A DNA stretch of 64,000 bases, taken from a virus. Where the stretch lies: IMG/VR virus record IMGVR_UViG_3300007640_000027. One strand, 5' to 3'. The notes beneath the pieces were generated by a model. That model was not told where the DNA came from. It was given only the letters and a program-made list of their open reading frames with translations, and did not search any database. A program made the translations under genes and the position numbers. Positions 1-64,000 of the stretch are shown in pieces. Position 1 is the first letter of the stretch. Each line of letters begins with the position of its first letter.

Positions 1-6
1 AATCAA

Positions 7-966
7 TTGACTAAATTTGGTAGTTTAATGTATGAATCAAAATGGCCAGGTTTAGAAGATGGAGATGAAGTTTTAGCTACACCGATGACTTGTACCGCCT
101 CAAACTGGCCTATATTGGCAAATAATCTTAAAATAAAATGGGTAGATATTGACCCAACTACTTTAAATATGGATTTAGATGATTTAGCCAGAAAAATTAC
201 ACCAAAAACAAAAGTAATAATGTTGGTACATTGGGGTGGTTATCCGAATGACTTAGAAAAAGTTAAACAAATTCAAGAAAGAGCATATAGTATGTATGGT
301 TTTAAACCCGCTATTATTGAAGATGGTGCACACTCTTTTGGTTCAGAATACAAAGGTAAACTTATCGGTACACATGGTAATTTAACAATGTTTTCTTTAC
401 AAGCAATTAAACATATAACATCTGTAGATGGTGGGTTGCTTTTTTCACCACATAAAAAATTAAATGACAGGGCAAGGTTAATTAGGTGGTATGGTATTGA
501 CAGAGACAGTGATAGAAAAGATTTTAGATGTGAGGCCGATATTGAGGAATGGGGTTTTAAGTTTCATATGAATGATGTTTGCGCTACGGTTGGTATTGAA
601 AATTTAAAACATGCTGATGAAATTATTAGTAAGCATAGAGAAAATGCCAAATACTACGATGAAAACTTAAAAGAGGTAAATGGTGTTACATTGTTAAAAA
701 GAGAAGATGGTTTTGATTCTGCATTTTGGATATACTCAATGTTAGTTGAAGATAGAGATGGTTTTTATAAACATATGGAAAAACACAATATTTCAGTATC
801 TCAAGTTCATGAAAGAAATGATAAACACACTTGCGTTAGAGAATATGTTAGTAATCTACCTAATTTAGATAGAACAATAAACAAAATTGTTTCAATACCT
901 GTTGGTTGGTGGGTAACACCTGAAGAAAGAGAATATATTGTTGAGACAATAAAAAAAGGTTGGTAA
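7..966 (+). CDS. DegT/DnrJ/EryC1/StrS PLP-dependent sugar aminotransferase (5' end probably outside window)
   Basis: GDEVLATPMT, VHWGGYP, IEDGAHSFG, FSLQAIKHITSVDGG (PLP lysine) motifs. Confidence 0.92.
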   Translation: MTKFGSLMYESKWPGLEDGDEVLATPMTCTASNWPILANNLKIKWVDIDPTTLNMDLDDLARKITPKTKVIMLVHWGGYPNDLEKVKQIQERAYSMYGFKPAIIEDGAHSFGSEYKGKLIGTHGNLTMFSLQAIKHITSVDGGLLFSPHKKLNDRARLIRWYGIDRDSDRKDFRCEADIEEWGFKFHMNDVCATVGIENLKHADEIISKHRENAKYYDENLKEVNGVTLLKREDGFDSAFWIYSMLVEDRDGFYKHMEKHNISVSQVHERNDKHTCVREYVSNLPNLDRTINKIVSIPVGWWVTPEEREYIVETIKKGW

Positions 967-1388
967 TGAAATTGAGACCATTAACCATAAATGATATTGA
1001 TTTCTTACTTGAAGTTAGAAATGATGATTCTACACGTAGATTTTTAGAAAATGATTCTATTTTTACGTATGATGAAAGTTTAAATTGGTTTAATACTACA
1101 AAACCTAATTGGTTTATTATTGAAGTCAATAACGAAAGAGTTGGTTATATTAGAACTAATGGTGATGAAGTTGGTTGTGATATTCATCCTAATTTTCGCA
1201 GAAAAGGTTATGCTCGTCAAGCTTATTTAGAATACTTAAAAGATAAATCATACGCCACTTTATGGGTTTTTGAAAATAACTTTGCAAAAAACTTATATAA
1301 ATCTTTAGGTTTTATAGAAACAGGTGAAGTTAAAATCATTAGAAATCAAAAGTATATATTTATGAAATATGAAAGAAGAAATAGTTAA
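966..1388 (+). CDS. GNAT N-acetyltransferase (PseH/RimL-like)
   Basis: Acetyl-CoA motif IHPNFRRKGYA and C-terminal AKNLYKSLGF; ATG overlaps the aminotransferase stop. Confidence 0.85.
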   Translation: MKLRPLTINDIDFLLEVRNDDSTRRFLENDSIFTYDESLNWFNTTKPNWFIIEVNNERVGYIRTNGDEVGCDIHPNFRRKGYARQAYLEYLKDKSYATLWVFENNFAKNLYKSLGFIETGEVKIIRNQKYIFMKYERRNS

Positions 1389-1998
1389 TAAAATTTTTAT
1401 TGGTGGTTTTGGTGGTACGGGAAGTAGAGTTATTACTGAAATATTTGAAGCGTTTGGATACTATATCGGAAGAGAAATTGGTGGAAATTCATTAGATTTT
1501 GGTAAAGGTAAATTTGTAGGTGCATTTGACAGATCTTGGAGAGTTAAAAATTTTAATGAAGTTATTAAGTTTATTAAAGATAATCTAAAAAACTCAGATC
1601 GTTTTGCCATTAAACATGGTCATTTTATGTTTATTAATGATGTACTTAAAGAAAATTTTCCCGGATGTAAAACAGTATATATTATGAGACATCCAATAGA
1701 TATGGCGGTTAAAAATCAATATAAACCTCATTGTAAATATAGTAATATTAAGTGTAATGATTTAGACGGTAAAATAAAATATTATATAAATGAATCTATT
1801 AAATCCTGTGAACAATCAGATTTAATTATAAAATATGAAGATCTTTGTGTTGATTTAGAAAATCAACTAAAAATAATTAAGCAATTTATTGGTGATAATA
1901 CTTTATTTTTACCTAAAATAAACATAAAACCTTCATCATCAACAGGTAAACAAGTACACTTATATGATAAGTACGATGTTTCAATGTTAGGGTATTAA
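1369..1998 (+). CDS. Sulfotransferase-family P-loop protein
   Basis: IFIGGFGGTGSR (PAPS-loop-like), YIMRHPID, IIKYEDL motifs. Confidence 0.7.
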   Translation: MKEEIVNKIFIGGFGGTGSRVITEIFEAFGYYIGREIGGNSLDFGKGKFVGAFDRSWRVKNFNEVIKFIKDNLKNSDRFAIKHGHFMFINDVLKENFPGCKTVYIMRHPIDMAVKNQYKPHCKYSNIKCNDLDGKIKYYINESIKSCEQSDLIIKYEDLCVDLENQLKIIKQFIGDNTLFLPKINIKPSSSTGKQVHLYDKYDVSMLGY

Positions 1999-2009
1999 AT
2001 TCGTAAATT

Positions 2010-2687
2010 ATGAATATAAAAAATCATCCAATAGAATTTTATATAGATAAGTTAAATAAAAAAGAACATTTTTCATTTACCAGATGGGGAGATGGAGAGT
2101 GGTTTTGTGCTATGGGAGTACAGGGTCAAAATTGTGACTCACATATTTACTTTCCAGAATTAAAAGATGGTCTTAATTTAGCATTAAAAAATAATAAAGG
2201 TTATTATAAGGCAATATGGAATTTAGATCATGGACAAATAAAAAATATCTTAAATAGATTACTACCTTTTTTAAATGATAATAAAATATCTGTAGATTGG
2301 GTAAATGCCGGAATATGGGAAGATGTTACTCTTAATGGTAAATTAAAAACTTTAATAGATTCTTTAGAAAAAAGAAATTTTGTAATAGTGTCAAACGATA
2401 ACTTAAAAAACTTAAACATCAAATATTGTGATTTTATTACCGTACCTTCACGTAATTGTTTTTTAGATAAAGAAAGGATTAAACTCGACATGATTAAAAT
2501 GACTGAAAAATATAAAGATGTAGTATTTGGTTTATCGGCATCTATGGCCACAAATGTAATTGTAGACGAACTTTACGATGTTATCGGAGATAGATGTACT
2601 ATGATTGATTTTGGATCTATATGGGATCCATTTGTTGGTAAACAAACTAGAAGTTATCACAGACAATATAAAACCAATAAAATATGA
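2010..2687 (+). CDS. GT-D fold (DUF1792-like) glycosyltransferase
   Basis: FSFTRWGDGE and IDFGSIWD motifs. Confidence 0.7.
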   Translation: MNIKNHPIEFYIDKLNKKEHFSFTRWGDGEWFCAMGVQGQNCDSHIYFPELKDGLNLALKNNKGYYKAIWNLDHGQIKNILNRLLPFLNDNKISVDWVNAGIWEDVTLNGKLKTLIDSLEKRNFVIVSNDNLKNLNIKYCDFITVPSRNCFLDKERIKLDMIKMTEKYKDVVFGLSASMATNVIVDELYDVIGDRCTMIDFGSIWDPFVGKQTRSYHRQYKTNKI

Positions 2688-3400
2688 TTCATTGTAGACC
2701 ATATGGTGGAATTTCAAATAGAATGAAATGTATAATTTCATGTATTGCAGAGTATGATGAAATTAATTTAATATGGAAAATACCTGAAACCGGTGGTGGT
2801 GTTAGATGTGAATTTAATGACATTTATAAAAATATCTATAAAGGACATTCAAGCAAAATAGTAAATAGTTGTAAATTTATACATGAAGAAATGAATACCT
2901 TAGAAGATGAAGAAAAAAACACATTATCTAATGAACTTAAACAAAAATACTTAAATGTAATAAAAACATTACAACCTGTTGATTATATTTTAGAAAGAGT
3001 TAAAGAAGAAAAAGATAAATTAGGTGATTTTAATACTGTTAGTGTAAGAACTTTCAGAAGTTTTGAGCAAGAGTATGAATCTTGGGGTAAATTTTTTAAA
3101 ATAGAAAATTTATTTAAAATTATGGATAATTTAGAAGGTAAAATTCTATTAACTTGTGACGATAATGATGTTACAGACGTAATAAAAAATAAATATGATG
3201 TTTATACCACACCAAAAAGAACTAAATTCGGAGATTTTACTACTGTAGAAGGTATGCAAGACATATTAATAGATCAATATTTAGGAGGTATGGCAAAAAA
3301 TTTATATGGTACAAGAATGAGTAGTTTTAGTGAAATGCAATGGTGGTTGGGACTTTGTCAGTCAAATTATATACAAATGAAATTACATGAAAAAAATTAA
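2684..3400 (+). CDS. Fucosyltransferase-like protein (NodZ/O-FucT type)
   Basis: GGISNRMK, VSVRT, LTCDD, GTRMSSFS motifs. Confidence 0.65.
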   Translation: MIHCRPYGGISNRMKCIISCIAEYDEINLIWKIPETGGGVRCEFNDIYKNIYKGHSSKIVNSCKFIHEEMNTLEDEEKNTLSNELKQKYLNVIKTLQPVDYILERVKEEKDKLGDFNTVSVRTFRSFEQEYESWGKFFKIENLFKIMDNLEGKILLTCDDNDVTDVIKNKYDVYTTPKRTKFGDFTTVEGMQDILIDQYLGGMAKNLYGTRMSSFSEMQWWLGLCQSNYIQMKLHEKN

Positions 3401-3557
3401 TAAACTTTTCAGAATATTAAAACTACGATTTTTGTATGGTTATATGAATTGTGAAAATTGTGGTAAATTTACAAATAAAATCACATCTATCCCTTATATT
3501 GAAGCGGGTTTTTTAGTTTGTCACAGATGTGATAAAATTGATCTAAATAATGAATAA
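3387..3557 (+). CDS. Small zinc-ribbon protein (56 aa; not in ORF track)
   Basis: Hand-translated MKKINK...MNCENCGK...VCHRCDKIDLNNE; two CxxC pairs; overlaps both neighbouring genes. Confidence 0.5.
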   Translation: MKKINKLFRILKLRFLYGYMNCENCGKFTNKITSIPYIEAGFLVCHRCDKIDLNNE

Positions 3558-3945
3558 CGTTTGGGTAAACGGTACTTTTGATGTTTTACACGTAGGACAT
3601 ATTCGTTTATTAAAATTAGCTAGTACTTTTGGGAAAGTTCGTGTCGGTATAGATTCGGATGATAGGATTAAAAAATTAAAGGGACCTGAGAGACCTTTTA
3701 ATACGATGAACGTAAGAAAAGAGATGTTGGAGTCTTTAGTTTATGTTGATAGTGTCGTAATATTTAATGATGATTATAGTTTAGTTAACGAAATAAAAAA
3801 TTGGAATTCTAAAACTATGGTCATTGGATCGGATTATAAAAACAAAAAAATAATTGGTGGTGATTTGTTTGAGAATATTATTTATTTTGACAGACTTTCG
3901 GACTACTCAACCACAAAAATTTTGGAGTTTTATAAGAATGAATAA
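3550..3945 (+). CDS. Cytidylyltransferase family (RfaE domain II/TagD-like) nucleotidyltransferase
   Basis: GTFDVLHVGH (HxGH), KGPERP, GSDY, YSTT motifs. Confidence 0.9.
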   Translation: MNNVWVNGTFDVLHVGHIRLLKLASTFGKVRVGIDSDDRIKKLKGPERPFNTMNVRKEMLESLVYVDSVVIFNDDYSLVNEIKNWNSKTMVIGSDYKNKKIIGGDLFENIIYFDRLSDYSTTKILEFYKNE

Positions 3946-3964
3946 CTACTTAAAATTTTAATAG

Positions 3965-4672
3965 ATGCCGGAAAGAGGTAAGAAGAGTTTGGATTTTAAT
4001 AACAGGAAGGATTTAATCAATCATATTATCGGTAAAAGAACAAGAAGAAAGTTTCTTTCAGAAAATCAAAAAAATTATTATGAATATCTCAGAGAAAATG
4101 AGATAACCATTTGTACAGGCCCTGCGGGTGTTGGTAAGTCTTATATTGCGATGAGAGCGGCAATTGATTTATTAATGGATAAGGATAATTCATATGAAAA
4201 AATAATCATTGTCAGACCTGCTGTTGAAGCTGAAGAAAAATTAGGTTCATTACCTGGTAATTTGGAAGAAAAATTGGATCCTTATATTTTTCCTTCATAT
4301 TATCTTTTAAATAAGATAATCGGAAAAGATGCGAGAGAAAAACTTAAAGAAAATGATGTAATTGAAGTATTTGCCTTGGCATATATGAGAGGTATGAATA
4401 TAGATAATTCAATCTTGATTTTTGAGGAAGCACAAAATTCAACTCCATCACAAATGAAATTACTATTGACAAGAATCGGTTTCAATAGTAAATTTTTCAT
4501 ATCAGGTGATATTGATCAAACGGACAGATATAAGGATAAAACACAATCAGGTTTGTATGATGCGATGTCAAGGTTTAATGACATTAAAAATATTGGAATT
4601 TTTAAGTTTGAAAAAGAAGATGTTATTAGAAATCCTTTGATTGGAGAAATATTAAAAAAATATGAATCATGA
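3965..4672 (+). CDS. phoH: PhoH-family ATPase
   Basis: GPAGVGKS Walker A, RPAVEAEEKLGSLPG, AYMRG, EEAQN, GDIDQTD. Confidence 0.95.
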   Translation: MPERGKKSLDFNNRKDLINHIIGKRTRRKFLSENQKNYYEYLRENEITICTGPAGVGKSYIAMRAAIDLLMDKDNSYEKIIIVRPAVEAEEKLGSLPGNLEEKLDPYIFPSYYLLNKIIGKDAREKLKENDVIEVFALAYMRGMNIDNSILIFEEAQNSTPSQMKLLLTRIGFNSKFFISGDIDQTDRYKDKTQSGLYDAMSRFNDIKNIGIFKFEKEDVIRNPLIGEILKKYES

Positions 4673-5322
4673 AAATAGCGTTTGATATTAATGATGTTTT
4701 AAGAAACACATACGTAAAAGCATCTGAGATATACCAAAAATTTTATGTTGACGAATTCCAAGAAGAAAAAACGTCAGTTTTTGATGAGGAAAAGGAAGAG
4801 TTCATTGAAATTGATCTTGAAGACGAATTTAAGTATGAATTAAATTTGCCGATTAAAGATAAATCAAACTTAATTGAAAATTTTAAATTTAAATCTGAAG
4901 ATGATTTAAATAATTTCTTTTATGTGGATTTTCCAATGCAAATTTTTGGACATGCGCCTTCATTGGACAGTAAAACATTTCAAAGTCTAAATGAGATCTA
5001 TGAGGATCTTCGTGATGATCATAATTTGTCAATTATTTCATATGAGGTTTTAAAAAGCAAACCCGCTAGTTTATTTTTCTTATCAAAATATGGTTGTTTA
5101 ATTGAAACGATTAAATTTTATTCTAATACAACATTTGATAATATATGGAAAGATCACGAAATCATTGTGACCGCCGATCCTGAAATTATAAAATCAAAAC
5201 CCAAAAATAAAACGGTTATAAAACTTGGAACAACTTATAACAAAGATTTTAATGCTGATTATGAAATTTCAGAAATAAACGATCTAAAAGATCTATATAA
5301 CCAATTAAAATTAAAAAAATGA
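4669..5322 (+). CDS. Degenerate HAD / 5'(3')-deoxyribonucleotidase-like protein
   Basis: N-terminal KIAFDINDVLR HAD motif I-like; C-terminal TTYN. Confidence 0.5.
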   Translation: MKIAFDINDVLRNTYVKASEIYQKFYVDEFQEEKTSVFDEEKEEFIEIDLEDEFKYELNLPIKDKSNLIENFKFKSEDDLNNFFYVDFPMQIFGHAPSLDSKTFQSLNEIYEDLRDDHNLSIISYEVLKSKPASLFFLSKYGCLIETIKFYSNTTFDNIWKDHEIIVTADPEIIKSKPKNKTVIKLGTTYNKDFNADYEISEINDLKDLYNQLKLKK

Positions 5323-5591
5323 TGCTAGATATATTGGGAGAAAAGTACTATATTGATTTGGATGCTTTGGATAAATTCATTTCATATAGTGTTAACATAC
5401 CGACAGGTGCAACTGAACAACACATTTCTATTGCAAAATATGAAGGGATAAAATTAATGATTGAATCTATTTTTAACGAAGAAAACGAAATTGATGAAAA
5501 TTTGGGTATTCATCACGCAAAAAATTTAACTATTCCCTTTCGTTTAGCATTTAATACATTATTAAGACATGAAATATTAAAACATTTATAA
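5319..5591 (+). CDS. Hypothetical protein
   Basis: Coupled ORF in operon. Confidence 0.6.
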   Translation: MMLDILGEKYYIDLDALDKFISYSVNIPTGATEQHISIAKYEGIKLMIESIFNEENEIDENLGIHHAKNLTIPFRLAFNTLLRHEILKHL

Positions 5592-5592
5592 T

Positions 5593-6657
5593 ATGGATAA
5601 GGAAACATTATTAAAAGTTGAAAAATCAATTCAAAATTTGAATGATAAAAAATCAAGAATATATTTCTTGGTTCAAGACACAAAAGGAAATGCCAGAGCA
5701 TCAATAAGATACATTTATCAGATGGCAAAGGTATTAAAAGATAACGGGTATAATGCAATTATTCTTCACGAAAAAAATGATTATGAAGGAGTTTCTTCTT
5801 GGTTAAGTGAGGGATATGAAGGCATTCCACATGAATCAATTGAAGAACAGAATCTACAGATTTCGCCTGAAGATTATGTAATCATTCCTGAACTTTATGG
5901 TCACGTTTTGGAACAACTATCTCAAATCCCATCAGGAAAAATCGTATTGTGTCAAGCGTATGATTATATGTTGGAGACTTTGCAACCAGGAACTTCTTGG
6001 AGTCAATATGGTTTTTTGAAGTCAATCACAACATCTGAACAACAACAGAACTATGTTGAAGGAATAATGAAGAACGTGACGTTTGATATTATTCCTCCTG
6101 TATTATCACCTGTATTTAAAGAAAAAGACAAACCGTCAAAACCAATAATTTCTATTCATACTCGTGATCAGAGAGACACTATGAAGATTATTAAATCATT
6201 TTATTTAAAATACCCACAATTCCGTTGGATCACATTCCGTGATATGAGAGGTATTAGTGAGGAACAATTTTCAGAGTATTTAAGAGACTCTTTCGTTTCT
6301 GTATGGGTAGATGATCTTTCAGGATTTGGAACCTTTCCTTTGGAAAGTATGGCGTCTAAAACACCTGTTATTGGTAAGGTACCAAACATTAAACCTGAAT
6401 GGATGAATGATGATAATGGTATTTGGACTTTCAATGTAAATGAAATGGTTGATATCGTTGCTGATTTTATTCAAAATTGGTTGGAAGATAACATTTCTGA
6501 AAAGTTATATGAACAAGGTTTGGAGACTGCAAAGAAATATCAAAATATGGAAGATTTTCAGAATATAGTACTTGAAACATTCAACAGATTTATTCAAGTA
6601 AGAAAAGAAAATTTTGAAACTCAATTAGAAAAATTAAAAGTTGAAACTAATGAATAA
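5593..6657 (+). CDS. GT-B (GT4-like) glycosyltransferase
   Basis: SGFGTFPLESMASKTPVIG resembles the GT4 donor-binding motif. Confidence 0.75.
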   Translation: MDKETLLKVEKSIQNLNDKKSRIYFLVQDTKGNARASIRYIYQMAKVLKDNGYNAIILHEKNDYEGVSSWLSEGYEGIPHESIEEQNLQISPEDYVIIPELYGHVLEQLSQIPSGKIVLCQAYDYMLETLQPGTSWSQYGFLKSITTSEQQQNYVEGIMKNVTFDIIPPVLSPVFKEKDKPSKPIISIHTRDQRDTMKIIKSFYLKYPQFRWITFRDMRGISEEQFSEYLRDSFVSVWVDDLSGFGTFPLESMASKTPVIGKVPNIKPEWMNDDNGIWTFNVNEMVDIVADFIQNWLEDNISEKLYEQGLETAKKYQNMEDFQNIVLETFNRFIQVRKENFETQLEKLKVETNE

Positions 6658-7462
6658 TATGGAAAATATAGACGTTTCGGTAATTTTGCCGATTGAAAGC
6701 ACAAAACATAAAAAATTTGACACTTTTTTTAGAACTTTTATTACATCAGTTCATAATCAACAGTTATTACCAAATGAACTTGTTATTGTTCATTCAGGTG
6801 AAGAAAATTTGGTTAGTTATCTAAATGAATTTGAATTTAGCGGTTTAACTGTTAACATTATTCAAAATGATGGACCAACTGACTTTTCAAGTCAAGTTAA
6901 TTTGGGTGTTGAAAAATCAAATAGTAAGTGGGTATCAATTGCTGAATTTGATGATGAATATTCATCAATTTGGTTTAAGAATGTAAAAAGATATATGACC
7001 GCATATCCTGAAGTTGGTGGATTTTTACCATTGGTTGTGGATGTGGATGAAAAAGGTGTATTTGCGGGTTTTACAAATGAAGCAACATTTGCGGCGAATA
7101 TGAATTCTGAAATTGGATATTTGACTAACGAAGTATTACTAAACTATCAAAACTTTCAAAGTAGTGGAATGGTTATTTTAAAAGAATTGTTCCAAGAGTT
7201 TGGAGGTTTTAAACCCTCAATGAAACTAACATTTGTTTATGAGTTCCTATTACGAATGACGTATAATTCTAATAAAATTATGACGATACCTAGAATAGGT
7301 TACAAACACACGAATATGAGAGAAGGATCCATTTTTTGGAATTACAAAAATGGTGAGAATAAGGTGACCCAAGACGAGGTTTCATTTTGGATTGAATCGG
7401 CAAAAAAAGAACATTTCTTTAAAGAAGATAGGAACATAAAATACGAAGTTCAGCATGATTAA
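6650..7462 (+). CDS. GT2-family glycosyltransferase
   Basis: VSVILP, NELVIV, QVNLGV...WVSIAEFDD (DxD-like). Confidence 0.75.
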   Translation: MNNMENIDVSVILPIESTKHKKFDTFFRTFITSVHNQQLLPNELVIVHSGEENLVSYLNEFEFSGLTVNIIQNDGPTDFSSQVNLGVEKSNSKWVSIAEFDDEYSSIWFKNVKRYMTAYPEVGGFLPLVVDVDEKGVFAGFTNEATFAANMNSEIGYLTNEVLLNYQNFQSSGMVILKELFQEFGGFKPSMKLTFVYEFLLRMTYNSNKIMTIPRIGYKHTNMREGSIFWNYKNGENKVTQDEVSFWIESAKKEHFFKEDRNIKYEVQHD

Positions 7463-8226
7463 TGTTCTTGGAAAAATTTACAGGATCTTCTGAAAATTTA
7501 TCAGAAGATCCAAAACCAAAAAAAAGAGGCAGAAAAGCTAAACAGGCAAATTATTTTGACACGCGTGAAGAAGAAGCGGTTAAAATGTTTTTGTCTGCTG
7601 ACACTTTTCAAGAAAAAAACGAAATTTATAACGAATATCTTAGACATCCGTTAGATAAGATGATATCTTCAATCATTAGAAGGTATAAACTTTATCGTAA
7701 GGATATGGATTTTCGTGAAATACATAATGACACACATTCTTTTTTGATCACCAAAGTAGAAAAATTCAAACCTGAACGTAACAAAAAGGCATATTCTTAT
7801 TTTGGTACCATATGTAAGAATTATTTAATGGGTCAGTTGATTAAGGATCAAAAGGAACAAAATAGAAAAATATCATATGAGGACATTACAAGTAAGATTG
7901 AAAATCGTCCTGATATGATTTATTATATTGAACACGAAAAAATTGATGCCGCGGATGTTATAATACGATTTACTAAAGAATTAGAACAATATATTGAGGA
8001 AACAGAATTAAACAACAATGAATTAAAATTAGGTTATGCATTGATTGACTTGTTTTCTGATTATGAAGTCATATTTCAAGGTGCAGAAAATAAAAAATTC
8101 AACAAAAATGTAATCTTACTTTCACTAAGGGAAATGACTAATTTGAACACAAAAGAAATACGTAATTCAATGAAGAAATATAAAGATCTATATTACGAAA
8201 TTGTCAAAAAGTTAAATAACCTATAA
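7462..8226 (+). CDS. T4 gp55-like late sigma factor
   Basis: KFKPERNKKAYSYFGTICKNYL resembles the gp55/sigma region 2 motif (F.P....AF.YF..I..N). Confidence 0.6.
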   Translation: MFLEKFTGSSENLSEDPKPKKRGRKAKQANYFDTREEEAVKMFLSADTFQEKNEIYNEYLRHPLDKMISSIIRRYKLYRKDMDFREIHNDTHSFLITKVEKFKPERNKKAYSYFGTICKNYLMGQLIKDQKEQNRKISYEDITSKIENRPDMIYYIEHEKIDAADVIIRFTKELEQYIEETELNNNELKLGYALIDLFSDYEVIFQGAENKKFNKNVILLSLREMTNLNTKEIRNSMKKYKDLYYEIVKKLNNL

Positions 8227-8254
8227 ATTAAATTCCGATATATTTATAGATACT

Positions 8255-8626
8255 ATGTCAAGACCAAAGAAAAAACAGATTCAACTTAATAAAGATTCAG
8301 TATTGGCACTGATGCAAGAAATCTATAATGAACTTGTGGAACAGAGAGGGACCGCTATTAGAATACAAAATAAAATGTTGGCGATGTTAAAAGATCCTGA
8401 AGATATGCAAGTTATTGGTCCTGTTATCAAAGAACAACAAAAAATTGTTAATGATACCATTGAGAAAAAACTAACTCTTTCAAAACTACAATCTTCCATA
8501 TGGGAAAAATCCACAAACACTGAAGCAGATAATTTTGTATTGAGTGAAATGGATGACGAATTTTTACAAAATCTTATCAATAAGGATGTTGATAATGAAA
8601 CAGGTGGTGATGGTTATAAACTTTAA
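8255..8626 (+). CDS. Hypothetical coiled-coil protein (late)
   Basis: ORF preceded by TATTTATA. Confidence 0.65.
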   Translation: MSRPKKKQIQLNKDSVLALMQEIYNELVEQRGTAIRIQNKMLAMLKDPEDMQVIGPVIKEQQKIVNDTIEKKLTLSKLQSSIWEKSTNTEADNFVLSEMDDEFLQNLINKDVDNETGGDGYKL

Positions 8627-8640
8627 TTAAATTTGTAAAA

Positions 8641-10587
8641 ATGCCATTAGATCTATCAAAATCATATGATGAAGCAAAAAGTAAGACGAATGCGATCAAA
8701 TCTGCAAATGAAAGTATTTCAGAAAAAGGAAGAGATTTTTTAAACAATTCTGGTAATAACTTTGAAAAAACAAAATCAGAAGCCCTAAAACAACTTAATT
8801 CTCTTGGAGATGTTCGTCAAAAAGCACAACAACAAATTAAAGGTCAGTTTGAGGAATTAATTGATTTATTGAGAATTATTGTACCTGAAAGACCGAATAT
8901 TAATTTAAAACCAAATATTAATATAAATACGATCGCACCTGAAAGACCGAATATTAATTCAAATACGATTGATTTTATATTAGAACAACTTTTACAAGCA
9001 TCTCAAAATACAAAATCAAGAATTGGTGAGATATTCACTGAAGAAACAATTAAAGCCGCTGGTTGTTCTCAAGAGGAAACATATAATCCAAATGTGCCAG
9101 TTTATATAAAGTTAAAACAAATTGACTTTAAAAAAACTTTAAAAAATTCTTTCAATCAGGGACCTTGGGATTTAGAGTATGAATCCCAATCTACAGGTAG
9201 TGGTCAATTTCCATTTTCACTTAATAGAGAATTATATAATTTAACTCAAAACCAAAGTACTTTTACATTACAAGGAATATCTAATAACAATTTATTTGAT
9301 ATTAAATATACCAATCAAAGACCATTACCGGGTGGTGGTTTTGAATTTGATGATTTTTACGAAATAATACCAAAAGCCAGACAATCAGGTAATAACATTT
9401 CTGATTTGATAAGTGATTATTTTAAATCAATAGAGATAGTAGATTTTGATAATATCATAAATAATTTAATGAACAGCATATTAAATTCATTTGATATTAG
9501 CGCAAAAATAAGTGTGGATCAAAAACAAGATCAGGATAAGTTTGGATTATTATTAAGTAGAATATTAGGTTTATGTTTTGATGATAACCAAGAAATTGAT
9601 GTTGCCGGAACAGCCAAATTAGGTCAATTAGATAATTTAGATCAATCATTTTTTCAATTTTCACCAATAGATTTAAGAATTATTGAAAATGAAATTAGTG
9701 ATTTTCAATTAGGTGTAACCGAATTTACCGATTGTGATAATATAAAACTACCGGTAAATACGGAACAAGTTCTTAATGATATTAGAGAAATAAGACAATT
9801 ACCTGATGGTCAAAAAGTGGAAGCTTTTATTGAGATGATCAATAAAACTTCAAATAATAATGATTGGAAAAACTTAATCTCACCTTCATTAAATATTAAT
9901 TTGTCAATGAAATTTGACTTATTAAGAGACTTACCTAGAACTGTATTTCTTTCATTATTAACACCAAAAGCCGTTTTGGGAATTATGGTTGCGTTAAGAT
10001 TGGTAGGTAACACGAATATTGATAGTGTTGAAGATTTTGAAACTTTTGTAACAAACTTAAGAAAATTTACGGTAAATGCCGTAACTAGATTGGGTGCAAT
10101 TTTTGTTGAAGAACTTTTTATATTATTAAAAGAAAATATAAGAGAACTTGTTCAGATTTTATTATTGGAAATTGCAAAAGAAACAACAAACAAACAAATT
10201 ACAATTATTACAAGAATTTTATATGTACTTTTACAATTAACCAATGCAATAATTGATTATAGGAAATGTGAAAGTGTAATAGATGAAATACTAAAATTAT
10301 TGAATTTAGTTTCAATTGGTGGAATTCAAATACCATCATTTGCATTATTAAGTGCGGGATTATTACCTGGTTTTTCAAGAATAAGGGCATTTGCAAACGC
10401 AATTGAAGAAATGCAAAAAAAAGGATTACCAACAGGTGCATTACCTGATGGATCACCGAATCAAGTTTTACAATTTTTAAAATCGTCAATTGATGGTATG
10501 GATCAAGAAGAAACTGAAAATGGTAAAGTGAGTGTTGCTATGATTACACCTGCAGGTCCTGTATCACTTAACGGAAAAAAACTTTAA
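8641..10587 (+). CDS. Hypothetical large protein, probably virion/baseplate-associated
   Basis: 648 aa ORF in late operon upstream of the gp5-like gene. Confidence 0.6.
   Translation: MPLDLSKSYDEAKSKTNAIKSANESISEKGRDFLNNSGNNFEKTKSEALKQLNSLGDVRQKAQQQIKGQFEELIDLLRIIVPERPNINLKPNININTIAPERPNINSNTIDFILEQLLQASQNTKSRIGEIFTEETIKAAGCSQEETYNPNVPVYIKLKQIDFKKTLKNSFNQGPWDLEYESQSTGSGQFPFSLNRELYNLTQNQSTFTLQGISNNNLFDIKYTNQRPLPGGGFEFDDFYEIIPKARQSGNNISDLISDYFKSIEIVDFDNIINNLMNSILNSFDISAKISVDQKQDQDKFGLLLSRILGLCFDDNQEIDVAGTAKLGQLDNLDQSFFQFSPIDLRIIENEISDFQLGVTEFTDCDNIKLPVNTEQVLNDIREIRQLPDGQKVEAFIEMINKTSNNNDWKNLISPSLNINLSMKFDLLRDLPRTVFLSLLTPKAVLGIMVALRLVGNTNIDSVEDFETFVTNLRKFTVNAVTRLGAIFVEELFILLKENIRELVQILLLEIAKETTNKQITIITRILYVLLQLTNAIIDYRKCESVIDEILKLLNLVSIGGIQIPSFALLSAGLLPGFSRIRAFANAIEEMQKKGLPTGALPDGSPNQVLQFLKSSIDGMDQEETENGKVSVAMITPAGPVSLNGKKL
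8883..8959 (+). repeat. 23-bp direct repeat within CDS (PERPNIN x2)
   Basis: acctgaaagaccgaatattaatt at 8883-8905 and 8937-8959, 54 nt period. Confidence 0.85.
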
Positions 10588-10589
10588 TT

Positions 10590-10787
10590 ATGGAAAAGGA
10601 TATTATGGATATAATTGATGATTACAAAAACTCACCCAACAAAGATTTGGTAAGAGTTTTAGGGTATCTCCGTGATGATTTTGAAAAAACAAAAAAATTA
10701 ATTATTGATTTGACACATCATTTAGATTCAACGGAAAAAATTTACCATAAGGTATTAAAAGAATATGAACAAAGAATTCCAAAATGA
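10590..10787 (+). CDS. Hypothetical protein
   Basis: Coupled ORF. Confidence 0.6.
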   Translation: MEKDIMDIIDDYKNSPNKDLVRVLGYLRDDFEKTKKLIIDLTHHLDSTEKIYHKVLKEYEQRIPK

Positions 10788-12325
10788 GTCTTTTTAATAG
10801 AAATAATAGAATTATATTTCCTGCGGTCGTATTGGATAATAACGACCCCCTAAGGTTAGGTAGAATTCGTGCACACGTTACTACACAGAACCGAACGGAA
10901 CTTGAATCCATACCTCATGTTCCATGGGGTGAGAATGATCCTTTTTTGGTTCTTCCTTTATTGCCTTATTTTTTAAATGTAACGCCACAAGACGAGAATT
11001 ATGTTCACGTTCTTTTTACGGATCCTGATTATGATAAGAACAAAGATAAGTTTTACATTTCGGGAATTTATTCGTCACCGACCACGGTTCCTGATGAGGG
11101 TTATGACTCAGCACAGACACATTTAGAAAGCGGGTCTCAGAGACTTAGTTACAGAGACATTATTGTAAATGGTGGTGAAGAAGAAAGGTATAAAGGTGTG
11201 TATGCGAACCCTGATGATATTGCCATTTATGGTAAGGGTACTGCTGATGTAATCATAAAGGGGAATGAGTTATTGTTAAGGGCGGGGAAGAATGTTAATC
11301 ACGGTGCTCGTGAAATTCCGAACAGGTATGATCAAAGATCATTTATTCAATTAACCAAATATGATAGTCAGACTCTTTATTTGGATCCGTCAAAATATTT
11401 TGAATTTCAAAAACAAACCACAAGGGTTAGGATATTGGTGGAATATAATTTGGACAACCCTGAGAATTCACAAAATTCATTTACGGGTTCAATTTTAATT
11501 TATTCTTTAAAGCCGGATGAACAGGTATCAACAGATAATTTAAATGTGTCATCTGATGTTTCATCTTTAAAATTCTTAAGAAACAGGATTAATATTAACC
11601 AAACGGTATCTTTGGATGATTATTGTAACATAATCAATTTGGTGTTAACTCGGATTAAACAAGGTGATTTAAGTTCGTTGGAGGTTAACACGAGATATCC
11701 TGGTTTAACTGTTTCGGGTGAAAGGACATTTAGAGAAGATGAGAAGTTTCCGTTTTATTATAGACCATCAAGTTTATTAAGAAAGATTATATATGAAAGA
11801 AATCTTTCTTCATCATCATTTTCTGCTCAAGAAATTGAAAATATGGAAACTTTGCAGTCGTTGGTTAAAAATCCAGTTGATTCAAGTAACGAGTTTTATG
11901 GTTTGGTTTATGATCAGAAAAACAAAAATGTTCCGTTTGAAGTTTTGGAAACGACTGTACTTCCAAAAGAAGTTGTTTCATCCAACAAAACGGTTAATAT
12001 TCAAGGATCTGATCAAATTTATTTGTTATCACATCTTTCTCAGATACCAGGAAAAACGAAGGTGGATTTATCAAATACTTTATATGGGGTAAGTGAAAGT
12101 CTGTTGGCTGATCAGATTGAGCCGAATACCTCATCTGTGGTGAGGGGTGAAGAGTTATTGGAACTTTTGCAATTGATTGTTGAATTTTTAATTTCACACG
12201 TTCATCCATTTCCTGGTGTACCCCCTGTACCCGTATCATCAACGGGAAGATCGGTTGATGAATTATTAAAAGAATTATATGATGCCTCAGATAAAATACT
12301 TAACAAAAATATTCGGATTAACTAA
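10784..12325 (+). CDS. Baseplate central spike, gp5/gpV-like (OB-fold)
   Basis: VLDNNDPLRLGRIRA OB-fold signature; C-terminal HVHP metal-binding tip motif. Confidence 0.75.
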   Translation: MSLFNRNNRIIFPAVVLDNNDPLRLGRIRAHVTTQNRTELESIPHVPWGENDPFLVLPLLPYFLNVTPQDENYVHVLFTDPDYDKNKDKFYISGIYSSPTTVPDEGYDSAQTHLESGSQRLSYRDIIVNGGEEERYKGVYANPDDIAIYGKGTADVIIKGNELLLRAGKNVNHGAREIPNRYDQRSFIQLTKYDSQTLYLDPSKYFEFQKQTTRVRILVEYNLDNPENSQNSFTGSILIYSLKPDEQVSTDNLNVSSDVSSLKFLRNRININQTVSLDDYCNIINLVLTRIKQGDLSSLEVNTRYPGLTVSGERTFREDEKFPFYYRPSSLLRKIIYERNLSSSSFSAQEIENMETLQSLVKNPVDSSNEFYGLVYDQKNKNVPFEVLETTVLPKEVVSSNKTVNIQGSDQIYLLSHLSQIPGKTKVDLSNTLYGVSESLLADQIEPNTSSVVRGEELLELLQLIVEFLISHVHPFPGVPPVPVSSTGRSVDELLKELYDASDKILNKNIRIN

Positions 12326-12346
12326 GTATTTATATAAAAAAAAGGC

Positions 12347-13858
12347 ATGTCAATATATAAATCTTATTTCAATAGAAATAACACAATTGTTTATAATTCT
12401 GATGTAAATACGGGAAGAAATCCTGTTGCTGAATTATTTTTTGGTAGCGTGGATAATTTAATCTCCCCAAAAGGATATTCTCGTTTTATTTTTGATATTG
12501 ATCTTGATGAGTTAAGAAATCGCATTTCAAACAATACCATTTCAACGGGATGTAGCAAAAACATCACACATACATTAAGAATGACCAATTCATCATCTTT
12601 TGATCAAGAATTGTTAAATAAACAATGGAGCAACGGAAGAAGACGTGCCACTTCATTTGATTTAATCTTATTTAGAATACCAAAGGTATCAGGAACAACT
12701 GGTCAAGGTCAAATATGGGATGAAGGTGTGGGTTATGATTATTATGATGCAAATACCACCAACTCATTTGATTCCATGTTCTATAGACAATCACCCCCAA
12801 ATGATAAGTCTTATTCAACTCGTCCTTCCAATTGGTTTAATTCTCAAACCATATCAGGATGGACCACACCAGGAATATATGATAATACAAACTCTTTAAC
12901 GGGATCCAGTGCGGTCTTTAATTATTCAGCATTAACCATCGTGGATGTTCAACATTTTGAATTCGGAAATGAAGATATTGAATTTGATATGACCGATGAA
13001 ATTAATAACATCTTAACGGGGGCAACCACTGGAACCACAGGATGGGGTATCGCCTTTAGACCTGAAATAGAAAATATAACAGGTCTTACTGAAAATAGTT
13101 CGGTCGGGTTTTTCACAAGACATACTCAAACGTTTTATGAACCCTATTTGGAAACTAATTATGATGACTTAATTCAAGATGATAGAAATATCTTCTATGA
13201 AACAAAACAAAATAAATTATATCTGTACTCATACGCTCAAGGTCAACCCCAAAGTTTGGATGCAAACCCAACGGTGGACCTGGTAGATATCAACGGAGAC
13301 CAAATAAATGGTTTTACGGGACTTTCTACCTGTCAGGTGACTAAGGGGGTCTATGAGGTGACGATAAGCGGTCTAACAGCAACTACGGTACCTTGTATGG
13401 TCTATGATACGTGGAAAGGTCTATCAATTAACGGAACATCCATATCTGATGTGGAAAATGAATTCGTTTTAAGACCCCTTTCTGATTTTTATCAAATAGG
13501 ATCAACCAACCAAGAACCATCATTATATGGGTTTGATTTTTATGGTCTAAAACAAGATGAAAAAATACTCGGTGGTGATATTCGCAAAGTGGGGGTTATT
13601 GTTAAAAAAGCATATACCACAAGGGAAGTACTCAATAAAGTTGACGCATATTACCGTATTTATGTAAGAGAAGGCACAACAGAAGTTCAAGTACAAGACT
13701 GGACTGAAATTAATAGAACACCAGACGGTCACTATTTCATATTAGATACTTCAGATAAAATACCTAATGAATATTTTGTTGACCTAAAAGTTAACACTGA
13801 TAGAGAAGTTAATACTTATAAAAGACAGATAAAGTTCCAAATAGTAGATAGAAAATGA
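12347..13858 (+). CDS. Putative virion structural protein (beta-rich)
   Basis: SRFIFDIDL, WDEGVGYDY, T/G-rich segments; late motif upstream. Confidence 0.6.
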   Translation: MSIYKSYFNRNNTIVYNSDVNTGRNPVAELFFGSVDNLISPKGYSRFIFDIDLDELRNRISNNTISTGCSKNITHTLRMTNSSSFDQELLNKQWSNGRRRATSFDLILFRIPKVSGTTGQGQIWDEGVGYDYYDANTTNSFDSMFYRQSPPNDKSYSTRPSNWFNSQTISGWTTPGIYDNTNSLTGSSAVFNYSALTIVDVQHFEFGNEDIEFDMTDEINNILTGATTGTTGWGIAFRPEIENITGLTENSSVGFFTRHTQTFYEPYLETNYDDLIQDDRNIFYETKQNKLYLYSYAQGQPQSLDANPTVDLVDINGDQINGFTGLSTCQVTKGVYEVTISGLTATTVPCMVYDTWKGLSINGTSISDVENEFVLRPLSDFYQIGSTNQEPSLYGFDFYGLKQDEKILGGDIRKVGVIVKKAYTTREVLNKVDAYYRIYVREGTTEVQVQDWTEINRTPDGHYFILDTSDKIPNEYFVDLKVNTDREVNTYKRQIKFQIVDRK

Positions 13859-14106
13859 TACAGTTAATAATTACAGAGAGTCAATACAAAACAATAGTTA
13901 AAACATTAATTGACGAGAAGAAAAAATCTAAGAAGAAGGACACAACCCTTTGTAAAAGAGGTATTACCGCAGCAAAAGCTAAATATGAAGTATACCCCTC
14001 AGCTTACGCTAATGGGTACGCAGTTCAAGTTTGCAAAGGAAAGATGCCCGACGTACACGGAAACAAAAGATGTTCGGGAAAATTTTGTCCAAAGAAAAAA
14101 AAGTAA
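13855..14106 (+). CDS. Small basic protein with IITESQ leader and YPSAYA motif
   Basis: Motifs recurrent in T4-like phage hypotheticals. Confidence 0.65.
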   Translation: MIQLIITESQYKTIVKTLIDEKKKSKKKDTTLCKRGITAAKAKYEVYPSAYANGYAVQVCKGKMPDVHGNKRCSGKFCPKKKK

Positions 14107-14147
14107 TATATTTGTAAAAAAATTACAAATCCTATAATTCGTTTGTT

Positions 14148-14342
14148 ATGTCATTAAATCGTTATGTCCTCTATAAGGGGGATAGAGTTTTTATGGAAAC
14201 TGAGTCCGCATCGGTTGATAGTGCAATTGATTACTTTTATGTGATCCAACCTGATTTCATGGTAAATAAAGATTTTCGTGTGAAAATGGTGCCAACACCA
14301 ACACCCGTAAATAAATACAAATCACCCGAACAGGGAGATTAA
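14148..14342 (+). CDS. Hypothetical protein
   Basis: ORF preceded by TATATTTG at 14107-14114. Confidence 0.55.
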   Translation: MSLNRYVLYKGDRVFMETESASVDSAIDYFYVIQPDFMVNKDFRVKMVPTPTPVNKYKSPEQGD

Positions 14343-14867
14343 CCATAAATAACCACTGTTACCTCCGTGCATCATATGTTCAAGGTCCGATTTTTTTCGG
14401 ACCTTATTTTCTTGTATAATGTTGGTACGTTTTGAATCAAAATACTTTTTCATCTCTTTTAATTCAAGTATTGTTGCAGATTTGCTTTCAATAATATCAC
14501 GTATGTATTTGTTTTTATCTTCTTTTAATAAATAATAACCCATTTTCATGTTTGATAAAACATTGTTAGGTATGGTAATTTTTTTATTTTCAAAGACCTT
14601 ATCTGATGATTCATCAATAATGATAACCAAATCGTCTTGTCCTTTAATTACCCTGTGATAAGTTTCTTTTGGTATAAAATAAGTTTTTCCTCTTTCCAAA
14701 ACAACAGGTAACTCATCATCCATTTGTAATTTCCAATTATTAGATTCTTTAACAAAAACTTTTCTGTCATATTGATCTTTATGCCATTTCAACTCATCGG
14801 TATCCACGGATTCTTTAAAAATCCTTTCAAATATGTTTAAACTGATATTTTTTTGTTGATAAATCAT
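14322..14867 (-). CDS. Cupin-like protein
   Basis: WHKDQYDR ... FIPKETYHRV cupin-type histidine motifs. Confidence 0.6.
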   Translation of the reverse strand: MIYQQKNISLNIFERIFKESVDTDELKWHKDQYDRKVFVKESNNWKLQMDDELPVVLERGKTYFIPKETYHRVIKGQDDLVIIIDESSDKVFENKKITIPNNVLSNMKMGYYLLKEDKNKYIRDIIESKSATILELKEMKKYFDSKRTNIIQENKVRKKSDLEHMMHGGNSGYLWLISLFG

Positions 14868-14884
14868 AACTTATGGGTTGATTA

Positions 14885-16126
14885 TTACCAGTATCTTCCT
14901 GATACATTTTTACCAAAATCTTTATGTGCACGACACGCCCAATAACCGGCCTTTGTTTTATCTTTCTTTTTGTGACACTGATGTCTTGCGGCAAATGATT
15001 TGCGAGCCGCAGGATCATTCCACTTGGCAGTCATAACAGGTGATCCATAAGTTACCTTTTTGATGTTACCTGTTTTTGGATCACGAACATAAACATACCA
15101 CTTTTTAGGTCCACCCGTCTTAGGTTTATTCAATTTAACATCTTTACCTTTATATTCTGCTTCCGATAAACCAAATATTTTTTTAGCGATAGGATTTAAA
15201 TCGGAAGGCTTAATAAGTTTAGCAGGTATGGTTTCTGATTTAGATATTAATGCTTTTTGTGCTCTATGGTTTCCATCTAATATCCATAGAATTTTACCAT
15301 TCTCATCTACCATAATTAAAATAGGATATTGAGATGAGACTTCCACTTGAGAAATTCGTTCAATCTCCTCAGGATTATTATCCCAATTTAAGACAATATT
15401 AGCCAATTTTTCAGTTGGAAAGTTAATAATTTTAATGTCTTTGGTAAGTTCTAAAATATCTTGAAGAGTTATTTTACCCTCATCTGTTGCCCAATACGTG
15501 TCTTCCCCTTGCTCATTAACCAAAGGAAAATCCAAAGGTAATCTCTCACCTTTATAGATAAAGAACTTACCTCTTTCTGATTCCAATATTTCAATATCCT
15601 CTTCAGACCATTCACCAATCCCTTGTTTATATAATTTACGTGCTTCGTTAATTACATCAAAATATTTAGGACTACCGTGTCTAAAAATAGTTTCACTTAT
15701 GGATATTTTATTATCCAAATGATATTGTAACTCCTCAGAAATAATCGGTTTTTTGTTTTGGCTTTCAACAATCATATTAACCAATTTATCAATCGCCTCG
15801 TTTTTCTTTTTGTTTTTGTAATTCTTAATTTTAATACGTGTAGGTTTTTGACCCTTTCCTGATTGAGGATCTTCCTTTTCTTTTTTACGTTTTCTACGAC
15901 ATGCAGAATCTTTTTCAGCTTGAGTCATTTTACCCGCAACACCAGCAGCACGACAAACAGGATATGCGCCCTTATCCGCATCCTTACGACCACAAGGAGG
16001 ATGTCCTCCACCCTTTTTCTTTTTGCAAATGTTTACCCACGGACCTTTGGGTTGTGAAGAACCCTTCTTTTTCTTCTTTTTTCCAAACCACACCGCCAAA
16101 TCTTCTGATAAAATATACTCATTCAT
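14885..16126 (-). CDS. Modular basic protein with inserted ParB/Srx-like domain
   Basis: Likely start MNEYILSED (16126); Cys/basic N-domain, YPILIM...ILDGNHR ParB-like domain, C-terminal ARKSFAARHQC...AGYWACR domain. Confidence 0.7.
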   Translation of the reverse strand: MNEYILSEDLAVWFGKKKKKKGSSQPKGPWVNICKKKKGGGHPPCGRKDADKGAYPVCRAAGVAGKMTQAEKDSACRRKRKKEKEDPQSGKGQKPTRIKIKNYKNKKKNEAIDKLVNMIVESQNKKPIISEELQYHLDNKISISETIFRHGSPKYFDVINEARKLYKQGIGEWSEEDIEILESERGKFFIYKGERLPLDFPLVNEQGEDTYWATDEGKITLQDILELTKDIKIINFPTEKLANIVLNWDNNPEEIERISQVEVSSQYPILIMVDENGKILWILDGNHRAQKALISKSETIPAKLIKPSDLNPIAKKIFGLSEAEYKGKDVKLNKPKTGGPKKWYVYVRDPKTGNIKKVTYGSPVMTAKWNDPAARKSFAARHQCHKKKDKTKAGYWACRAHKDFGKNVSGRYW

Positions 16127-16213
16127 ACTTGATAATTTAAATATAATTCTTATATATTGTATAAATATGTAGAAAAATAAACTTTTCAATTAACAACAAA
16201 AAAAATTTAAATT

Positions 16214-16600
16214 ATGGCACGTCCTAAAAAATCAGAGACAACTGCAAAATCAACAACAACAAAAAAAACAACTTCAAAAGCAACTGAAGAAACTGTGGAT
16301 AAAACAGAAGAACAAGTAAAAGAAGTTATGGAAGGATCAACAGAAGAAAAACCCAAACCCGTAGGTACTCTTTATAACATCATTAATTATAACAGCACCG
16401 CAGATTTGGATAACTTCATCAGAAACCTTACCGCTGATCAAGCACTATACGTGGTAGTTCAAGCAAGTAGAGCGGCACATACTCGTAACGCATACGGTAT
16501 TGAAGAATCAGAACTATTATCAAAAGCAATCCGAGTTCTTACAACTCCACCAAAACAAGAAGAAACTCAGGTTCCTGAACCTGAAGTTCACAAAGCATAA
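16214..16600 (+). CDS. Hypothetical protein
   Basis: ORF with strongly biased codons, followed by a terminator. Confidence 0.7.
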   Translation: MARPKKSETTAKSTTTKKTTSKATEETVDKTEEQVKEVMEGSTEEKPKPVGTLYNIINYNSTADLDNFIRNLTADQALYVVVQASRAAHTRNAYGIEESELLSKAIRVLTTPPKQEETQVPEPEVHKA

Positions 16601-16619
16601 TATGTATATTAATTTTATA

Positions 16620-16647
16620 AAGGGGGTCGTTGATCCCCTTTTTTTTT
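16620..16647 (+). terminator. Intrinsic terminator
   Basis: aagggggtc-gtt-gatcccctt hairpin followed by a T-tract. Confidence 0.75.
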
Positions 16648-16661
16648 AACATTATAAAGGT

Positions 16662-16853
16662 ATGACACAATCAGAAATTGGATCACGTATAATTGAGATA
16701 GAATCTAAAATAACTAGTGAGGTTAGAAATGGACACAAACCACATATTTATGATAAGTTCAGAGAAGAAAGAGGGGAATTGGTTGAATTAAGGTGTAAAT
16801 ATTTTGGTGAAGAATCAGAAATATGTAAAAGATATAGAATTACTTCTAAATAA
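16662..16853 (+). CDS. Hypothetical protein
   Basis: ORF track. Confidence 0.55.
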   Translation: MTQSEIGSRIIEIESKITSEVRNGHKPHIYDKFREERGELVELRCKYFGEESEICKRYRITSK

Positions 16854-16885
16854 AAAAAGGGAACCGTTTGGTTCCCTTTTCTTTT
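16852..16885. terminator. Bidirectional intrinsic terminator after major capsid gene
   Basis: aaaaaaagggaacc-gttt-ggttcccttttctttt. Confidence 0.85.
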
Positions 16886-16900
16886 ATAACTGAAAATTAA

Positions 16901-18682
16901 TTATCTTAATTCTCTTAAGTCAAATGTACGTACACCATCTACAACAATTCTACCATAGAAACGGTTGTTAACCATTTTCTTAGCGTATCTTGTCATAATA
17001 CCTTTGATAGGTGTAAAGTTGAATGGGTTGTACATTGTTGGTGTCAATTGTAATGGTACATATGGTGCGTAAACGTATCCTGTATCCAATAAAGAAGAAC
17101 CTTTATGTCCTAACAATACTGTGTTAGGTGGGAAGTAAGGATCACGATATACTTGATATCTACCTGATAAAGTACCAACTCTTTCAATACCCATGTTGTA
17201 CTGATCTTGATCTGGTGCTGCGTTTGATACGTGGAAGTATTCCAAGTCATCAAAGATCGCTGAAATTTCAGAAGAAACTACGATCCAGTTAGCACCACCT
17301 CTAAGTGTTGATTTATGGATTTGAGCCGAGATTTGGTTGATCGCAGTGATCAATGTTTGGTTCCAGTCTTTTTGGTTATAGTTAACTGAACCGTTAGATA
17401 CTCTCTTCCATCCGTTGTAATCCCAACGTAATGTCCAAGCTGCACCTTTTCTCAAGTCTCTTAAGATTTCACGGTCAATTTCCGCTGCCACTTGTTCTGA
17501 TAATAAAGCTGTTAATTCAGCTTCAGCATCAATGTTATGGAATGCAGAAACGTCTTGTGCCAATTCTGGTGACCATTGTGCTCTTAATTTTCTTTCTGTT
17601 ACTGATACAGTAACTGACTCAAGATCAAATGATACTTCACCAATTCTGTCTTCAAATTCTAATTCTTCATATCTTCTCCAATGTGCTGTAAATGTTGCAC
17701 CTGAACCGATAGTTGAACCTGTGTATCCGTCTAATGAAGTTGAACCGATAGCTGCAGGAGTTGAAGTATCTACTGACAAGTAGATGATACCGTCAGCGTC
17801 ACAAATGTTATCGTAATAACCACCTGGACCTGAACCTGGGAATGCAGCTTGTGATTGTGTTCCATACTCTACAATACCTTTACCGTATTTTTGAGTTACT
17901 ACGTTAAAGTTCCAATATTGAGCAGGAGTATCTGAATCTACTTCTAATGAAGCTAAGAAATCTTCAGTATCCATTTCTTGACCTTCAGGTCCGATTAATT
18001 TACCAGCACCAGCATTAGAGAAACCTGTTAATTGGAAAATTAATTCCTTAACATTTGCACTCGCAACTGAACCAGTACCTCCTGTAGCGAGAGATAATGC
18101 CTCAGCTAATGTAGTTACAACTAAATCACTACCTGACCATTTAACTGGTATGATATTTGATGTTAATGCAGTGTAAGCACCTTTTGAATAGTCAAATAAT
18201 CCAGCAGGATCAGAGTTTGGTGCTGAACCTTCGTAGAAACGGTCATACAAGTTTTTACCTGAACCGTATCCTTGTCTTGGATCGTTTTCACCAGCATTTA
18301 CTGCCTCAGGAGAACCGATTGGAGCGTAGTGCTCACCGTTGTTACGGTTCTGAATTTTAGGTACAAAGTAGAACAATTTACCGATTGGTAAGTTCATCGC
18401 TTGTACAGATACGATATCATTAGCTAATAATTTAGAGAAAACTCTTCTAATGATAGGGAAAACAACTGTTTCAAATGAACCTGAGTTATCGGAAGCAGAT
18501 GCTTCGTTGATTAGGTGAGAAGCTTGGTTTTCATATAATTGTGCCATGTTCTCTTTTACGTGTCCTTTAAGACCTTCTAGGAATCCTAATTTATCCCATT
18601 TGTTAATTGTGTCTTCTTTGATAACTTTTAAATGTTTTAATCCAATGTTACCAACAAGACCTGATTCTAATAATGCTCCCAT
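16901..18682 (-). CDS. Major capsid protein (T4 gp23-like)
   Basis: FPIIRRVF, VSVQAMNLP, RKLRAQWSPELAQD, AEIDREI, YAPYVPL, TPIKGIMTRY. Confidence 0.97.
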   Translation of the reverse strand: MGALLESGLVGNIGLKHLKVIKEDTINKWDKLGFLEGLKGHVKENMAQLYENQASHLINEASASDNSGSFETVVFPIIRRVFSKLLANDIVSVQAMNLPIGKLFYFVPKIQNRNNGEHYAPIGSPEAVNAGENDPRQGYGSGKNLYDRFYEGSAPNSDPAGLFDYSKGAYTALTSNIIPVKWSGSDLVVTTLAEALSLATGGTGSVASANVKELIFQLTGFSNAGAGKLIGPEGQEMDTEDFLASLEVDSDTPAQYWNFNVVTQKYGKGIVEYGTQSQAAFPGSGPGGYYDNICDADGIIYLSVDTSTPAAIGSTSLDGYTGSTIGSGATFTAHWRRYEELEFEDRIGEVSFDLESVTVSVTERKLRAQWSPELAQDVSAFHNIDAEAELTALLSEQVAAEIDREILRDLRKGAAWTLRWDYNGWKRVSNGSVNYNQKDWNQTLITAINQISAQIHKSTLRGGANWIVVSSEISAIFDDLEYFHVSNAAPDQDQYNMGIERVGTLSGRYQVYRDPYFPPNTVLLGHKGSSLLDTGYVYAPYVPLQLTPTMYNPFNFTPIKGIMTRYAKKMVNNRFYGRIVVDGVRTFDLRELR

Positions 18683-18710
18683 TTTAGTATTATTTATTAA
18701 AGTTTAATTT

Positions 18711-20066
18711 TTATCCGAGTTTATTCATCAAATCTTTCATTCTCATGAATTGAGGATTCTCGTAAGTTTTGCTCTCAATTAAATTACTCGCAGATCCTCT
18801 ACTCGGTGATTTAGTTACTTTAGCTTTTACACTTTCAGTAACAACTGAATCATTTTTAGAGTTAAAGTCTTCTTTGAGTGTTTGATAAAGAGCCTTTGAT
18901 TCTTTAAGAGTTTCAACTGAATCAAAACGTCTTAAAATGTTTATTTTTTCTTGTTTTGTTGTTGTGTTTTCAGTGAAAAGACGTGTAGCATAAGCAAGAT
19001 TTGAGTTGAAAACTGCAACTTCGTTGAGTTTTTCTTTAAAAATGTTAAGTGCCTTACGGTACTCTTCATTTTTCTCTCTTAATTGTTGAACTTCTTTTTT
19101 CAATTCAACATTTTCTCTTACTGCCGGTCTTAATCTGTCTGAAGCGTAGTCTTTAACGTTAGAGTTTGCAGTTTTAGCGTTTGGATATTTTCTTAAAGAA
19201 GCGTTGCTTCTTGCAGTTTCTTCCATTTCGCCTTCTTCCATTTCATAGTCTTTGTAGTGACCATCTACATCACCAGTCTTATGACCATCTCTACGTTTGT
19301 ACTCGCCTTCTTTAGATCCCCAACCTTCTTTTGGTTCTTCCATTTCTTCAGACATTTCTTCTTCGTCTTCAAGTTCAATTTCATAAACCATTTCATCTTC
19401 TTCTTCCATTTCATAACCTTCTTTGTATTCGCCTTCCATTTCTTCGTCAGCGATTACTTCTTCGTCTTCTTCAGCTTCAGTTTGGATGATGTATTCAGCA
19501 TCTTGATTTTCATCTTTTAAATGAATCTCATCGTCATCTTGTTTGATGATGATACCGTCTTCTTCACCCATTGCTTTGAAAACTTTTAAAAGTTCTTCGT
19601 CAGAAATACTTGTAAGATCCAAAGGTTCAACGAATTCTTCGTCTTCCACTTCATCTTCATCAGATAAATCCAACATAGACATCATTTCCATGTCTTCATC
19701 ACCTTCTTCATCAGATAAATCCAAGTCCATTTCGTCCTCGTCTTCATCTTCAACATCAAGATCAGGAAGTTCTAACTCTTCCTCATCTTCAACTTCAATT
19801 TCAGCCTCTTCTTGTTCTTTCATTTCGTGACCTTTACCTTCTTCCATATCTTCTTCAGACATTTCAGAATAATCACCTTCTTCCATATCAACTGAAACCA
19901 TTTTTTCCTCAACCTCATCCTCTTCGGATAAAGATTCTTTTACCAGTTCACTGATTTCTTCCTTCATTGTAGAAGCAAGTATTCCTTTTGCATTTTCATT
20001 TACGGCTTCCTCCAAATTCTTCATTTGTAGTAATGCCTCTTCAACTAAGTTTCTTTTTTCTGCCAT
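18711..20066 (-). CDS. Prohead core/scaffold protein
   Basis: Very acidic N-part and coiled-coil C-part; lies between protease and capsid genes. Confidence 0.8.
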   Translation of the reverse strand: MAEKRNLVEEALLQMKNLEEAVNENAKGILASTMKEEISELVKESLSEEDEVEEKMVSVDMEEGDYSEMSEEDMEEGKGHEMKEQEEAEIEVEDEEELELPDLDVEDEDEDEMDLDLSDEEGDEDMEMMSMLDLSDEDEVEDEEFVEPLDLTSISDEELLKVFKAMGEEDGIIIKQDDDEIHLKDENQDAEYIIQTEAEEDEEVIADEEMEGEYKEGYEMEEEDEMVYEIELEDEEEMSEEMEEPKEGWGSKEGEYKRRDGHKTGDVDGHYKDYEMEEGEMEETARSNASLRKYPNAKTANSNVKDYASDRLRPAVRENVELKKEVQQLREKNEEYRKALNIFKEKLNEVAVFNSNLAYATRLFTENTTTKQEKINILRRFDSVETLKESKALYQTLKEDFNSKNDSVVTESVKAKVTKSPSRGSASNLIESKTYENPQFMRMKDLMNKLG

Positions 20067-20192
20067 TAGTATATTTTTGCAAAAAAGTTTATTATTCCTT
20101 TATAAATATAGTAGGAATAAAAAAAAATTCATTTTTATACCCAAATAGCAATATTTTTTTTTAATTTTGTGTTTTTTTTGTTAATTTATTGC

Positions 20193-20222
20193 AAAAAAAA
20201 ATCGGGTATAAACCCGATTTTC
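20193..20222 (-). terminator. Intrinsic terminator
   Basis: aaaaaaaaatcggg-tataaa-cccgatttt. Confidence 0.7.
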
Positions 20223-20245
20223 TTAATTTTTGTTGATAATTAATC

Positions 20246-20455
20246 TTATGAAATTACCTCATCTATCTTACTTTCTGATACCGAAGTAATTCTCCATTCG
20301 TAAGAAAAACCTTCAAAATTCTTCGTTACTTTTGCCTCACAATCTGTTACTGATATTGCTGAAACCAACTTTTCTTCACGAATTCGTTTAACCTTTCCTG
20401 ATTGATCATCCAATAAATCATATTGAATCTTTACTATAAAATACTTTTCTTCCAT
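20246..20455 (-). CDS. DUF4494-like small protein
   Basis: KRIREEKLVSAISVTDCEAKV...ITSVSESKIDEVI resembles Bacteroidota DUF4494. Confidence 0.5.
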   Translation of the reverse strand: MEEKYFIVKIQYDLLDDQSGKVKRIREEKLVSAISVTDCEAKVTKNFEGFSYEWRITSVSESKIDEVIS

Positions 20456-20467
20456 AATGTGTTTTTT

Positions 20468-21187
20468 TTAATACCCTAAATAATCGGAAAGTTTTTTCAT
20501 TAAATCAATAGATTGATCCAAAGAATTTTGACTTTTGTTCTCAGATCTCGCTTTTGTCTCCTCTTCAATATTTTCATCATACTTCATTCGGTCATCTTGA
20601 TTTAAAAATAGATATGCCCCAGGTGTAGATGGTGAAGATACTAAATCAAAACATATTAGTTCAAAATCATCTTGTACTTCGTTTTGTTCTCCTTTTTTTG
20701 TTAATGTTCCTATTCCACGAGAAGAAACCCCCATAGTTACACCTTGTCTCATCAAGTTTGCTGCTTGATCACCAGGACAAGAAACTACTCCACGTTCGTG
20801 AAAACCAGGTGAGGTTAATAATTTTAATTTACCCATTAATACATTACCTTCCCACCACATATCAGTAATAAGGTGTGATACACGGTCTAAGTCAATTAAT
20901 GATGACTCAGGGTGATTAAGTTCTGAAATAGACAATCCTTTTTTGATTGCTTGTTGGTATTTTTCAGCTTCTCGTCTTAATATTTTTTCGGGATAAATTC
21001 TACCGTTTCTATTTGGTGTATCGTACTTTTGAAGTACCGCATAGAATTCAAAAGGTTTAGAATGGTCAAGTTGTCCGTAAGATTCTTTTATGATCTCAGC
21101 ATTTCTGGTATCATTTGGATTAATGAAACCGGCATCCCATTCAATTAATATACCGTTACCCGTATCGTTTGGTCCTAATATTTTCAT
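20468..21187 (-). CDS. Prohead protease (T4 gp21-like)
   Basis: NRNGRIYP, ELNHP, VSH, GVSSRG, FDLVSSPSTPGA. Confidence 0.95.
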   Translation of the reverse strand: MKILGPNDTGNGILIEWDAGFINPNDTRNAEIIKESYGQLDHSKPFEFYAVLQKYDTPNRNGRIYPEKILRREAEKYQQAIKKGLSISELNHPESSLIDLDRVSHLITDMWWEGNVLMGKLKLLTSPGFHERGVVSCPGDQAANLMRQGVTMGVSSRGIGTLTKKGEQNEVQDDFELICFDLVSSPSTPGAYLFLNQDDRMKYDENIEEETKARSENKSQNSLDQSIDLMKKLSDYLGY

Positions 21188-21215
21188 TTATTTTATTTTA
21201 AATATTTTTATAACT

Positions 21216-21620
21216 TTATCCATATAATTCAAGTATCACATCAAATTCACTTATACTACGATTAATAAGACTGAGTACTTTTGAATTCATTTGTTTAGCG
21301 ATAAAAGTTTTATAATCAAAAGCTAATGCGGTGTCTTGATCAAAGTCACTTGAGTACAACGCATAATTTTTAGCGAATTCAGTTACATCATTTCCTTCAT
21401 ATATTATTTCACCTACTTGAACAAGAACTTCTATGTCATTATTTTTTAGATCCCCTTGAATTACGATATTACTTGGAATTATTTTGGAACCTCTAAATCC
21501 ATATTCATACACAAAATCATTAAGATTAATTAGATTATTAATTCTTTGTGTGACATTTTCTTGTTCACTGATCATATCTTGTAATCTTAGATATTGAGAT
21601 TCATTTATTAAGAATTTCAT
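21216..21620 (-). CDS. Hypothetical protein with LINESQY leader
   Basis: ORF; late motif upstream. Confidence 0.65.
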   Translation of the reverse strand: MKFLINESQYLRLQDMISEQENVTQRINNLINLNDFVYEYGFRGSKIIPSNIVIQGDLKNNDIEVLVQVGEIIYEGNDVTEFAKNYALYSSDFDQDTALAFDYKTFIAKQMNSKVLSLINRSISEFDVILELYG

Positions 21621-21645
21621 AGTTCAAGTTTAATTAATAAATATA

Positions 21646-22083
21646 TTAAACTTTTTCTTTTTTTGTTTTATGTAGGGTAAAGTATTTATTTTTCATAAGA
21701 GTATATTGATAAATAGACTTTACAATGTCCTTTATTTTATCCCTGAGTGTGACTGATTTAAACTCCATATTTTTCTTGAAAAATAATGTCACCTCCAAGT
21801 TCATAAAACTTCTTTTTCCTGGTTGAATGCCGCTGGTTCGTAAATCCAAATCAACAATCATATTGTCTTCAAAAATTTCTTTATCAAGAACTTCAGATAA
21901 CATTAACCTTACATTTCTTTCTAAATTCCTTGTATTTCTGTTCCAATTATCATATTCTTCTTTTGGTTCCATCCACGTTTGAATTACAATATATATGGAT
22001 TTCATTTCTATGGAATCTACTGTTCCATAAGACGATTTAATATTTTTAAACCCCTTTAGTGTTGAAGTTTTTCCTTTTTTCAT
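21646..22083 (-). CDS. Hypothetical protein
   Basis: ORF track. Confidence 0.65.
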   Translation of the reverse strand: MKKGKTSTLKGFKNIKSSYGTVDSIEMKSIYIVIQTWMEPKEEYDNWNRNTRNLERNVRLMLSEVLDKEIFEDNMIVDLDLRTSGIQPGKRSFMNLEVTLFFKKNMEFKSVTLRDKIKDIVKSIYQYTLMKNKYFTLHKTKKEKV

Positions 22084-22192
22084 TTATTATTTTCATAATT
22101 ATATAGTTTATTTTGATTAAATTATATTAAAAAAAATAGGTTAAATCAAACAAATAATAAAATCTTTATATTTATCATCATATAAAAACTTT

Positions 22193-22384
22193 ATGCTAAT
22201 TATAAAAGTAAAAAATAAAGGAGGGATAGAAAGAGCCCTCAAGGAATACAAAAACAAGGTTTACAAAACCAAAATGCTTGAACAAATCAGAAACAGGCAA
22301 GAACACACCAAAAAATCAATTAAAAGAAGAGAAGAAAGACTTAACGCCATTTATATTCAAAAGAAAAAAGGGTCAGAAGACTGA
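22193..22384 (+). CDS. rpsU: Ribosomal protein bS21
   Basis: MLIIKVK..GIERALKEYK...RNRQEHTKKSIKRR...AIY54IQ aligns by eye with Flavobacteriia bS21. Confidence 0.9.
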   Translation: MLIIKVKNKGGIERALKEYKNKVYKTKMLEQIRNRQEHTKKSIKRREERLNAIYIQKKKGSED

Positions 22385-22391
22385 CCCTTTC
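22365..22391. terminator. Bidirectional terminator at end of rpsU
   Basis: aaaagggtcag-aaga-ctgacccttttc. Confidence 0.75.
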
Positions 22392-22393
22392 AT

Positions 22394-22600
22394 TTAAATC
22401 TTTTTGGAAAAGTGTTCAACTGCGGTTGCTCCTAGTCCAACCATTACTATTCCAACCATACCTTCCCAAACATATTCTTTTAAAGGTATCTCTTTAAAAA
22501 CATTCACTCCGAATGCAAGTGCTACCAATATAAATGCGATAAATGTAATTATCCTTTTGGAAGATCTGTTACCGTCAACATCATTTAAAAAATTACTCAT
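22394..22600 (-). CDS. Small two-TM membrane protein (holin-like)
   Basis: SSKR motif followed by two hydrophobic helices. Confidence 0.55.
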   Translation of the reverse strand: MSNFLNDVDGNRSSKRIITFIAFILVALAFGVNVFKEIPLKEYVWEGMVGIVMVGLGATAVEHFSKKI

Positions 22601-22811
22601 TTTTTAAAAATTTGTCCGATATATATTTTTTTATAATATCCATATTTTTGCTTGCGAAAATACCCAAAGCAAAACCTGCATAAATTTTGTATCCTAAAAT
22701 CCATAATACGATACCTAAGATACCACCACCCAAACCATCAACACCCATGGTTTGTGCCCAAGCCTTAACTAAGCCAATAACTTTTTTTACATATTCAATA
22801 ACATTTTTCAT
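22593..22811 (-). CDS. Small membrane protein
   Basis: Hydrophobic GLGGGILGIVLWILG...FALGIF. Confidence 0.55.
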   Translation of the reverse strand: MKNVIEYVKKVIGLVKAWAQTMGVDGLGGGILGIVLWILGYKIYAGFALGIFASKNMDIIKKYISDKFLKNE

Positions 22812-23542
22812 AATCCTGATTTTAAATTTTTGAGTTTATATAGGCTTATACCTGAAACTTCAGATTCATTAATTCTTTGAATTGATAATTCAATTTTCTC
22901 TTTTAATTCAGAATCATCAGATTCATTAAGCTTGGTGCTTAATTTTTCAATAACCTCTTCTTTTAATGATTCAATTTCTTTTTTGAGTTCAGATCTTGAA
23001 AGAGATAAAATTTCTTTCAATTCCTTTTTTTCACTTTCTGAAATATTTGAATATTCTTTGTTGAAAGTATTGGTTACGATCTTCAACATTGAGGAAATTG
23101 GAATTTGAGAATAACTAACATTCTCTACTAACTTTTCGGAAGATGTTAAAATGTTTTTTATATTTTTCTTGGACTCCAAAACTTTTTCAATATCTTTGAT
23201 GCCCTTTTTATATACGATATTATCAATGTCTTGGTAGTGATTTTCTGATGTGTCAGATAAATTTTCATTTAACCACATTTTAATTTCTTTAAGTTCTTCA
23301 GAAGATTTTTCAATCGTTTCTTTTAAAGAAATAACCATTTCATTAAGATACTCATCTACAATATCTTTAGATATATTTGATTTTTTACTTAATTTATCAT
23401 AACCGTGATAAATTTCAGCTATATTTTTATTCTTAATTACATTCTCATTAAAAACCTTCATTGTATTTTTAAATGATGGTTTTCCATATGAATTCACCAA
23501 AAGGTATTCAATATTACTTTTTATTTGTCCGAAAGTTCTCAT
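22808..23542 (-). CDS. Hypothetical head-module protein
   Basis: Directly downstream of portal; late motif upstream. Confidence 0.7.
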   Translation of the reverse strand: MRTFGQIKSNIEYLLVNSYGKPSFKNTMKVFNENVIKNKNIAEIYHGYDKLSKKSNISKDIVDEYLNEMVISLKETIEKSSEELKEIKMWLNENLSDTSENHYQDIDNIVYKKGIKDIEKVLESKKNIKNILTSSEKLVENVSYSQIPISSMLKIVTNTFNKEYSNISESEKKELKEILSLSRSELKKEIESLKEEVIEKLSTKLNESDDSELKEKIELSIQRINESEVSGISLYKLKNLKSGL

Positions 23543-23561
23543 AAGTTTTTATTAATAAATA

Positions 23562-25436
23562 TTACTTTTTTAAGATTCGTTCCAATTCTTTTTCTATATC
23601 ACCCAAAGATTGTCTTCCTTTTGATAAATCTATCGTTTGTGATCCACTAATAATATTGTCTTCTAAAATCAAATTTAAATCGTTTTTATTTACAGATTCA
23701 GGAGTAATTTCCTCACCACCACCTAATCCTCCGGCTTCACCGCCAGTCTCTCCACCAACTTCTCCCCCTAAGTCACCACCGAGGTCTTCACCACCTAAAT
23801 CACCTCCAATACTACCACCGAATCCTCCACCAATATCACTTGATGGTTCAGTAACTTCACCCGCAGGTTCACCTTCTGTTCCAGCAGGCGCTTTGGTTCC
23901 ATATAACTTATCAATATTTGAGAATATACCTGTTTTCTGAATAACCTCAGCTGTTTTTTCCAACTCAGATCCAACAGCCTTTTCAATTCGTTGTTGTTGT
24001 AAATCCAATTTAATTTCTTCATCAGAGAAACCAAGAATATGTTTCTTAGCCCACGATGATGATACAGGTTGTATTCCATTACCAGGATCACTAACCGCAT
24101 CTCTATATAATTGAATTTTTTGTTGCCAATTTTCAACCTTAAGAAGATCCGCTTGAGTTGAAGGATTTGTGAGACCTAATGTAAAATTATTAAGTTCATC
24201 TTCAAACCCCAATAAAAACAAATGAATAATTGCAATCTTATTCATTTCTTGAAGCATAGATTTTTGAATTCTATTTATAGTTCTTGCGAAACGAATATCT
24301 TGTAACGCCAAGTTTTTACCATCACCGACAACATCTTCAAAACCCAAAAATGCTTTTGGTACACGAAGAGCGGTGAGTAATTTTTTCTGTATGTATTCAA
24401 TATCTGCGATCTCAGACAAGTTCTGAGCGCCAGGTAGGGTATCAATAGGGTTTGGTGCGTTAGGGTCTCTAACGGGGATAAAAAAGTCCTGATCAACCGC
24501 CATTTGATTATACCTTAAGTCCACATTACCATTTGAAGGATCAACGATCTGATCTCTTTTAAATTTATTGGCAACTCTTTGTACATACGGCTCCACATCT
24601 TTGTCGTCCATATTACCAACAAAGATTTTAAAAACACGTCTTTCTGGTGCTCTTGATGTTCTATAAATTAACATCGCATCTTCAGATAAAATAAGTTGTT
24701 TCCAAATTCTTCTAGCTTTTTCCAACATAGACGTACCATAGGGTAATTTTCGGTCATCACCCAATAATCTAAAATGGGCGATTTCCCAAGTATTAAAGGT
24801 CATATCCTTATTCTGCCATAAGAATTTTAACGCATCGTTTTCAGTTTCGGTGGTATTCCTTTCAGGTTTGATTTTCATACCACGTTCTTGGCGAGTTATT
24901 TCAATATTCGGCAATTGTTGAGCACCCATAACTCCTTTAACAGGATCCAACTTCAAATAAACAAAGTTATCACCATATTTGCAAGTGTTTCGGGTCCACA
25001 TCGGAAGATTGGTACTGATGTCCAATCTGTTATTAAACAGATCGGCAAGAATAGATTTTATTCTTTTACTTTCAGAATATATTTGCAAAGTAAAACCATC
25101 TTCATCTGTTGTTGTAGATTCTTCAGCATAGATATCCAAAGCCGCAGAAATTTCAGGAGTATACTCCATAGATTCATAATCATAAAAAGATGCCAAACGT
25201 GTGGGTTCATAATAAACCGCTTGAGAATATAAATTATTTTCAATCTTTTGCCATTGCTGACCCAAATATAATGTTTGTTGGCTTTGAAGTTTTTCTCTTT
25301 CAAATTCTTTTTTGTCTGGTGTTTTTAAGATTTCTTTTTTATCAAACTTAAACACCGGTGCTTGCTGATCAATTGTTGAATCAGGACCAAATACTTTGGT
25401 AAGACGTTGCCATATTGTGAAATTATTTTCAGCCAT
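23562..25436 (-). CDS. Portal protein (T4 gp20-like)
   Basis: EDAMLIYRTSRAPERRVF, DFFIPVR, IDTLPGAQNL, LRVPKAFL. Confidence 0.96.
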   Translation of the reverse strand: MAENNFTIWQRLTKVFGPDSTIDQQAPVFKFDKKEILKTPDKKEFEREKLQSQQTLYLGQQWQKIENNLYSQAVYYEPTRLASFYDYESMEYTPEISAALDIYAEESTTTDEDGFTLQIYSESKRIKSILADLFNNRLDISTNLPMWTRNTCKYGDNFVYLKLDPVKGVMGAQQLPNIEITRQERGMKIKPERNTTETENDALKFLWQNKDMTFNTWEIAHFRLLGDDRKLPYGTSMLEKARRIWKQLILSEDAMLIYRTSRAPERRVFKIFVGNMDDKDVEPYVQRVANKFKRDQIVDPSNGNVDLRYNQMAVDQDFFIPVRDPNAPNPIDTLPGAQNLSEIADIEYIQKKLLTALRVPKAFLGFEDVVGDGKNLALQDIRFARTINRIQKSMLQEMNKIAIIHLFLLGFEDELNNFTLGLTNPSTQADLLKVENWQQKIQLYRDAVSDPGNGIQPVSSSWAKKHILGFSDEEIKLDLQQQRIEKAVGSELEKTAEVIQKTGIFSNIDKLYGTKAPAGTEGEPAGEVTEPSSDIGGGFGGSIGGDLGGEDLGGDLGGEVGGETGGEAGGLGGGEEITPESVNKNDLNLILEDNIISGSQTIDLSKGRQSLGDIEKELERILKK

Positions 25437-25480
25437 TTAAAATTCTTTTTATATAAATACTAATAAAGAGTTATTTTTAT

Positions 25481-27256
25481 TCAACCTTTATATCCAAACA
25501 ACCAACCATATTTTTCATAATTCTCTTTGGTATGGTTATTTGCATATGGATTATGTGTTTGTTGGTTACCCATAACAGGTACACCAGGATTAAAATCTCT
25601 AGCAGTATTTTTTGGCTCACTTTCCTGTACCATCCAACTATCCATCATCGCTTTGGTTTGATTATCCACTTTTTCCAATTTAGAAAAAGATGTTTCACCC
25701 ACATAAATCGCCATCGCAATTGCCATAATCAAATCATCATGCTGACCCTTTTGGTGATCTGGTCTTCCGTTTATATATACAAAGGTACCGATCTCATTTA
25801 ATAACCTTTGAGACCGAATAACAAAATTGTGTCTTAACGCTTCCTCAAATGATGCAACAATCTGAACTCTTTTTGTGTTAAAATTTATGCCAGGTATTTT
25901 TTCCATTGCCTTTGGATTATACTTCCACTTATCAGCAACATTTGTACCATCAACATATAAATTTTTATAACCCAACTCTTGCATCTTACGAGCAGTAGAT
26001 ACCCCCATACCTCCCGTGATATCAATTACCACAAAACAATTATACATTGTCGCCCATTTATATGCGACCTCAGCCGCAACATCAGGTGGTATCTTACCCA
26101 CATATTCTAATACCTGTTCCCTATCATCAAAATCAATAATAGAAAAAGTTGTAAAGTCTTCGCTATCACCACGTGAAACATCCAACCCCATAATATATTT
26201 TTTCCCATTTTCAGGTTCCTTCCATTGCCAAATGGCACCACCCATAAACTTATTAATCGGATCTTTAATATCCCTCTCACGAATTCTTTCCACAACATCA
26301 GGTGGAATAACATTATCCCCCGATCCAAGAAAATTACATTCCAATTCCTGACTGATCTTACGTCTGTCAAATTTTAGTTTTTTAGCCATCTTCTCAAACC
26401 AAGAAGAATATGGTTTATAACCATCAGACATTAATCTTTTGATTTCAGAAAAATCCCTTTCTCTCGGAGCAATATTTGTGAAATCAATTATTATCTCATC
26501 ATCATTATATTCTTCTCTGTTAAGCATATAATGAACAATATCTTTGACCTTTATTAGTTTTAAGTCACTGGCATAGCGAGGATCACGGTACCAATACATT
26601 TCCGTGACCTTAAAGTCATTCATTTTCTTAAGTGACTGATCGTATATAGGATAATAAATTGAATCAAAACCATTTGGTGTGGAAATTACAATTACTTTAC
26701 CACCTGTAGATAATGATGCCATACACGCAGACCAGAAATCGTCATCTGCCTCAATGTAGGCGGCCTCATCAAAAATCAACATCGTGGGGGTATAACCTCT
26801 TAATGCATCTTTTGATGTTGCAACGGCTTTAACTTCACAACCATTAGTTAACCTGTAGTGACCAGCACCATTTTTCTTTGCATCAAAATCAATACCCAAC
26901 CAAGATGGCCATTGATCCAAAAAGGAACGGATTTTCGTTGACATTTCAACGGCAGTATCCTTTTTGTTTGCAATAATTAGAATTTTTTCAGGTTTGGATT
27001 TGGATGCGGTTACGAGTTTTTTGGATACCCAAGCCGCAGTTACTGTTGATACACCCGCTTGTCGGTATTTCAACGCAATATTTTCATCATAGTTTTCGTA
27101 GTCATTAACCAAAGAAACCTGATCATTAAAAAGGTTTAATGGTACGAAACTTGATTGTGTATTATCAAAAGTTTTTAGATAAGTCTTAAGAGCATATGGA
27201 GTATCTTTAACAATTTTTGCATATTCCAATAATGCTTGTTCTCTTGTTACTGACAT
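25481..27256 (-). CDS. Terminase large subunit (T4 gp17-like)
   Basis: KYRQAGVST, LIFDEAAY, ISTPNG, GLDVSRG, HDDLIMA. Confidence 0.96.
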   Translation of the reverse strand: MSVTREQALLEYAKIVKDTPYALKTYLKTFDNTQSSFVPLNLFNDQVSLVNDYENYDENIALKYRQAGVSTVTAAWVSKKLVTASKSKPEKILIIANKKDTAVEMSTKIRSFLDQWPSWLGIDFDAKKNGAGHYRLTNGCEVKAVATSKDALRGYTPTMLIFDEAAYIEADDDFWSACMASLSTGGKVIVISTPNGFDSIYYPIYDQSLKKMNDFKVTEMYWYRDPRYASDLKLIKVKDIVHYMLNREEYNDDEIIIDFTNIAPRERDFSEIKRLMSDGYKPYSSWFEKMAKKLKFDRRKISQELECNFLGSGDNVIPPDVVERIRERDIKDPINKFMGGAIWQWKEPENGKKYIMGLDVSRGDSEDFTTFSIIDFDDREQVLEYVGKIPPDVAAEVAYKWATMYNCFVVIDITGGMGVSTARKMQELGYKNLYVDGTNVADKWKYNPKAMEKIPGINFNTKRVQIVASFEEALRHNFVIRSQRLLNEIGTFVYINGRPDHQKGQHDDLIMAIAMAIYVGETSFSKLEKVDNQTKAMMDSWMVQESEPKNTARDFNPGVPVMGNQQTHNPYANNHTKENYEKYGWLFGYKG

Positions 27257-27275
27257 CCATAATTTTAATTAAATT

Positions 27276-28544
27276 TTATGAAAGAGAGATACCTAAATCA
27301 CCCAATAAATTATCTAGTGCATCGTCCTCATCATCATCTTCCATTGCACTCATAGCATCTTCATAGTCTTCCATTTGAAGTTGCTCAATGATATCATCAA
27401 CCATACGGTTCATAATTTGAGTACCTCTTTTGTCTCCACTTAAGATATATTTTGCCAATTCAAAGAATTCATCAGTAGTTAAAGATGAAAAACGACTAAA
27501 TAAATAAGATTGAATGATCTTTTTATCATCATCAAATAATCTATCAGGATATGCTTCAGTAAATTTCTCCCAGAAAACAGGTCCCAAACGTAAATCCCAT
27601 ATTTCATAAGGTAAAGTATCTTGAGATGCCATTACCATTTCTGCCGCCTTAGGATCATCAGGTAACCCTTGTGTACCCAAAGCTTCATATACACCTTTTA
27701 TGATTTCGTGTACCAAAATTGGAAAAAATAACCCTTTAGCAATAATTGTTGGTGGGTCAGTTTCATCATCAACTTCTTCTTTACCTTCCATTGCTTGTCC
27801 ACCTTCAGCCGCAGACATTGTCATTTGATCCGGCAAGATCCAATAAAGTAAATCATTTACTGACATTACAACACCATAAAGATTTAACAAACGTGGATTG
27901 ATTTTATTTAATTCTTCCTCCACCATATGAAACATATAATGTCCCTTTTTGGATGCACCTTGAATAAGTGAATTAACAAAACGTCTTTTTGCTTTTTCCA
28001 AATCAAACTTTTCAAAAGCGGCAATGAAGTTTTCCAAATCATCTTCGGCCTCATCTTCAGAAACTCCAAATTGTTCCACCACATCTTCATCTTCTGGTTC
28101 AACAGAAGTAGTTTGCATACCTGATGTACCTATTTGTCCACGACCTGACATTATTTCAACATCATATTGAAATGCATCATCCGGAATACCTAATTCTCTT
28201 TTTACTAAATCAACTGCAAGTTGTTCCAAATATCCTTCATTATTAGATTCAATTTGTTTTATCTCTTGAACAGATCTCATTAACATAGAACCAAGGTTCG
28301 TAAGTTGGTTTTGACTTACAGATTCCATACCTGTATATCTTTTAACCTTATCTACAACATCTTTGAATCTTTTTGACGCCAATAATTGCTCAAATGAATT
28401 ATCTTCTTCATCGTCTTCATCCTTGCGAGGCAAAGCAGGACTTTGAGAAAATGGTGTTTCACCTTTTTCTAATTTTGATTGTATTGAAGGATCCATTCTT
28501 TCTGGTCCTTCGTATTCTATCTGTTCTTTAATCTTCTTACTCAT
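27276..28544 (-). CDS. Hypothetical acidic head-region protein
   Basis: 422 aa ORF upstream of terminase. Confidence 0.7.
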   Translation of the reverse strand: MSKKIKEQIEYEGPERMDPSIQSKLEKGETPFSQSPALPRKDEDDEEDNSFEQLLASKRFKDVVDKVKRYTGMESVSQNQLTNLGSMLMRSVQEIKQIESNNEGYLEQLAVDLVKRELGIPDDAFQYDVEIMSGRGQIGTSGMQTTSVEPEDEDVVEQFGVSEDEAEDDLENFIAAFEKFDLEKAKRRFVNSLIQGASKKGHYMFHMVEEELNKINPRLLNLYGVVMSVNDLLYWILPDQMTMSAAEGGQAMEGKEEVDDETDPPTIIAKGLFFPILVHEIIKGVYEALGTQGLPDDPKAAEMVMASQDTLPYEIWDLRLGPVFWEKFTEAYPDRLFDDDKKIIQSYLFSRFSSLTTDEFFELAKYILSGDKRGTQIMNRMVDDIIEQLQMEDYEDAMSAMEDDDEDDALDNLLGDLGISLS

Positions 28545-29841
28545 CTTTAAATTTAATATTTAAATTATCAAATGAAAGAAATTCAGGAACTTTATTATCA
28601 CCTGATTCTCCTTTCGGATTTGGTTTGTGTTTTGGTTTAAAAGGATTTTTTCTTTCTGGTTTTTCTTTTGTACCAGGTTTTACTCTTGTAGGTGCGGTTT
28701 CCACATCACTACTACCTTTTGGTTTTGGTTTGTGTTTTGGTTTGAAAGGACTTTTTCTTTCAGGTTTGCTCGGAGTTTTTGTTGGAATAACTACCGGTGC
28801 TTCTTTTGTACCAGGTGTATTTTCCAATAAATTCAATAAATCTTTTTTTGTCATACTTGGTTTATTCTCACTTTCCAACAAAGATAAGATTTTATTTTCC
28901 AATTGTCTAACTTTTCTTTTATAAGATTCATTTTTTACCTTTTCAGGTAATTTGCTAAAGTCTTTTGTATCATCAGCAAACTCACGTGCCATTTTACACC
29001 ATTTTGATTTTGGTCCCTCTTCTTCACATTTTGCAAAGAAATAACCTTGTTGTGCTTTTGAACGGAATTTTTCCTTCATTTCTTCTTTTTCAAAAATACC
29101 CATTCCATCATCACTATCATTAAAACCATCATCTTCCCCAGGTCCCATATCTAAGTTACCACCCTTCTCATAAGGATCACGACCTGACATCTTATCTAAG
29201 TCCAATGATGATTGACCCTCAAACATACCTAATGTAGTTATAGGGGTCTTCATTTTTTTTGAGTGTTTCTTACCTTCACCCATTTCTATTTCTTCTTCAC
29301 CTTCAACCGCCTTACGGATGGTATCAACGTGTCCTTGAATATAACTGTGTTCATCTTCCAATCCCATCATCTCTGCCATATCCATAATTTGCTCAGCCAA
29401 ATTCTCGGCAACAACCATATAACCTTCATCAGTACCGGTCTCGTCATCTTCTAATATATGTTTTTCAATATAAAATAAAGCATCTTGTAATTTCGCTGTT
29501 CTTTCAGCCAAATCCATATCCTCTACTTTATCTTCAATATTTGCGTATAATTCAGAAGCACCAGGACAAACATCAAAATATTTTGTTTGATATGAACCAA
29601 CAGTAATTTCTTGTGGATCATCCTCCTCATCTTGCTCTTCCAAATTTGAGGCAAGATTGTTTAAGTCCTCTTCGGTTGATTTAATAGCATTTTTAAGTTG
29701 CATAACTTTTTCTATTTTGGCATCCAAATCTTCTTTAACCAATCTTTTATGTAATGCTTTTATTTGATTCTTACTTAAAGATTTTATGGTTGAAATTGAA
29801 AAACCTTCATTGATTAAATCGTTTAATATATTAGTTTTCAT
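28537..29841 (-). CDS. Hypothetical modular protein with Lys/Pro C-terminal repeat
   Basis: KPERK[SN]PFKPKHKP[KN]PKG twice; many I/L-x-E sites. Confidence 0.7.
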   Translation of the reverse strand: MKTNILNDLINEGFSISTIKSLSKNQIKALHKRLVKEDLDAKIEKVMQLKNAIKSTEEDLNNLASNLEEQDEEDDPQEITVGSYQTKYFDVCPGASELYANIEDKVEDMDLAERTAKLQDALFYIEKHILEDDETGTDEGYMVVAENLAEQIMDMAEMMGLEDEHSYIQGHVDTIRKAVEGEEEIEMGEGKKHSKKMKTPITTLGMFEGQSSLDLDKMSGRDPYEKGGNLDMGPGEDDGFNDSDDGMGIFEKEEMKEKFRSKAQQGYFFAKCEEEGPKSKWCKMAREFADDTKDFSKLPEKVKNESYKRKVRQLENKILSLLESENKPSMTKKDLLNLLENTPGTKEAPVVIPTKTPSKPERKSPFKPKHKPKPKGSSDVETAPTRVKPGTKEKPERKNPFKPKHKPNPKGESGDNKVPEFLSFDNLNIKFKDE

Positions 29842-30241
29842 CTTCTATTAAATTTTTTTCATATTTTAATATAATATCTCTTTCATAGAGTTTGTCTTCC
29901 ACCGATTTGATATCTTCACCAAACCTAAAGACCAATCGTTTTAAATTTGTTGGAATTTGTGAATCATCGTCGTCTATCTCCCAAGCCAACGCGATCACAT
30001 CATCCATGGCGTCATACATAGAAAAAAAATCTGATTCTTGGATCAAATTTAATTCAATGTCAGAATTTTTAAGAACACCTACCTTCTCTATATAATTAAT
30101 TTGGGGTGGGAATGGTTTTCCTGATGCAGGTTGACTATCCCATTCTTCACCCCAAATGTCTTTTTGTTTAGAAAAAATAAATTCGTAAATGTTTTGACCG
30201 TTATAATTCGGACCCAATCCATTTACATATATTAGTTTCAT
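29831..30241 (-). CDS. Hypothetical protein
   Basis: Coupled ORF. Confidence 0.7.
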   Translation of the reverse strand: MKLIYVNGLGPNYNGQNIYEFIFSKQKDIWGEEWDSQPASGKPFPPQINYIEKVGVLKNSDIELNLIQESDFFSMYDAMDDVIALAWEIDDDDSQIPTNLKRLVFRFGEDIKSVEDKLYERDIILKYEKNLIEDEN

Positions 30242-31452
30242 AGCAATTCCCCTTTTGGAGAAATTTTATATGTTTTGTCTCCTTTTTGGAAAACCAAATT
30301 TTTCATATTAGTTTTTCCAATAAATGTTAAATCATTATTTTCTTTTAATAATGAATTTGAAGCCATTTCTTGTTCAACTGTTTCTGATAATCTTTGGATT
30401 TCTTTATTAACAGATACTTTTTTCACTTTTGATTGAATAAAGTTTTTAACTTGTTTTTCTTCGTTAATCTTTTTTTCTTCTTCAGTGATTACAAAATATT
30501 TTGAAATGATTTTATCTATTTTTGATTCAGAAAACATATGATCCATTTCTTTATCTTCCATATCCTCAGATAATTCAGTTTCAGGTTCTTCTTCGTCCAT
30601 GTCTAAATCAAGATCCAAGTCAAAATCCTCATCACCCGCTTCAACATCAATTTTTGCTTCATCATCCACACCATAATCAATATCTTCTTCTGGTTCTTCA
30701 AATTTTTCCAAAATTTCTTCTCTATCTTCTTCATCCAAATTTTCCAAATCCAATGCAGATAAGATTGAGTTAATAACATATTTCATATCCGAAGATCTGA
30801 TACCCATTGCTTGATCAAATGAACGAAGTTTTTGAGCCAATTTTCCTGTTAACTTTTGAATGGTCTTAAATGAAGTTTCTTCTTCATCTGATTCAACATC
30901 AACATCAACTTCTTCTTCATCACCCATTTCTTCATCACCTTCAGGTGCTTCCATATCCAAATCTAAGTCCAAATCCATTTCTTCTTCAGATCCTTCTTCA
31001 TCACCCATATTTAAGTCCAAATCCAAATCAGTTTCGTCTGGTGTTGGTTCTTCTTTTGGTGCTTCAACTTCAGCCTCAGGTGTTTTTAATACAAATTTCT
31101 TTTGCTCACCAATTAAATCAACCCCTTCTTGATTCTCGTGAATTCTATTCAATTCACCAGCCAATAGGTTGATTTTTTTCATTGCTTGAGAAAATGATTT
31201 GTGATATTTTCTATTTTTCATCGGTTCAATATAATCCAACTCGGATTCATTGATTCCTTTTTTAACTATATAACCTACTTTTTCTTTTACGATTCCGTAG
31301 TAATTTCCGTCTGCCAATTGTATTGTATAGTCCGCAGAGGTATTATTTGATTCAGTCAAAGATTCTTTGCCATAATTGGCGATTTCCATGATCCTTCTTA
31401 ATTTATCAGATCCTTCTAATCTTTCACTTCCTAAAGGTTTTAAATCTCCCAT
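30238..31452 (-). CDS. Acidic hypothetical protein (scaffold-like)
   Basis: D/E-rich DLDLDLD linkers similar in composition to the scaffold. Confidence 0.7.
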   Translation of the reverse strand: MGDLKPLGSERLEGSDKLRRIMEIANYGKESLTESNNTSADYTIQLADGNYYGIVKEKVGYIVKKGINESELDYIEPMKNRKYHKSFSQAMKKINLLAGELNRIHENQEGVDLIGEQKKFVLKTPEAEVEAPKEEPTPDETDLDLDLNMGDEEGSEEEMDLDLDLDMEAPEGDEEMGDEEEVDVDVESDEEETSFKTIQKLTGKLAQKLRSFDQAMGIRSSDMKYVINSILSALDLENLDEEDREEILEKFEEPEEDIDYGVDDEAKIDVEAGDEDFDLDLDLDMDEEEPETELSEDMEDKEMDHMFSESKIDKIISKYFVITEEEKKINEEKQVKNFIQSKVKKVSVNKEIQRLSETVEQEMASNSLLKENNDLTFIGKTNMKNLVFQKGDKTYKISPKGELL

Positions 31453-31467
31453 TTTTTTAATTTTTTT

Positions 31468-31617
31468 TTAAGAATAAAGGCCGTTTCCTCCCAATCTAAC
31501 CATAGAACATTGGATTGATGGCTCCCCATTATCATCACTAAAGATTGGATGTGGTGTTTCGGTACTCCCCGTATACACCTTGTACTCCGTTTGTGCTGTG
31601 CAACCAGTAACTGCCAT
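31468..31617 (-). CDS. Small late protein (49 aa; not in ORF track)
   Basis: Hand-translated MAVTGCTAQTEYKVYTGSTETPHPIFSDDNGEPSIQCSMVRLGGNGLYS; two TATTTATA motifs upstream. Confidence 0.65.
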   Translation of the reverse strand: MAVTGCTAQTEYKVYTGSTETPHPIFSDDNGEPSIQCSMVRLGGNGLYS

Positions 31618-31681
31618 AATTAGTTTTTTATAAATAAATATATCCTAAATATAGAATTTCTTATAAATATAACAATAAAAG

Positions 31682-32425
31682 TTATTTTGCTTCTTTTAAT
31701 GATAGACGATCATCCATCAATTCGTTCTGAAAATCAAACAGTTTTTGAATATATCCATTTCTTCTTAAGAACTTAAATACCAAATTTTCATAAGAATATT
31801 CTCCCTCTTGTTTAAGCCCTGAATTTCTATAATCTTTCAATTTTTCTTTTAATTTGTTGATCATTTCGTTGGCCGTTATCAAATCCTCATCTTTGCTATT
31901 TTCAATAATCGCATCAATTTTATCAATCCAAGAATTAACCTTTTGTTCCAAGAATTCTTTATTGATCTTAACATCTTCCATATTTGGTTGTTCAATCCAT
32001 TTGTCATATAAAACCGAATAAACCCCCGTTGATACGTGTGGTTCATTGGTGTCTTGAACATATAACTCCACATCAAAACTCTTTACCTTGATATCGTGAG
32101 TTGAATTAAATAAGGTCTTTTTTAATTTGAATAAATCAGAAAATAAATCTTTCTGTTCTCCCGTTTCTTTAAAGTCAAACATAATGTGCAAATCAATATC
32201 AGAAAAATCTGACCAATTATAATTCGCCAAAGATCCCGTCATTACCACATCCAAAACAAAAATATCATAACCCAAATAATCAACAAACTCGTTTGCGATT
32301 TCTAATAAAATATCTCGTATTGGGGGTCTCATGACATAAGAATCATTATATGTCTTTTCCCAAATTTCTTCATTCAAATCATTTTGAATGTAAAAACTAC
32401 TTAAAATATCATCAAATGTTTTCAT
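31682..32425 (-). CDS. Pol-beta superfamily nucleotidyltransferase
   Basis: GSLANYNWSDFSDIDLH (hGS..DxD) and VELYVQD third acidic residue. Confidence 0.8.
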   Translation of the reverse strand: MKTFDDILSSFYIQNDLNEEIWEKTYNDSYVMRPPIRDILLEIANEFVDYLGYDIFVLDVVMTGSLANYNWSDFSDIDLHIMFDFKETGEQKDLFSDLFKLKKTLFNSTHDIKVKSFDVELYVQDTNEPHVSTGVYSVLYDKWIEQPNMEDVKINKEFLEQKVNSWIDKIDAIIENSKDEDLITANEMINKLKEKLKDYRNSGLKQEGEYSYENLVFKFLRRNGYIQKLFDFQNELMDDRLSLKEAK

Positions 32426-32446
32426 CTACAATAAATAGATTAAAAA

Positions 32447-32695
32447 TTACTTTTCTATTTTTTTGTATTTAAAATTCTTTGCAATTTCTTTTGAGAAAAA
32501 CGAACCCTGAGACTTTGCCATTCTGAATTTTGTGTAAATTGAATGAGGAACCTCTTGGTATTCATAGATCAAACCATTATTAAATGTGGTTGTTAACGTT
32601 TTAGATGATGTATCATAAATCGTTTTTTTTAGATTTGATGACTCAATCTCGTTAATAATTAACTTTCCTTCAATTTTTTCACTTTTAATAGCCAT
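32447..32695 (-). CDS. KTSC-domain protein
   Basis: ESSNL..YD..L...FNNG..YEY..VP...S.GSFF...I. Confidence 0.85.
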   Translation of the reverse strand: MAIKSEKIEGKLIINEIESSNLKKTIYDTSSKTLTTTFNNGLIYEYQEVPHSIYTKFRMAKSQGSFFSKEIAKNFKYKKIEK

Positions 32696-32784
32696 AACTT
32701 ATTTTTTTCTATAAGTATATGATATTTTGAAAAATAAAAAACCCTCCTTTTTGGGAAGGGTTTAAAATCTATTTTACCTTTTAA

Positions 32785-33300
32785 TTATTTATTAGGTGGG
32801 TATTCCACAAAGAAAGACTCTAAATCATCATGTATTTTTTGTGGATTATTAATATCAAATTCAAAATTAATACGACCGTCAGATTTATAACCTTTTTGTT
32901 TCCACCAATCATCTATTTGTTTTTTTAAATCATTATCATCCGAAATTAAAGTAAAATCTTTTCTACCCGAACTAATAGAAAGACCATATCCTACATTAAA
33001 GTTACCTTGAGTTGTACCCCAGTTTAAACTTTGATGTGGTTCACTAGAGTCATCATAACTCATAAAAGTTATAATTTTCGGATTATACAAATCTTTTAAT
33101 TTGTTAAATAAAGTTTTCCATTCAGGACTATTACGGTCCATTTTAGTTTCTTCTTGTTCGAGTAAATAAGGTTTTACATCACCTGACTTTGTCTCAATTA
33201 ATTTTTTAAAATTATCAATGGCTAAATTCATACCACCTTCATGCAATTTGCGAATATTATTTTTTTCTTCTTCGCTAAGGTTATTTAGTAAATGTTTCAT
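32785..33300 (-). CDS. Hypothetical late protein (LSEEEK leader)
   Basis: ORF; TATTTATA upstream; terminator-like hairpin near 32737-32763. Confidence 0.65.
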   Translation of the reverse strand: MKHLLNNLSEEEKNNIRKLHEGGMNLAIDNFKKLIETKSGDVKPYLLEQEETKMDRNSPEWKTLFNKLKDLYNPKIITFMSYDDSSEPHQSLNWGTTQGNFNVGYGLSISSGRKDFTLISDDNDLKKQIDDWWKQKGYKSDGRINFEFDINNPQKIHDDLESFFVEYPPNK

Positions 33301-33334
33301 AGTTCTATTTTTAATATAAATATATGGACAAATA

Positions 33335-33356
33335 AAAAACCCCTCACGTGGAGGGG
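33335..33356 (-). terminator. Intrinsic terminator of UVR-domain gene
   Basis: Minus strand cccctc-cacgt-gagggg followed by Ts. Confidence 0.7.
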
Positions 33357-33364
33357 ATATTAAA

Positions 33365-33814
33365 TTAAGATTTAAGTTCTTTCAGTTGATCTCTAATTTC
33401 AATTGCTCGTTCAAAGTTTTGTTCTGAAATTACTTTTTTAAGTTCTAAATTAAGATTTGAAATTTCTTCTTTATTTTTTTCCAAGTTCTTAATTTGATCT
33501 CTCAATTCTGCTGCTTTTTCAAAATCTTCATTTTCAACAGCAATACGGAGTTGATTTTTGAGGTCCATATTTTCAGGGTTCATCATTTTTTCCTCAAAAC
33601 CACGAGGTGTGAAATAGATTTTAGTTTGAACAAAAGATCCATCATTAGATGTGAATGTCTCTTTTTCCCACTCACCTATTTCCGTTGAATAATTTTTCTT
33701 TTCGGTATTTCCTGTTCTATCTGTTTGTGGATAAAACAAATAATCAGAATTAAAATTGGAGTCTTTAAAAAGATCATTTAAATCATCAATCCAAGTTTTT
33801 CTTCTTCTAAACAT
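33365..33814 (-). CDS. Tandem UVR (UvrB/UvrC coiled-coil) domain protein, candidate Clp adaptor
   Basis: LRIAVENEDFEKAAELRDQI and LKKVISEQNFERAIEIRDQL. Confidence 0.8.
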   Translation of the reverse strand: MFRRRKTWIDDLNDLFKDSNFNSDYLFYPQTDRTGNTEKKNYSTEIGEWEKETFTSNDGSFVQTKIYFTPRGFEEKMMNPENMDLKNQLRIAVENEDFEKAAELRDQIKNLEKNKEEISNLNLELKKVISEQNFERAIEIRDQLKELKS

Positions 33815-33862
33815 AATTTTTTTTGGTTTTAAAAGTTTTATTTATATCTTTGTCCCTCACTA

Positions 33863-33967
33863 TGTAAATATCATGCCATCAAAATAAAAAAAGATAAGAT
33901 CTGACGTTTTGTAAGTAAAAATGTCAAAATGACAGTAAAAAAATAAATTACACTGACATTTTGTCTA
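33863..33967 (-). promoter_or_regulatory. Putative sigma54-like -24/-12 promoter plus three TGWCA-N3-TGWCA-like boxes
   Basis: Minus strand TGGCATGATATTTACA (33863-33878); boxes at 33901-33915, 33921-33935, 33953-33967. Confidence 0.45.
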
Positions 33968-34029
33968 AAAGTTGATAACTACATAGTTTTTGTTATATTT
34001 GTTTCGTATAAACTTAAAATTGAAATAGA

Positions 34030-36036
34030 ATGATTGAAGAAATTGATCCAAATCAAAAAAGTGCAAGTTCATCCAAAGACACCTCAGGTTCATCAACTCC
34101 CGTGTTGGATAACTTTTCTCGTGACCTGATCAAATTGGCACAAGAAGGAAAACTTGATCCAGTAATCGGAAGAGAACGTGAAATCAATCGGATTGCGCAA
34201 ATACTCTCACGTCGCAAGAAAAATAACCCCATCATCATCGGAGAACCTGGTGCAGGAAAGACTGCGATTGTGGAAGGACTGGCAATGAAGATATATAATG
34301 GTGATTGTCCGCAAAACTTATGTGATAAGAAAATCGTATCATTGGATATGACTTCAATCGTTGCGGGAACCAAATATCGTGGTCAGTTTGAAGAACGTAT
34401 CAAAGTCATTTTGGAAGAACTTGAAAATAACACAGATATTATTGTGTTTATTGACGAGATTCACACAATGATCGGTGCTGGTAATTCAAGTGGTTCATTG
34501 GATGCGTCCAATATCTTTAAACCCGCTCTTGCTCGTGGAGAACTCCAATGTATCGGAGCAACCACATTGGACGAATACCGTGAGAATATTGAAAAAGACG
34601 GAGCATTGGATCGTCGTTTCCAAAAAGTGATCGTTGATGGTGCAACACCTGAAGAGACAATGGAAATTCTTACAAATCTTAAGGAACGTTATGAAAAACA
34701 CCACAAAGTTTCTTATTCACCTGAATCACTAAAAGCATGTGTATCTCTTGCGGGTCGTTACATCACCGATCGTGAATTCCCTGATAAAGCAATTGATATT
34801 ATGGATGAGGTTGGTGCTCGTTGTCAAATCAATGTGAAGTTACCTGAGATTATTGAAGAACTTAAAGAAAAGGCGGCAGAAATTCGGGAAGAAAAAATCC
34901 AAGTGGTTAAGTCTCAACGATATGAACAAGCAGCACAATTACGAGACAAGGAAAAGAAAATCCTGAAACAACTGGAAGATGAGAAACGCAAGTTTGAAGA
35001 ATCAAAAGACACCGAACGTCATCCTGTGACCGAAGAAATGGTATATGAAGTCGTATCGGTAATGACCAAAATACCTATTTCCAAATTAACCACCGATGAC
35101 AAACAAAGTCTTTTGGATTTGGAATCAAACCTCAATATGAGTGTTATTGGTCAGGAAGATGCGGTCTCCAAAATATCAAAATCAATTCGGAGAAACCGAG
35201 TTGGAATTAAAGACCCAAATCGTCCAATCGGTTCCTTTATCTTCTTGGGTTCAACAGGTATTGGTAAAACTCACTTGGCAAAACAGTTGGCAAAAGAAAT
35301 ATTCGGAGATGAAGATGCATTAATCCGTGTGGATATGTCTGAATATCAAGAAAAACATTCAATGTCCCGATTGATTGGTTCTCCTCCTGGATATGTGGGT
35401 TATGATCAAGGAGGTCAATTGACGGAATCAGTTAAAAACAAACCTTATTCGGTGGTATTATTTGATGAGGTGGAAAAAGCAAACAAGGATATTTTCTCTT
35501 TGTTATTGCAAACAATGGATGATGGATTCTTAACTGATAGCTTTGGTCGGAGAATTAATTTCCGTAACACTTTGATCATTATGACCTCAAATTTGGGTGT
35601 TAAAAAACTTCAAGATTTTGGAACGGGAGTTGGTTTTGCAACCGAAAAACGAGTGTCAAATAATGAAGAAATGAAAAAAGTCCTTCTTCAAAAGGAATTG
35701 AAAAACCATTTCACACCTGAATTTTTGAACCGTGTTGATGAGGTGATTGTGTTTAACCCTCTTAAAGAAGATGAAGTTAAAAAAATCACACAGATTGAAA
35801 TTAACAAATTACTTCAACGTATTGAGGACCTGAATTACAAGATCACAATTTCTGAAGAAGTGGTTACTTATATTTCAGAAGTGGGATTTGATGAGAAATA
35901 TGGTGCACGTCCAATCAAACGAGCAATTCAAGAAAAACTTGAGGACCTAATCTCTGAAAGTATATTGCGTGGAGAAATCAAAGAAGAAACACCGTATAAT
36001 ATGATTTTACAAGATGATGAGATCAAAATACAGTAA
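34030..36036 (+). CDS. clpC: ClpC-type AAA+ ATPase lacking the N-terminal repeat domain
   Basis: [17 protein letters not shown] middle domain (YEQAAQLRD), [11 protein letters not shown] ClpP-docking loop, GARPIKR. Confidence 0.9.
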
Positions 36037-36053
36037 TTTCTAACTTAATATTA

Positions 36054-36083
36054 AAAAAGACCCATTTATTGGGTCTTTTTTTT
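36054..36083 (+). terminator. Intrinsic terminator after clpC
   Basis: aaaaagaccca-tttat-tgggtcttttttttt. Confidence 0.8.
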
Positions 36084-36125
36084 TGATTATATGAATATTT
36101 TTATTACTTTTGAAAAAAATATAAC

Positions 36126-37154
36126 ATGAACGCAACCCAACTACAGGATTTTAAAGATCTTCTTTCCGTACCTTCAAAAACTTATAAAGAAGAAGGAATG
36201 GTCAAATATATTACCTCTGTATTAGATAATATTGAAGGTGTTAGTTATTATTTGGATCATAAGATGAATGTCTATGCAACCAAAGGGAAATTACCCGAAG
36301 GTAAATATTATCCAATGTTTATTGCACACACCGATACCGTACACGAACTGCAAGATAAAATCGTAGTTAAAGAAGAATACCTTAGAAAACCAAATACATT
36401 TGGCAAATCATATGATGATACGGAATATTTGTCACTTAAAGGATATCTTGAAGATGGAACACCCACCGGAATTGGTGGTGATGATAAAGTTGGTATTTTC
36501 ATTGCAATTGAACTACTCAAAACCTTAAACTACTGTAAAGTTGGTTTGTTTGTTTCAGAAGAGACCGGATGTATCGGATCAAGTCAGTGTGATTTGAGTT
36601 TTTTAGAGGATGTAGGATACGCAATTCAATTTGACTGTCCAGGTGATCACCTAATTACCGAGTATTGCTCGGGAGTTCAATTATACCAAAAAAATGGTGA
36701 GTTCATCAATAAAATCCTTCCCATCTTCTCCAAAGCAATGGGATGTGATATTGATCAGCAATCACATCCATATACCGATGTCTCACAAATCAAATTAAAA
36801 GGTGATTTTTCTTGTATCAATTTTTCTTGTGGATATTACAATATGCACACCAGCAAAGAATTTGTTGTGGTACAGGATGTTGAAAACGCATTCAATTCAG
36901 CACTTAATATGGTTAATGAACTCGGATTTGAACTATACGAATTTTTAGGTCCGAATGACACATATGAAAACGATTATGATGATGATGACCTATATACTTT
37001 TAATTCAACTATATGGGATAATATTGAAATGGAGTATACTAATGATGAGTTCACCATTGAAGATCACCGAACCGATAATTTTATAAGTTTAGATTACGAA
37101 CAAACTGTTGAACTTTATTTGTTCTTAAAAGAACAACTTAATGACAAATATTAA
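36126..37154 (+). CDS. M20/M28-family zinc peptidase
   Basis: AHTDTVH, GGDDKVG, EETG, YYNMHT. Confidence 0.85.
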   Translation: MNATQLQDFKDLLSVPSKTYKEEGMVKYITSVLDNIEGVSYYLDHKMNVYATKGKLPEGKYYPMFIAHTDTVHELQDKIVVKEEYLRKPNTFGKSYDDTEYLSLKGYLEDGTPTGIGGDDKVGIFIAIELLKTLNYCKVGLFVSEETGCIGSSQCDLSFLEDVGYAIQFDCPGDHLITEYCSGVQLYQKNGEFINKILPIFSKAMGCDIDQQSHPYTDVSQIKLKGDFSCINFSCGYYNMHTSKEFVVVQDVENAFNSALNMVNELGFELYEFLGPNDTYENDYDDDDLYTFNSTIWDNIEMEYTNDEFTIEDHRTDNFISLDYEQTVELYLFLKEQLNDKY

Positions 37155-39106
37155 AAAATATCCAAAATATCAAACATAGAATAATTGTTCAATAGACTTT
37201 CAAATGTTGATAATTTAGATTTTACGGTTTTACTTTGATCAGTATCTTTATTCATTATTTCAAATTGTAACCCATTAGTTTTAGGATCCACATTTTTAAT
37301 AATTAATTGAATATCTTGATCTATATTCTTTATTTTAATCGGCTTATTAAATCCATATTTACTTTTAACATATTCACTAATTTCTTTGTACTTATCATAA
37401 TCTTCAAAAGAATCCGATTCCCACAAATCTGACATAAATTTTTCAAAAATAATTTCTAATTCTTCAGATAATCGTTCATTTAATTTATCATAATCTATAT
37501 TACCCAAATGATCATAAACAAGATCTTCAACAAAACCTACATTTATGTTTTGACTATCAATACTGTATCTTATTATATCATCAATTAAATAATCATCAGG
37601 ATTTTCAAAATTAAAATAGTCATATAACGCAATTAAATCTTCAATTGATATATAATATCTAAAAAAACAATAATCATTATCATCTTTATAAAGTTTAAAT
37701 CCTAAAACATCTAAGACATTACAGTATGTTTCATAAATATTTTTTATCACACCTTCAATTGCCAATTCGCTTTGAATTTCCGTGAAACTATCTCTAATTG
37801 AGTCAATTAATGTGGGAAATTCATCCACAAGAAACTCTTGTGTTTGAGTTCTACATCTTTCCGTATTGTTAAATTCAATAGGATAAACGTCAGATTTTTT
37901 TAAACCTTTTTTTCCTTTCAAACTTTTTAATTTTTCCATATCAATTTTCTTAGAATAAGGAAAACAATCTGTAAGTTCGTTATTAAAAATTCTGAAAAGT
38001 TCTTTCATATCTTTTAAAAAACTTTCAGGTAAAATATAGTTTATAAAACTATTTTCTTCCAATGCAGAATCAAATTCACTGGATGTTTGATCATAATAGA
38101 AATTAGGGTCATTCAAAACTACACTTAATAAATCTATTTCATATTCATTCATAACTTCACTGAACCAACTGAAATAATCGGATTCGTTTGGAAAAGTAAA
38201 ATAAACGTTTCCATCTTTATAGTAATCAAAATATTCAGAACTTAATGGTTGCTTAAGAGCCGATGCTCCACCTTCAATCGCTTGTTTTAATATTCCATAA
38301 TCACTTTTTGATTTTATAATTTTTTTAATTAACTCTTCAATCGGACTAAACCTATCCAATAAAAATTGCAAACTACGCACATTGTCCTGTTGATCCCATA
38401 CCGATACGGACCCATCCCATTCTACAAGAAGAGCCATTTTACCTAAGGTAGCATTACCCACCGCACTTTTATCAATTATATAAATTAACCTACCTTCATT
38501 AGTGTATCTATTGAAGTCCCTCTCAGTACCGGTCGTACACCATTTGGTGTTTGCACCATAAAAACAAGATGCCTTATAATTGAAAGGCTCAACAATCAAA
38601 AATCTATCATCTTCATAGATTTTATTCACATTCTTTTTGGCTTCTTCCTCTTCCTTTTTAATTCTTTTACGAATATCAACAGAGTTATTCATTACCTGCA
38701 CCGTCCATATTGTCGGATATGAATTGATATCCTTTGGAGACCTTTTCAGTTGATTTGCTTTAGATTCAGAATCAAAATATTTTATTCCACGAGCCTCAGC
38801 TTCGTTAATTTTCTTAAAGAAAAACTCAACATCGTTTTCAGAAATAGAATTTGAATATTCGTGGAATTTTTTGATTTCATCACCCATAAAATTCATTAAA
38901 TCCACCAAACTTCTACCATCATAATCAGAATTCCATAGACGGACAAGTTCTTTAATCATCCATTCAGAATACTTTTTGGTTGCAGAAGGGTCCTGATCAA
39001 TAAAATCTCCCAATAAACTTTCAAAGTCTTCAAAATTAATACTATCTTTGTATCTATCAATAAGGGTCTCTTTCTTCCCTTCCAATAAAATATTCAATAA
39101 GGACAT
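37151..39106 (-). CDS. Hypothetical late protein with ASC.YG..TKWC domain
   Basis: 651 aa; ILLEG leader; TATTTATA upstream. Confidence 0.7.
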   Translation of the reverse strand: MSLLNILLEGKKETLIDRYKDSINFEDFESLLGDFIDQDPSATKKYSEWMIKELVRLWNSDYDGRSLVDLMNFMGDEIKKFHEYSNSISENDVEFFFKKINEAEARGIKYFDSESKANQLKRSPKDINSYPTIWTVQVMNNSVDIRKRIKKEEEEAKKNVNKIYEDDRFLIVEPFNYKASCFYGANTKWCTTGTERDFNRYTNEGRLIYIIDKSAVGNATLGKMALLVEWDGSVSVWDQQDNVRSLQFLLDRFSPIEELIKKIIKSKSDYGILKQAIEGGASALKQPLSSEYFDYYKDGNVYFTFPNESDYFSWFSEVMNEYEIDLLSVVLNDPNFYYDQTSSEFDSALEENSFINYILPESFLKDMKELFRIFNNELTDCFPYSKKIDMEKLKSLKGKKGLKKSDVYPIEFNNTERCRTQTQEFLVDEFPTLIDSIRDSFTEIQSELAIEGVIKNIYETYCNVLDVLGFKLYKDDNDYCFFRYYISIEDLIALYDYFNFENPDDYLIDDIIRYSIDSQNINVGFVEDLVYDHLGNIDYDKLNERLSEELEIIFEKFMSDLWESDSFEDYDKYKEISEYVKSKYGFNKPIKIKNIDQDIQLIIKNVDPKTNGLQFEIMNKDTDQSKTVKSKLSTFESLLNNYSMFDILDIF

Positions 39107-39184
39107 AAATACTTTTTTAATATAAATACTTGATTATTTGGATAATTTAATTTTAATACTTACATTTGTTAAAAATAATAAATC

Positions 39185-39700
39185 ATGAAAAATATACTCC
39201 TTACAATTCTGGCCGGTCTATTCACCACACTGACCTCATTTTCACAAATTACAATTGATATAGATGCCGATAGCATGTATGTATTCCATCACAATGATTG
39301 GTATAGTGAAGCAATGGCAATTGATAGTGCTTTGTTTTTATCTGAGATGTTGAATGCCAATTGGGATAAAGATCCCGAAGAGTGTACGTGTCTTGTACCA
39401 ATTGATATCAAAAGAAATCTTGATTATCATATTAAGATAAAATGGGATCCTGAATCTCGTACGGGTGAGATCTTTCAGGGTGGTGATTACTTTTTAATTA
39501 ATAGGTTTCACGAGGCAACCGACATAGATGGAAACACTTCATATTGGATCATGTATCAATATTCCGTGGCAGGAGCAATGGCTCCCCACCTAATTATAGT
39601 CTATCTGGGTGTATATATGGATTTGGGAGTTCGGTACTCAGAGGAATCGGGAGGACTAACTCACGTGGTAAGGACGATTAAATATAAAAATATAGATTAA
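39185..39700 (+). CDS. Secreted hypothetical protein
   Basis: Signal peptide MKNILLTILAGLFTTLTSFS-Q; TACATTTG upstream. Confidence 0.65.
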   Translation: MKNILLTILAGLFTTLTSFSQITIDIDADSMYVFHHNDWYSEAMAIDSALFLSEMLNANWDKDPEECTCLVPIDIKRNLDYHIKIKWDPESRTGEIFQGGDYFLINRFHEATDIDGNTSYWIMYQYSVAGAMAPHLIIVYLGVYMDLGVRYSEESGGLTHVVRTIKYKNID

Positions 39701-40236
39701 GAATCACACAAAGTATCTTGATCAATACCTACATTTGATAACTGTTTATTAAAAACATCCACAAAAACCGCAGGATAATTACTATATAAGTTATTCATTT
39801 CTTTGTTTTGTTTTGCTATAGATTCTAAAAATCTATTTAAACCATTTTTACAAATAATTTCCAAAGGTGTGTTCGCCGCAGAAATCATATCATCTGTAAT
39901 CATTGACCAAACTTTAAAGGACATTTCCTCATTACCTGGTTCACCAAGATGAGGTGAATACACTCCTCTGCTAGAAGGATTAACAGATAACCCTATGGTT
40001 TTCATATCATTTATATCAAAACCTTCTAATATATTAATAAATTTAAAAATATCTTCAGAATTTTTTGTCTTATCTTTTAGTATAGAACCTGGAACATAAT
40101 TATTTGGTATGGTCGTTGATAAATATTTATTAATTGCTGTTCTATCAAAAGAACCTATATTAGATTGCTCTCTAATAACCCTTTCTATAATACCCTTTAA
40201 ATCTGATTCTGTTAGTTTGACAACTTTTTTTCCCAT
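39697..40236 (-). CDS. Hypothetical late protein (KLTESDL leader)
   Basis: ORF; TATTTATA upstream. Confidence 0.65.
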   Translation of the reverse strand: MGKKVVKLTESDLKGIIERVIREQSNIGSFDRTAINKYLSTTIPNNYVPGSILKDKTKNSEDIFKFINILEGFDINDMKTIGLSVNPSSRGVYSPHLGEPGNEEMSFKVWSMITDDMISAANTPLEIICKNGLNRFLESIAKQNKEMNNLYSNYPAVFVDVFNKQLSNVGIDQDTLCDS

Positions 40237-40319
40237 AACAATAATATTTTCTTATAAATAGCTTGTTAGAATAAAAAAAGTATTTATATTTGTAGAAGAA
40301 ATTAGTTCTTTGAAAATAT

Positions 40320-40708
40320 GGGGGTGAATTGGTATCGATTGACGTAATTTTCCATACGGGGCACGCAGTGAGATGTTTCCTATCACTTTAATCTACGGAT
40401 ACGACTTTTTACATGGCGAAACAATCGCAGATCTTCAGGCAGTTGGTCTTATCCGCGCTGAAGAAGTAGCTGTAGCGTAAGACGTTCACAGTGAAGTGGG
40501 TCGGTGGACATATAACCTAGAAACAGAAGTCTTTATATAGGTGGAAAAACGACTGAACCTAAAATCGGGTCGTCCATTGGTTGTTAGGTTTACGATGGTG
40601 AAGAACAAACCGACTATTTCGGAGGGTAAGAGAAACCCTGACCTAAGCGTGTAGTCCTTTATGGACGGTGCGGGCAAGACGGCGGTTCGACTCCGCCCAC
40701 TTCCACCA
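40320..40708 (+). ncRNA. ssrA: tmRNA
   Basis: 5' GGGGGTG pairs with CACTTCC-ACCA including G3.U70; T-arm GGCGG-TTCGACT-CCGCC; tag ORF 40415-40480 GETIADLQAVGLIRAEEVAVA*. Confidence 0.92.
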
Positions 40709-40710
40709 AT

Positions 40711-40734
40711 AACCCCTCCACGTGAGGGGTTTTT
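40711..40734 (+). terminator. Intrinsic terminator after tmRNA
   Basis: aacccctc-cacgt-gaggggttttt. Confidence 0.8.
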
Positions 40735-40801
40735 CAATATAATATAGATATAATCTATTTCACTTTTACCTTTATTGGACTATTTTATAATAAAAAACAT
40801 T

Positions 40802-41116
40802 ATGGAAGATTTAACACAAGATAACTTAGGTGAGGTATTATCCTCAAACAAAAAAGTAATGGTTCAATACGGAGCATCGTGGTGTGGTAATTGCAAATTA
40901 ACCAAACCAAAGTTTAAAAGATTATCCACCGAAAATGAAGACATCAAATTTATTTACGTGGACGCAGAAAAATTACCTGGTACTCGTCAGTTTGCTGAGG
41001 TTACAAACTTACCAACATTCGCAGGATTCGTGGATGGAAAATTAGTAAAACAGTCTCAAGGGAATAAAATTGAAGTCATACAAGAAGTTTTAAATGAAGT
41101 TATTGAATTAAATTAA
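40802..41116 (+). CDS. Thioredoxin
   Basis: ASWCGNC active site; cis-Pro LPTF. Confidence 0.9.
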   Translation: MEDLTQDNLGEVLSSNKKVMVQYGASWCGNCKLTKPKFKRLSTENEDIKFIYVDAEKLPGTRQFAEVTNLPTFAGFVDGKLVKQSQGNKIEVIQEVLNEVIELN

Positions 41117-41184
41117 CTTTTTAACTTGACCCTTTAATTTTTTTTCAATATTATAGTTGTGATTAATATAAAACACAATAAAAA

Positions 41185-41343
41185 ATGAAAAAAGTAATTT
41201 TCTCCCTTATGTCAGTTGCGATGTTAGCATCATGCACAACTGAAACAACTGAAGTTGAAACTGTTGAAGTTGATACCGTACAAGTTGAGGTTACACCTGT
41301 GGATTCTACCACAGTGGAGGCCGACACTACAGTATCCGAATAA
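41185..41343 (+). CDS. Small acidic lipoprotein (52 aa; not in ORF track)
   Basis: MKKVIFSLMSVAMLAS-C lipobox followed by T/E/V/D-rich tail; own terminator. Confidence 0.75.
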   Translation: MKKVIFSLMSVAMLASCTTETTEVETVEVDTVQVEVTPVDSTTVEADTTVSE

Positions 41344-41360
41344 ACTACGGATCAGTTTAT

Positions 41361-41393
41361 AAAAAAAGGTCAGAATTATCTGACCTTTTTTTT
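41361..41393 (+). terminator. Intrinsic terminator
   Basis: aaaaaaaggtcaga-atta-tctgaccttttttttt. Confidence 0.8.
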
Positions 41394-41460
41394 GTTTAAG
41401 TCATATTTTAACTTATCTTTGTATGGTAATCATCAGTAAGGAATTAAAAACATCATCATC

Positions 41461-42204
41461 ATGACCGGGATTAACATAGAAGAAAAAGTAAGAAACTACC
41501 AAGGAACCAACAACTTCATCAAAGCAATCCGTCCATCATTATCAAAATGGGGTCGTCTAACTGCAAAACAATACGCCGCAGCCGAGAAAATCATTCTCAA
41601 CGAAGAACGTCAAAAAGAAATTAACGTAGAAGAACTCCCAACTGAACTACGAGCAATCGTTGAATACACAGGTGAGTCTACCTTCGTTAACGACTTGAAA
41701 ATGAAGTACAAGAAGTACCGCAAGTTAACTGATAAGCAAATATCTGCAGGTTACAAGGCAATTGACCGTGAAACCCAAAAAAGTTCACAAAAAGAAATCA
41801 ATATTAAAATGGTCGGAAATACCATTAAATTAAACCGCAAAATCGCCCTGGATATCAAAGAAAATTACAACTTGGACTTCCACCCCATTTTGGTTGATGT
41901 TACAGAAGTATTGATTATGTCAAATAAAGCATTCAAAATCAAAGCAAAATTAACCAAAGAAAACGGAGGCATCTGTAGCTGTTGCGGACGAACCCTTACT
42001 GATGAAATGTCACAAATAACTGGCATCGGACCAGTATGTGCAAAAAACGTCGGAGTTAAACACCCCAAAACAAAAGATGAGATCGGCAAATTCAAGCAAG
42101 AAATGTCAAACAAAATAGATGAAATCGGTGAGTTTGAGTTTTGGATCCCCAAACGATCTATCGTAGAATGGAAAGGAACCGCAAAGATCTTTATGAAATT
42201 GTAA
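41461..42204 (+). CDS. DUF6011-type zinc-finger protein (early)
   Basis: CSCCGRTLTDEMS...GIGPVC; TATCTTTG upstream. Confidence 0.7.
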   Translation: MTGINIEEKVRNYQGTNNFIKAIRPSLSKWGRLTAKQYAAAEKIILNEERQKEINVEELPTELRAIVEYTGESTFVNDLKMKYKKYRKLTDKQISAGYKAIDRETQKSSQKEINIKMVGNTIKLNRKIALDIKENYNLDFHPILVDVTEVLIMSNKAFKIKAKLTKENGGICSCCGRTLTDEMSQITGIGPVCAKNVGVKHPKTKDEIGKFKQEMSNKIDEIGEFEFWIPKRSIVEWKGTAKIFMKL

Positions 42205-42294
42205 TTAAAATTTTATTAATATATATTTGTTTTAAAATCTATTTTAACTATACTTGATCTTATATTTATAATAGAGAAAAAATTCACAAAATAT

Positions 42295-42786
42295 ATGGAC
42301 AAAGTATTAGTGTTGAATTCAGATTATTCTCCTCTGAATATTACCACACTAACAAGAGGTTTTGTGTTAGTGAGTAAGGGAAAGGCAGAAGTAGTGAAAA
42401 AAGGAGAAAATGATATCATAACATCCATAGGAAACTATGTTAGACCTGTTATTATCAGACTACTAGAATATATTAAGTATAGACCAAGAATAACCAAAGT
42501 TAGTCGCAGACGGATATTCCAAAGGGATAACCACACCTGTCAATATTGTGGTACAAAAAGAAATCTAACTATTGATCATATATTACCACGATCACGAGGT
42601 GGGGGTAACTCTTGGCAAAATTTAACTACTTCTTGTTCTCGTTGCAACAGTTTAAAAGGTGATCGCACACCTTCTGAAGCAAATATGAAACTTTTATCTA
42701 AACCCTATGAACCATCCATATTTTCAGATGTTTTATATCAGGGTATTGGAAAAGTATGGGAAGATTTTACTGAATCTTTTAAATAA
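42295..42786 (+). CDS. HNH endonuclease
   Basis: RDNHTCQYCG...TIDHILPRSRGG.NSWQNL...CSRCN..KG. Confidence 0.92.
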   Translation: MDKVLVLNSDYSPLNITTLTRGFVLVSKGKAEVVKKGENDIITSIGNYVRPVIIRLLEYIKYRPRITKVSRRRIFQRDNHTCQYCGTKRNLTIDHILPRSRGGGNSWQNLTTSCSRCNSLKGDRTPSEANMKLLSKPYEPSIFSDVLYQGIGKVWEDFTESFK

Positions 42787-42845
42787 AAAAAAGGGGTTTA
42801 AAACCCCTTTTTAGATACGTACACACCCCCCCTTTTTATTAGTGT

Positions 42846-43955
42846 TTATTGATTTTTAGGTACCCAAACATCTAAATTCTCAGAAAATTCTCGCGATTTA
42901 ATTTTCTTCTTACTATAATTATCTTTATTTTCTTTTGGTTCACTAAATTTGAACCCTTTTCTTTTTAATTTTTTTAATATTTCTTTTTGTTTTTTTGTTA
43001 AGTCATTTGACACTTCATCTTTTGTTAACAACGACTCCAATCCCTTTTTTTCTTTTTGTTTCATAACTTGCTCAAATGGTTCTTCTTTTGTTGGTTGAGT
43101 CATTTGAGGTTCCATATAATTTTTCTCGTCAGACATTGGTTGTTCTTGTGTTGTTGGATTAACTTTTTTTCCTGAATACTTATCTCCGATTACAATTTTT
43201 AGATCTCTTGGATCTGGACCTTCTTTGTTTATAATTGAAAAATAAATTGTATTTAACACTGACATCAAACCAGGTGTTTTTCCTATATCTAATTTTGTAC
43301 TTGGAGGAAATGATCCAAGTTTAATTATTGGTTCGTTATTTTTATCAAACCCTTTTGATAAAACAACGGCTTTAATAAATGCGGTATCACCTGTTTCACC
43401 TAATTGCATTAGTTTTTCAAGGTGTTTTTTGATTTCTGAAATATCTTCAGTTGTAAAGATTACTCTTTTACTCACACCATCTCTACTTACCGTATAAAAA
43501 TAAATTTCATCTAATCTTTGGGAAATATTTTCCATATTATTGTTTTTCTGTTCACTAATATTTAAAGTTTCTTCAATTTTTTGGTTAAAAAACTGGCTTA
43601 TGTGTTTTTGTTTACCGTCATCATCAATAAAATCAAAATCATCACCTCCGTTTTTAACTATAACACGATAAGCTTTTTTGTTTCTATCTTTATCTTGACC
43701 CCAAAAATAAATATCACCTGTTCTACAATGTAATGATTCTTTATCTGTGTCAAAATCAGATAGATTTGTAATATAATTCATCATTACATCTTCAAACTTA
43801 CTATCTAAATCAGATAAGTAATATTTACCACATTTCTTTTTTGTGAATTCATCAAACTTATTCTTCACACTATCAATAGGTCCTGTGCTTTCTGGTCTTG
43901 GCGTAGGATCTCCCGGTAAATCTAAATTATCCTCTTGTTCTTTTATATTTTTCAT
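42846..43955 (-). CDS. Hypothetical protein
   Basis: ORF track. Confidence 0.65.
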   Translation of the reverse strand: MKNIKEQEDNLDLPGDPTPRPESTGPIDSVKNKFDEFTKKKCGKYYLSDLDSKFEDVMMNYITNLSDFDTDKESLHCRTGDIYFWGQDKDRNKKAYRVIVKNGGDDFDFIDDDGKQKHISQFFNQKIEETLNISEQKNNNMENISQRLDEIYFYTVSRDGVSKRVIFTTEDISEIKKHLEKLMQLGETGDTAFIKAVVLSKGFDKNNEPIIKLGSFPPSTKLDIGKTPGLMSVLNTIYFSIINKEGPDPRDLKIVIGDKYSGKKVNPTTQEQPMSDEKNYMEPQMTQPTKEEPFEQVMKQKEKKGLESLLTKDEVSNDLTKKQKEILKKLKRKGFKFSEPKENKDNYSKKKIKSREFSENLDVWVPKNQ

Positions 43956-46153
43956 TTTTTCTTAACGTCTTTTAAAGAATAATAATTTTTTCCATCAAGT
44001 GATACGATCATCCATTTATTTTGATATTTTTCAATTAGGTATGATGTACCTTCATGATTTAGTATCCATCTATCTTTTGTCGTTTCTGATTTAGATAAAG
44101 AATCTGGATTTTCATTAATGTAATTTCTTAAATATTCACTTGAACTATTTAGTATTTCTTCTTTTTCATCATATATTAACATCAGATCTTCTTCGCTCTT
44201 TTCTTTTAAATCCGTGTTTCTTTCAATAATTTCTTTGATGGTAGTCGGATCAAAAGATCTGGTTTTAAGAATATCAAATACACTTAATAATAATGGTTTT
44301 GCAAAATCAAAAATCATCTTAAAAGGAACTACATATTTAAAATCACTATTTGTCCAAAAATTTTCAAAAAATGATTCTATATCAATTAAGAGTCTCTCGG
44401 TATCACTTTTACTTAAATATTCTTCCATTTCTGATTCTGTCATATTGTTCTCTTCTTGAAATGACAAAACTGACTTTATAAGTGTTAACGTTATTGATGC
44501 GGTTAACCAGTTCTTTAATCCAATACCTACGGCTCTTGATAACATATATGGTAAACCACCACCAAGTTTTGTTGAACCAAAACTCAACCAACTAAGCATT
44601 TCACTCCACGACATTTTTCCTCGTATAAAAGACAAAAATCCTGGTTGTTTAAGTCCATCCATAACACCTAGATTAATTTTTGAACCTATTGATTTTCCTG
44701 TCAGATTTCTTACTTTACCCGAATTCTTACCCTTACTTTTATCTAATTTAGATAAAACCTCATCAATAAAGTCATCAGAATAACCTGATTTTTTCAATGA
44801 TTTACTAAGTTCAGTTTTGGAAATTCCTTTTAATGATTTAATATCATTTGTTAATATTTTCGCAATTCTGCTTTGGAAATCTGCGTTTCCTTGATTACTC
44901 TGTATTAATTTTTTTATGAGTTTTGATCTATCCTCAGAAGAAAGTGTAGTGTCTAAAATATCATCAATCATTAGTTTTGATGTTCTGTCAAGATTAGCTG
45001 TTTTTTTTAAATTATTAAACGTATCTGCATCTATAAATACCCTTTTTAAACCTCTGGCCACTGATCTTCCTGCCCGACCCAGTAGAGAAGCGAGACTCTC
45101 ATTTAATTGTTCAGATTCAAATATTACAGTTAAATCAACAGGTAATTCCTCTTTTCTTGATGTAGCAACCGAAGCACCTGTTAAAGCTAATTCACCGTCA
45201 CTTACAAATTTATTTACCTGTTTTTTAAAACTATCAATTTTTGCGATTATATTTTTTAAGAATTTCGCACCTTTTGGATATCTGTCAGCTAAAAAGGTAA
45301 CCACTTTAGACATATTCCCTTTTAATTTGTCCATCATTTGAGGTATCTTTTCAAAAAATGATCGGGCTTGTTTGTTACTTTTTAAAAGTCTAACAAGGTC
45401 TTCAGTGGAATCTATCCCTTTAAAAAGTTTTTTCATCACTTTAGCGGCACTACCAGTCGCAACCATCGCAAATACATCAAATAGTGTATCTAATATTTTT
45501 GAGAATATTGTTCCCTCGTAATCACCACTTATAATTTCATATATGTCTAAACCAACAATCAACCCCCATAAAATTGCTTGTGGTACTTTACCGATACCTG
45601 TTAAGACCAATATAGTTTCTAAGATCATACCGACCGGACTATAAACAGCATCACGTAATTTTTTCAATACATAAACAGTTCCTTTTTTTAGAAGTTCCAC
45701 AACTTCCATCCATTCGGCATTGGCTATTTTATCAACCACAGAGGAAATACCTTTTGCTGATGTTTTTACAAAATCTTTTATCCCTGATACGGTGGATTTG
45801 CCAGTTTCTTTTGCCCAATCTTTAAAACGATCCCATAATTTGGCTTCATTTAAAAATTCAGAAATAATTTCTTTATATTGAGTAATTTCTGAAACTGATT
45901 CAGATAATAGTGATTTGTTTAATATTAGGTTAGCTTCTTCACGAAGTTCAATAGGTGTATTTTCGTGATTAAATGAATATCTTAAGAAGAACTTTAAATT
46001 TTCAAAGTTTTCCCATATATCACCATAATTTTTCTTATTTTCAATATCAATTAGATCATCCATGAAAATAACATACTTTTCATCTGGAGACATAATTTCA
46101 TTAATAACCACACCTGATTTCATAAAAGCTTTTCCTATAAATACTTGTTTCAC
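43952..46153 (-). CDS. Large hypothetical protein with hydrophobic helices
   Basis: 733 aa; ILETILVLTGIG...ILWGLIVGL segment; LNE/LSE sites. Confidence 0.65.
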   Translation of the reverse strand: MKQVFIGKAFMKSGVVINEIMSPDEKYVIFMDDLIDIENKKNYGDIWENFENLKFFLRYSFNHENTPIELREEANLILNKSLLSESVSEITQYKEIISEFLNEAKLWDRFKDWAKETGKSTVSGIKDFVKTSAKGISSVVDKIANAEWMEVVELLKKGTVYVLKKLRDAVYSPVGMILETILVLTGIGKVPQAILWGLIVGLDIYEIISGDYEGTIFSKILDTLFDVFAMVATGSAAKVMKKLFKGIDSTEDLVRLLKSNKQARSFFEKIPQMMDKLKGNMSKVVTFLADRYPKGAKFLKNIIAKIDSFKKQVNKFVSDGELALTGASVATSRKEELPVDLTVIFESEQLNESLASLLGRAGRSVARGLKRVFIDADTFNNLKKTANLDRTSKLMIDDILDTTLSSEDRSKLIKKLIQSNQGNADFQSRIAKILTNDIKSLKGISKTELSKSLKKSGYSDDFIDEVLSKLDKSKGKNSGKVRNLTGKSIGSKINLGVMDGLKQPGFLSFIRGKMSWSEMLSWLSFGSTKLGGGLPYMLSRAVGIGLKNWLTASITLTLIKSVLSFQEENNMTESEMEEYLSKSDTERLLIDIESFFENFWTNSDFKYVVPFKMIFDFAKPLLLSVFDILKTRSFDPTTIKEIIERNTDLKEKSEEDLMLIYDEKEEILNSSSEYLRNYINENPDSLSKSETTKDRWILNHEGTSYLIEKYQNKWMIVSLDGKNYYSLKDVKKK

Positions 46154-46190
46154 TAAAAAAAATTTAATATATTTGTTTAAAATTTAAATT

Positions 46191-46583
46191 ATGAAATTTA
46201 AAAGAGGTGAAACTGTTCGGGCAAAAAAAACAAAAAGCGTATTTGCTGTAAAAAGAACTATGGTTATTGATGATGTTTTACATTATTACTATGAAAGAGA
46301 TCAAGCCTGGTACGCCGAAACTATATTAATGAATGCTCAAGAATACCGTGACAAAAGAAAAGCAAAAGGAAAAAAATTAAAGATTAGGGATTACGGTGAT
46401 GAAAAAGAGGTAATTAAAAATATGATGGAATATGCAAAAACTGAAAGTTTTAAGAATCAAATAAATAAGAAACATGCAGAACTAGTTGAGCAATCGTCAC
46501 CAAAGTGGGTTCGCTTTGCCTCTAGACACACCGGACTCCCACTTACTCGTTGGCTCTATCATATTCGCAGGTCCTCTCCTTAA
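46191..46583 (+). CDS. Hypothetical protein (early)
   Basis: TATATTTG at 46168-46175; 3' end overlaps the opposite gene. Confidence 0.55.
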   Translation: MKFKRGETVRAKKTKSVFAVKRTMVIDDVLHYYYERDQAWYAETILMNAQEYRDKRKAKGKKLKIRDYGDEKEVIKNMMEYAKTESFKNQINKKHAELVEQSSPKWVRFASRHTGLPLTRWLYHIRRSSP

Positions 46584-47114
46584 ACCGGTTTCCCATTTTG
46601 ACATTGATGCAGTTGCAGGTGCACCACCATCTTCTTGTTCACCAACTTCCTCTTTACTCTCTTCACCGTATATTTCAGGATGTTGAATACCAAACTTTTT
46701 GATTAATTCACCAGCAGTTGCATTGGCATCATCTTCAATTGGTCCACCGACATTTGAAATTTTTCCTTTTAGATCACCATCTTCATTTTGTCTATGGTGA
46801 GTCATCTCATGTGCAATTGAACGAAGAATGTCAACTAATGCTCTATCTAACACAAACACTCTAATTTCTGATTGTTCAAAATTCTCATCTCCTTCATCCT
46901 GATATCTATAAACCGCAGTTGTTTTAATACCATCTTTATTGTTTTGTAAAATGATATTTACATCATATTCAATACCGAGTTCTTTTTTAATAAACTCAAC
47001 AAAATCATCAATGATCTTTTTATCGGATGAATCCATCTGAACACCTTTGGTCTCAACTTTTTCATTTAGACCCATTACGGTCTTAATTCTTGATATTTCT
47101 TCGTTTAATCTCAT
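46497..47114 (-). CDS. HExxH (zincin-like) domain protein
   Basis: IAHEMTHHRQ...EDDANA; RLNEEI leader; C-terminal KWE.G..RG.AN repeat. Confidence 0.65.
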   Translation of the reverse strand: MRLNEEISRIKTVMGLNEKVETKGVQMDSSDKKIIDDFVEFIKKELGIEYDVNIILQNNKDGIKTTAVYRYQDEGDENFEQSEIRVFVLDRALVDILRSIAHEMTHHRQNEDGDLKGKISNVGGPIEDDANATAGELIKKFGIQHPEIYGEESKEEVGEQEDGGAPATASMSKWETGLRRGPANMIEPTSKWESGVSRGKANPLW

Positions 47115-47159
47115 AACCATAAATATATTAGTTTGACATAATGATAAAAAAAAACTATA

Positions 47160-47672
47160 ATGAAAATAAAAATGCGTTTTATTTGGGTTTTACTTATTTT
47201 ACTTTTCGGTTGTGTTCGTTATGAATTTCCGACATATCCAAGTTTAGATGGTGACTATATAGTAAGAAGTGTTACTATACACCATATAGACAACCATACT
47301 TCCACTCTGTTTGACACTGTTTTATATGATGGTGTATTCTCATATCAAAACCCAATTGGTCCCTTAGACTCAATGACAGTAGGTCAAACTCGGTTACACT
47401 TTTCTGGAATCAAGCTATATATGGGATTTTATATGATTAACGGAGACCCTCAATGGGAAAACGAATTTTATTACACAATATCTCAAGATATTTTATCAAG
47501 GGAGTGGGTTTACTTAGAGGTTGACTATATTATAGATAACACCTTTACCAAACGAAATTACCGTATTATTGAAGATGGTTTAGAATATTTAGTACTGGAA
47601 TGTACCCAACAATATAGTTTAGATGGTTACGATAACCAACATACGTATTCACTAAGACTTGAAGCTAATTAA
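47160..47672 (+). CDS. Putative lipoprotein
   Basis: FIWVLLILLFG-C lipobox. Confidence 0.6.
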   Translation: MKIKMRFIWVLLILLFGCVRYEFPTYPSLDGDYIVRSVTIHHIDNHTSTLFDTVLYDGVFSYQNPIGPLDSMTVGQTRLHFSGIKLYMGFYMINGDPQWENEFYYTISQDILSREWVYLEVDYIIDNTFTKRNYRIIEDGLEYLVLECTQQYSLDGYDNQHTYSLRLEAN

Positions 47673-48130
47673 TCTCTTAAAAGTTTTTGTACTCTATCAA
47701 TATTCTGTTTAAACTTCTCAGGATTGTCTTTTGCCCATTCTTTTATGGAATCAGGTAAATTTGAATTTTGTACTTCAGTCATTATTAAATCAATCCCACC
47801 CTTATGGGATCGTTTTTCCTCATCATTTTCAACAATAACATCACCAAATTCAGTAAATAACCTATTTCTCAAATTAGGTATTGTGGCATCAAAAGATATT
47901 TGAAAATTATTATTTTCTGCCCATTGTTTAATTTGTTCGGTGGATATTATTTTATTTTCTTCAAAAGGTACTTTATTTTTAAGACTTTGTGGTGAAGAAA
48001 TTATTTTGTATAGTTTCATTGATGGACTAACAAAAAGCACAACTCTTTGTTTGTCCAAACCAAAAAAACTTGTTTTGGTTAGGAATATTTTACCTAATAG
48101 ACTCTTCATAATTTTTTGTATTGATTCCAT
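47669..48130 (-). CDS. Hypothetical protein
   Basis: ORF; late motif upstream. Confidence 0.6.
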   Translation of the reverse strand: MESIQKIMKSLLGKIFLTKTSFFGLDKQRVVLFVSPSMKLYKIISSPQSLKNKVPFEENKIISTEQIKQWAENNNFQISFDATIPNLRNRLFTEFGDVIVENDEEKRSHKGGIDLIMTEVQNSNLPDSIKEWAKDNPEKFKQNIDRVQKLLRD

Positions 48131-48146
48131 ATAGTAATAAATAGTC

Positions 48147-48452
48147 TTAATTCATTTCTTGTGATGGAATTCTATCTGGATAAATTGTATAATATTCATT
48201 AAGAAATGATAATAAACTTTCTTCATCCATATATATTTCTTCCTCATCATCAAAAAGGTCAAATTCATCATCAAAATCACTATAAGAACCTAATAAACCC
48301 GAAGTTTCATCATATCCAAAATCTTCAACATACGCATATTCAATTATGTCCTGTCTAACTGAATCTTCATCATCATCTCTCAAACGAAATTCAACATTCA
48401 ACATATTATTTTCTTTGTTAATGAAATGCATCAAAATTTCAACAACTTCCAT
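48147..48452 (-). CDS. Acidic hypothetical protein
   Basis: ORF track. Confidence 0.65.
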   Translation of the reverse strand: MEVVEILMHFINKENNMLNVEFRLRDDDEDSVRQDIIEYAYVEDFGYDETSGLLGSYSDFDDEFDLFDDEEEIYMDEESLLSFLNEYYTIYPDRIPSQEMN

Positions 48453-48629
48453 GATATACTTTTTTAAGTTTTATTTTTTATAGAAATATATTAAAAAAAA
48501 GCAAAAGTATATAAATAAATCAAAAATTTTATAAATAAAAACTATATACTAAATAAATTATGTATAACAAATAATAAAAAAACCCGTCTATTATGACGGG
48601 TTTAAAATCAAATTACAAATAATATTTTT

Positions 48630-49415
48630 TTAATTAAACTTTTTAAACCTATCAAACATTTCTTTTATTTTATCAACACTTTCTTTCATTTCTGAACCAC
48701 AACCTTCACATTGCTCTTCTTCATAGTAAACATCAACATTACCACCTTCAGAATCAAAATCATAAGCATCTTCCTCATCACCATACATTTCTTTACCATC
48801 AATATCCGAATCCATCATACCTTCCATATCATCATAATCTTCAGGTGACATATCACTACCAAACATTTTAATAATTGAATCAATATCAGACTCATAAGAA
48901 TCGTCAGAATATGCATTATCAAATTGTTCAGGACCTTCAGATTTAAAGTCATATGCTGGATCAACACTTGAAACGTCCATGTCGTCCGCTTCAATTTCTT
49001 TTAAAGTATTTTCTTGTAATGACTTACATTTATCAGGATTCATATTTAAATAAAGTTGTGCTTGTTTTCTTCTTTTTTCATCGTCACCTTTTAATGCTTT
49101 ACCAACACATCCACAAGTCACCTTACCTTTACAATATTTTGTAAAACTACCTTCATCCATATCAATATCTTGAATCCACTTATCATCTTTTTTCTTTTCT
49201 GATATAACAGATTCATTAATATTATGGTTTTGATATGTTTTTACATTACCTTTATTATCAACGGTAATACCTTGTACATCACTCGGTCCTGGATCAACAC
49301 CTAATGGACGAGTATTTGATGGGACATTTCCCGTAGCATATCCATCATAAAAAGCTGAATGTTTTTGCAAGATGGAATTTTTTTCTTCATCTGAAATTGT
49401 TAAATATGATCTCAT
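48630..49415 (-). CDS. Hypothetical late protein (ISDEEK leader)
   Basis: ORF; TATTTATA upstream; terminator-like hairpin near 48576-48603. Confidence 0.65.
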   Translation of the reverse strand: MRSYLTISDEEKNSILQKHSAFYDGYATGNVPSNTRPLGVDPGPSDVQGITVDNKGNVKTYQNHNINESVISEKKKDDKWIQDIDMDEGSFTKYCKGKVTCGCVGKALKGDDEKRRKQAQLYLNMNPDKCKSLQENTLKEIEADDMDVSSVDPAYDFKSEGPEQFDNAYSDDSYESDIDSIIKMFGSDMSPEDYDDMEGMMDSDIDGKEMYGDEEDAYDFDSEGGNVDVYYEEEQCEGCGSEMKESVDKIKEMFDRFKKFN

Positions 49416-49503
49416 AATAATCTTTTTTAATATAAATATGTTTCAATTTTATTTTGTACATTTGACACCAAACTTATCGTTTATTACATTTAAAATAAAA
49501 AAT

Positions 49504-49761
49504 ATGAAAATTGAATTAATTAACGAAATTGCCGAAGGTGCAATTCTTCTTACAGGTTATGAAGACTGTATTGTTGGATTTAGTGAAGAGTTTGGTGCTG
49601 AAACGCGTGTTGTATATTCTAAAGACAAAATAATAAATAAACTTGTTATGGAAGATAATATGAGTGAAGAAGACGCATTAGAACATTTTTACTACAATAT
49701 CGCTGGTGGACATTACGGAGAACGAGACCCGATTTTCTTAACTTCTTTTGAAGATCTATAA
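49504..49761 (+). CDS. Hypothetical phage protein
   Basis: Likely start MKIELINE; LTGYEDCIVG...VYSKDKII...EEDALEHFYYNI. Confidence 0.65.
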   Translation: MKIELINEIAEGAILLTGYEDCIVGFSEEFGAETRVVYSKDKIINKLVMEDNMSEEDALEHFYYNIAGGHYGERDPIFLTSFEDL

Positions 49762-50748
49762 ATCCTTCATTATTTTTTTTATCTCTTCTAATATCACATC
49801 ATTGTCTTTTGTATGTGTATCATTAGGTATCAAAAATTTACTATCAATATAACCCTCTTCATCATTCAAAATAACGAGAGGGTTGACGACTTTTTTGTTG
49901 ATTTTTTCAAGTCTATCCGTCAAACCTTTGCAAAGATATTTGTGAATAAATAATCTTTCTTTTTCATTGCTATCCTTAAGATAATAATCCACATCATGAT
50001 CAGCCATCCAACCGTCTCTCAATGTTGGATGAGGTAAAACAGTGACTATTTCAATCTCAGGAAAAGATAATGATAAATCATTTATCGCAAAAACATATCT
50101 ATCCAAAACATTATCAATATGTTTGGTTAATTCTAATCCTTTTAATCTCGCATTTCTATAAAGGGAGACCCTACAATCAATCTCACCCAAATTTAAAACC
50201 ACATAATCACCTTTCATCAAAGGTAACGAATCAATAAATTTCTTATATGAAGAATTAACAAATCTATTAATGGTGAGTTCAGAGACATCAATAGGGTTTA
50301 ATATTTTATCATCAAATAGAAACTCATCAGAACCATATGGATATTTTGAAAAGTAATGATGTGCATTTGAGTCACCAATATACCATATATTTCTAAGGTG
50401 AAGTTCCCTCCCTTGACTCCTCATACGTAGGTTTTGATTACCTATGTTGATAATATCAGAATATAATATATCATTATCATTTTCAAAATCTTCAACGGTA
50501 ATTTTGATTTTATCACTGAATCGGTAATACAGTCCTTTGTTAAACCCATCAACAACCCAGTAATTCATTCCGTTTACCAATGCAATTTCACCTCCTATTG
50601 CACGGTAACCTAACTTAAAAAATTCTTCTTTTATTTTAACCGTTGCAATTTTAATTTCTTGTCCGTGATATGAAAAATCTATCCTGATCTTTTTTCCATC
50701 ACCTATAGGTTCTATACCGATATTAGTGATTTTAATATCATTTTGCAT
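49756..50748 (-). CDS. SGNH/GDSL-like hydrolase domain protein
   Basis: IGDSNAH, NLGEIDCR, C-terminal DTH. Confidence 0.6.
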   Translation of the reverse strand: MQNDIKITNIGIEPIGDGKKIRIDFSYHGQEIKIATVKIKEEFFKLGYRAIGGEIALVNGMNYWVVDGFNKGLYYRFSDKIKITVEDFENDNDILYSDIINIGNQNLRMRSQGRELHLRNIWYIGDSNAHHYFSKYPYGSDEFLFDDKILNPIDVSELTINRFVNSSYKKFIDSLPLMKGDYVVLNLGEIDCRVSLYRNARLKGLELTKHIDNVLDRYVFAINDLSLSFPEIEIVTVLPHPTLRDGWMADHDVDYYLKDSNEKERLFIHKYLCKGLTDRLEKINKKVVNPLVILNDEEGYIDSKFLIPNDTHTKDNDVILEEIKKIMKDL

Positions 50749-50770
50749 AATATAAACAAATTTAAATTAT

Positions 50771-51934
50771 TTAAAGTAAAAAAGTACTTCTTTTGGGATT
50801 GGGTATGATATCTTTAGTTTGTTCCAACAATGTCTCAACTCTAAAAGTTTTACCGTAAGGAAAAACTGACCAACATTTACAATTAGGTTCATTAAACTGA
50901 AAAAATTTAGGTTGATTTTTTCTAGTTGAAGATGCCTGAACCGGATGTAGTATACCATTCTTAATAACCACCATATCCACACCAAAGTGATCAACAAAAC
51001 CAAAGTCAGTACCAAATTCAAAAACCTCATATCCCTTCTCTCTAAATGCTTTGGCAACATCACTTTCAACCTGATATCCTCTACCTCTTGAATACTCAAA
51101 ATTACTTTTTATTGTCTCACTAAACGACTCATCCTCCATCAAACCCATTATGGTATCATCAACCAATTTTAAATTTTCAATTGTCGGTTCTAAATAATCT
51201 TTGATATTACTATCTAAAACACTATCTTTCCAAGTATCAATATCACTAAGTGATTTCCAATTTTTATTATCGTTTAATAATGCTTGTGTTAAAATAACCC
51301 CTTGGTTAGTGTAGTGAGTATTCAACCTATTAAATAATGAATATTTTTCGTCATTATCAACAACCATAACCAAACCTTTTTGTTTTACACTTTCTAAGTC
51401 CTGTTCAATGGAATTAAGCATTTTAGTACATTGTCCTGAGTTTTTTAATAATTCATAAAATCTTAATAGTTCAGAATATCTTTCATCAAAATGAGCGGTT
51501 CCGGGTTCTAATTTTATCTTTTTACCTGTCGCTGTTAAGTCTATATTTTTTTGTAATTGATTAAAGAATTTTCTCGCTAAATCACTTAAAGGTTTTGACT
51601 GTAATTTTTTTGTTAGTTTCTCACAAAATTGTCTACCTGTGGTAAATTGAGAACAATTCGTTAGTTTTTTTACACCTTCTTGTATTGGTTTTTTAGAAGT
51701 TTTTTCATTTTCAATATCACTTTCAAGTACCCACATATCTTCAGACGAAACAAGAGATAGTGTAGATCCATTATCCCATTCAACTTCAATAAGATTCTCA
51801 CTTTCTTCAAATGGATCACCAACTATACGTTTAACTGTACCGGCAGTACCAGCAGGTACAGGTGAATACTTATCATCCATATGGACACAGACTACTCTAT
51901 CACCTTTTTTTAATGTTGGATTAATTTGTTTCAT
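50771..51934 (-). CDS. DUF4314-like N-domain fused to putative PD-(D/E)xK-like C-domain
   Basis: GDRV...MDDKYSPVPAGTAGTV...VEWDNGSTLSLV; GYQVE...GVDMVV...PVQ. Confidence 0.6.
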   Translation of the reverse strand: MKQINPTLKKGDRVVCVHMDDKYSPVPAGTAGTVKRIVGDPFEESENLIEVEWDNGSTLSLVSSEDMWVLESDIENEKTSKKPIQEGVKKLTNCSQFTTGRQFCEKLTKKLQSKPLSDLARKFFNQLQKNIDLTATGKKIKLEPGTAHFDERYSELLRFYELLKNSGQCTKMLNSIEQDLESVKQKGLVMVVDNDEKYSLFNRLNTHYTNQGVILTQALLNDNKNWKSLSDIDTWKDSVLDSNIKDYLEPTIENLKLVDDTIMGLMEDESFSETIKSNFEYSRGRGYQVESDVAKAFREKGYEVFEFGTDFGFVDHFGVDMVVIKNGILHPVQASSTRKNQPKFFQFNEPNCKCWSVFPYGKTFRVETLLEQTKDIIPNPKRSTFLL

Positions 51935-51990
51935 AACTTTTTTCTATAAATATTAAAATAACGGAATATTTATTAAAGAAAATACATTGT

Positions 51991-52662
51991 ATGAAAATTA
52001 TAATTACTGAAGAACAGAATAAATTGTTGATTGAAAGTGATATTTCTCAAAAAATTAACAACGCATATAAATCATCTCAAGAATACTTAAAAAATCTTCT
52101 TAAACACGTTGGTGGTCAATTAATTAATACACACATAAGATTTTTACTAACCTATGGTGCCGGTATTTCAGGGTTAATAAGAACAGTAGAAGAAGGTTTA
52201 ATAGGTAAATATTCACACTTAACATCTGAAGAGGTGACATTAATCGCCATCGCATCCATTTTCAGTGTATTTTATTCTTATAAAGATGTCAGTAATTTAT
52301 TTAAAAGAATAAAAAAACTCGGTGTTGAAGACGCATTTTTTGATGGTATTAGATATGTTGAAGGTATTAAAAAGAAATATTATATTCTTTTAAAGACATT
52401 GGGTTTAAGTGTACATAGAGGGGCAGATTTTGTGGCCTATGCTAATTTTTTACCAGTTCTAAGAATCTTGGTTGATATAATTAGTAATCACGGAATTAAT
52501 TCAGACCAAGTTGATATATTTTTCCAAACAGTACCAACTACCTTAGCGATAAATATGGTAGGTATTGCCGCTAAAGATTTTTTTGATTTCTTAGCTGAAA
52601 AAATTTACGAAAAACGCGAAGAAATGAATAATCAGGATGATATCCTTCCTCAAGAGGTCTGA
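51991..52662 (+). CDS. Hypothetical protein (IIITEEQ leader)
   Basis: ORF; TATTTATT upstream. Confidence 0.65.
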   Translation: MKIIITEEQNKLLIESDISQKINNAYKSSQEYLKNLLKHVGGQLINTHIRFLLTYGAGISGLIRTVEEGLIGKYSHLTSEEVTLIAIASIFSVFYSYKDVSNLFKRIKKLGVEDAFFDGIRYVEGIKKKYYILLKTLGLSVHRGADFVAYANFLPVLRILVDIISNHGINSDQVDIFFQTVPTTLAINMVGIAAKDFFDFLAEKIYEKREEMNNQDDILPQEV

Positions 52663-52886
52663 TTTTTAAATCATTTATAATATATTTCCTTAATGAAAAT
52701 TCCGCCTCTTCTAATGAATTATTCTGTTGATATTTGTGTGGGATATTTTCAGAAGTGAAAATAATTTTTATTCCTTTTCTATATCTCTTTTTTATAATAA
52801 AGAGTCTATTACCTCTTTCGTCTGTATTTTCAAAAATTACAAATTTTTTTAATACTTTAGTTGGTAAATCATCAAACTTAACCATA

Positions 52887-53210
52887 TTAAACGAAATTAA
52901 ATTGTTCATCAACTAAATAGTAAACTACCCCCATTGAGTAATATAATATCTTATTACCGTTATCGGTTAGTTGTTTACTAATTTCAATCAACTTAGATTT
53001 GTCAGTAATTTTTACACCTACTATTTTTTTACCACCAACAACTTTAAGTGTTTTATTTGTATTAATTATTGGTTCAGGAACGGTGAAATGTTCAAGAATA
53101 TTTTTTATAAGATCTGATTTTTTTGAAGATAAAGGTAGTTTATGTTTTTTACATATATACCTCAGTTCAATTACTGTTTTTTTATCTAAATCTGTTTTAC
53201 TATAAGACAT
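52887..53210 (-). CDS. SAP-domain DNA-binding protein
   Basis: LDKKTVIELRYICKKHKLPLSSKKSDLIKNI. Confidence 0.65.
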   Translation of the reverse strand: MSYSKTDLDKKTVIELRYICKKHKLPLSSKKSDLIKNILEHFTVPEPIINTNKTLKVVGGKKIVGVKITDKSKLIEISKQLTDNGNKILYYSMGVVYYLVDEQFNFV

Positions 53211-53243
53211 AAAGATTAGATTTATTTAAAATAAATACGAAAA

Positions 53244-53966
53244 TTAATCTTCCAAGTCAAGTGATTTTCTAAGACGTTCTATTTCCTGTTTAATCTCCTC
53301 ATCTCTATCCATAGAGTCTTGTCTGGTTTCAAAATCTTTGTATTTTCTTGACTTATCACTATATATACCACCTGTTTTATATGCTTTTTGGTGTTGACCT
53401 CCGTGTTCCAAACCCTTTTCTAATTCCACTAATCTCTTATGAACTTCTTTCATTGATTTTTCAACATCATTAAATGATTTAAGATCACTTAAAATAATAA
53501 TGTCTGACAAATATTCAGGTAAATCATAATCCACAACATCTGTTGGATCTCCGTATAACTTAGACTCATTCACTTTATTAGTATCGGCAAGATTATATTG
53601 AACATAAAAAGTCATATTCAGATCGTTACCTGCTCTGACAAACTGGTAGTTTACTGTTTCTAAAAAAGTAGTAAAAAAGGATAAACTTGATTTATCCTTA
53701 GTAAGACTTATTTTTCCCTCTTTTGTTATCTGAATTTCACTTATATTTTCCTCTAAAAGACTTTCACTAGTTATTATTGCTTCATTTAGTGTTCTTGTAC
53801 TATTTGTCGGTAGTGAGGATATGCCTATTTTAACAAGAAAGTATATTTTATCGGGTTCATCATTTATTGATATCATTATTACGTCAATATCACTTATGTT
53901 ATTTATATTAACTAAGTTCATAGTCAAATATGACTTTAATACCCTTTTTATTTTATCTTTATCCAT
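53244..53966 (-). CDS. Hypothetical protein
   Basis: ORF track. Confidence 0.6.
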   Translation of the reverse strand: MDKDKIKRVLKSYLTMNLVNINNISDIDVIMISINDEPDKIYFLVKIGISSLPTNSTRTLNEAIITSESLLEENISEIQITKEGKISLTKDKSSLSFFTTFLETVNYQFVRAGNDLNMTFYVQYNLADTNKVNESKLYGDPTDVVDYDLPEYLSDIIILSDLKSFNDVEKSMKEVHKRLVELEKGLEHGGQHQKAYKTGGIYSDKSRKYKDFETRQDSMDRDEEIKQEIERLRKSLDLED

Positions 53967-54789
53967 AATATTCTTTATATTTTTGTGTTAAAAATTCAGT
54001 GATATCTTTAATATCATCATCATCTAAACCACTTTTCCATTTATTTCTTTGAAACCAATCATAAATAACCTCATAAGGCGGTTTATTCCTTAATTTGACT
54101 ATTCTTCTAAACCCTTTAATTTGTGCAGGTATTTCCCACGGTTGTTTATAATATTCAATGTCTTTTGGCTCTTCATATCCTTTATCATCCGGCATCTTTT
54201 CAGGTAAATCATATTCTTGTTGATAAATATGCTCAAGTTCGTGTCTTACAATATCATTTAAGTCTGCCAATAAATCATAAAGTAACTGAGGATACTTATT
54301 TCTGTTTATTTTTAAAGATATAAAAATGGTATCATTATCACTTAATGTGCTCCCATCTAATTGATAATCTTGTTTCATAAAATCATCAAAATTCAATTGA
54401 AAAATTACCGAAAAATAAGGTACATTTTTGGCTTTACCTTCAAATGAATATCCGGCCTCCATTTGACCAACATCTTCAGGTAAATAAAATTCACCTTCTT
54501 CTTGTTTTTTTATTAAAAACATTAAATCTCTGGTTATCTTTCTAACTGGTCCATCAGTAACACTACCCTCTTCTAATATTCTGGATTCTTTAAGATCACC
54601 GATTGTTTGAAATGATAACTCCTTGGCCACGTTTTCTGGAGTTTCTTCTTCATAAAACCCAGTCTTTATTCTAAAGTAATTTTTTTTCGCTAATGAACGA
54701 GCATATTTTTCTGAATTGACACTATTGGTTATCAACTCAATTACTCCATCATAATAATCTTCAAATTCAGTTTTGTTCATTACTTTCAA
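53959..54789 (-). CDS. HExxH (zincin-like) domain protein
   Basis: VRHELEHIYQ...YYKQPWEIPA. Confidence 0.65.
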   Translation of the reverse strand: MKVMNKTEFEDYYDGVIELITNSVNSEKYARSLAKKNYFRIKTGFYEEETPENVAKELSFQTIGDLKESRILEEGSVTDGPVRKITRDLMFLIKKQEEGEFYLPEDVGQMEAGYSFEGKAKNVPYFSVIFQLNFDDFMKQDYQLDGSTLSDNDTIFISLKINRNKYPQLLYDLLADLNDIVRHELEHIYQQEYDLPEKMPDDKGYEEPKDIEYYKQPWEIPAQIKGFRRIVKLRNKPPYEVIYDWFQRNKWKSGLDDDDIKDITEFLTQKYKEYYG

Positions 54790-55255
54790 ATTCTTTTTCT
54801 ACTGTAATATTATTAATTATTAATGAAAAATCACCCATATTTATAAATTGTTTGAATTGATCAAAATCTTCCTTTATCTGTTTGGAAAATAAATCATAAG
54901 ATAAATTTTCATAAAACTTAGGATCTTTTTCATTCACCCCCGTCATTGCAGAAATCGTTTTTTTTCTAATCAATTCATTAATTGCATTTGCAAATTTTTC
55001 ATTATCAAATTTAATACTATCAAAAACAACATCACAAACTAAAAAGGGTTTTGGTTCACCTACACTTATAAGTGCTTTAAATGATTTTGGAATTAATTTA
55101 TATTCACCGCTGACACTTTCAGTTGTATAAAAAAATTTATAATTCCCATCAAATTTAAATGTGTGATTTTTTAAGAATTTAATAGACTTGGCATATTTTT
55201 TTGGTGCCTCATCAACCATACTCTTCATATCACCCCATTCTTTATCAAAATCCAT
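54767..55255 (-). CDS. Hypothetical protein
   Basis: ORF; TATTTATA upstream. Confidence 0.6.
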   Translation of the reverse strand: MDFDKEWGDMKSMVDEAPKKYAKSIKFLKNHTFKFDGNYKFFYTTESVSGEYKLIPKSFKALISVGEPKPFLVCDVVFDSIKFDNEKFANAINELIRKKTISAMTGVNEKDPKFYENLSYDLFSKQIKEDFDQFKQFINMGDFSLIINNITVEKEFESNEQN

Positions 55256-55293
55256 TTTACTTAGTCTTTTTATATAAATATGTTAATCATCAA

Positions 55294-56136
55294 TTAAAAA
55301 GATTTCAACATTTCAATTAATCCGTCATATGGATAAACGTCTGTTTTATCTTTTCTATAATTGGTATGTGACCAAACACCACCGTGACCTTCATTTGCTC
55401 TTTCTTGATATTCAAATGCGTTCCAATCACCTCTTTTTACGTCCATATATGTTCTCAATGCATATTTGGTATTTCTTCCATTTAACCCATCTTCTTCCAA
55501 CCTTTTACCATCAATTCCCGTATATCCTTTTGAATTTAAAAATTGTTGGATATCTAACACTTCCATATTTTCAACATTCCTTTTCTTTTTTTCAAAGACT
55601 TCATTTAAACCCCAACACAAGCCAATGTTAAATTCTTTAGATAATTTTGTTAAGAGAAATGCCAAAGATGAAAGTTGTTTATCGGTATATTTTTGATAGT
55701 ATCTATAACCTCTGAAATTTTTTCCGAGGTCCACCACATCTTTTTCTTCTATTTTTGAATTTACATATGTAAAATATTCACCATCGGTTGTTCTGGTAAG
55801 GGGTCCGTAGTTACAAATTTCAATTCCTATGGATTGTTTATTTAGTTGGGTGTTATTTGAGTTTTTGGTCCCCAAGTGATGTGCCCAATTTTCTAATGGC
55901 ATTGCTTGATAAATGACCCCGTCCCATTTTTCATCACCTTCTCTTGATTTTCCTCCGATTACATAATGGGTTGCAACTTTTAATGGTTTCCCTCCTTTTG
56001 ATTTATCTTTATCCCACGACGATATTACCCAATCAGGTCTATGACTACCAGCGGTGTGGTGAAGTACGATTGTTGTTTTTTCTGATGTTGTGGTGAAATA
56101 TTCATCTTCTGGTAATAATTTTTCAAAAATTCTCAT
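55294..56136 (-). CDS. N-acetylmuramoyl-L-alanine amidase (Amidase_2 endolysin) with inserted peptidoglycan-binding domain
   Basis: IVLHHTAG, WAHHLG, SIGIEICN, SHTNYRKDKTD; IQQFLN...EDGLNGRNTKYAL insert. Confidence 0.85.
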   Translation of the reverse strand: MRIFEKLLPEDEYFTTTSEKTTIVLHHTAGSHRPDWVISSWDKDKSKGGKPLKVATHYVIGGKSREGDEKWDGVIYQAMPLENWAHHLGTKNSNNTQLNKQSIGIEICNYGPLTRTTDGEYFTYVNSKIEEKDVVDLGKNFRGYRYYQKYTDKQLSSLAFLLTKLSKEFNIGLCWGLNEVFEKKKRNVENMEVLDIQQFLNSKGYTGIDGKRLEEDGLNGRNTKYALRTYMDVKRGDWNAFEYQERANEGHGGVWSHTNYRKDKTDVYPYDGLIEMLKSF

Positions 56137-56224
56137 TTAATGTTAGTTTTGTATTTATTTTTTCTATAAATATTGAAACTATTAGTTTGATTGCTTGGTC
56201 AGTCATTACAAAAAACATTTTATT

Positions 56225-56806
56225 ATGAAGATATTTTTAAATTTATTGGCAGTATTGGTTTTTACGTTTGCCTTTGCTCAAGAAAACGTAACATATCAAA
56301 ACCCCTTATTCTGTATTGAGTATTCTCAAGAATTCAAACAACCTTTAGAAATCAGTTATCGTGTATTGTGTCCGAATGGTGATGCGAGCAGAAGTGGTAT
56401 GGACTTTTATACCAACGATACCATTATAACAACCACAGATGAGGACTATTATAAAAATATATGGGACAAAGGTCATATGGTACCCGCAAATGCAATGTCT
56501 TGCAACAAAGAGATGTTATATGAGACTTTTACTTATGTGAATTGTGCGTTGCAGCATGAAAAATTAAACAGGGGGGTATGGAATCAATTGGAACAAGTGG
56601 AGATCGCATTGGCAAGGTTATATCCAAATGTATATGTGACCATAAAAGTGGATGTGGATGAAGATTGTAAGAGCATGAAAAGTGGTGCAAAAATTCCAAG
56701 AGGATTTTATAAGACCATTACATTTGACAATTCCACTTTTGTTTTTTATTTTCCAAACAAAGACACATCAGGTACAGATTGGAACAATTATTTATTAAGA
56801 AGATGA
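56225..56806 (+). CDS. Secreted DNA/RNA non-specific endonuclease (NucA/EndoG family)
   Basis: Signal peptide; DKGHMVPA, NCALQHEKLNRGVWNQLE, IPRGFYK. Confidence 0.9.
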   Translation: MKIFLNLLAVLVFTFAFAQENVTYQNPLFCIEYSQEFKQPLEISYRVLCPNGDASRSGMDFYTNDTIITTTDEDYYKNIWDKGHMVPANAMSCNKEMLYETFTYVNCALQHEKLNRGVWNQLEQVEIALARLYPNVYVTIKVDVDEDCKSMKSGAKIPRGFYKTITFDNSTFVFYFPNKDTSGTDWNNYLLRR

Positions 56807-57210
56807 ACTTACACGAAATGGAACTTATCACCACCCATCCTGTTAAGAAACAGGATCTCGGATTTCACGGAAATTTATTTGGGGGAACTTTATTGTCGTG
56901 GATTGACTCCTCGGCTGCGTCTTATGCAATTCAAGTGTGTGACACCCCAAGGATGGTCACCCTTAAAATTGACGAATGCCTTTTTCAACGACCCGCAAAG
57001 GAAGGTCAGTTATTAAAAATCTATGCAAAAGTGTTGAAATTTGGTAGAACTTCAATTACCATATATTTGGAAGCACGATCTCACAATGTATATTCGGGAC
57101 AACAAAATGTGGTGTTAAAAACAAATATTACATTTGTTCGGATTGATGAACAAGGGGATCCGGTTCCAATCTCTGAAAGAGTTAAAGAAAAGTATATAAA
57201 TCAAAATTAA
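56803..57210 (+). CDS. Acyl-CoA thioesterase (HotDog, YciA-like)
   Basis: HGNLFGGTLLSWID, FGRTSI, TFVRIDEQGDP. Confidence 0.9.
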   Translation: MNLHEMELITTHPVKKQDLGFHGNLFGGTLLSWIDSSAASYAIQVCDTPRMVTLKIDECLFQRPAKEGQLLKIYAKVLKFGRTSITIYLEARSHNVYSGQQNVVLKTNITFVRIDEQGDPVPISERVKEKYINQN

Positions 57211-57220
57211 ATATAATCAA

Positions 57221-57649
57221 ATGAAAGTAGAAAACGGAAGTAAAGTAAAAGTTCATTACATCGGGACTTTAAATGACGGTGTGGAATTTGACAACTCATA
57301 TAAGCGAGGTAATACCTTGAATTTTGAGGTTGGTCAAGGACAAATGATCAAAGGATTTGAAGATTCTGTAATGGGTATGGAACAAGGAGATAAGAAATCG
57401 GTAACGATTGCTCCTGAGAATGCATATGGAACTCGTATGGATGAAGCAATCACGGAGGTAGATAAGGCAAATTTCCCACCTGATTTCGTTGTTGAAATCG
57501 GAGCAATGGTTCAAGGTCAAACTGAACAAGGAATGCCGATCCAAGCAAAAATCCTTGAAGAAAAAGAAAACTCAATTGTTTTGGACCTTAACCACCCTCT
57601 TGCAGGAAAAGAATTAAATTTTGAAATTGAGTTGGTGGAATTGAATTAA
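57221..57649 (+). CDS. FKBP-type peptidyl-prolyl isomerase (SlyD/SlpA-like)
   Basis: VHYIGTL.DG.EFDNS, MIKGFE, PENAYG, DLNHPLAGKELNF. Confidence 0.93.
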   Translation: MKVENGSKVKVHYIGTLNDGVEFDNSYKRGNTLNFEVGQGQMIKGFEDSVMGMEQGDKKSVTIAPENAYGTRMDEAITEVDKANFPPDFVVEIGAMVQGQTEQGMPIQAKILEEKENSIVLDLNHPLAGKELNFEIELVELN

Positions 57650-57679
57650 TTTTTTATATTTGTCAAAAATATAATCATC

Positions 57680-58180
57680 ATGGGAACAAATTATTACAGA
57701 GTACCAAAAGTAAGTGAGATTAACTCTCGTTACCAAAAACTAAATCAACGGTTTCAAGAAATGAACATATGGGATACATCTTTAATCTTTGATAAGTTCC
57801 GTTTCATTGAGAACCCCGAAGATGAGTGGTCACCACTTAGTCCGTGGGATGAATTCGTAGATGGTATGAAGATTCACTTAGGTAAGCGAAGTGGTGGTTG
57901 GAAGTTCTGTTGGAATTTCCATAATGGTAAATATTACAACACAAAAGAAGAACTTTTAAACTTCATCAGGAAGGGTAGGGTCGTTGATGAGTATGGTGAA
58001 CAGATTGATGTTGAAGAGTTCATTGAGATGGCACTTAATTGGGGTCAACCCGATGGTTTGGTGGCTGATAAAGAATACTTTGATAAAACTCAACATCATA
58101 GTTGGATGTCAAACCCTGAAGATTATTATGACAAAGAAATTGAAGGACTTAGAGTATCAAGTTCAACAGAGTTCAGTTAA
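57680..58180 (+). CDS. Hypothetical phage protein (early)
   Basis: MGTNYY...IHLGKRSGGWKF; TATATTTG upstream. Confidence 0.7.
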   Translation: MGTNYYRVPKVSEINSRYQKLNQRFQEMNIWDTSLIFDKFRFIENPEDEWSPLSPWDEFVDGMKIHLGKRSGGWKFCWNFHNGKYYNTKEELLNFIRKGRVVDEYGEQIDVEEFIEMALNWGQPDGLVADKEYFDKTQHHSWMSNPEDYYDKEIEGLRVSSSTEFS

Positions 58181-58409
58181 GAATTCTTGGAGTTGGAGTT
58201 TTGATAATAATTCTGATTTGGGATATCCCGAAGAAGAAGAAGAAACAAAAAAACCTGATCTTGAAGATAAGTTTTAAAATTAATGATTATAGGTTGAGAC
58301 CAAAGGGGGCGATAGGGAAATTTTTACTTTCGTCCCTTTTTATTTTACCTGGTGGTTTTATTATATTATCTTTGATCATCATTTATAAAATCATAAAAAC
58401 TAAATTAAG

Positions 58410-59009
58410 ATGAAGAGACTATTTCCTTTTTATTATTTTGATGAAGAAACATTGGAATTCAAGAGAGTCAATCTAAGAACATTAATCTTGTTGTTTGGTA
58501 TTTCATTATTTGCCTCCATTTTGATCGTTCCATCAATATATAAAAGCAGCGTGATTAAGATTATGTATGCCGATTTTTATGAGCCAGAATCCGTTGTATT
58601 AAATGTGTCTGAATCCAAAAATGAGTTTAGTGAAGAAAAATTGATTGGTGTGTTAACGGATCTTAATATCAAGTTCCCTCATATTGTTTTGGCACAATCA
58701 AAGTTAGAAACAGGTCAATTCAAATCAAACATATTCAAAGAGAATCATAATTTGTTTGGAATGAAAGAGGCGAAAATCCGAGTCAATCTTGCAAAAGGAA
58801 CACAATATGGTCATGCGTTTTATAATAACTGGATTGAATCAGTATATGATTATGCATTTTACCAAAGCACATACCTTTCAAGAATTAAAACAGAAGAACA
58901 ATATTTTGAATATTTGGATCAATCTTATGCCGAAGCTGAGAATTATGTTGAAGCGTTAAAGGTAATTATTGAAAGAGAAAATCTTAAAGATGTGTTTGCG
59001 AACCGATGA
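58410..59009 (+). CDS. Membrane-anchored glucosaminidase (GH73/FlgJ-like)
   Basis: TM helix; LAQSKLETG, NHNLFGMK, SVYDY, YAEAENY. Confidence 0.8.
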   Translation: MKRLFPFYYFDEETLEFKRVNLRTLILLFGISLFASILIVPSIYKSSVIKIMYADFYEPESVVLNVSESKNEFSEEKLIGVLTDLNIKFPHIVLAQSKLETGQFKSNIFKENHNLFGMKEAKIRVNLAKGTQYGHAFYNNWIESVYDYAFYQSTYLSRIKTEEQYFEYLDQSYAEAENYVEALKVIIERENLKDVFANR

Positions 59010-59088
59010 TGTATTATGAAAAAAATATTTTATCATTTATGGTGGGATTAATTCAAAAAAAATGCTTATATTAGCCAAAAGGAAAAAA

Positions 59089-59781
59089 ATGAAACTCACG
59101 TTTATATCTGATACTCACACCAAACACGAACAGGTAACATCGTTTTTGCCTGGTGGTGATGTGATCATTCATGCTGGTGATGTTTCATCTATGGGATACA
59201 AGCACGAATTACAACAATTCCTTAAATGGTTCAATAACTTGGATAACTACACTCACAAGATTTTCATCGCAGGAAATCACGATTGGGGGTTTCAAGACAG
59301 TCCTACAATCTGCCAAGAACTTCTTGAGTCTTACGATAAGGTAACTTATCTTCAAGATAATTTGGAAGTGATCGGTGAGGACTATAACACCGCAGTTAAG
59401 GTATGGGGTTCTCCGTGGCAACCTGAATTTTTCAATTGGGCATTCAACCTACCACGAGCAGGTGAAGAACTCAAAGAGAAATGGGATATGATTCCGATGA
59501 ATATTGACATCCTTGTGACACACGGACCCGCATGGGGTCATTTGGATACCGTAATAGGTAACCCAATGAATTTGGGGTGTGAAGTATTAACTGAACGAAT
59601 TAATGTTGTTAAACCGAAGATACACGTGTTTGGACACATCCATAGTGGTTATGGTTATAAGTTTGACGGTGACACTCATTACTTCAACGCAGCAGCACTG
59701 AGTGAAAGATATAATTATGAAAACAAACCATTCAACGTTGAATGGGACCCTGAAACAAATGAAATAGAATTTTTAAATTAA
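59089..59781 (+). CDS. Calcineurin-like metallophosphoesterase
   Basis: SDTH, HAGD, AGNHD, VTHGP, FGHIH. Confidence 0.92.
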   Translation: MKLTFISDTHTKHEQVTSFLPGGDVIIHAGDVSSMGYKHELQQFLKWFNNLDNYTHKIFIAGNHDWGFQDSPTICQELLESYDKVTYLQDNLEVIGEDYNTAVKVWGSPWQPEFFNWAFNLPRAGEELKEKWDMIPMNIDILVTHGPAWGHLDTVIGNPMNLGCEVLTERINVVKPKIHVFGHIHSGYGYKFDGDTHYFNAAALSERYNYENKPFNVEWDPETNEIEFLN

Positions 59782-59787
59782 AACAAA

Positions 59788-60411
59788 ATGGCAAAGTACA
59801 AAATTGAATTTTATGGTTGGGAAATGAACGCAAACGCATATTCCCTTGATAACGAACAAGTAGAAGATATCCGTGAACTTATGGATGAAAATGGTGTTGA
59901 TGAACTATGGGAAATCCGTAGTGAAATGGAAGACCTCGGCATTGACATATGGGATGCTGGTGATCTGTTTGATCTATCAAAACCACTTTACAATGACACC
60001 TTTTGGGGTCAGGTAATAGATGAAAGTGGCAATGTTGTATTGAAAATTGAATACACAGATTTTGGTGATCTTTATGATAATATAGGTGATGATAACGAAA
60101 TTGAAGATAAATATCCTTATGAAAATTACGTTGCATTACCTGAGTTTTTGGATGACACCGACAATGTGTTGTTTGTTGTTGATGAGAACAAAGGTGGGTT
60201 GTTTGAATGTAGTTTTGAATCTGACGAAGAACCAAAAGCATCCGACTTCTCATTAATGGGGGGAACAATTGAAACACCTGAAGCCGAATGGGATTTTGTT
60301 TCACGAATTTTCTTTAAAGACCAAGAATTGGAGATTGAAGATTATTTGGATAATAATGGAAAAGCCGCAACAGTGGAAATATACACCAATGATGGTGAAA
60401 CAATAAGTTAA
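59788..60411 (+). CDS. Acidic hypothetical protein
   Basis: ORF track. Confidence 0.7.
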   Translation: MAKYKIEFYGWEMNANAYSLDNEQVEDIRELMDENGVDELWEIRSEMEDLGIDIWDAGDLFDLSKPLYNDTFWGQVIDESGNVVLKIEYTDFGDLYDNIGDDNEIEDKYPYENYVALPEFLDDTDNVLFVVDENKGGLFECSFESDEEPKASDFSLMGGTIETPEAEWDFVSRIFFKDQELEIEDYLDNNGKAATVEIYTNDGETIS

Positions 60412-60415
60412 GATT

Positions 60416-61006
60416 ATGTTATTAGATATTTTAACCGCAGCACTTACATTATTCGCCGTAATTGATATGGTCGGAAATATTCCCTTGATTATCAAGTTGA
60501 GAAAAGAACACGGAGAAATCAACTCGTTTCAAGGGACCGTCATATCTGCAACAATTATGATCGCAATATTACTCATCGGTGAAACGTTATTTAAACTGTT
60601 GGGCATTGAAACATTCCATTTCGGTCTGGCAGGTTCCTTCCTTATTTTATATTTTGGAGTGAAAATGGTATTAGGATTAGATGAAAGCAGCAAAAAACAA
60701 AAACAAGCAATCAAAGCAACCATCTTTCCAATCGCATTTCCCTTAATATCAGGACCCGGTACCTTAACCACCATTATGTCCTTACAAGCAGAATTCGGAA
60801 GTTATACGGTCATACCAGCCATATTTATAAACTCATTGGTGATTTATTTGGTCCTGAAATCAGCCTCGTGGATCCAAGATAAAATAGGAATAATGGGGAT
60901 CACCATAATGGAACGAGTTTTTGGAATTATATTGATCGCAATCGGAATGAAAATTTTATTACAAAACTTAATTTTAAGTATAAACTACGCAACCTTACAA
61001 ATTTAA
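60416..61006 (+). CDS. MarC-family membrane protein
   Basis: LFAVIDMVGNIP, FPIAFPLISGPG, ERVFGIIL; six TM segments. Confidence 0.9.
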   Translation: MLLDILTAALTLFAVIDMVGNIPLIIKLRKEHGEINSFQGTVISATIMIAILLIGETLFKLLGIETFHFGLAGSFLILYFGVKMVLGLDESSKKQKQAIKATIFPIAFPLISGPGTLTTIMSLQAEFGSYTVIPAIFINSLVIYLVLKSASWIQDKIGIMGITIMERVFGIILIAIGMKILLQNLILSINYATLQI

Positions 61007-61126
61007 TATTATGAACCTTCAAGATTTTATTTTTTCACTTTTATTTTTTATCTTAGCATCATTATCAGGAATTATTGTGACTGAGGCTTTTCGTTGGGGA
61101 TATAACAAAACAAAAAACAACAAAAA

Positions 61127-61393
61127 ATGACCGAACAATCACTTATTAATTTAAAATTTACAAAAAATTACGTAACCAAAGAAGAATCAGGTGCGGATCA
61201 GGATTTCTACTATTATACCCAAGAATTTGGAGACATTACACTGATCTCAAATGATAATTGGGACGCAGAAAAAACCACATGGGAAGTATCCATATTTGAT
61301 TCAGAAACACTAAAAATTACCGACCATAAGTATTTGGTATCACTATATAATGTCTTAAATCATAATACAATAAAAGATGAAATGGTTGATTGA
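61127..61393 (+). CDS. Hypothetical protein
   Basis: ORF track. Confidence 0.6.
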   Translation: MTEQSLINLKFTKNYVTKEESGADQDFYYYTQEFGDITLISNDNWDAEKTTWEVSIFDSETLKITDHKYLVSLYNVLNHNTIKDEMVD

Positions 61394-61688
61394 ATTTAAA
61401 AATAATGTCTTTTGCAAATCCACAAAATATAAAATCGTAAGAGAAACATTTTGGGGAGCAAAATCAGAAATTGGAGAACCACGATTTTATATAATGAAAC
61501 AGAAAAGGTTTTTAATATGGACTTGGTGGAGTTATGTAATTCATAAGGTGCACATTGAAAACGGCATCAAATTTGAAGCGATCCGATTTAAAACTTTACC
61601 AAATGCTGAGACTTATATTCATGAAGTTTTGAAAAAGAACAAACCAATTGATTCTGTTTTACGTATAGAACTATCAATTATTGAATAA
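61377..61688 (+). CDS. Hypothetical protein
   Basis: ORF track. Confidence 0.55.
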   Translation: MKWLIEFKNNVFCKSTKYKIVRETFWGAKSEIGEPRFYIMKQKRFLIWTWWSYVIHKVHIENGIKFEAIRFKTLPNAETYIHEVLKKNKPIDSVLRIELSIIE

Positions 61689-61693
61689 AAAAA

Positions 61694-61969
61694 ATGATTA
61701 CACTTAATTCAGGAGATGTTTTGGAAGATAATGGAAAGATTAAGAAAATCCATATCAATCAACATAATATCCGATCCAATAAAACAAAATACACGGATTT
61801 ACCTGTCATAACCATTAAAATTGGATCAAAGAATTATTATTGCAATCAAATTGAAATCATGGGACCATCCAAAATAAGTTATTGTGGTTCAGGAGATCAA
61901 AAACCCTTGATTAATTGCGGAGCAAGAGTTATAATGGAAACAACATCAGAAGTTAAAATTTTAGGATAA
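61694..61969 (+). CDS. Conserved phage hypothetical protein
   Basis: IHINQHNIRSN...PVITIK...PLINCGARV. Confidence 0.65.
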   Translation: MITLNSGDVLEDNGKIKKIHINQHNIRSNKTKYTDLPVITIKIGSKNYYCNQIEIMGPSKISYCGSGDQKPLINCGARVIMETTSEVKILG

Positions 61970-61970
61970 A

Positions 61971-62150
61971 ATGACATTACATCAAGAATTTCTTTATGTT
62001 AAGCGAATGATTAACAGTTGCATAACACCCAAACAAAAAGAAACAGCACATGACTGGGCATGGAACTGGTCAAAACTTATGAAGAACAAATATCCTGACT
62101 TAGTAATTTCACAAACCGATTTATTCTTAGATGTGATCGGAAGCGAATAA
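61971..62150 (+). CDS. Hypothetical protein (59 aa; not in ORF track)
   Basis: Hand-translated MTLHQEFLYVKRMINSC...; fills the gap between co-oriented genes. Confidence 0.55.
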   Translation: MTLHQEFLYVKRMINSCITPKQKETAHDWAWNWSKLMKNKYPDLVISQTDLFLDVIGSE

Positions 62151-62153
62151 ATA

Positions 62154-62453
62154 ATGAAAATGAAAGAAGTAAAAATTAAAGGACCAATCACAACAACAGG
62201 ATTTTATGTCACACATGAAAATTCCAACATCAATAAGGATACCGATTTAGGTATATTCCTTAACTGGTTACTCAAACACTATAATACCGCAACTGATGAT
62301 GTGAGCAAGAGTTTTTATTATACCAACTCTCAAAATCAAGAAGTTACCATCGCTGAGATTATAGAACACTTTAACAGAGATAATATGTTGGATTTTTTGA
62401 CAGAACAATCACAAGAGTTAAATTTAGGTTACAATAACACCGAAGAGAGATGA
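62154..62453 (+). CDS. Hypothetical protein
   Basis: ORF track. Confidence 0.55.
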   Translation: MKMKEVKIKGPITTTGFYVTHENSNINKDTDLGIFLNWLLKHYNTATDDVSKSFYYTNSQNQEVTIAEIIEHFNRDNMLDFLTEQSQELNLGYNNTEER

Positions 62454-62641
62454 AAGAAATAATATCTACAACGCCATTTGAGACAACAATTGGATTTTTA
62501 TATTGGCTCAACGAGACTCACAACTTAAGAGGTCTTAAGAATCAGAGTGGGACTATACCGATTGAAGAGTACCCATTAAAGTTACAATCCTTGTTGAAAG
62601 AGTATAACAAGAAATACCCCAATGGGTTAACTGGATGGTAA
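62450..62641 (+). CDS. Hypothetical protein
   Basis: ORF track, coupled. Confidence 0.55.
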   Translation: MKEIISTTPFETTIGFLYWLNETHNLRGLKNQSGTIPIEEYPLKLQSLLKEYNKKYPNGLTGW

Positions 62642-62664
62642 TAAACCTTTAACACCAAAGAGAA

Positions 62665-63021
62665 ATGAACAAACCATATAAAACATATACCATAGAATTT
62701 ACTGATCAACAAGGAAATACCTTCACCGTTGATTGTACAGATAATGTTAATATAAAAACAGAAAGTTTTAATGATGAATGTTTTACATCCATAAAATCTG
62801 AAAAATGGGATGTAGTTAAAACACATATTTTATATTCAACAGAAACTTTCTTACCCATCAAAGATCTTAAAGAAATTGAAAATAAAGATCAAAAATATAC
62901 CCAAAAAGAAAAAGATCTCATTTTTGATGTAATGAGATGGGCTGTCAAAGAAATAACAGGTAGATCATTAAGAGAATCAATAATCGAAATACTAGTTGAA
63001 GACTTTACCAAAGAAATTTGA
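62665..63021 (+). CDS. Hypothetical protein
   Basis: ORF track. Confidence 0.55.
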   Translation: MNKPYKTYTIEFTDQQGNTFTVDCTDNVNIKTESFNDECFTSIKSEKWDVVKTHILYSTETFLPIKDLKEIENKDQKYTQKEKDLIFDVMRWAVKEITGRSLRESIIEILVEDFTKEI

Positions 63022-63047
63022 CATTAAAGAAAACTTTTATATATTTG
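63017..63047 (+). promoter_or_regulatory. Bacteroidota-type primary-sigma promoter (-33 TTTG / -7 TAnnTTTG)
   Basis: TTTG 63017-63020, 19-nt spacer, TATATTTG 63040-63047. Confidence 0.75.
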
Positions 63048-63087
63048 TAACATATTTAATAAAAACACGGAAATACTTTATTTAAAA

Positions 63088-63174
63088 ATGAACAACCGAA
63101 TTAAACATAACATTTGTCTCTCAAACCAAAGATGGTTTAGCTATGTTATGCAAAATACGTTCGGGCACTCATGA
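63088..63174 (+). CDS. Putative attenuator leader peptide (28 aa)
   Basis: MNNRIKHNICLSNQRWFSYVMQNTFGHS*; A-rich start context; contains antiterminator strand GTTCGGGC. Confidence 0.6.
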   Translation: MNNRIKHNICLSNQRWFSYVMQNTFGHS

Positions 63175-63207
63175 TATAGTTAAGACAAACCAAATAACCA
63201 AAATATG

Positions 63208-63237
63208 AAGCCCGAACAGAAATGTTCGGGTTTTTTT
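63208..63237 (+). terminator. Intrinsic terminator (attenuator) upstream of tRNA array
   Basis: CCCGAACA-GAAA-TGTTCGGG followed by T7. Confidence 0.85.
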
Positions 63238-63259
63238 GTTTATATTTGTCCCGTTAAAA

Positions 63260-63271
63260 GTTCTTTGACAT
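63260..63271 (+). promoter_or_regulatory. boxA-like element
   Basis: GTTCTTTGACAT; similar copies at 40305-40316 and 63815-63826. Confidence 0.6.
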
Positions 63272-63286
63272 ATTGGAAGCCAAAAT

Positions 63287-63361
63287 AGTCACGTAGTTCA
63301 GTTGGTTTAGAACGCAACGCTGATACCGTTGAGGTCGCAGGTTCAAGTCCTGCCGTGACTA
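63287..63361 (+). tRNA. tRNA-Ile(GAT)
   Basis: AGTCACG/CGTGACT acceptor; CAACG-CTGATAC-CGTTG anticodon arm. Confidence 0.93.
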
Positions 63362-63367
63362 CTATAT

Positions 63368-63442
63368 GGACTAATAGTTTAACTGGATAAAACACTTGGC
63401 TACGGACCAAGAGATGTCAAGGTTCGAATCCAGTTATCACCA
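63368..63442 (+). pseudogene. Chimeric/degenerate tRNA-Arg(ACG)
   Basis: Good D and anticodon arms (CTTGG-CTACGGA-CCAAG); acceptor and T stems largely unpaired. Confidence 0.65.
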
Positions 63443-63448
63443 CAACAT

Positions 63449-63518
63449 TGCGTGGCTTAGAGGAAAAGAACTTTCTCTCATAAGGAAGGTCAATCGGGTT
63501 CGAACCCCGAACACGCAA
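63449..63518 (+). tRNA. Atypical tRNA-CAT (Met/Ile2) with reduced D-arm
   Basis: TGCGTG/CACGCA acceptor, CTCATAA loop, TCGGG-TTCGAAC-CCCGA T-arm; only about 70 nt. Confidence 0.55.
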
Positions 63519-63523
63519 CATCA

Positions 63524-63610
63524 GGAAGATTGGCTGAGTGGCTTAAAGCGGCACCCTGCTAAGGTGTTGACCTCGCAAGGGGTCCGAAGGTTCGAATCCT
63601 TCATCTTCCG
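63524..63610 (+). tRNA. tRNA-Ser(GCT)
   Basis: GGAAGAT/ATCTTCC-G; GCACC-CTGCTAA-GGTGT; long variable arm. Confidence 0.93.
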
Positions 63611-63667
63611 CAATGTTCAACGAATTGACCCGTTCAGTGACAATGAACACTTAAAAGTATTGAACAT

Positions 63668-63741
63668 TCCCTCTTAACTCAGTTGGCTAGAGTACCACAC
63701 TTTTAATGTGGGAGTCCAGGGTTCGAGTCCCTGAGGGGGAA
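63668..63741 (+). tRNA. tRNA-Lys(TTT)
   Basis: TCCCTCT/AGGGGGA; CCACA-CTTTTAA-TGTGG. Confidence 0.93.
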
Positions 63742-63842
63742 CAAATATTTTTTGATCATACTGTTGTCAGTTAATTATTTTTGACTTACATTTGTATCAC
63801 TGAAAAACAAACAGGTTCTTTGAAATATTAAAATAAAGAAAT

Positions 63843-63928
63843 GGTCGAGTGGTGGAATTGGTAGACACGCCAGACTTAAAATCTTGTGGACAGTAACGTC
63901 CGTGCGGGTTCGATTCCCGCCTCGACTA
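63843..63928 (+). tRNA. tRNA-Leu(TAA)
   Basis: GGTCGAG/CTCGACT-A; CTTAAAA loop; long variable arm. Confidence 0.9.
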
Positions 63929-63941
63929 CTATTAAATGTAT

Positions 63942-64000
63942 GCGCTCGTAGCTCAGCTGGATAGAGCATCTGCCTTCTAAGCAGACGGTCGTAGGTTCGA
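63942..64000 (+). tRNA. tRNA-Arg(TCT), truncated by window end
   Basis: TCTGC-CTTCTAA-GCAGA anticodon arm, GGTTCGA. Confidence 0.88.

Follow-up and report, generated by a model that had tools for sequence, protein, structure and literature searches.

Why phages carry tRNA genes is debated, with codon compensation set against escape from tRNA-cleaving defences (PMC10264068, PMC11464382). How phage tRNA genes are controlled is largely unknown, and this question is raised by a locus near the end of the viral DNA analysed here, a stretch of 64,000 nucleotides (IMG/VR record IMGVR_UViG_3300007640_000027; hereafter, the window). At this locus, a promoter, a short ORF, and a strong terminator precede a boxA-like motif and an array of tRNA genes. 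An earlier note, made from the letters alone, had read the arrangement as ribosome-mediated attenuation, in which a ribosome on the short ORF would decide whether the tRNAs are transcribed. Does this leader gate the tRNA array and, if so, what does it sense?

The leader and the phage that carries it

The window derives from a phage, given that genes for a major head protein, a portal protein, and a large terminase are present. Its G+C content is approximately 31%. By terminase, the closest cultured relative was a Flavobacterium myophage, at only 27% identity. The promoter pattern TTTG-N18-20-TAnnTTTG occurred 9 times in the window, compared with 2.8 occurrences expected, which is consistent with a Bacteroidota host. 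The carrier is an uncultured phage of Flavobacterium-like bacteria. The nearest cultured phage, Flavobacterium phage immuto, contained three tRNAs with no comparable leader. The gene directly upstream of the leader encodes 118 amino acids and formed a single 90% cluster among 5.8 billion proteins. The terminator sits at the end of a long series of + strand genes. The features of the locus are as follows.

63017..63047, + strand: promoter P1 of the Bacteroidota type, with -33 element TTTG (63017-63020), a 19-nt spacer, and -7 box TATATTTG (63040-63047)
63088..63174, + strand: leader ORF of 28 codons, MNNRIKHNICLSNQRWFSYVMQNTFGHS, with an ATG start and a TGA stop
63106..63150, + strand: ORF-internal hairpin of the MFE fold, in which CAUAACAU (63106-63113) pairs with AUGUUAUG (63143-63150)
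63123..63128 with 63133..63138, + strand: inner helix of the ORF hairpin in the MFE fold, AAACCA with UGGUUU
63090..63093 with 63159..63162, + strand: closing helix of the ORF hairpin in the MFE fold, GAAC with GUUC
63159..63166, + strand: antiterminator 5' strand GTTCGGGC, within codons 24-27; the stop codon begins 6 nt later
63210..63237, + strand: intrinsic terminator GCCCGAACA-GAAA-TGTTCGGG-T7, with 5' arm 63210-63218 (also used by the antiterminator), GAAA loop 63219-63222, 3' arm 63223-63230, and T-run 63231-63237
63241..63248, + strand: candidate promoter P2, a -7 box TATATTTG lacking a -33 element and adjoining the T-run
63260..63274, + strand: boxA-like motif GTTCTTTGACATATT, a predicted rRNA-type Nus-factor antitermination signal
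63287..64000, + strand: start of the tRNA array, which continues past the window end

The consensus promoter was present where the earlier note had placed it, and its TTTG element shares bases with the stop codon of the 118-aa gene upstream. The 28-codon ORF was likewise confirmed; it uses 16 different amino acids and has no run of a single residue. No other strong terminator-like site was found in the last 10 kb of the window, and the strong terminator claimed before the tRNAs is therefore the only one in this region. The strand at the end of the ORF, GTTCGGGC (63159-63166), is the exact reverse complement of GCCCGAAC (63210-63217) in the terminator 5' arm, just as had been claimed. The whole leader folds with z = -4.5, and TGGTTT (63133), for which two partners had been proposed, pairs with the upstream AAACCA (63123) in the MFE fold. 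Within the window, the array reads Ile-GAT, Arg-ACG-like, Met-CAT-like, Ser-GCT, Lys-TTT, Leu-TAA, and the start of Arg-TCT; the Arg-ACG-like and Met-CAT-like members are weak tRNA-likes.

The assignment of boxA was borne out by the rRNA operons of Bacteroidota. Of 10 genomes sampled from this phylum (that of a Cytophagales genome), 9 had GTTCTTTGA or GATCTTTGA at 80-155 nt before the 16S gene. In L211, L212, and L215, this rRNA-leader motif is followed by ...ATTG(G)..., like the phage copies.

The upstream 118-aa gene was found on approximately 22 short metagenome contigs, which are population variants with little divergence, and most of these were identical to the window across the leader. 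In the 22 near-identical contigs, only the nn positions of the P1 -7 box vary (TATA, TACA, TACC, or TATC). The ORF was retained in all variant forms noted: one variant carries an in-frame 3-nt insertion together with a change of TGA to TAA that leaves the ORF intact, and another form has its stop one codon earlier. In a further variant (L032), the spacer has diverged and the terminator stem contains a compensatory change of A:U to U:A, and 8 bp are still possible between the upstream strand and the changed 5' arm.

Relatives of the leader and the alternative pairing

Relatives were sought with two different patterns. Metagenome contigs were scanned with the terminator core and boxA only, such that neither the upstream strand, nor the ORF, nor a tRNA was required. 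At least 119 loci from lakes, estuaries, and oceans were recovered, an abundance that provides ample material for covariation and reporter work, and in nearly all of them a tRNA lay within a few tens of bases downstream. The reverse pattern consisted of the upstream strand and the terminator, with neither boxA nor a tRNA required. It retrieved 25 viral contigs, many of them from phages of 100-295 kb, and in all 25 a boxA-like motif and a tRNA array followed the leader. When the same reverse pattern was applied to one genome each of 185,579 bacterial and archaeal species, 13 matches were obtained, mostly in Paraburkholderia; all were unrelated and none had tRNAs downstream. As far as these searches show, the element belongs to phages and not to their hosts.

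Other searches delimited the family. Among GenBank phages, the 137-nt switch region alone gave no match, and otherwise only the tRNAs matched. When viral contigs were scanned for exact words of the leader of the window, nothing was found. Relatives that were reached through the MarC-like and 207-aa genes either stopped short of the locus or had tRNA arrays lacking this leader. In Rfam, 14 diverse leaders matched no family other than tRNA; the Leu_leader model (RF00512) scored 24.4 bits on the window, below its gathering threshold of 50. The T-box model gave no match at E values up to 1 in the window region and none at the gathering score in the 14 relatives. Within the family, an exact TAnnTTTG box was located upstream of the short ORF in 39 of 56 members, and 35 of these 39 also had TTG in the -33 window.

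The pairing between the upstream strand and the terminator 5' arm was then assessed across these sequences. Among the matches listed, a complement of the 5' arm of 8-12 bp was present in the upstream region of 54 of 68 distinct sequences; when the upstream sequence was shuffled, the longest complement was mostly 4-6 bp. Because the scan pattern had fixed the terminator cores, the evidence for covariation resides in the flanks and in the upstream strand. Past the fixed core, the helix extended by 2.74 bp, compared with 1.88 ± 0.14 bp when arms were permuted among lineages (0 of 5000 permutations). In an alignment of 50 sequences, 78.9% of antiterminator cells were paired, compared with at most 46.5% when the partner was slid, and double-sided changes numbered 25 versus 11.4 ± 2.5 in shuffles (0 of 500); these permutation and covariation counts overstate independence, given that the sequences are related. 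The terminator itself was paired in 96.4% of cells in the same 50 sequences.

The flanks were particularly informative as to which pairing is maintained. Across 38 flank combinations, the upstream flank pairs with the 5' arm in 29, where the base 5' of the upstream core and the base 3' of CCCGAAC form A:T (20), T:A (5), or G:C (4). This flanking base often lies in the loop of the terminator. Moreover, the upstream flank equals the flank of the 3' arm in only 11 of the 38 combinations, which argues that the upstream strand is not merely a repeat of the 3' arm. At the level of sequence comparison, these data indicate that the alternative pairing of upstream strand and 5' arm is under selection.

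Among the individual observations, the most telling is a second cassette of this phage species, located approximately 1.5 kb past the window end on a contig (L022) whose first leader is identical to that of the window. This second cassette contains a 22-codon ORF ending in GAGGTGGG and a terminator, CCCACCTT-GAAAA-AGGTGGG-T7, followed by a TATATTTG box, GTTCTTTGACA, and tRNAs. The helix, AGGTGGG/CCCACCT, is wholly replaced, and the layout is as in the first cassette. Cassettes of the AGGTGGG/CCCACCT type recur in other phages. When viral contigs were searched with the second-cassette pattern, 7 of 25 matches were leaders followed by tRNAs and the others were unrelated terminators. One viral contig carries both cassette types (loci L189 and L243), and each leader matches its own array.

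The leader ORF and the codons of the array tRNAs

An ORF was scored as associated with the upstream strand if it began with ATG, contained at least 22 codons, and had a stop beginning 0-15 nt after the strand. Such an ORF was found in 76 of 83 distinct sequences, compared with 5.9% after the flanks were shuffled. In the 56 leaders with distinct peptides, most ORFs were 22-39 codons long, and the stop began 2-13 nt after the strand in every case (6 nt in the window), a position from which a terminating ribosome would mask the antiterminator strand in all 56. A conserved short ORF and a covarying antiterminator:terminator pairing in relatives, the test that had been set beforehand, were both found, and they support the reading of the locus as ribosome-mediated attenuation.

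The frame in which GTTCGGG is read varies by lineage (TTC GGG in the window's group, AGT TCG GGT elsewhere), indicating that these seven bases are kept as nucleotides and that the ORF is kept around them. Peptide sequence was poorly conserved between lineages, and the codon-position periodicity of the ORFs was weak, as would be expected if the peptide itself is unimportant. A clustering of the peptides at 45% identity merged nearly everything and was set aside. Tandem regulatory codons were found neither in the window leader, with its 16 amino acids in 28 codons, nor across the family.

The codons of each leader were compared with the tRNAs of the array that follows. Array tRNAs were represented in their own leader at 97% on the amino-acid level and 93% on the codon level. 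Other leaders covered them at 82% and 74%, respectively, and none of 20000 permutations reached the own-leader values. Only 7 of 232 array amino-acid cases had no counterpart in the leader. In the opposite direction, the proportion of leader codons for which the array has a tRNA exceeded the null only moderately (0.46 versus 0.39); the informative direction is the coverage of the array by the leader, not the coverage of the leader by the array. For example, a leader containing ...GCDWQQE... precedes Gly, Trp, Cys, Gln, Glu, and Asp tRNAs, and another containing ...TAGTEGDT... precedes Glu, Thr, Met, Gly, Gly, and Asp tRNAs. Matched codons were over-represented in the stretch 4-12 codons before the antiterminator strand and depleted over the strand itself. 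A ribosome stalled 4-12 codons upstream would leave the strand free, and this is the place where the matched codons concentrate.

The array of the window continues on contig L022 with Arg-TCT, Ser-TGA, Tyr-GTA, and Asn-GTT, and then, after the second cassette, with Glu, Thr, Met, Gly, Gly, and Asp. The earlier observation that leader codons match downstream anticodons held for this longer array, in that 9 of the first 10 array tRNAs have a cognate codon in the window leader; the exception is tRNA-Leu-TAA, which the CTC Leu codon of the leader does not fit. Codons for Trp, Phe, Val, His, Cys, and Gln are present in this leader too; the known array has no tRNAs for these six amino acids, but the arrays of sister variants do. 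Because leaders have codons for nearly every tRNA of their block, the leader most likely senses the supply of those tRNAs. The earlier note had proposed a general sensor of translation health; its sensing role is supported by these data, and its generic sampling of codons is not, since leader codons follow the tRNAs of their own block.

Two other explanations bear directly on the ORF. In most peptide groups, a Trp residue is found 10-12 residues before the stop (in KWF, KWY, or RWF), and the leader could accordingly encode an arrest peptide of the TnaC/SecM type, in which Trp would cause a stall at the stop codon, perhaps with a small molecule as the signal, and so set the choice between terminator and antiterminator. 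The placement of Trp resembles the geometry of W12-P24 in TnaC and of W155-P166 in SecM. However, the presence of Trp in a leader goes with that of tRNA-Trp in its array. Both were present in 23 leaders, tRNA-Trp never occurred with a Trp-less leader, and all four Trp-less leaders precede arrays lacking tRNA-Trp, which explains the conserved Trp. For 14 of 19 other amino acids, the class of leader-absent, array-present cases was equally empty; a few such cases were found only for Arg, Met, Glu, and Leu, and Ile could not be judged. No other residue was conserved, and it is the RNA helix, read in different frames, that dictates the C-terminal residues. With the presence of Trp explained by tRNA-Trp in the array, the arrest-peptide signature was rejected, and we regard an arrest peptide as extremely improbable.

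The second explanation dispenses with sensing altogether. The terminator could be leaky or constitutive, ending both the + strand cluster and the P1 transcript, with GTTCGGGC serving to tune a fixed level of readthrough. Its location after many consecutive + strand genes suits such a role, as do two more distant relatives (L009 and L012) in which a plain terminator follows the upstream gene and is itself followed by boxA and tRNA-Leu, with no leader ORF. A fixed leak, however, needs neither a conserved ORF with a stop 2-13 nt past the strand nor a codon content that follows the array, and this explanation seems very unlikely to us.

A proposed switch and its known counterparts

From the codon match taken with the covariation, the locus is probably a ribosome-mediated (leader-peptide) transcription attenuator, one that separates a block of phage tRNA genes from a strong phage promoter. 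What was read from the DNA itself comprises the parts of the locus and how they are conserved, the covariation, the association with tRNA arrays, and the codon match; from these we infer that the ORF is translated, which way the switch works, and that Nus factors are loaded. RNA polymerase would start at P1 and transcribe the 28-codon ORF, in the last codons of which GUUCGGGC can pair with the terminator 5' arm made approximately 45 nt later. If the leading ribosome reaches the end of the ORF, it would cover the strand at 63159-63166, the terminator would form, and transcription would stop. If the ribosome is delayed at least 4 codons earlier by a scarce tRNA, the strand would remain free and would capture the 5' arm ahead of synthesis of the 3' arm, and the polymerase would continue into boxA and the tRNAs. 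There, boxA probably loads host Nus factors, such that the long untranslated tRNA transcript would not be cut short. With a leader codon for almost every tRNA of the block, any limiting tRNA would raise synthesis and plenty would shut it off.

The predicted folds are compatible with this order of events as long as pairing follows transcription. Before the 3' arm exists, the MFE fold (-17.8 kcal/mol) is the antiterminator, consisting of GUUCGGGC paired with GCCCGAAC and extended by UCAUG:UAUGA; the TCAT/ATGA extension suggested earlier thus appeared in the fold of 63150-63222. With the full segment, two conformers were nearly equal (-18.7 versus -19.3 kcal/mol). Equilibrium folds of the full leader chose the terminator whichever part was masked, and did not switch to the antiterminator. 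Because the terminator wins in equilibrium folds, the attenuator model rests on co-transcriptional kinetics. As for the ORF hairpin, RNAalifold analysis of 13 sequences of the window's clade revealed three compensatory pairs in it, with GAAC:GUUC invariant. This hairpin (63106-63150), closed by GAAC:GUUC, is a candidate pause element, or one that could sequester the strand in the manner of the trp 1:2 helix; family-wide, pairing of the 1:2 type exceeded chance only slightly, at 82% compared with 58% in shuffles.

The extent of the gating depends on P2. In 39 of 56 leaders, the stretch from the T-run to boxA contains a TAnnTTTG box, of which only the nn positions vary (TATA, TATC, TACC, TAAC, or TATT). 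In addition, the box-then-boxA pair is repeated inside the window's array at 63787-63823. The confinement of variation to nn and the recurrence of the pair suggest that P2 is probably real, as the earlier note had cautioned. The tRNAs of the window and of these 39 relatives could therefore be made with no readthrough of the terminator. In the window, P2 probably gives ungated basal tRNA expression, by which part of the expression bypasses the switch, and gating here would be partial. The second promoter is absent from the other 17 of the 56 leaders, in 9 of which only 8-17 nt separate the T-run from boxA; the tRNAs of these 17 must be read through the terminator. The combination of the switch with an rRNA-type boxA suggests that the tRNA operons of these phages make use of machinery with which the host transcribes its rRNA.

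The same second promoter opens a further explanation, in which P1, the ORF (or a structured small RNA of approximately 185 nt), and the terminator form a self-contained gene, and the tRNAs are transcribed only from the box at 63241-63248. Such an independent unit would fit the nn-only variation of P2 in 39 of 56 leaders and its repetition with boxA at 63787-63823, the strength of the terminator and its preference in equilibrium folds, and the long conserved hairpin of the ORF region. Activity in trans has also been described, in other bacteria, for attenuator RNAs that are set free by termination (PMC6614838). An independent unit nevertheless leaves unexplained the selection on the pairing of upstream strand and 5' arm, the match between leader codons and downstream tRNAs, the 17 of 56 members that have no second promoter, and the tRNA arrays that follow in 25 of 25 viral contigs; a self-contained gene also sits poorly with a peptide so little conserved between lineages. 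We consider it unlikely, and retain the attenuator with partial gating in the window.

How finely such an attenuator discriminates is a more tentative matter. The leader may act as a checklist, with one codon per tRNA of the block, such that the terminator would open when any one of these tRNAs runs short. We put this forward as a possibility of somewhat less than even standing. The triggering tRNA might be one not yet made, one rare in the host, or one cleaved by a host anticodon nuclease. Were this correct, the phage would have closed-loop control of its tRNA supply and an automatic counter to tRNA-targeting defences, and phages with several blocks would run parallel loops, each with its own helix and leader. 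More generally, a translation-coupled switch would mean that the phage measures the decoding of exactly those codons and adjusts its tRNA output, and it would render both the codon-compensation and the defence-escape hypotheses testable with simple reporters.

Among known systems, phage T4 and the window both carry tRNA genes in polycistronic precursors, and we know of no leader-peptide attenuator or boxA described for the T4 tRNA cluster. In full-text searches of the literature, we found no account of leader-peptide attenuation or of boxA before phage or bacterial tRNA operons, in agreement with the earlier note, which knew of no such description for phage tRNA arrays.

T-box riboswitches, like the phage element, report tRNA status through a decision between terminator and antiterminator. 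However, a T-box binds one uncharged tRNA directly and has no ORF, whereas the phage element has a leader ORF; T-boxes control aminoacyl-tRNA synthetase and amino-acid genes in Firmicutes and Actinobacteria, whereas the phage element precedes tRNA arrays. With rRNA leaders and lambdoid nut sites, the likeness lies in boxA. The phage motif GTTCTTTGA(C/A)A is the one found 80-155 nt upstream of Bacteroidota 16S genes, and both the rRNA boxA and the phage boxA lie between a promoter and genes for long structured RNAs that are not translated. Unlike in rRNA leaders, the predicted phage site is located before arrays of tRNAs only, 3-12 nt from a candidate promoter box and behind an attenuator.

The closest counterparts are the enterobacterial attenuators, including thr (Thr/Ile), ilvGMEDA (Ile/Leu/Val), trpL, and hisL. 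Here, as in these, a promoter-proximal short ORF is followed by an intrinsic terminator, the antiterminator uses the terminator 5' arm, and a stalled ribosome would free its strand; like the multivalent thr and ilv leaders, the phage leader could sense more than one amino acid. The two differ in that enterobacterial attenuators regulate biosynthetic enzymes, whereas the phage element would regulate tRNAs. Whereas trpL, hisL, pheL, and leuL have tandem runs of codons, the phage leader has about one codon per tRNA, up to 15. The phage element further differs in that its antiterminator strand is inside the ORF, ahead of the stop, boxA follows the terminator, its 1:2 helix is not clearly conserved, and it belongs to phages of Bacteroidota. 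On the present evidence, the phage leader would thus represent the classical mechanism of attenuation applied to a new target, tRNA genes, with a new style of sensing. It would extend leader-peptide attenuation to stable RNA genes and to sensing by many single codons, as well as to Bacteroidota and their phages, where attenuators have been little studied.

Variation around the leader and the tRNA array

When the window at 62150-62660 was compared with the contigs L018-L039, the small genes just 5' of the leader (the proposed ribosome-mediated attenuator) were found to be mosaic among otherwise near-identical contigs; the small gene encodes 63 aa in the window and 102, 108, 37 or 60 aa in others of this set. 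These contigs and the window likewise differed in the tRNAs that the array contains, while the leader was constant. In two family members, L130 and L138, the leader, terminator and boxA were intact and no tRNA was present downstream. These two loci have apparently lost their tRNA array or had it replaced.

Within the window's own array, the following features were recorded:

63368-63442, weak tRNA-like sequence, Arg-ACG-like (Rfam, 29.3 bits)
63449-63518, weak tRNA-like sequence, Met-CAT-like (Rfam, 23.9 bits)
63787-63829, TACATTTG box within the array and, after it, a second boxA-like motif, GTTCTTTGAAATATT, ahead of tRNA-Leu

Neither of the two tRNA-like sequences was called by ARAGORN. Because well-formed Arg-ACG, Trp and Phe tRNAs occupy the corresponding place in the sister contigs L031 and L033, the pair may represent degenerate or unusual tRNAs. 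The same boxA as the internal copy was also found upstream of tRNA-Leu-TAA in L009, L012 and L016.

Protein genes and a second leader cassette

At L001 10650-10790, there is a remnant resembling a tRNA, together with a boxA-like motif; downstream of them lies a gene for a 114-aa protein in place of tRNAs. In L022, the contig on which the array was read past the window's end, the same gene sits after tRNA-Tyr and is preceded by GTTCTTTGGCACATT (2497-2535). Therefore, some protein genes within arrays also have a boxA-like motif upstream. Further along L022, the same phage species carries another leader:

L022 3729-3925, second leader cassette, ~1.5 kb past the window's end, helix AGGTGGG/CCCACCT

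The helix of this cassette differs from that of the first leader; its leader is MKTILHITAGTEGDTPRKSEVG, and tRNAs Glu, Thr, Met, Gly, Gly and Asp lie downstream.

Other genes and a recurrent intergenic motif

Elsewhere in the window, the following were noted:

34030-36036, FtsH-like ATP-dependent protease gene, 668 aa (phrog_4871, E = 1.6e-245)
60416-61006, MarC-family membrane protein gene (PF01914)
62434-62452 and 62643-62667, recurrent intergenic motif TAACACCnAAGAGAnATG, immediately ahead of start codons

The MarC-family gene shares 60-72% identity with copies in many tRNA-rich viral contigs, where it usually lies a few kb at most from the tRNA arrays. The intergenic motif is also present in L007, L010, L011 and L015, and 96%-identical copies occur across distantly related phage contigs; the motif may act as a common signal for translation initiation or as a promoter signal.

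A leader-like element in Paraburkholderia and Burkholderia genomes

In Paraburkholderia and Burkholderia genomes (L160-L162, L165 and L169-L171), a CCCGAAC/GTTCGGG terminator comes after a conserved tract, CTCCTCCACCCTCCTCC, and tRNAs are absent downstream of that terminator. This bacterial element looks like a separate and unrelated leader.
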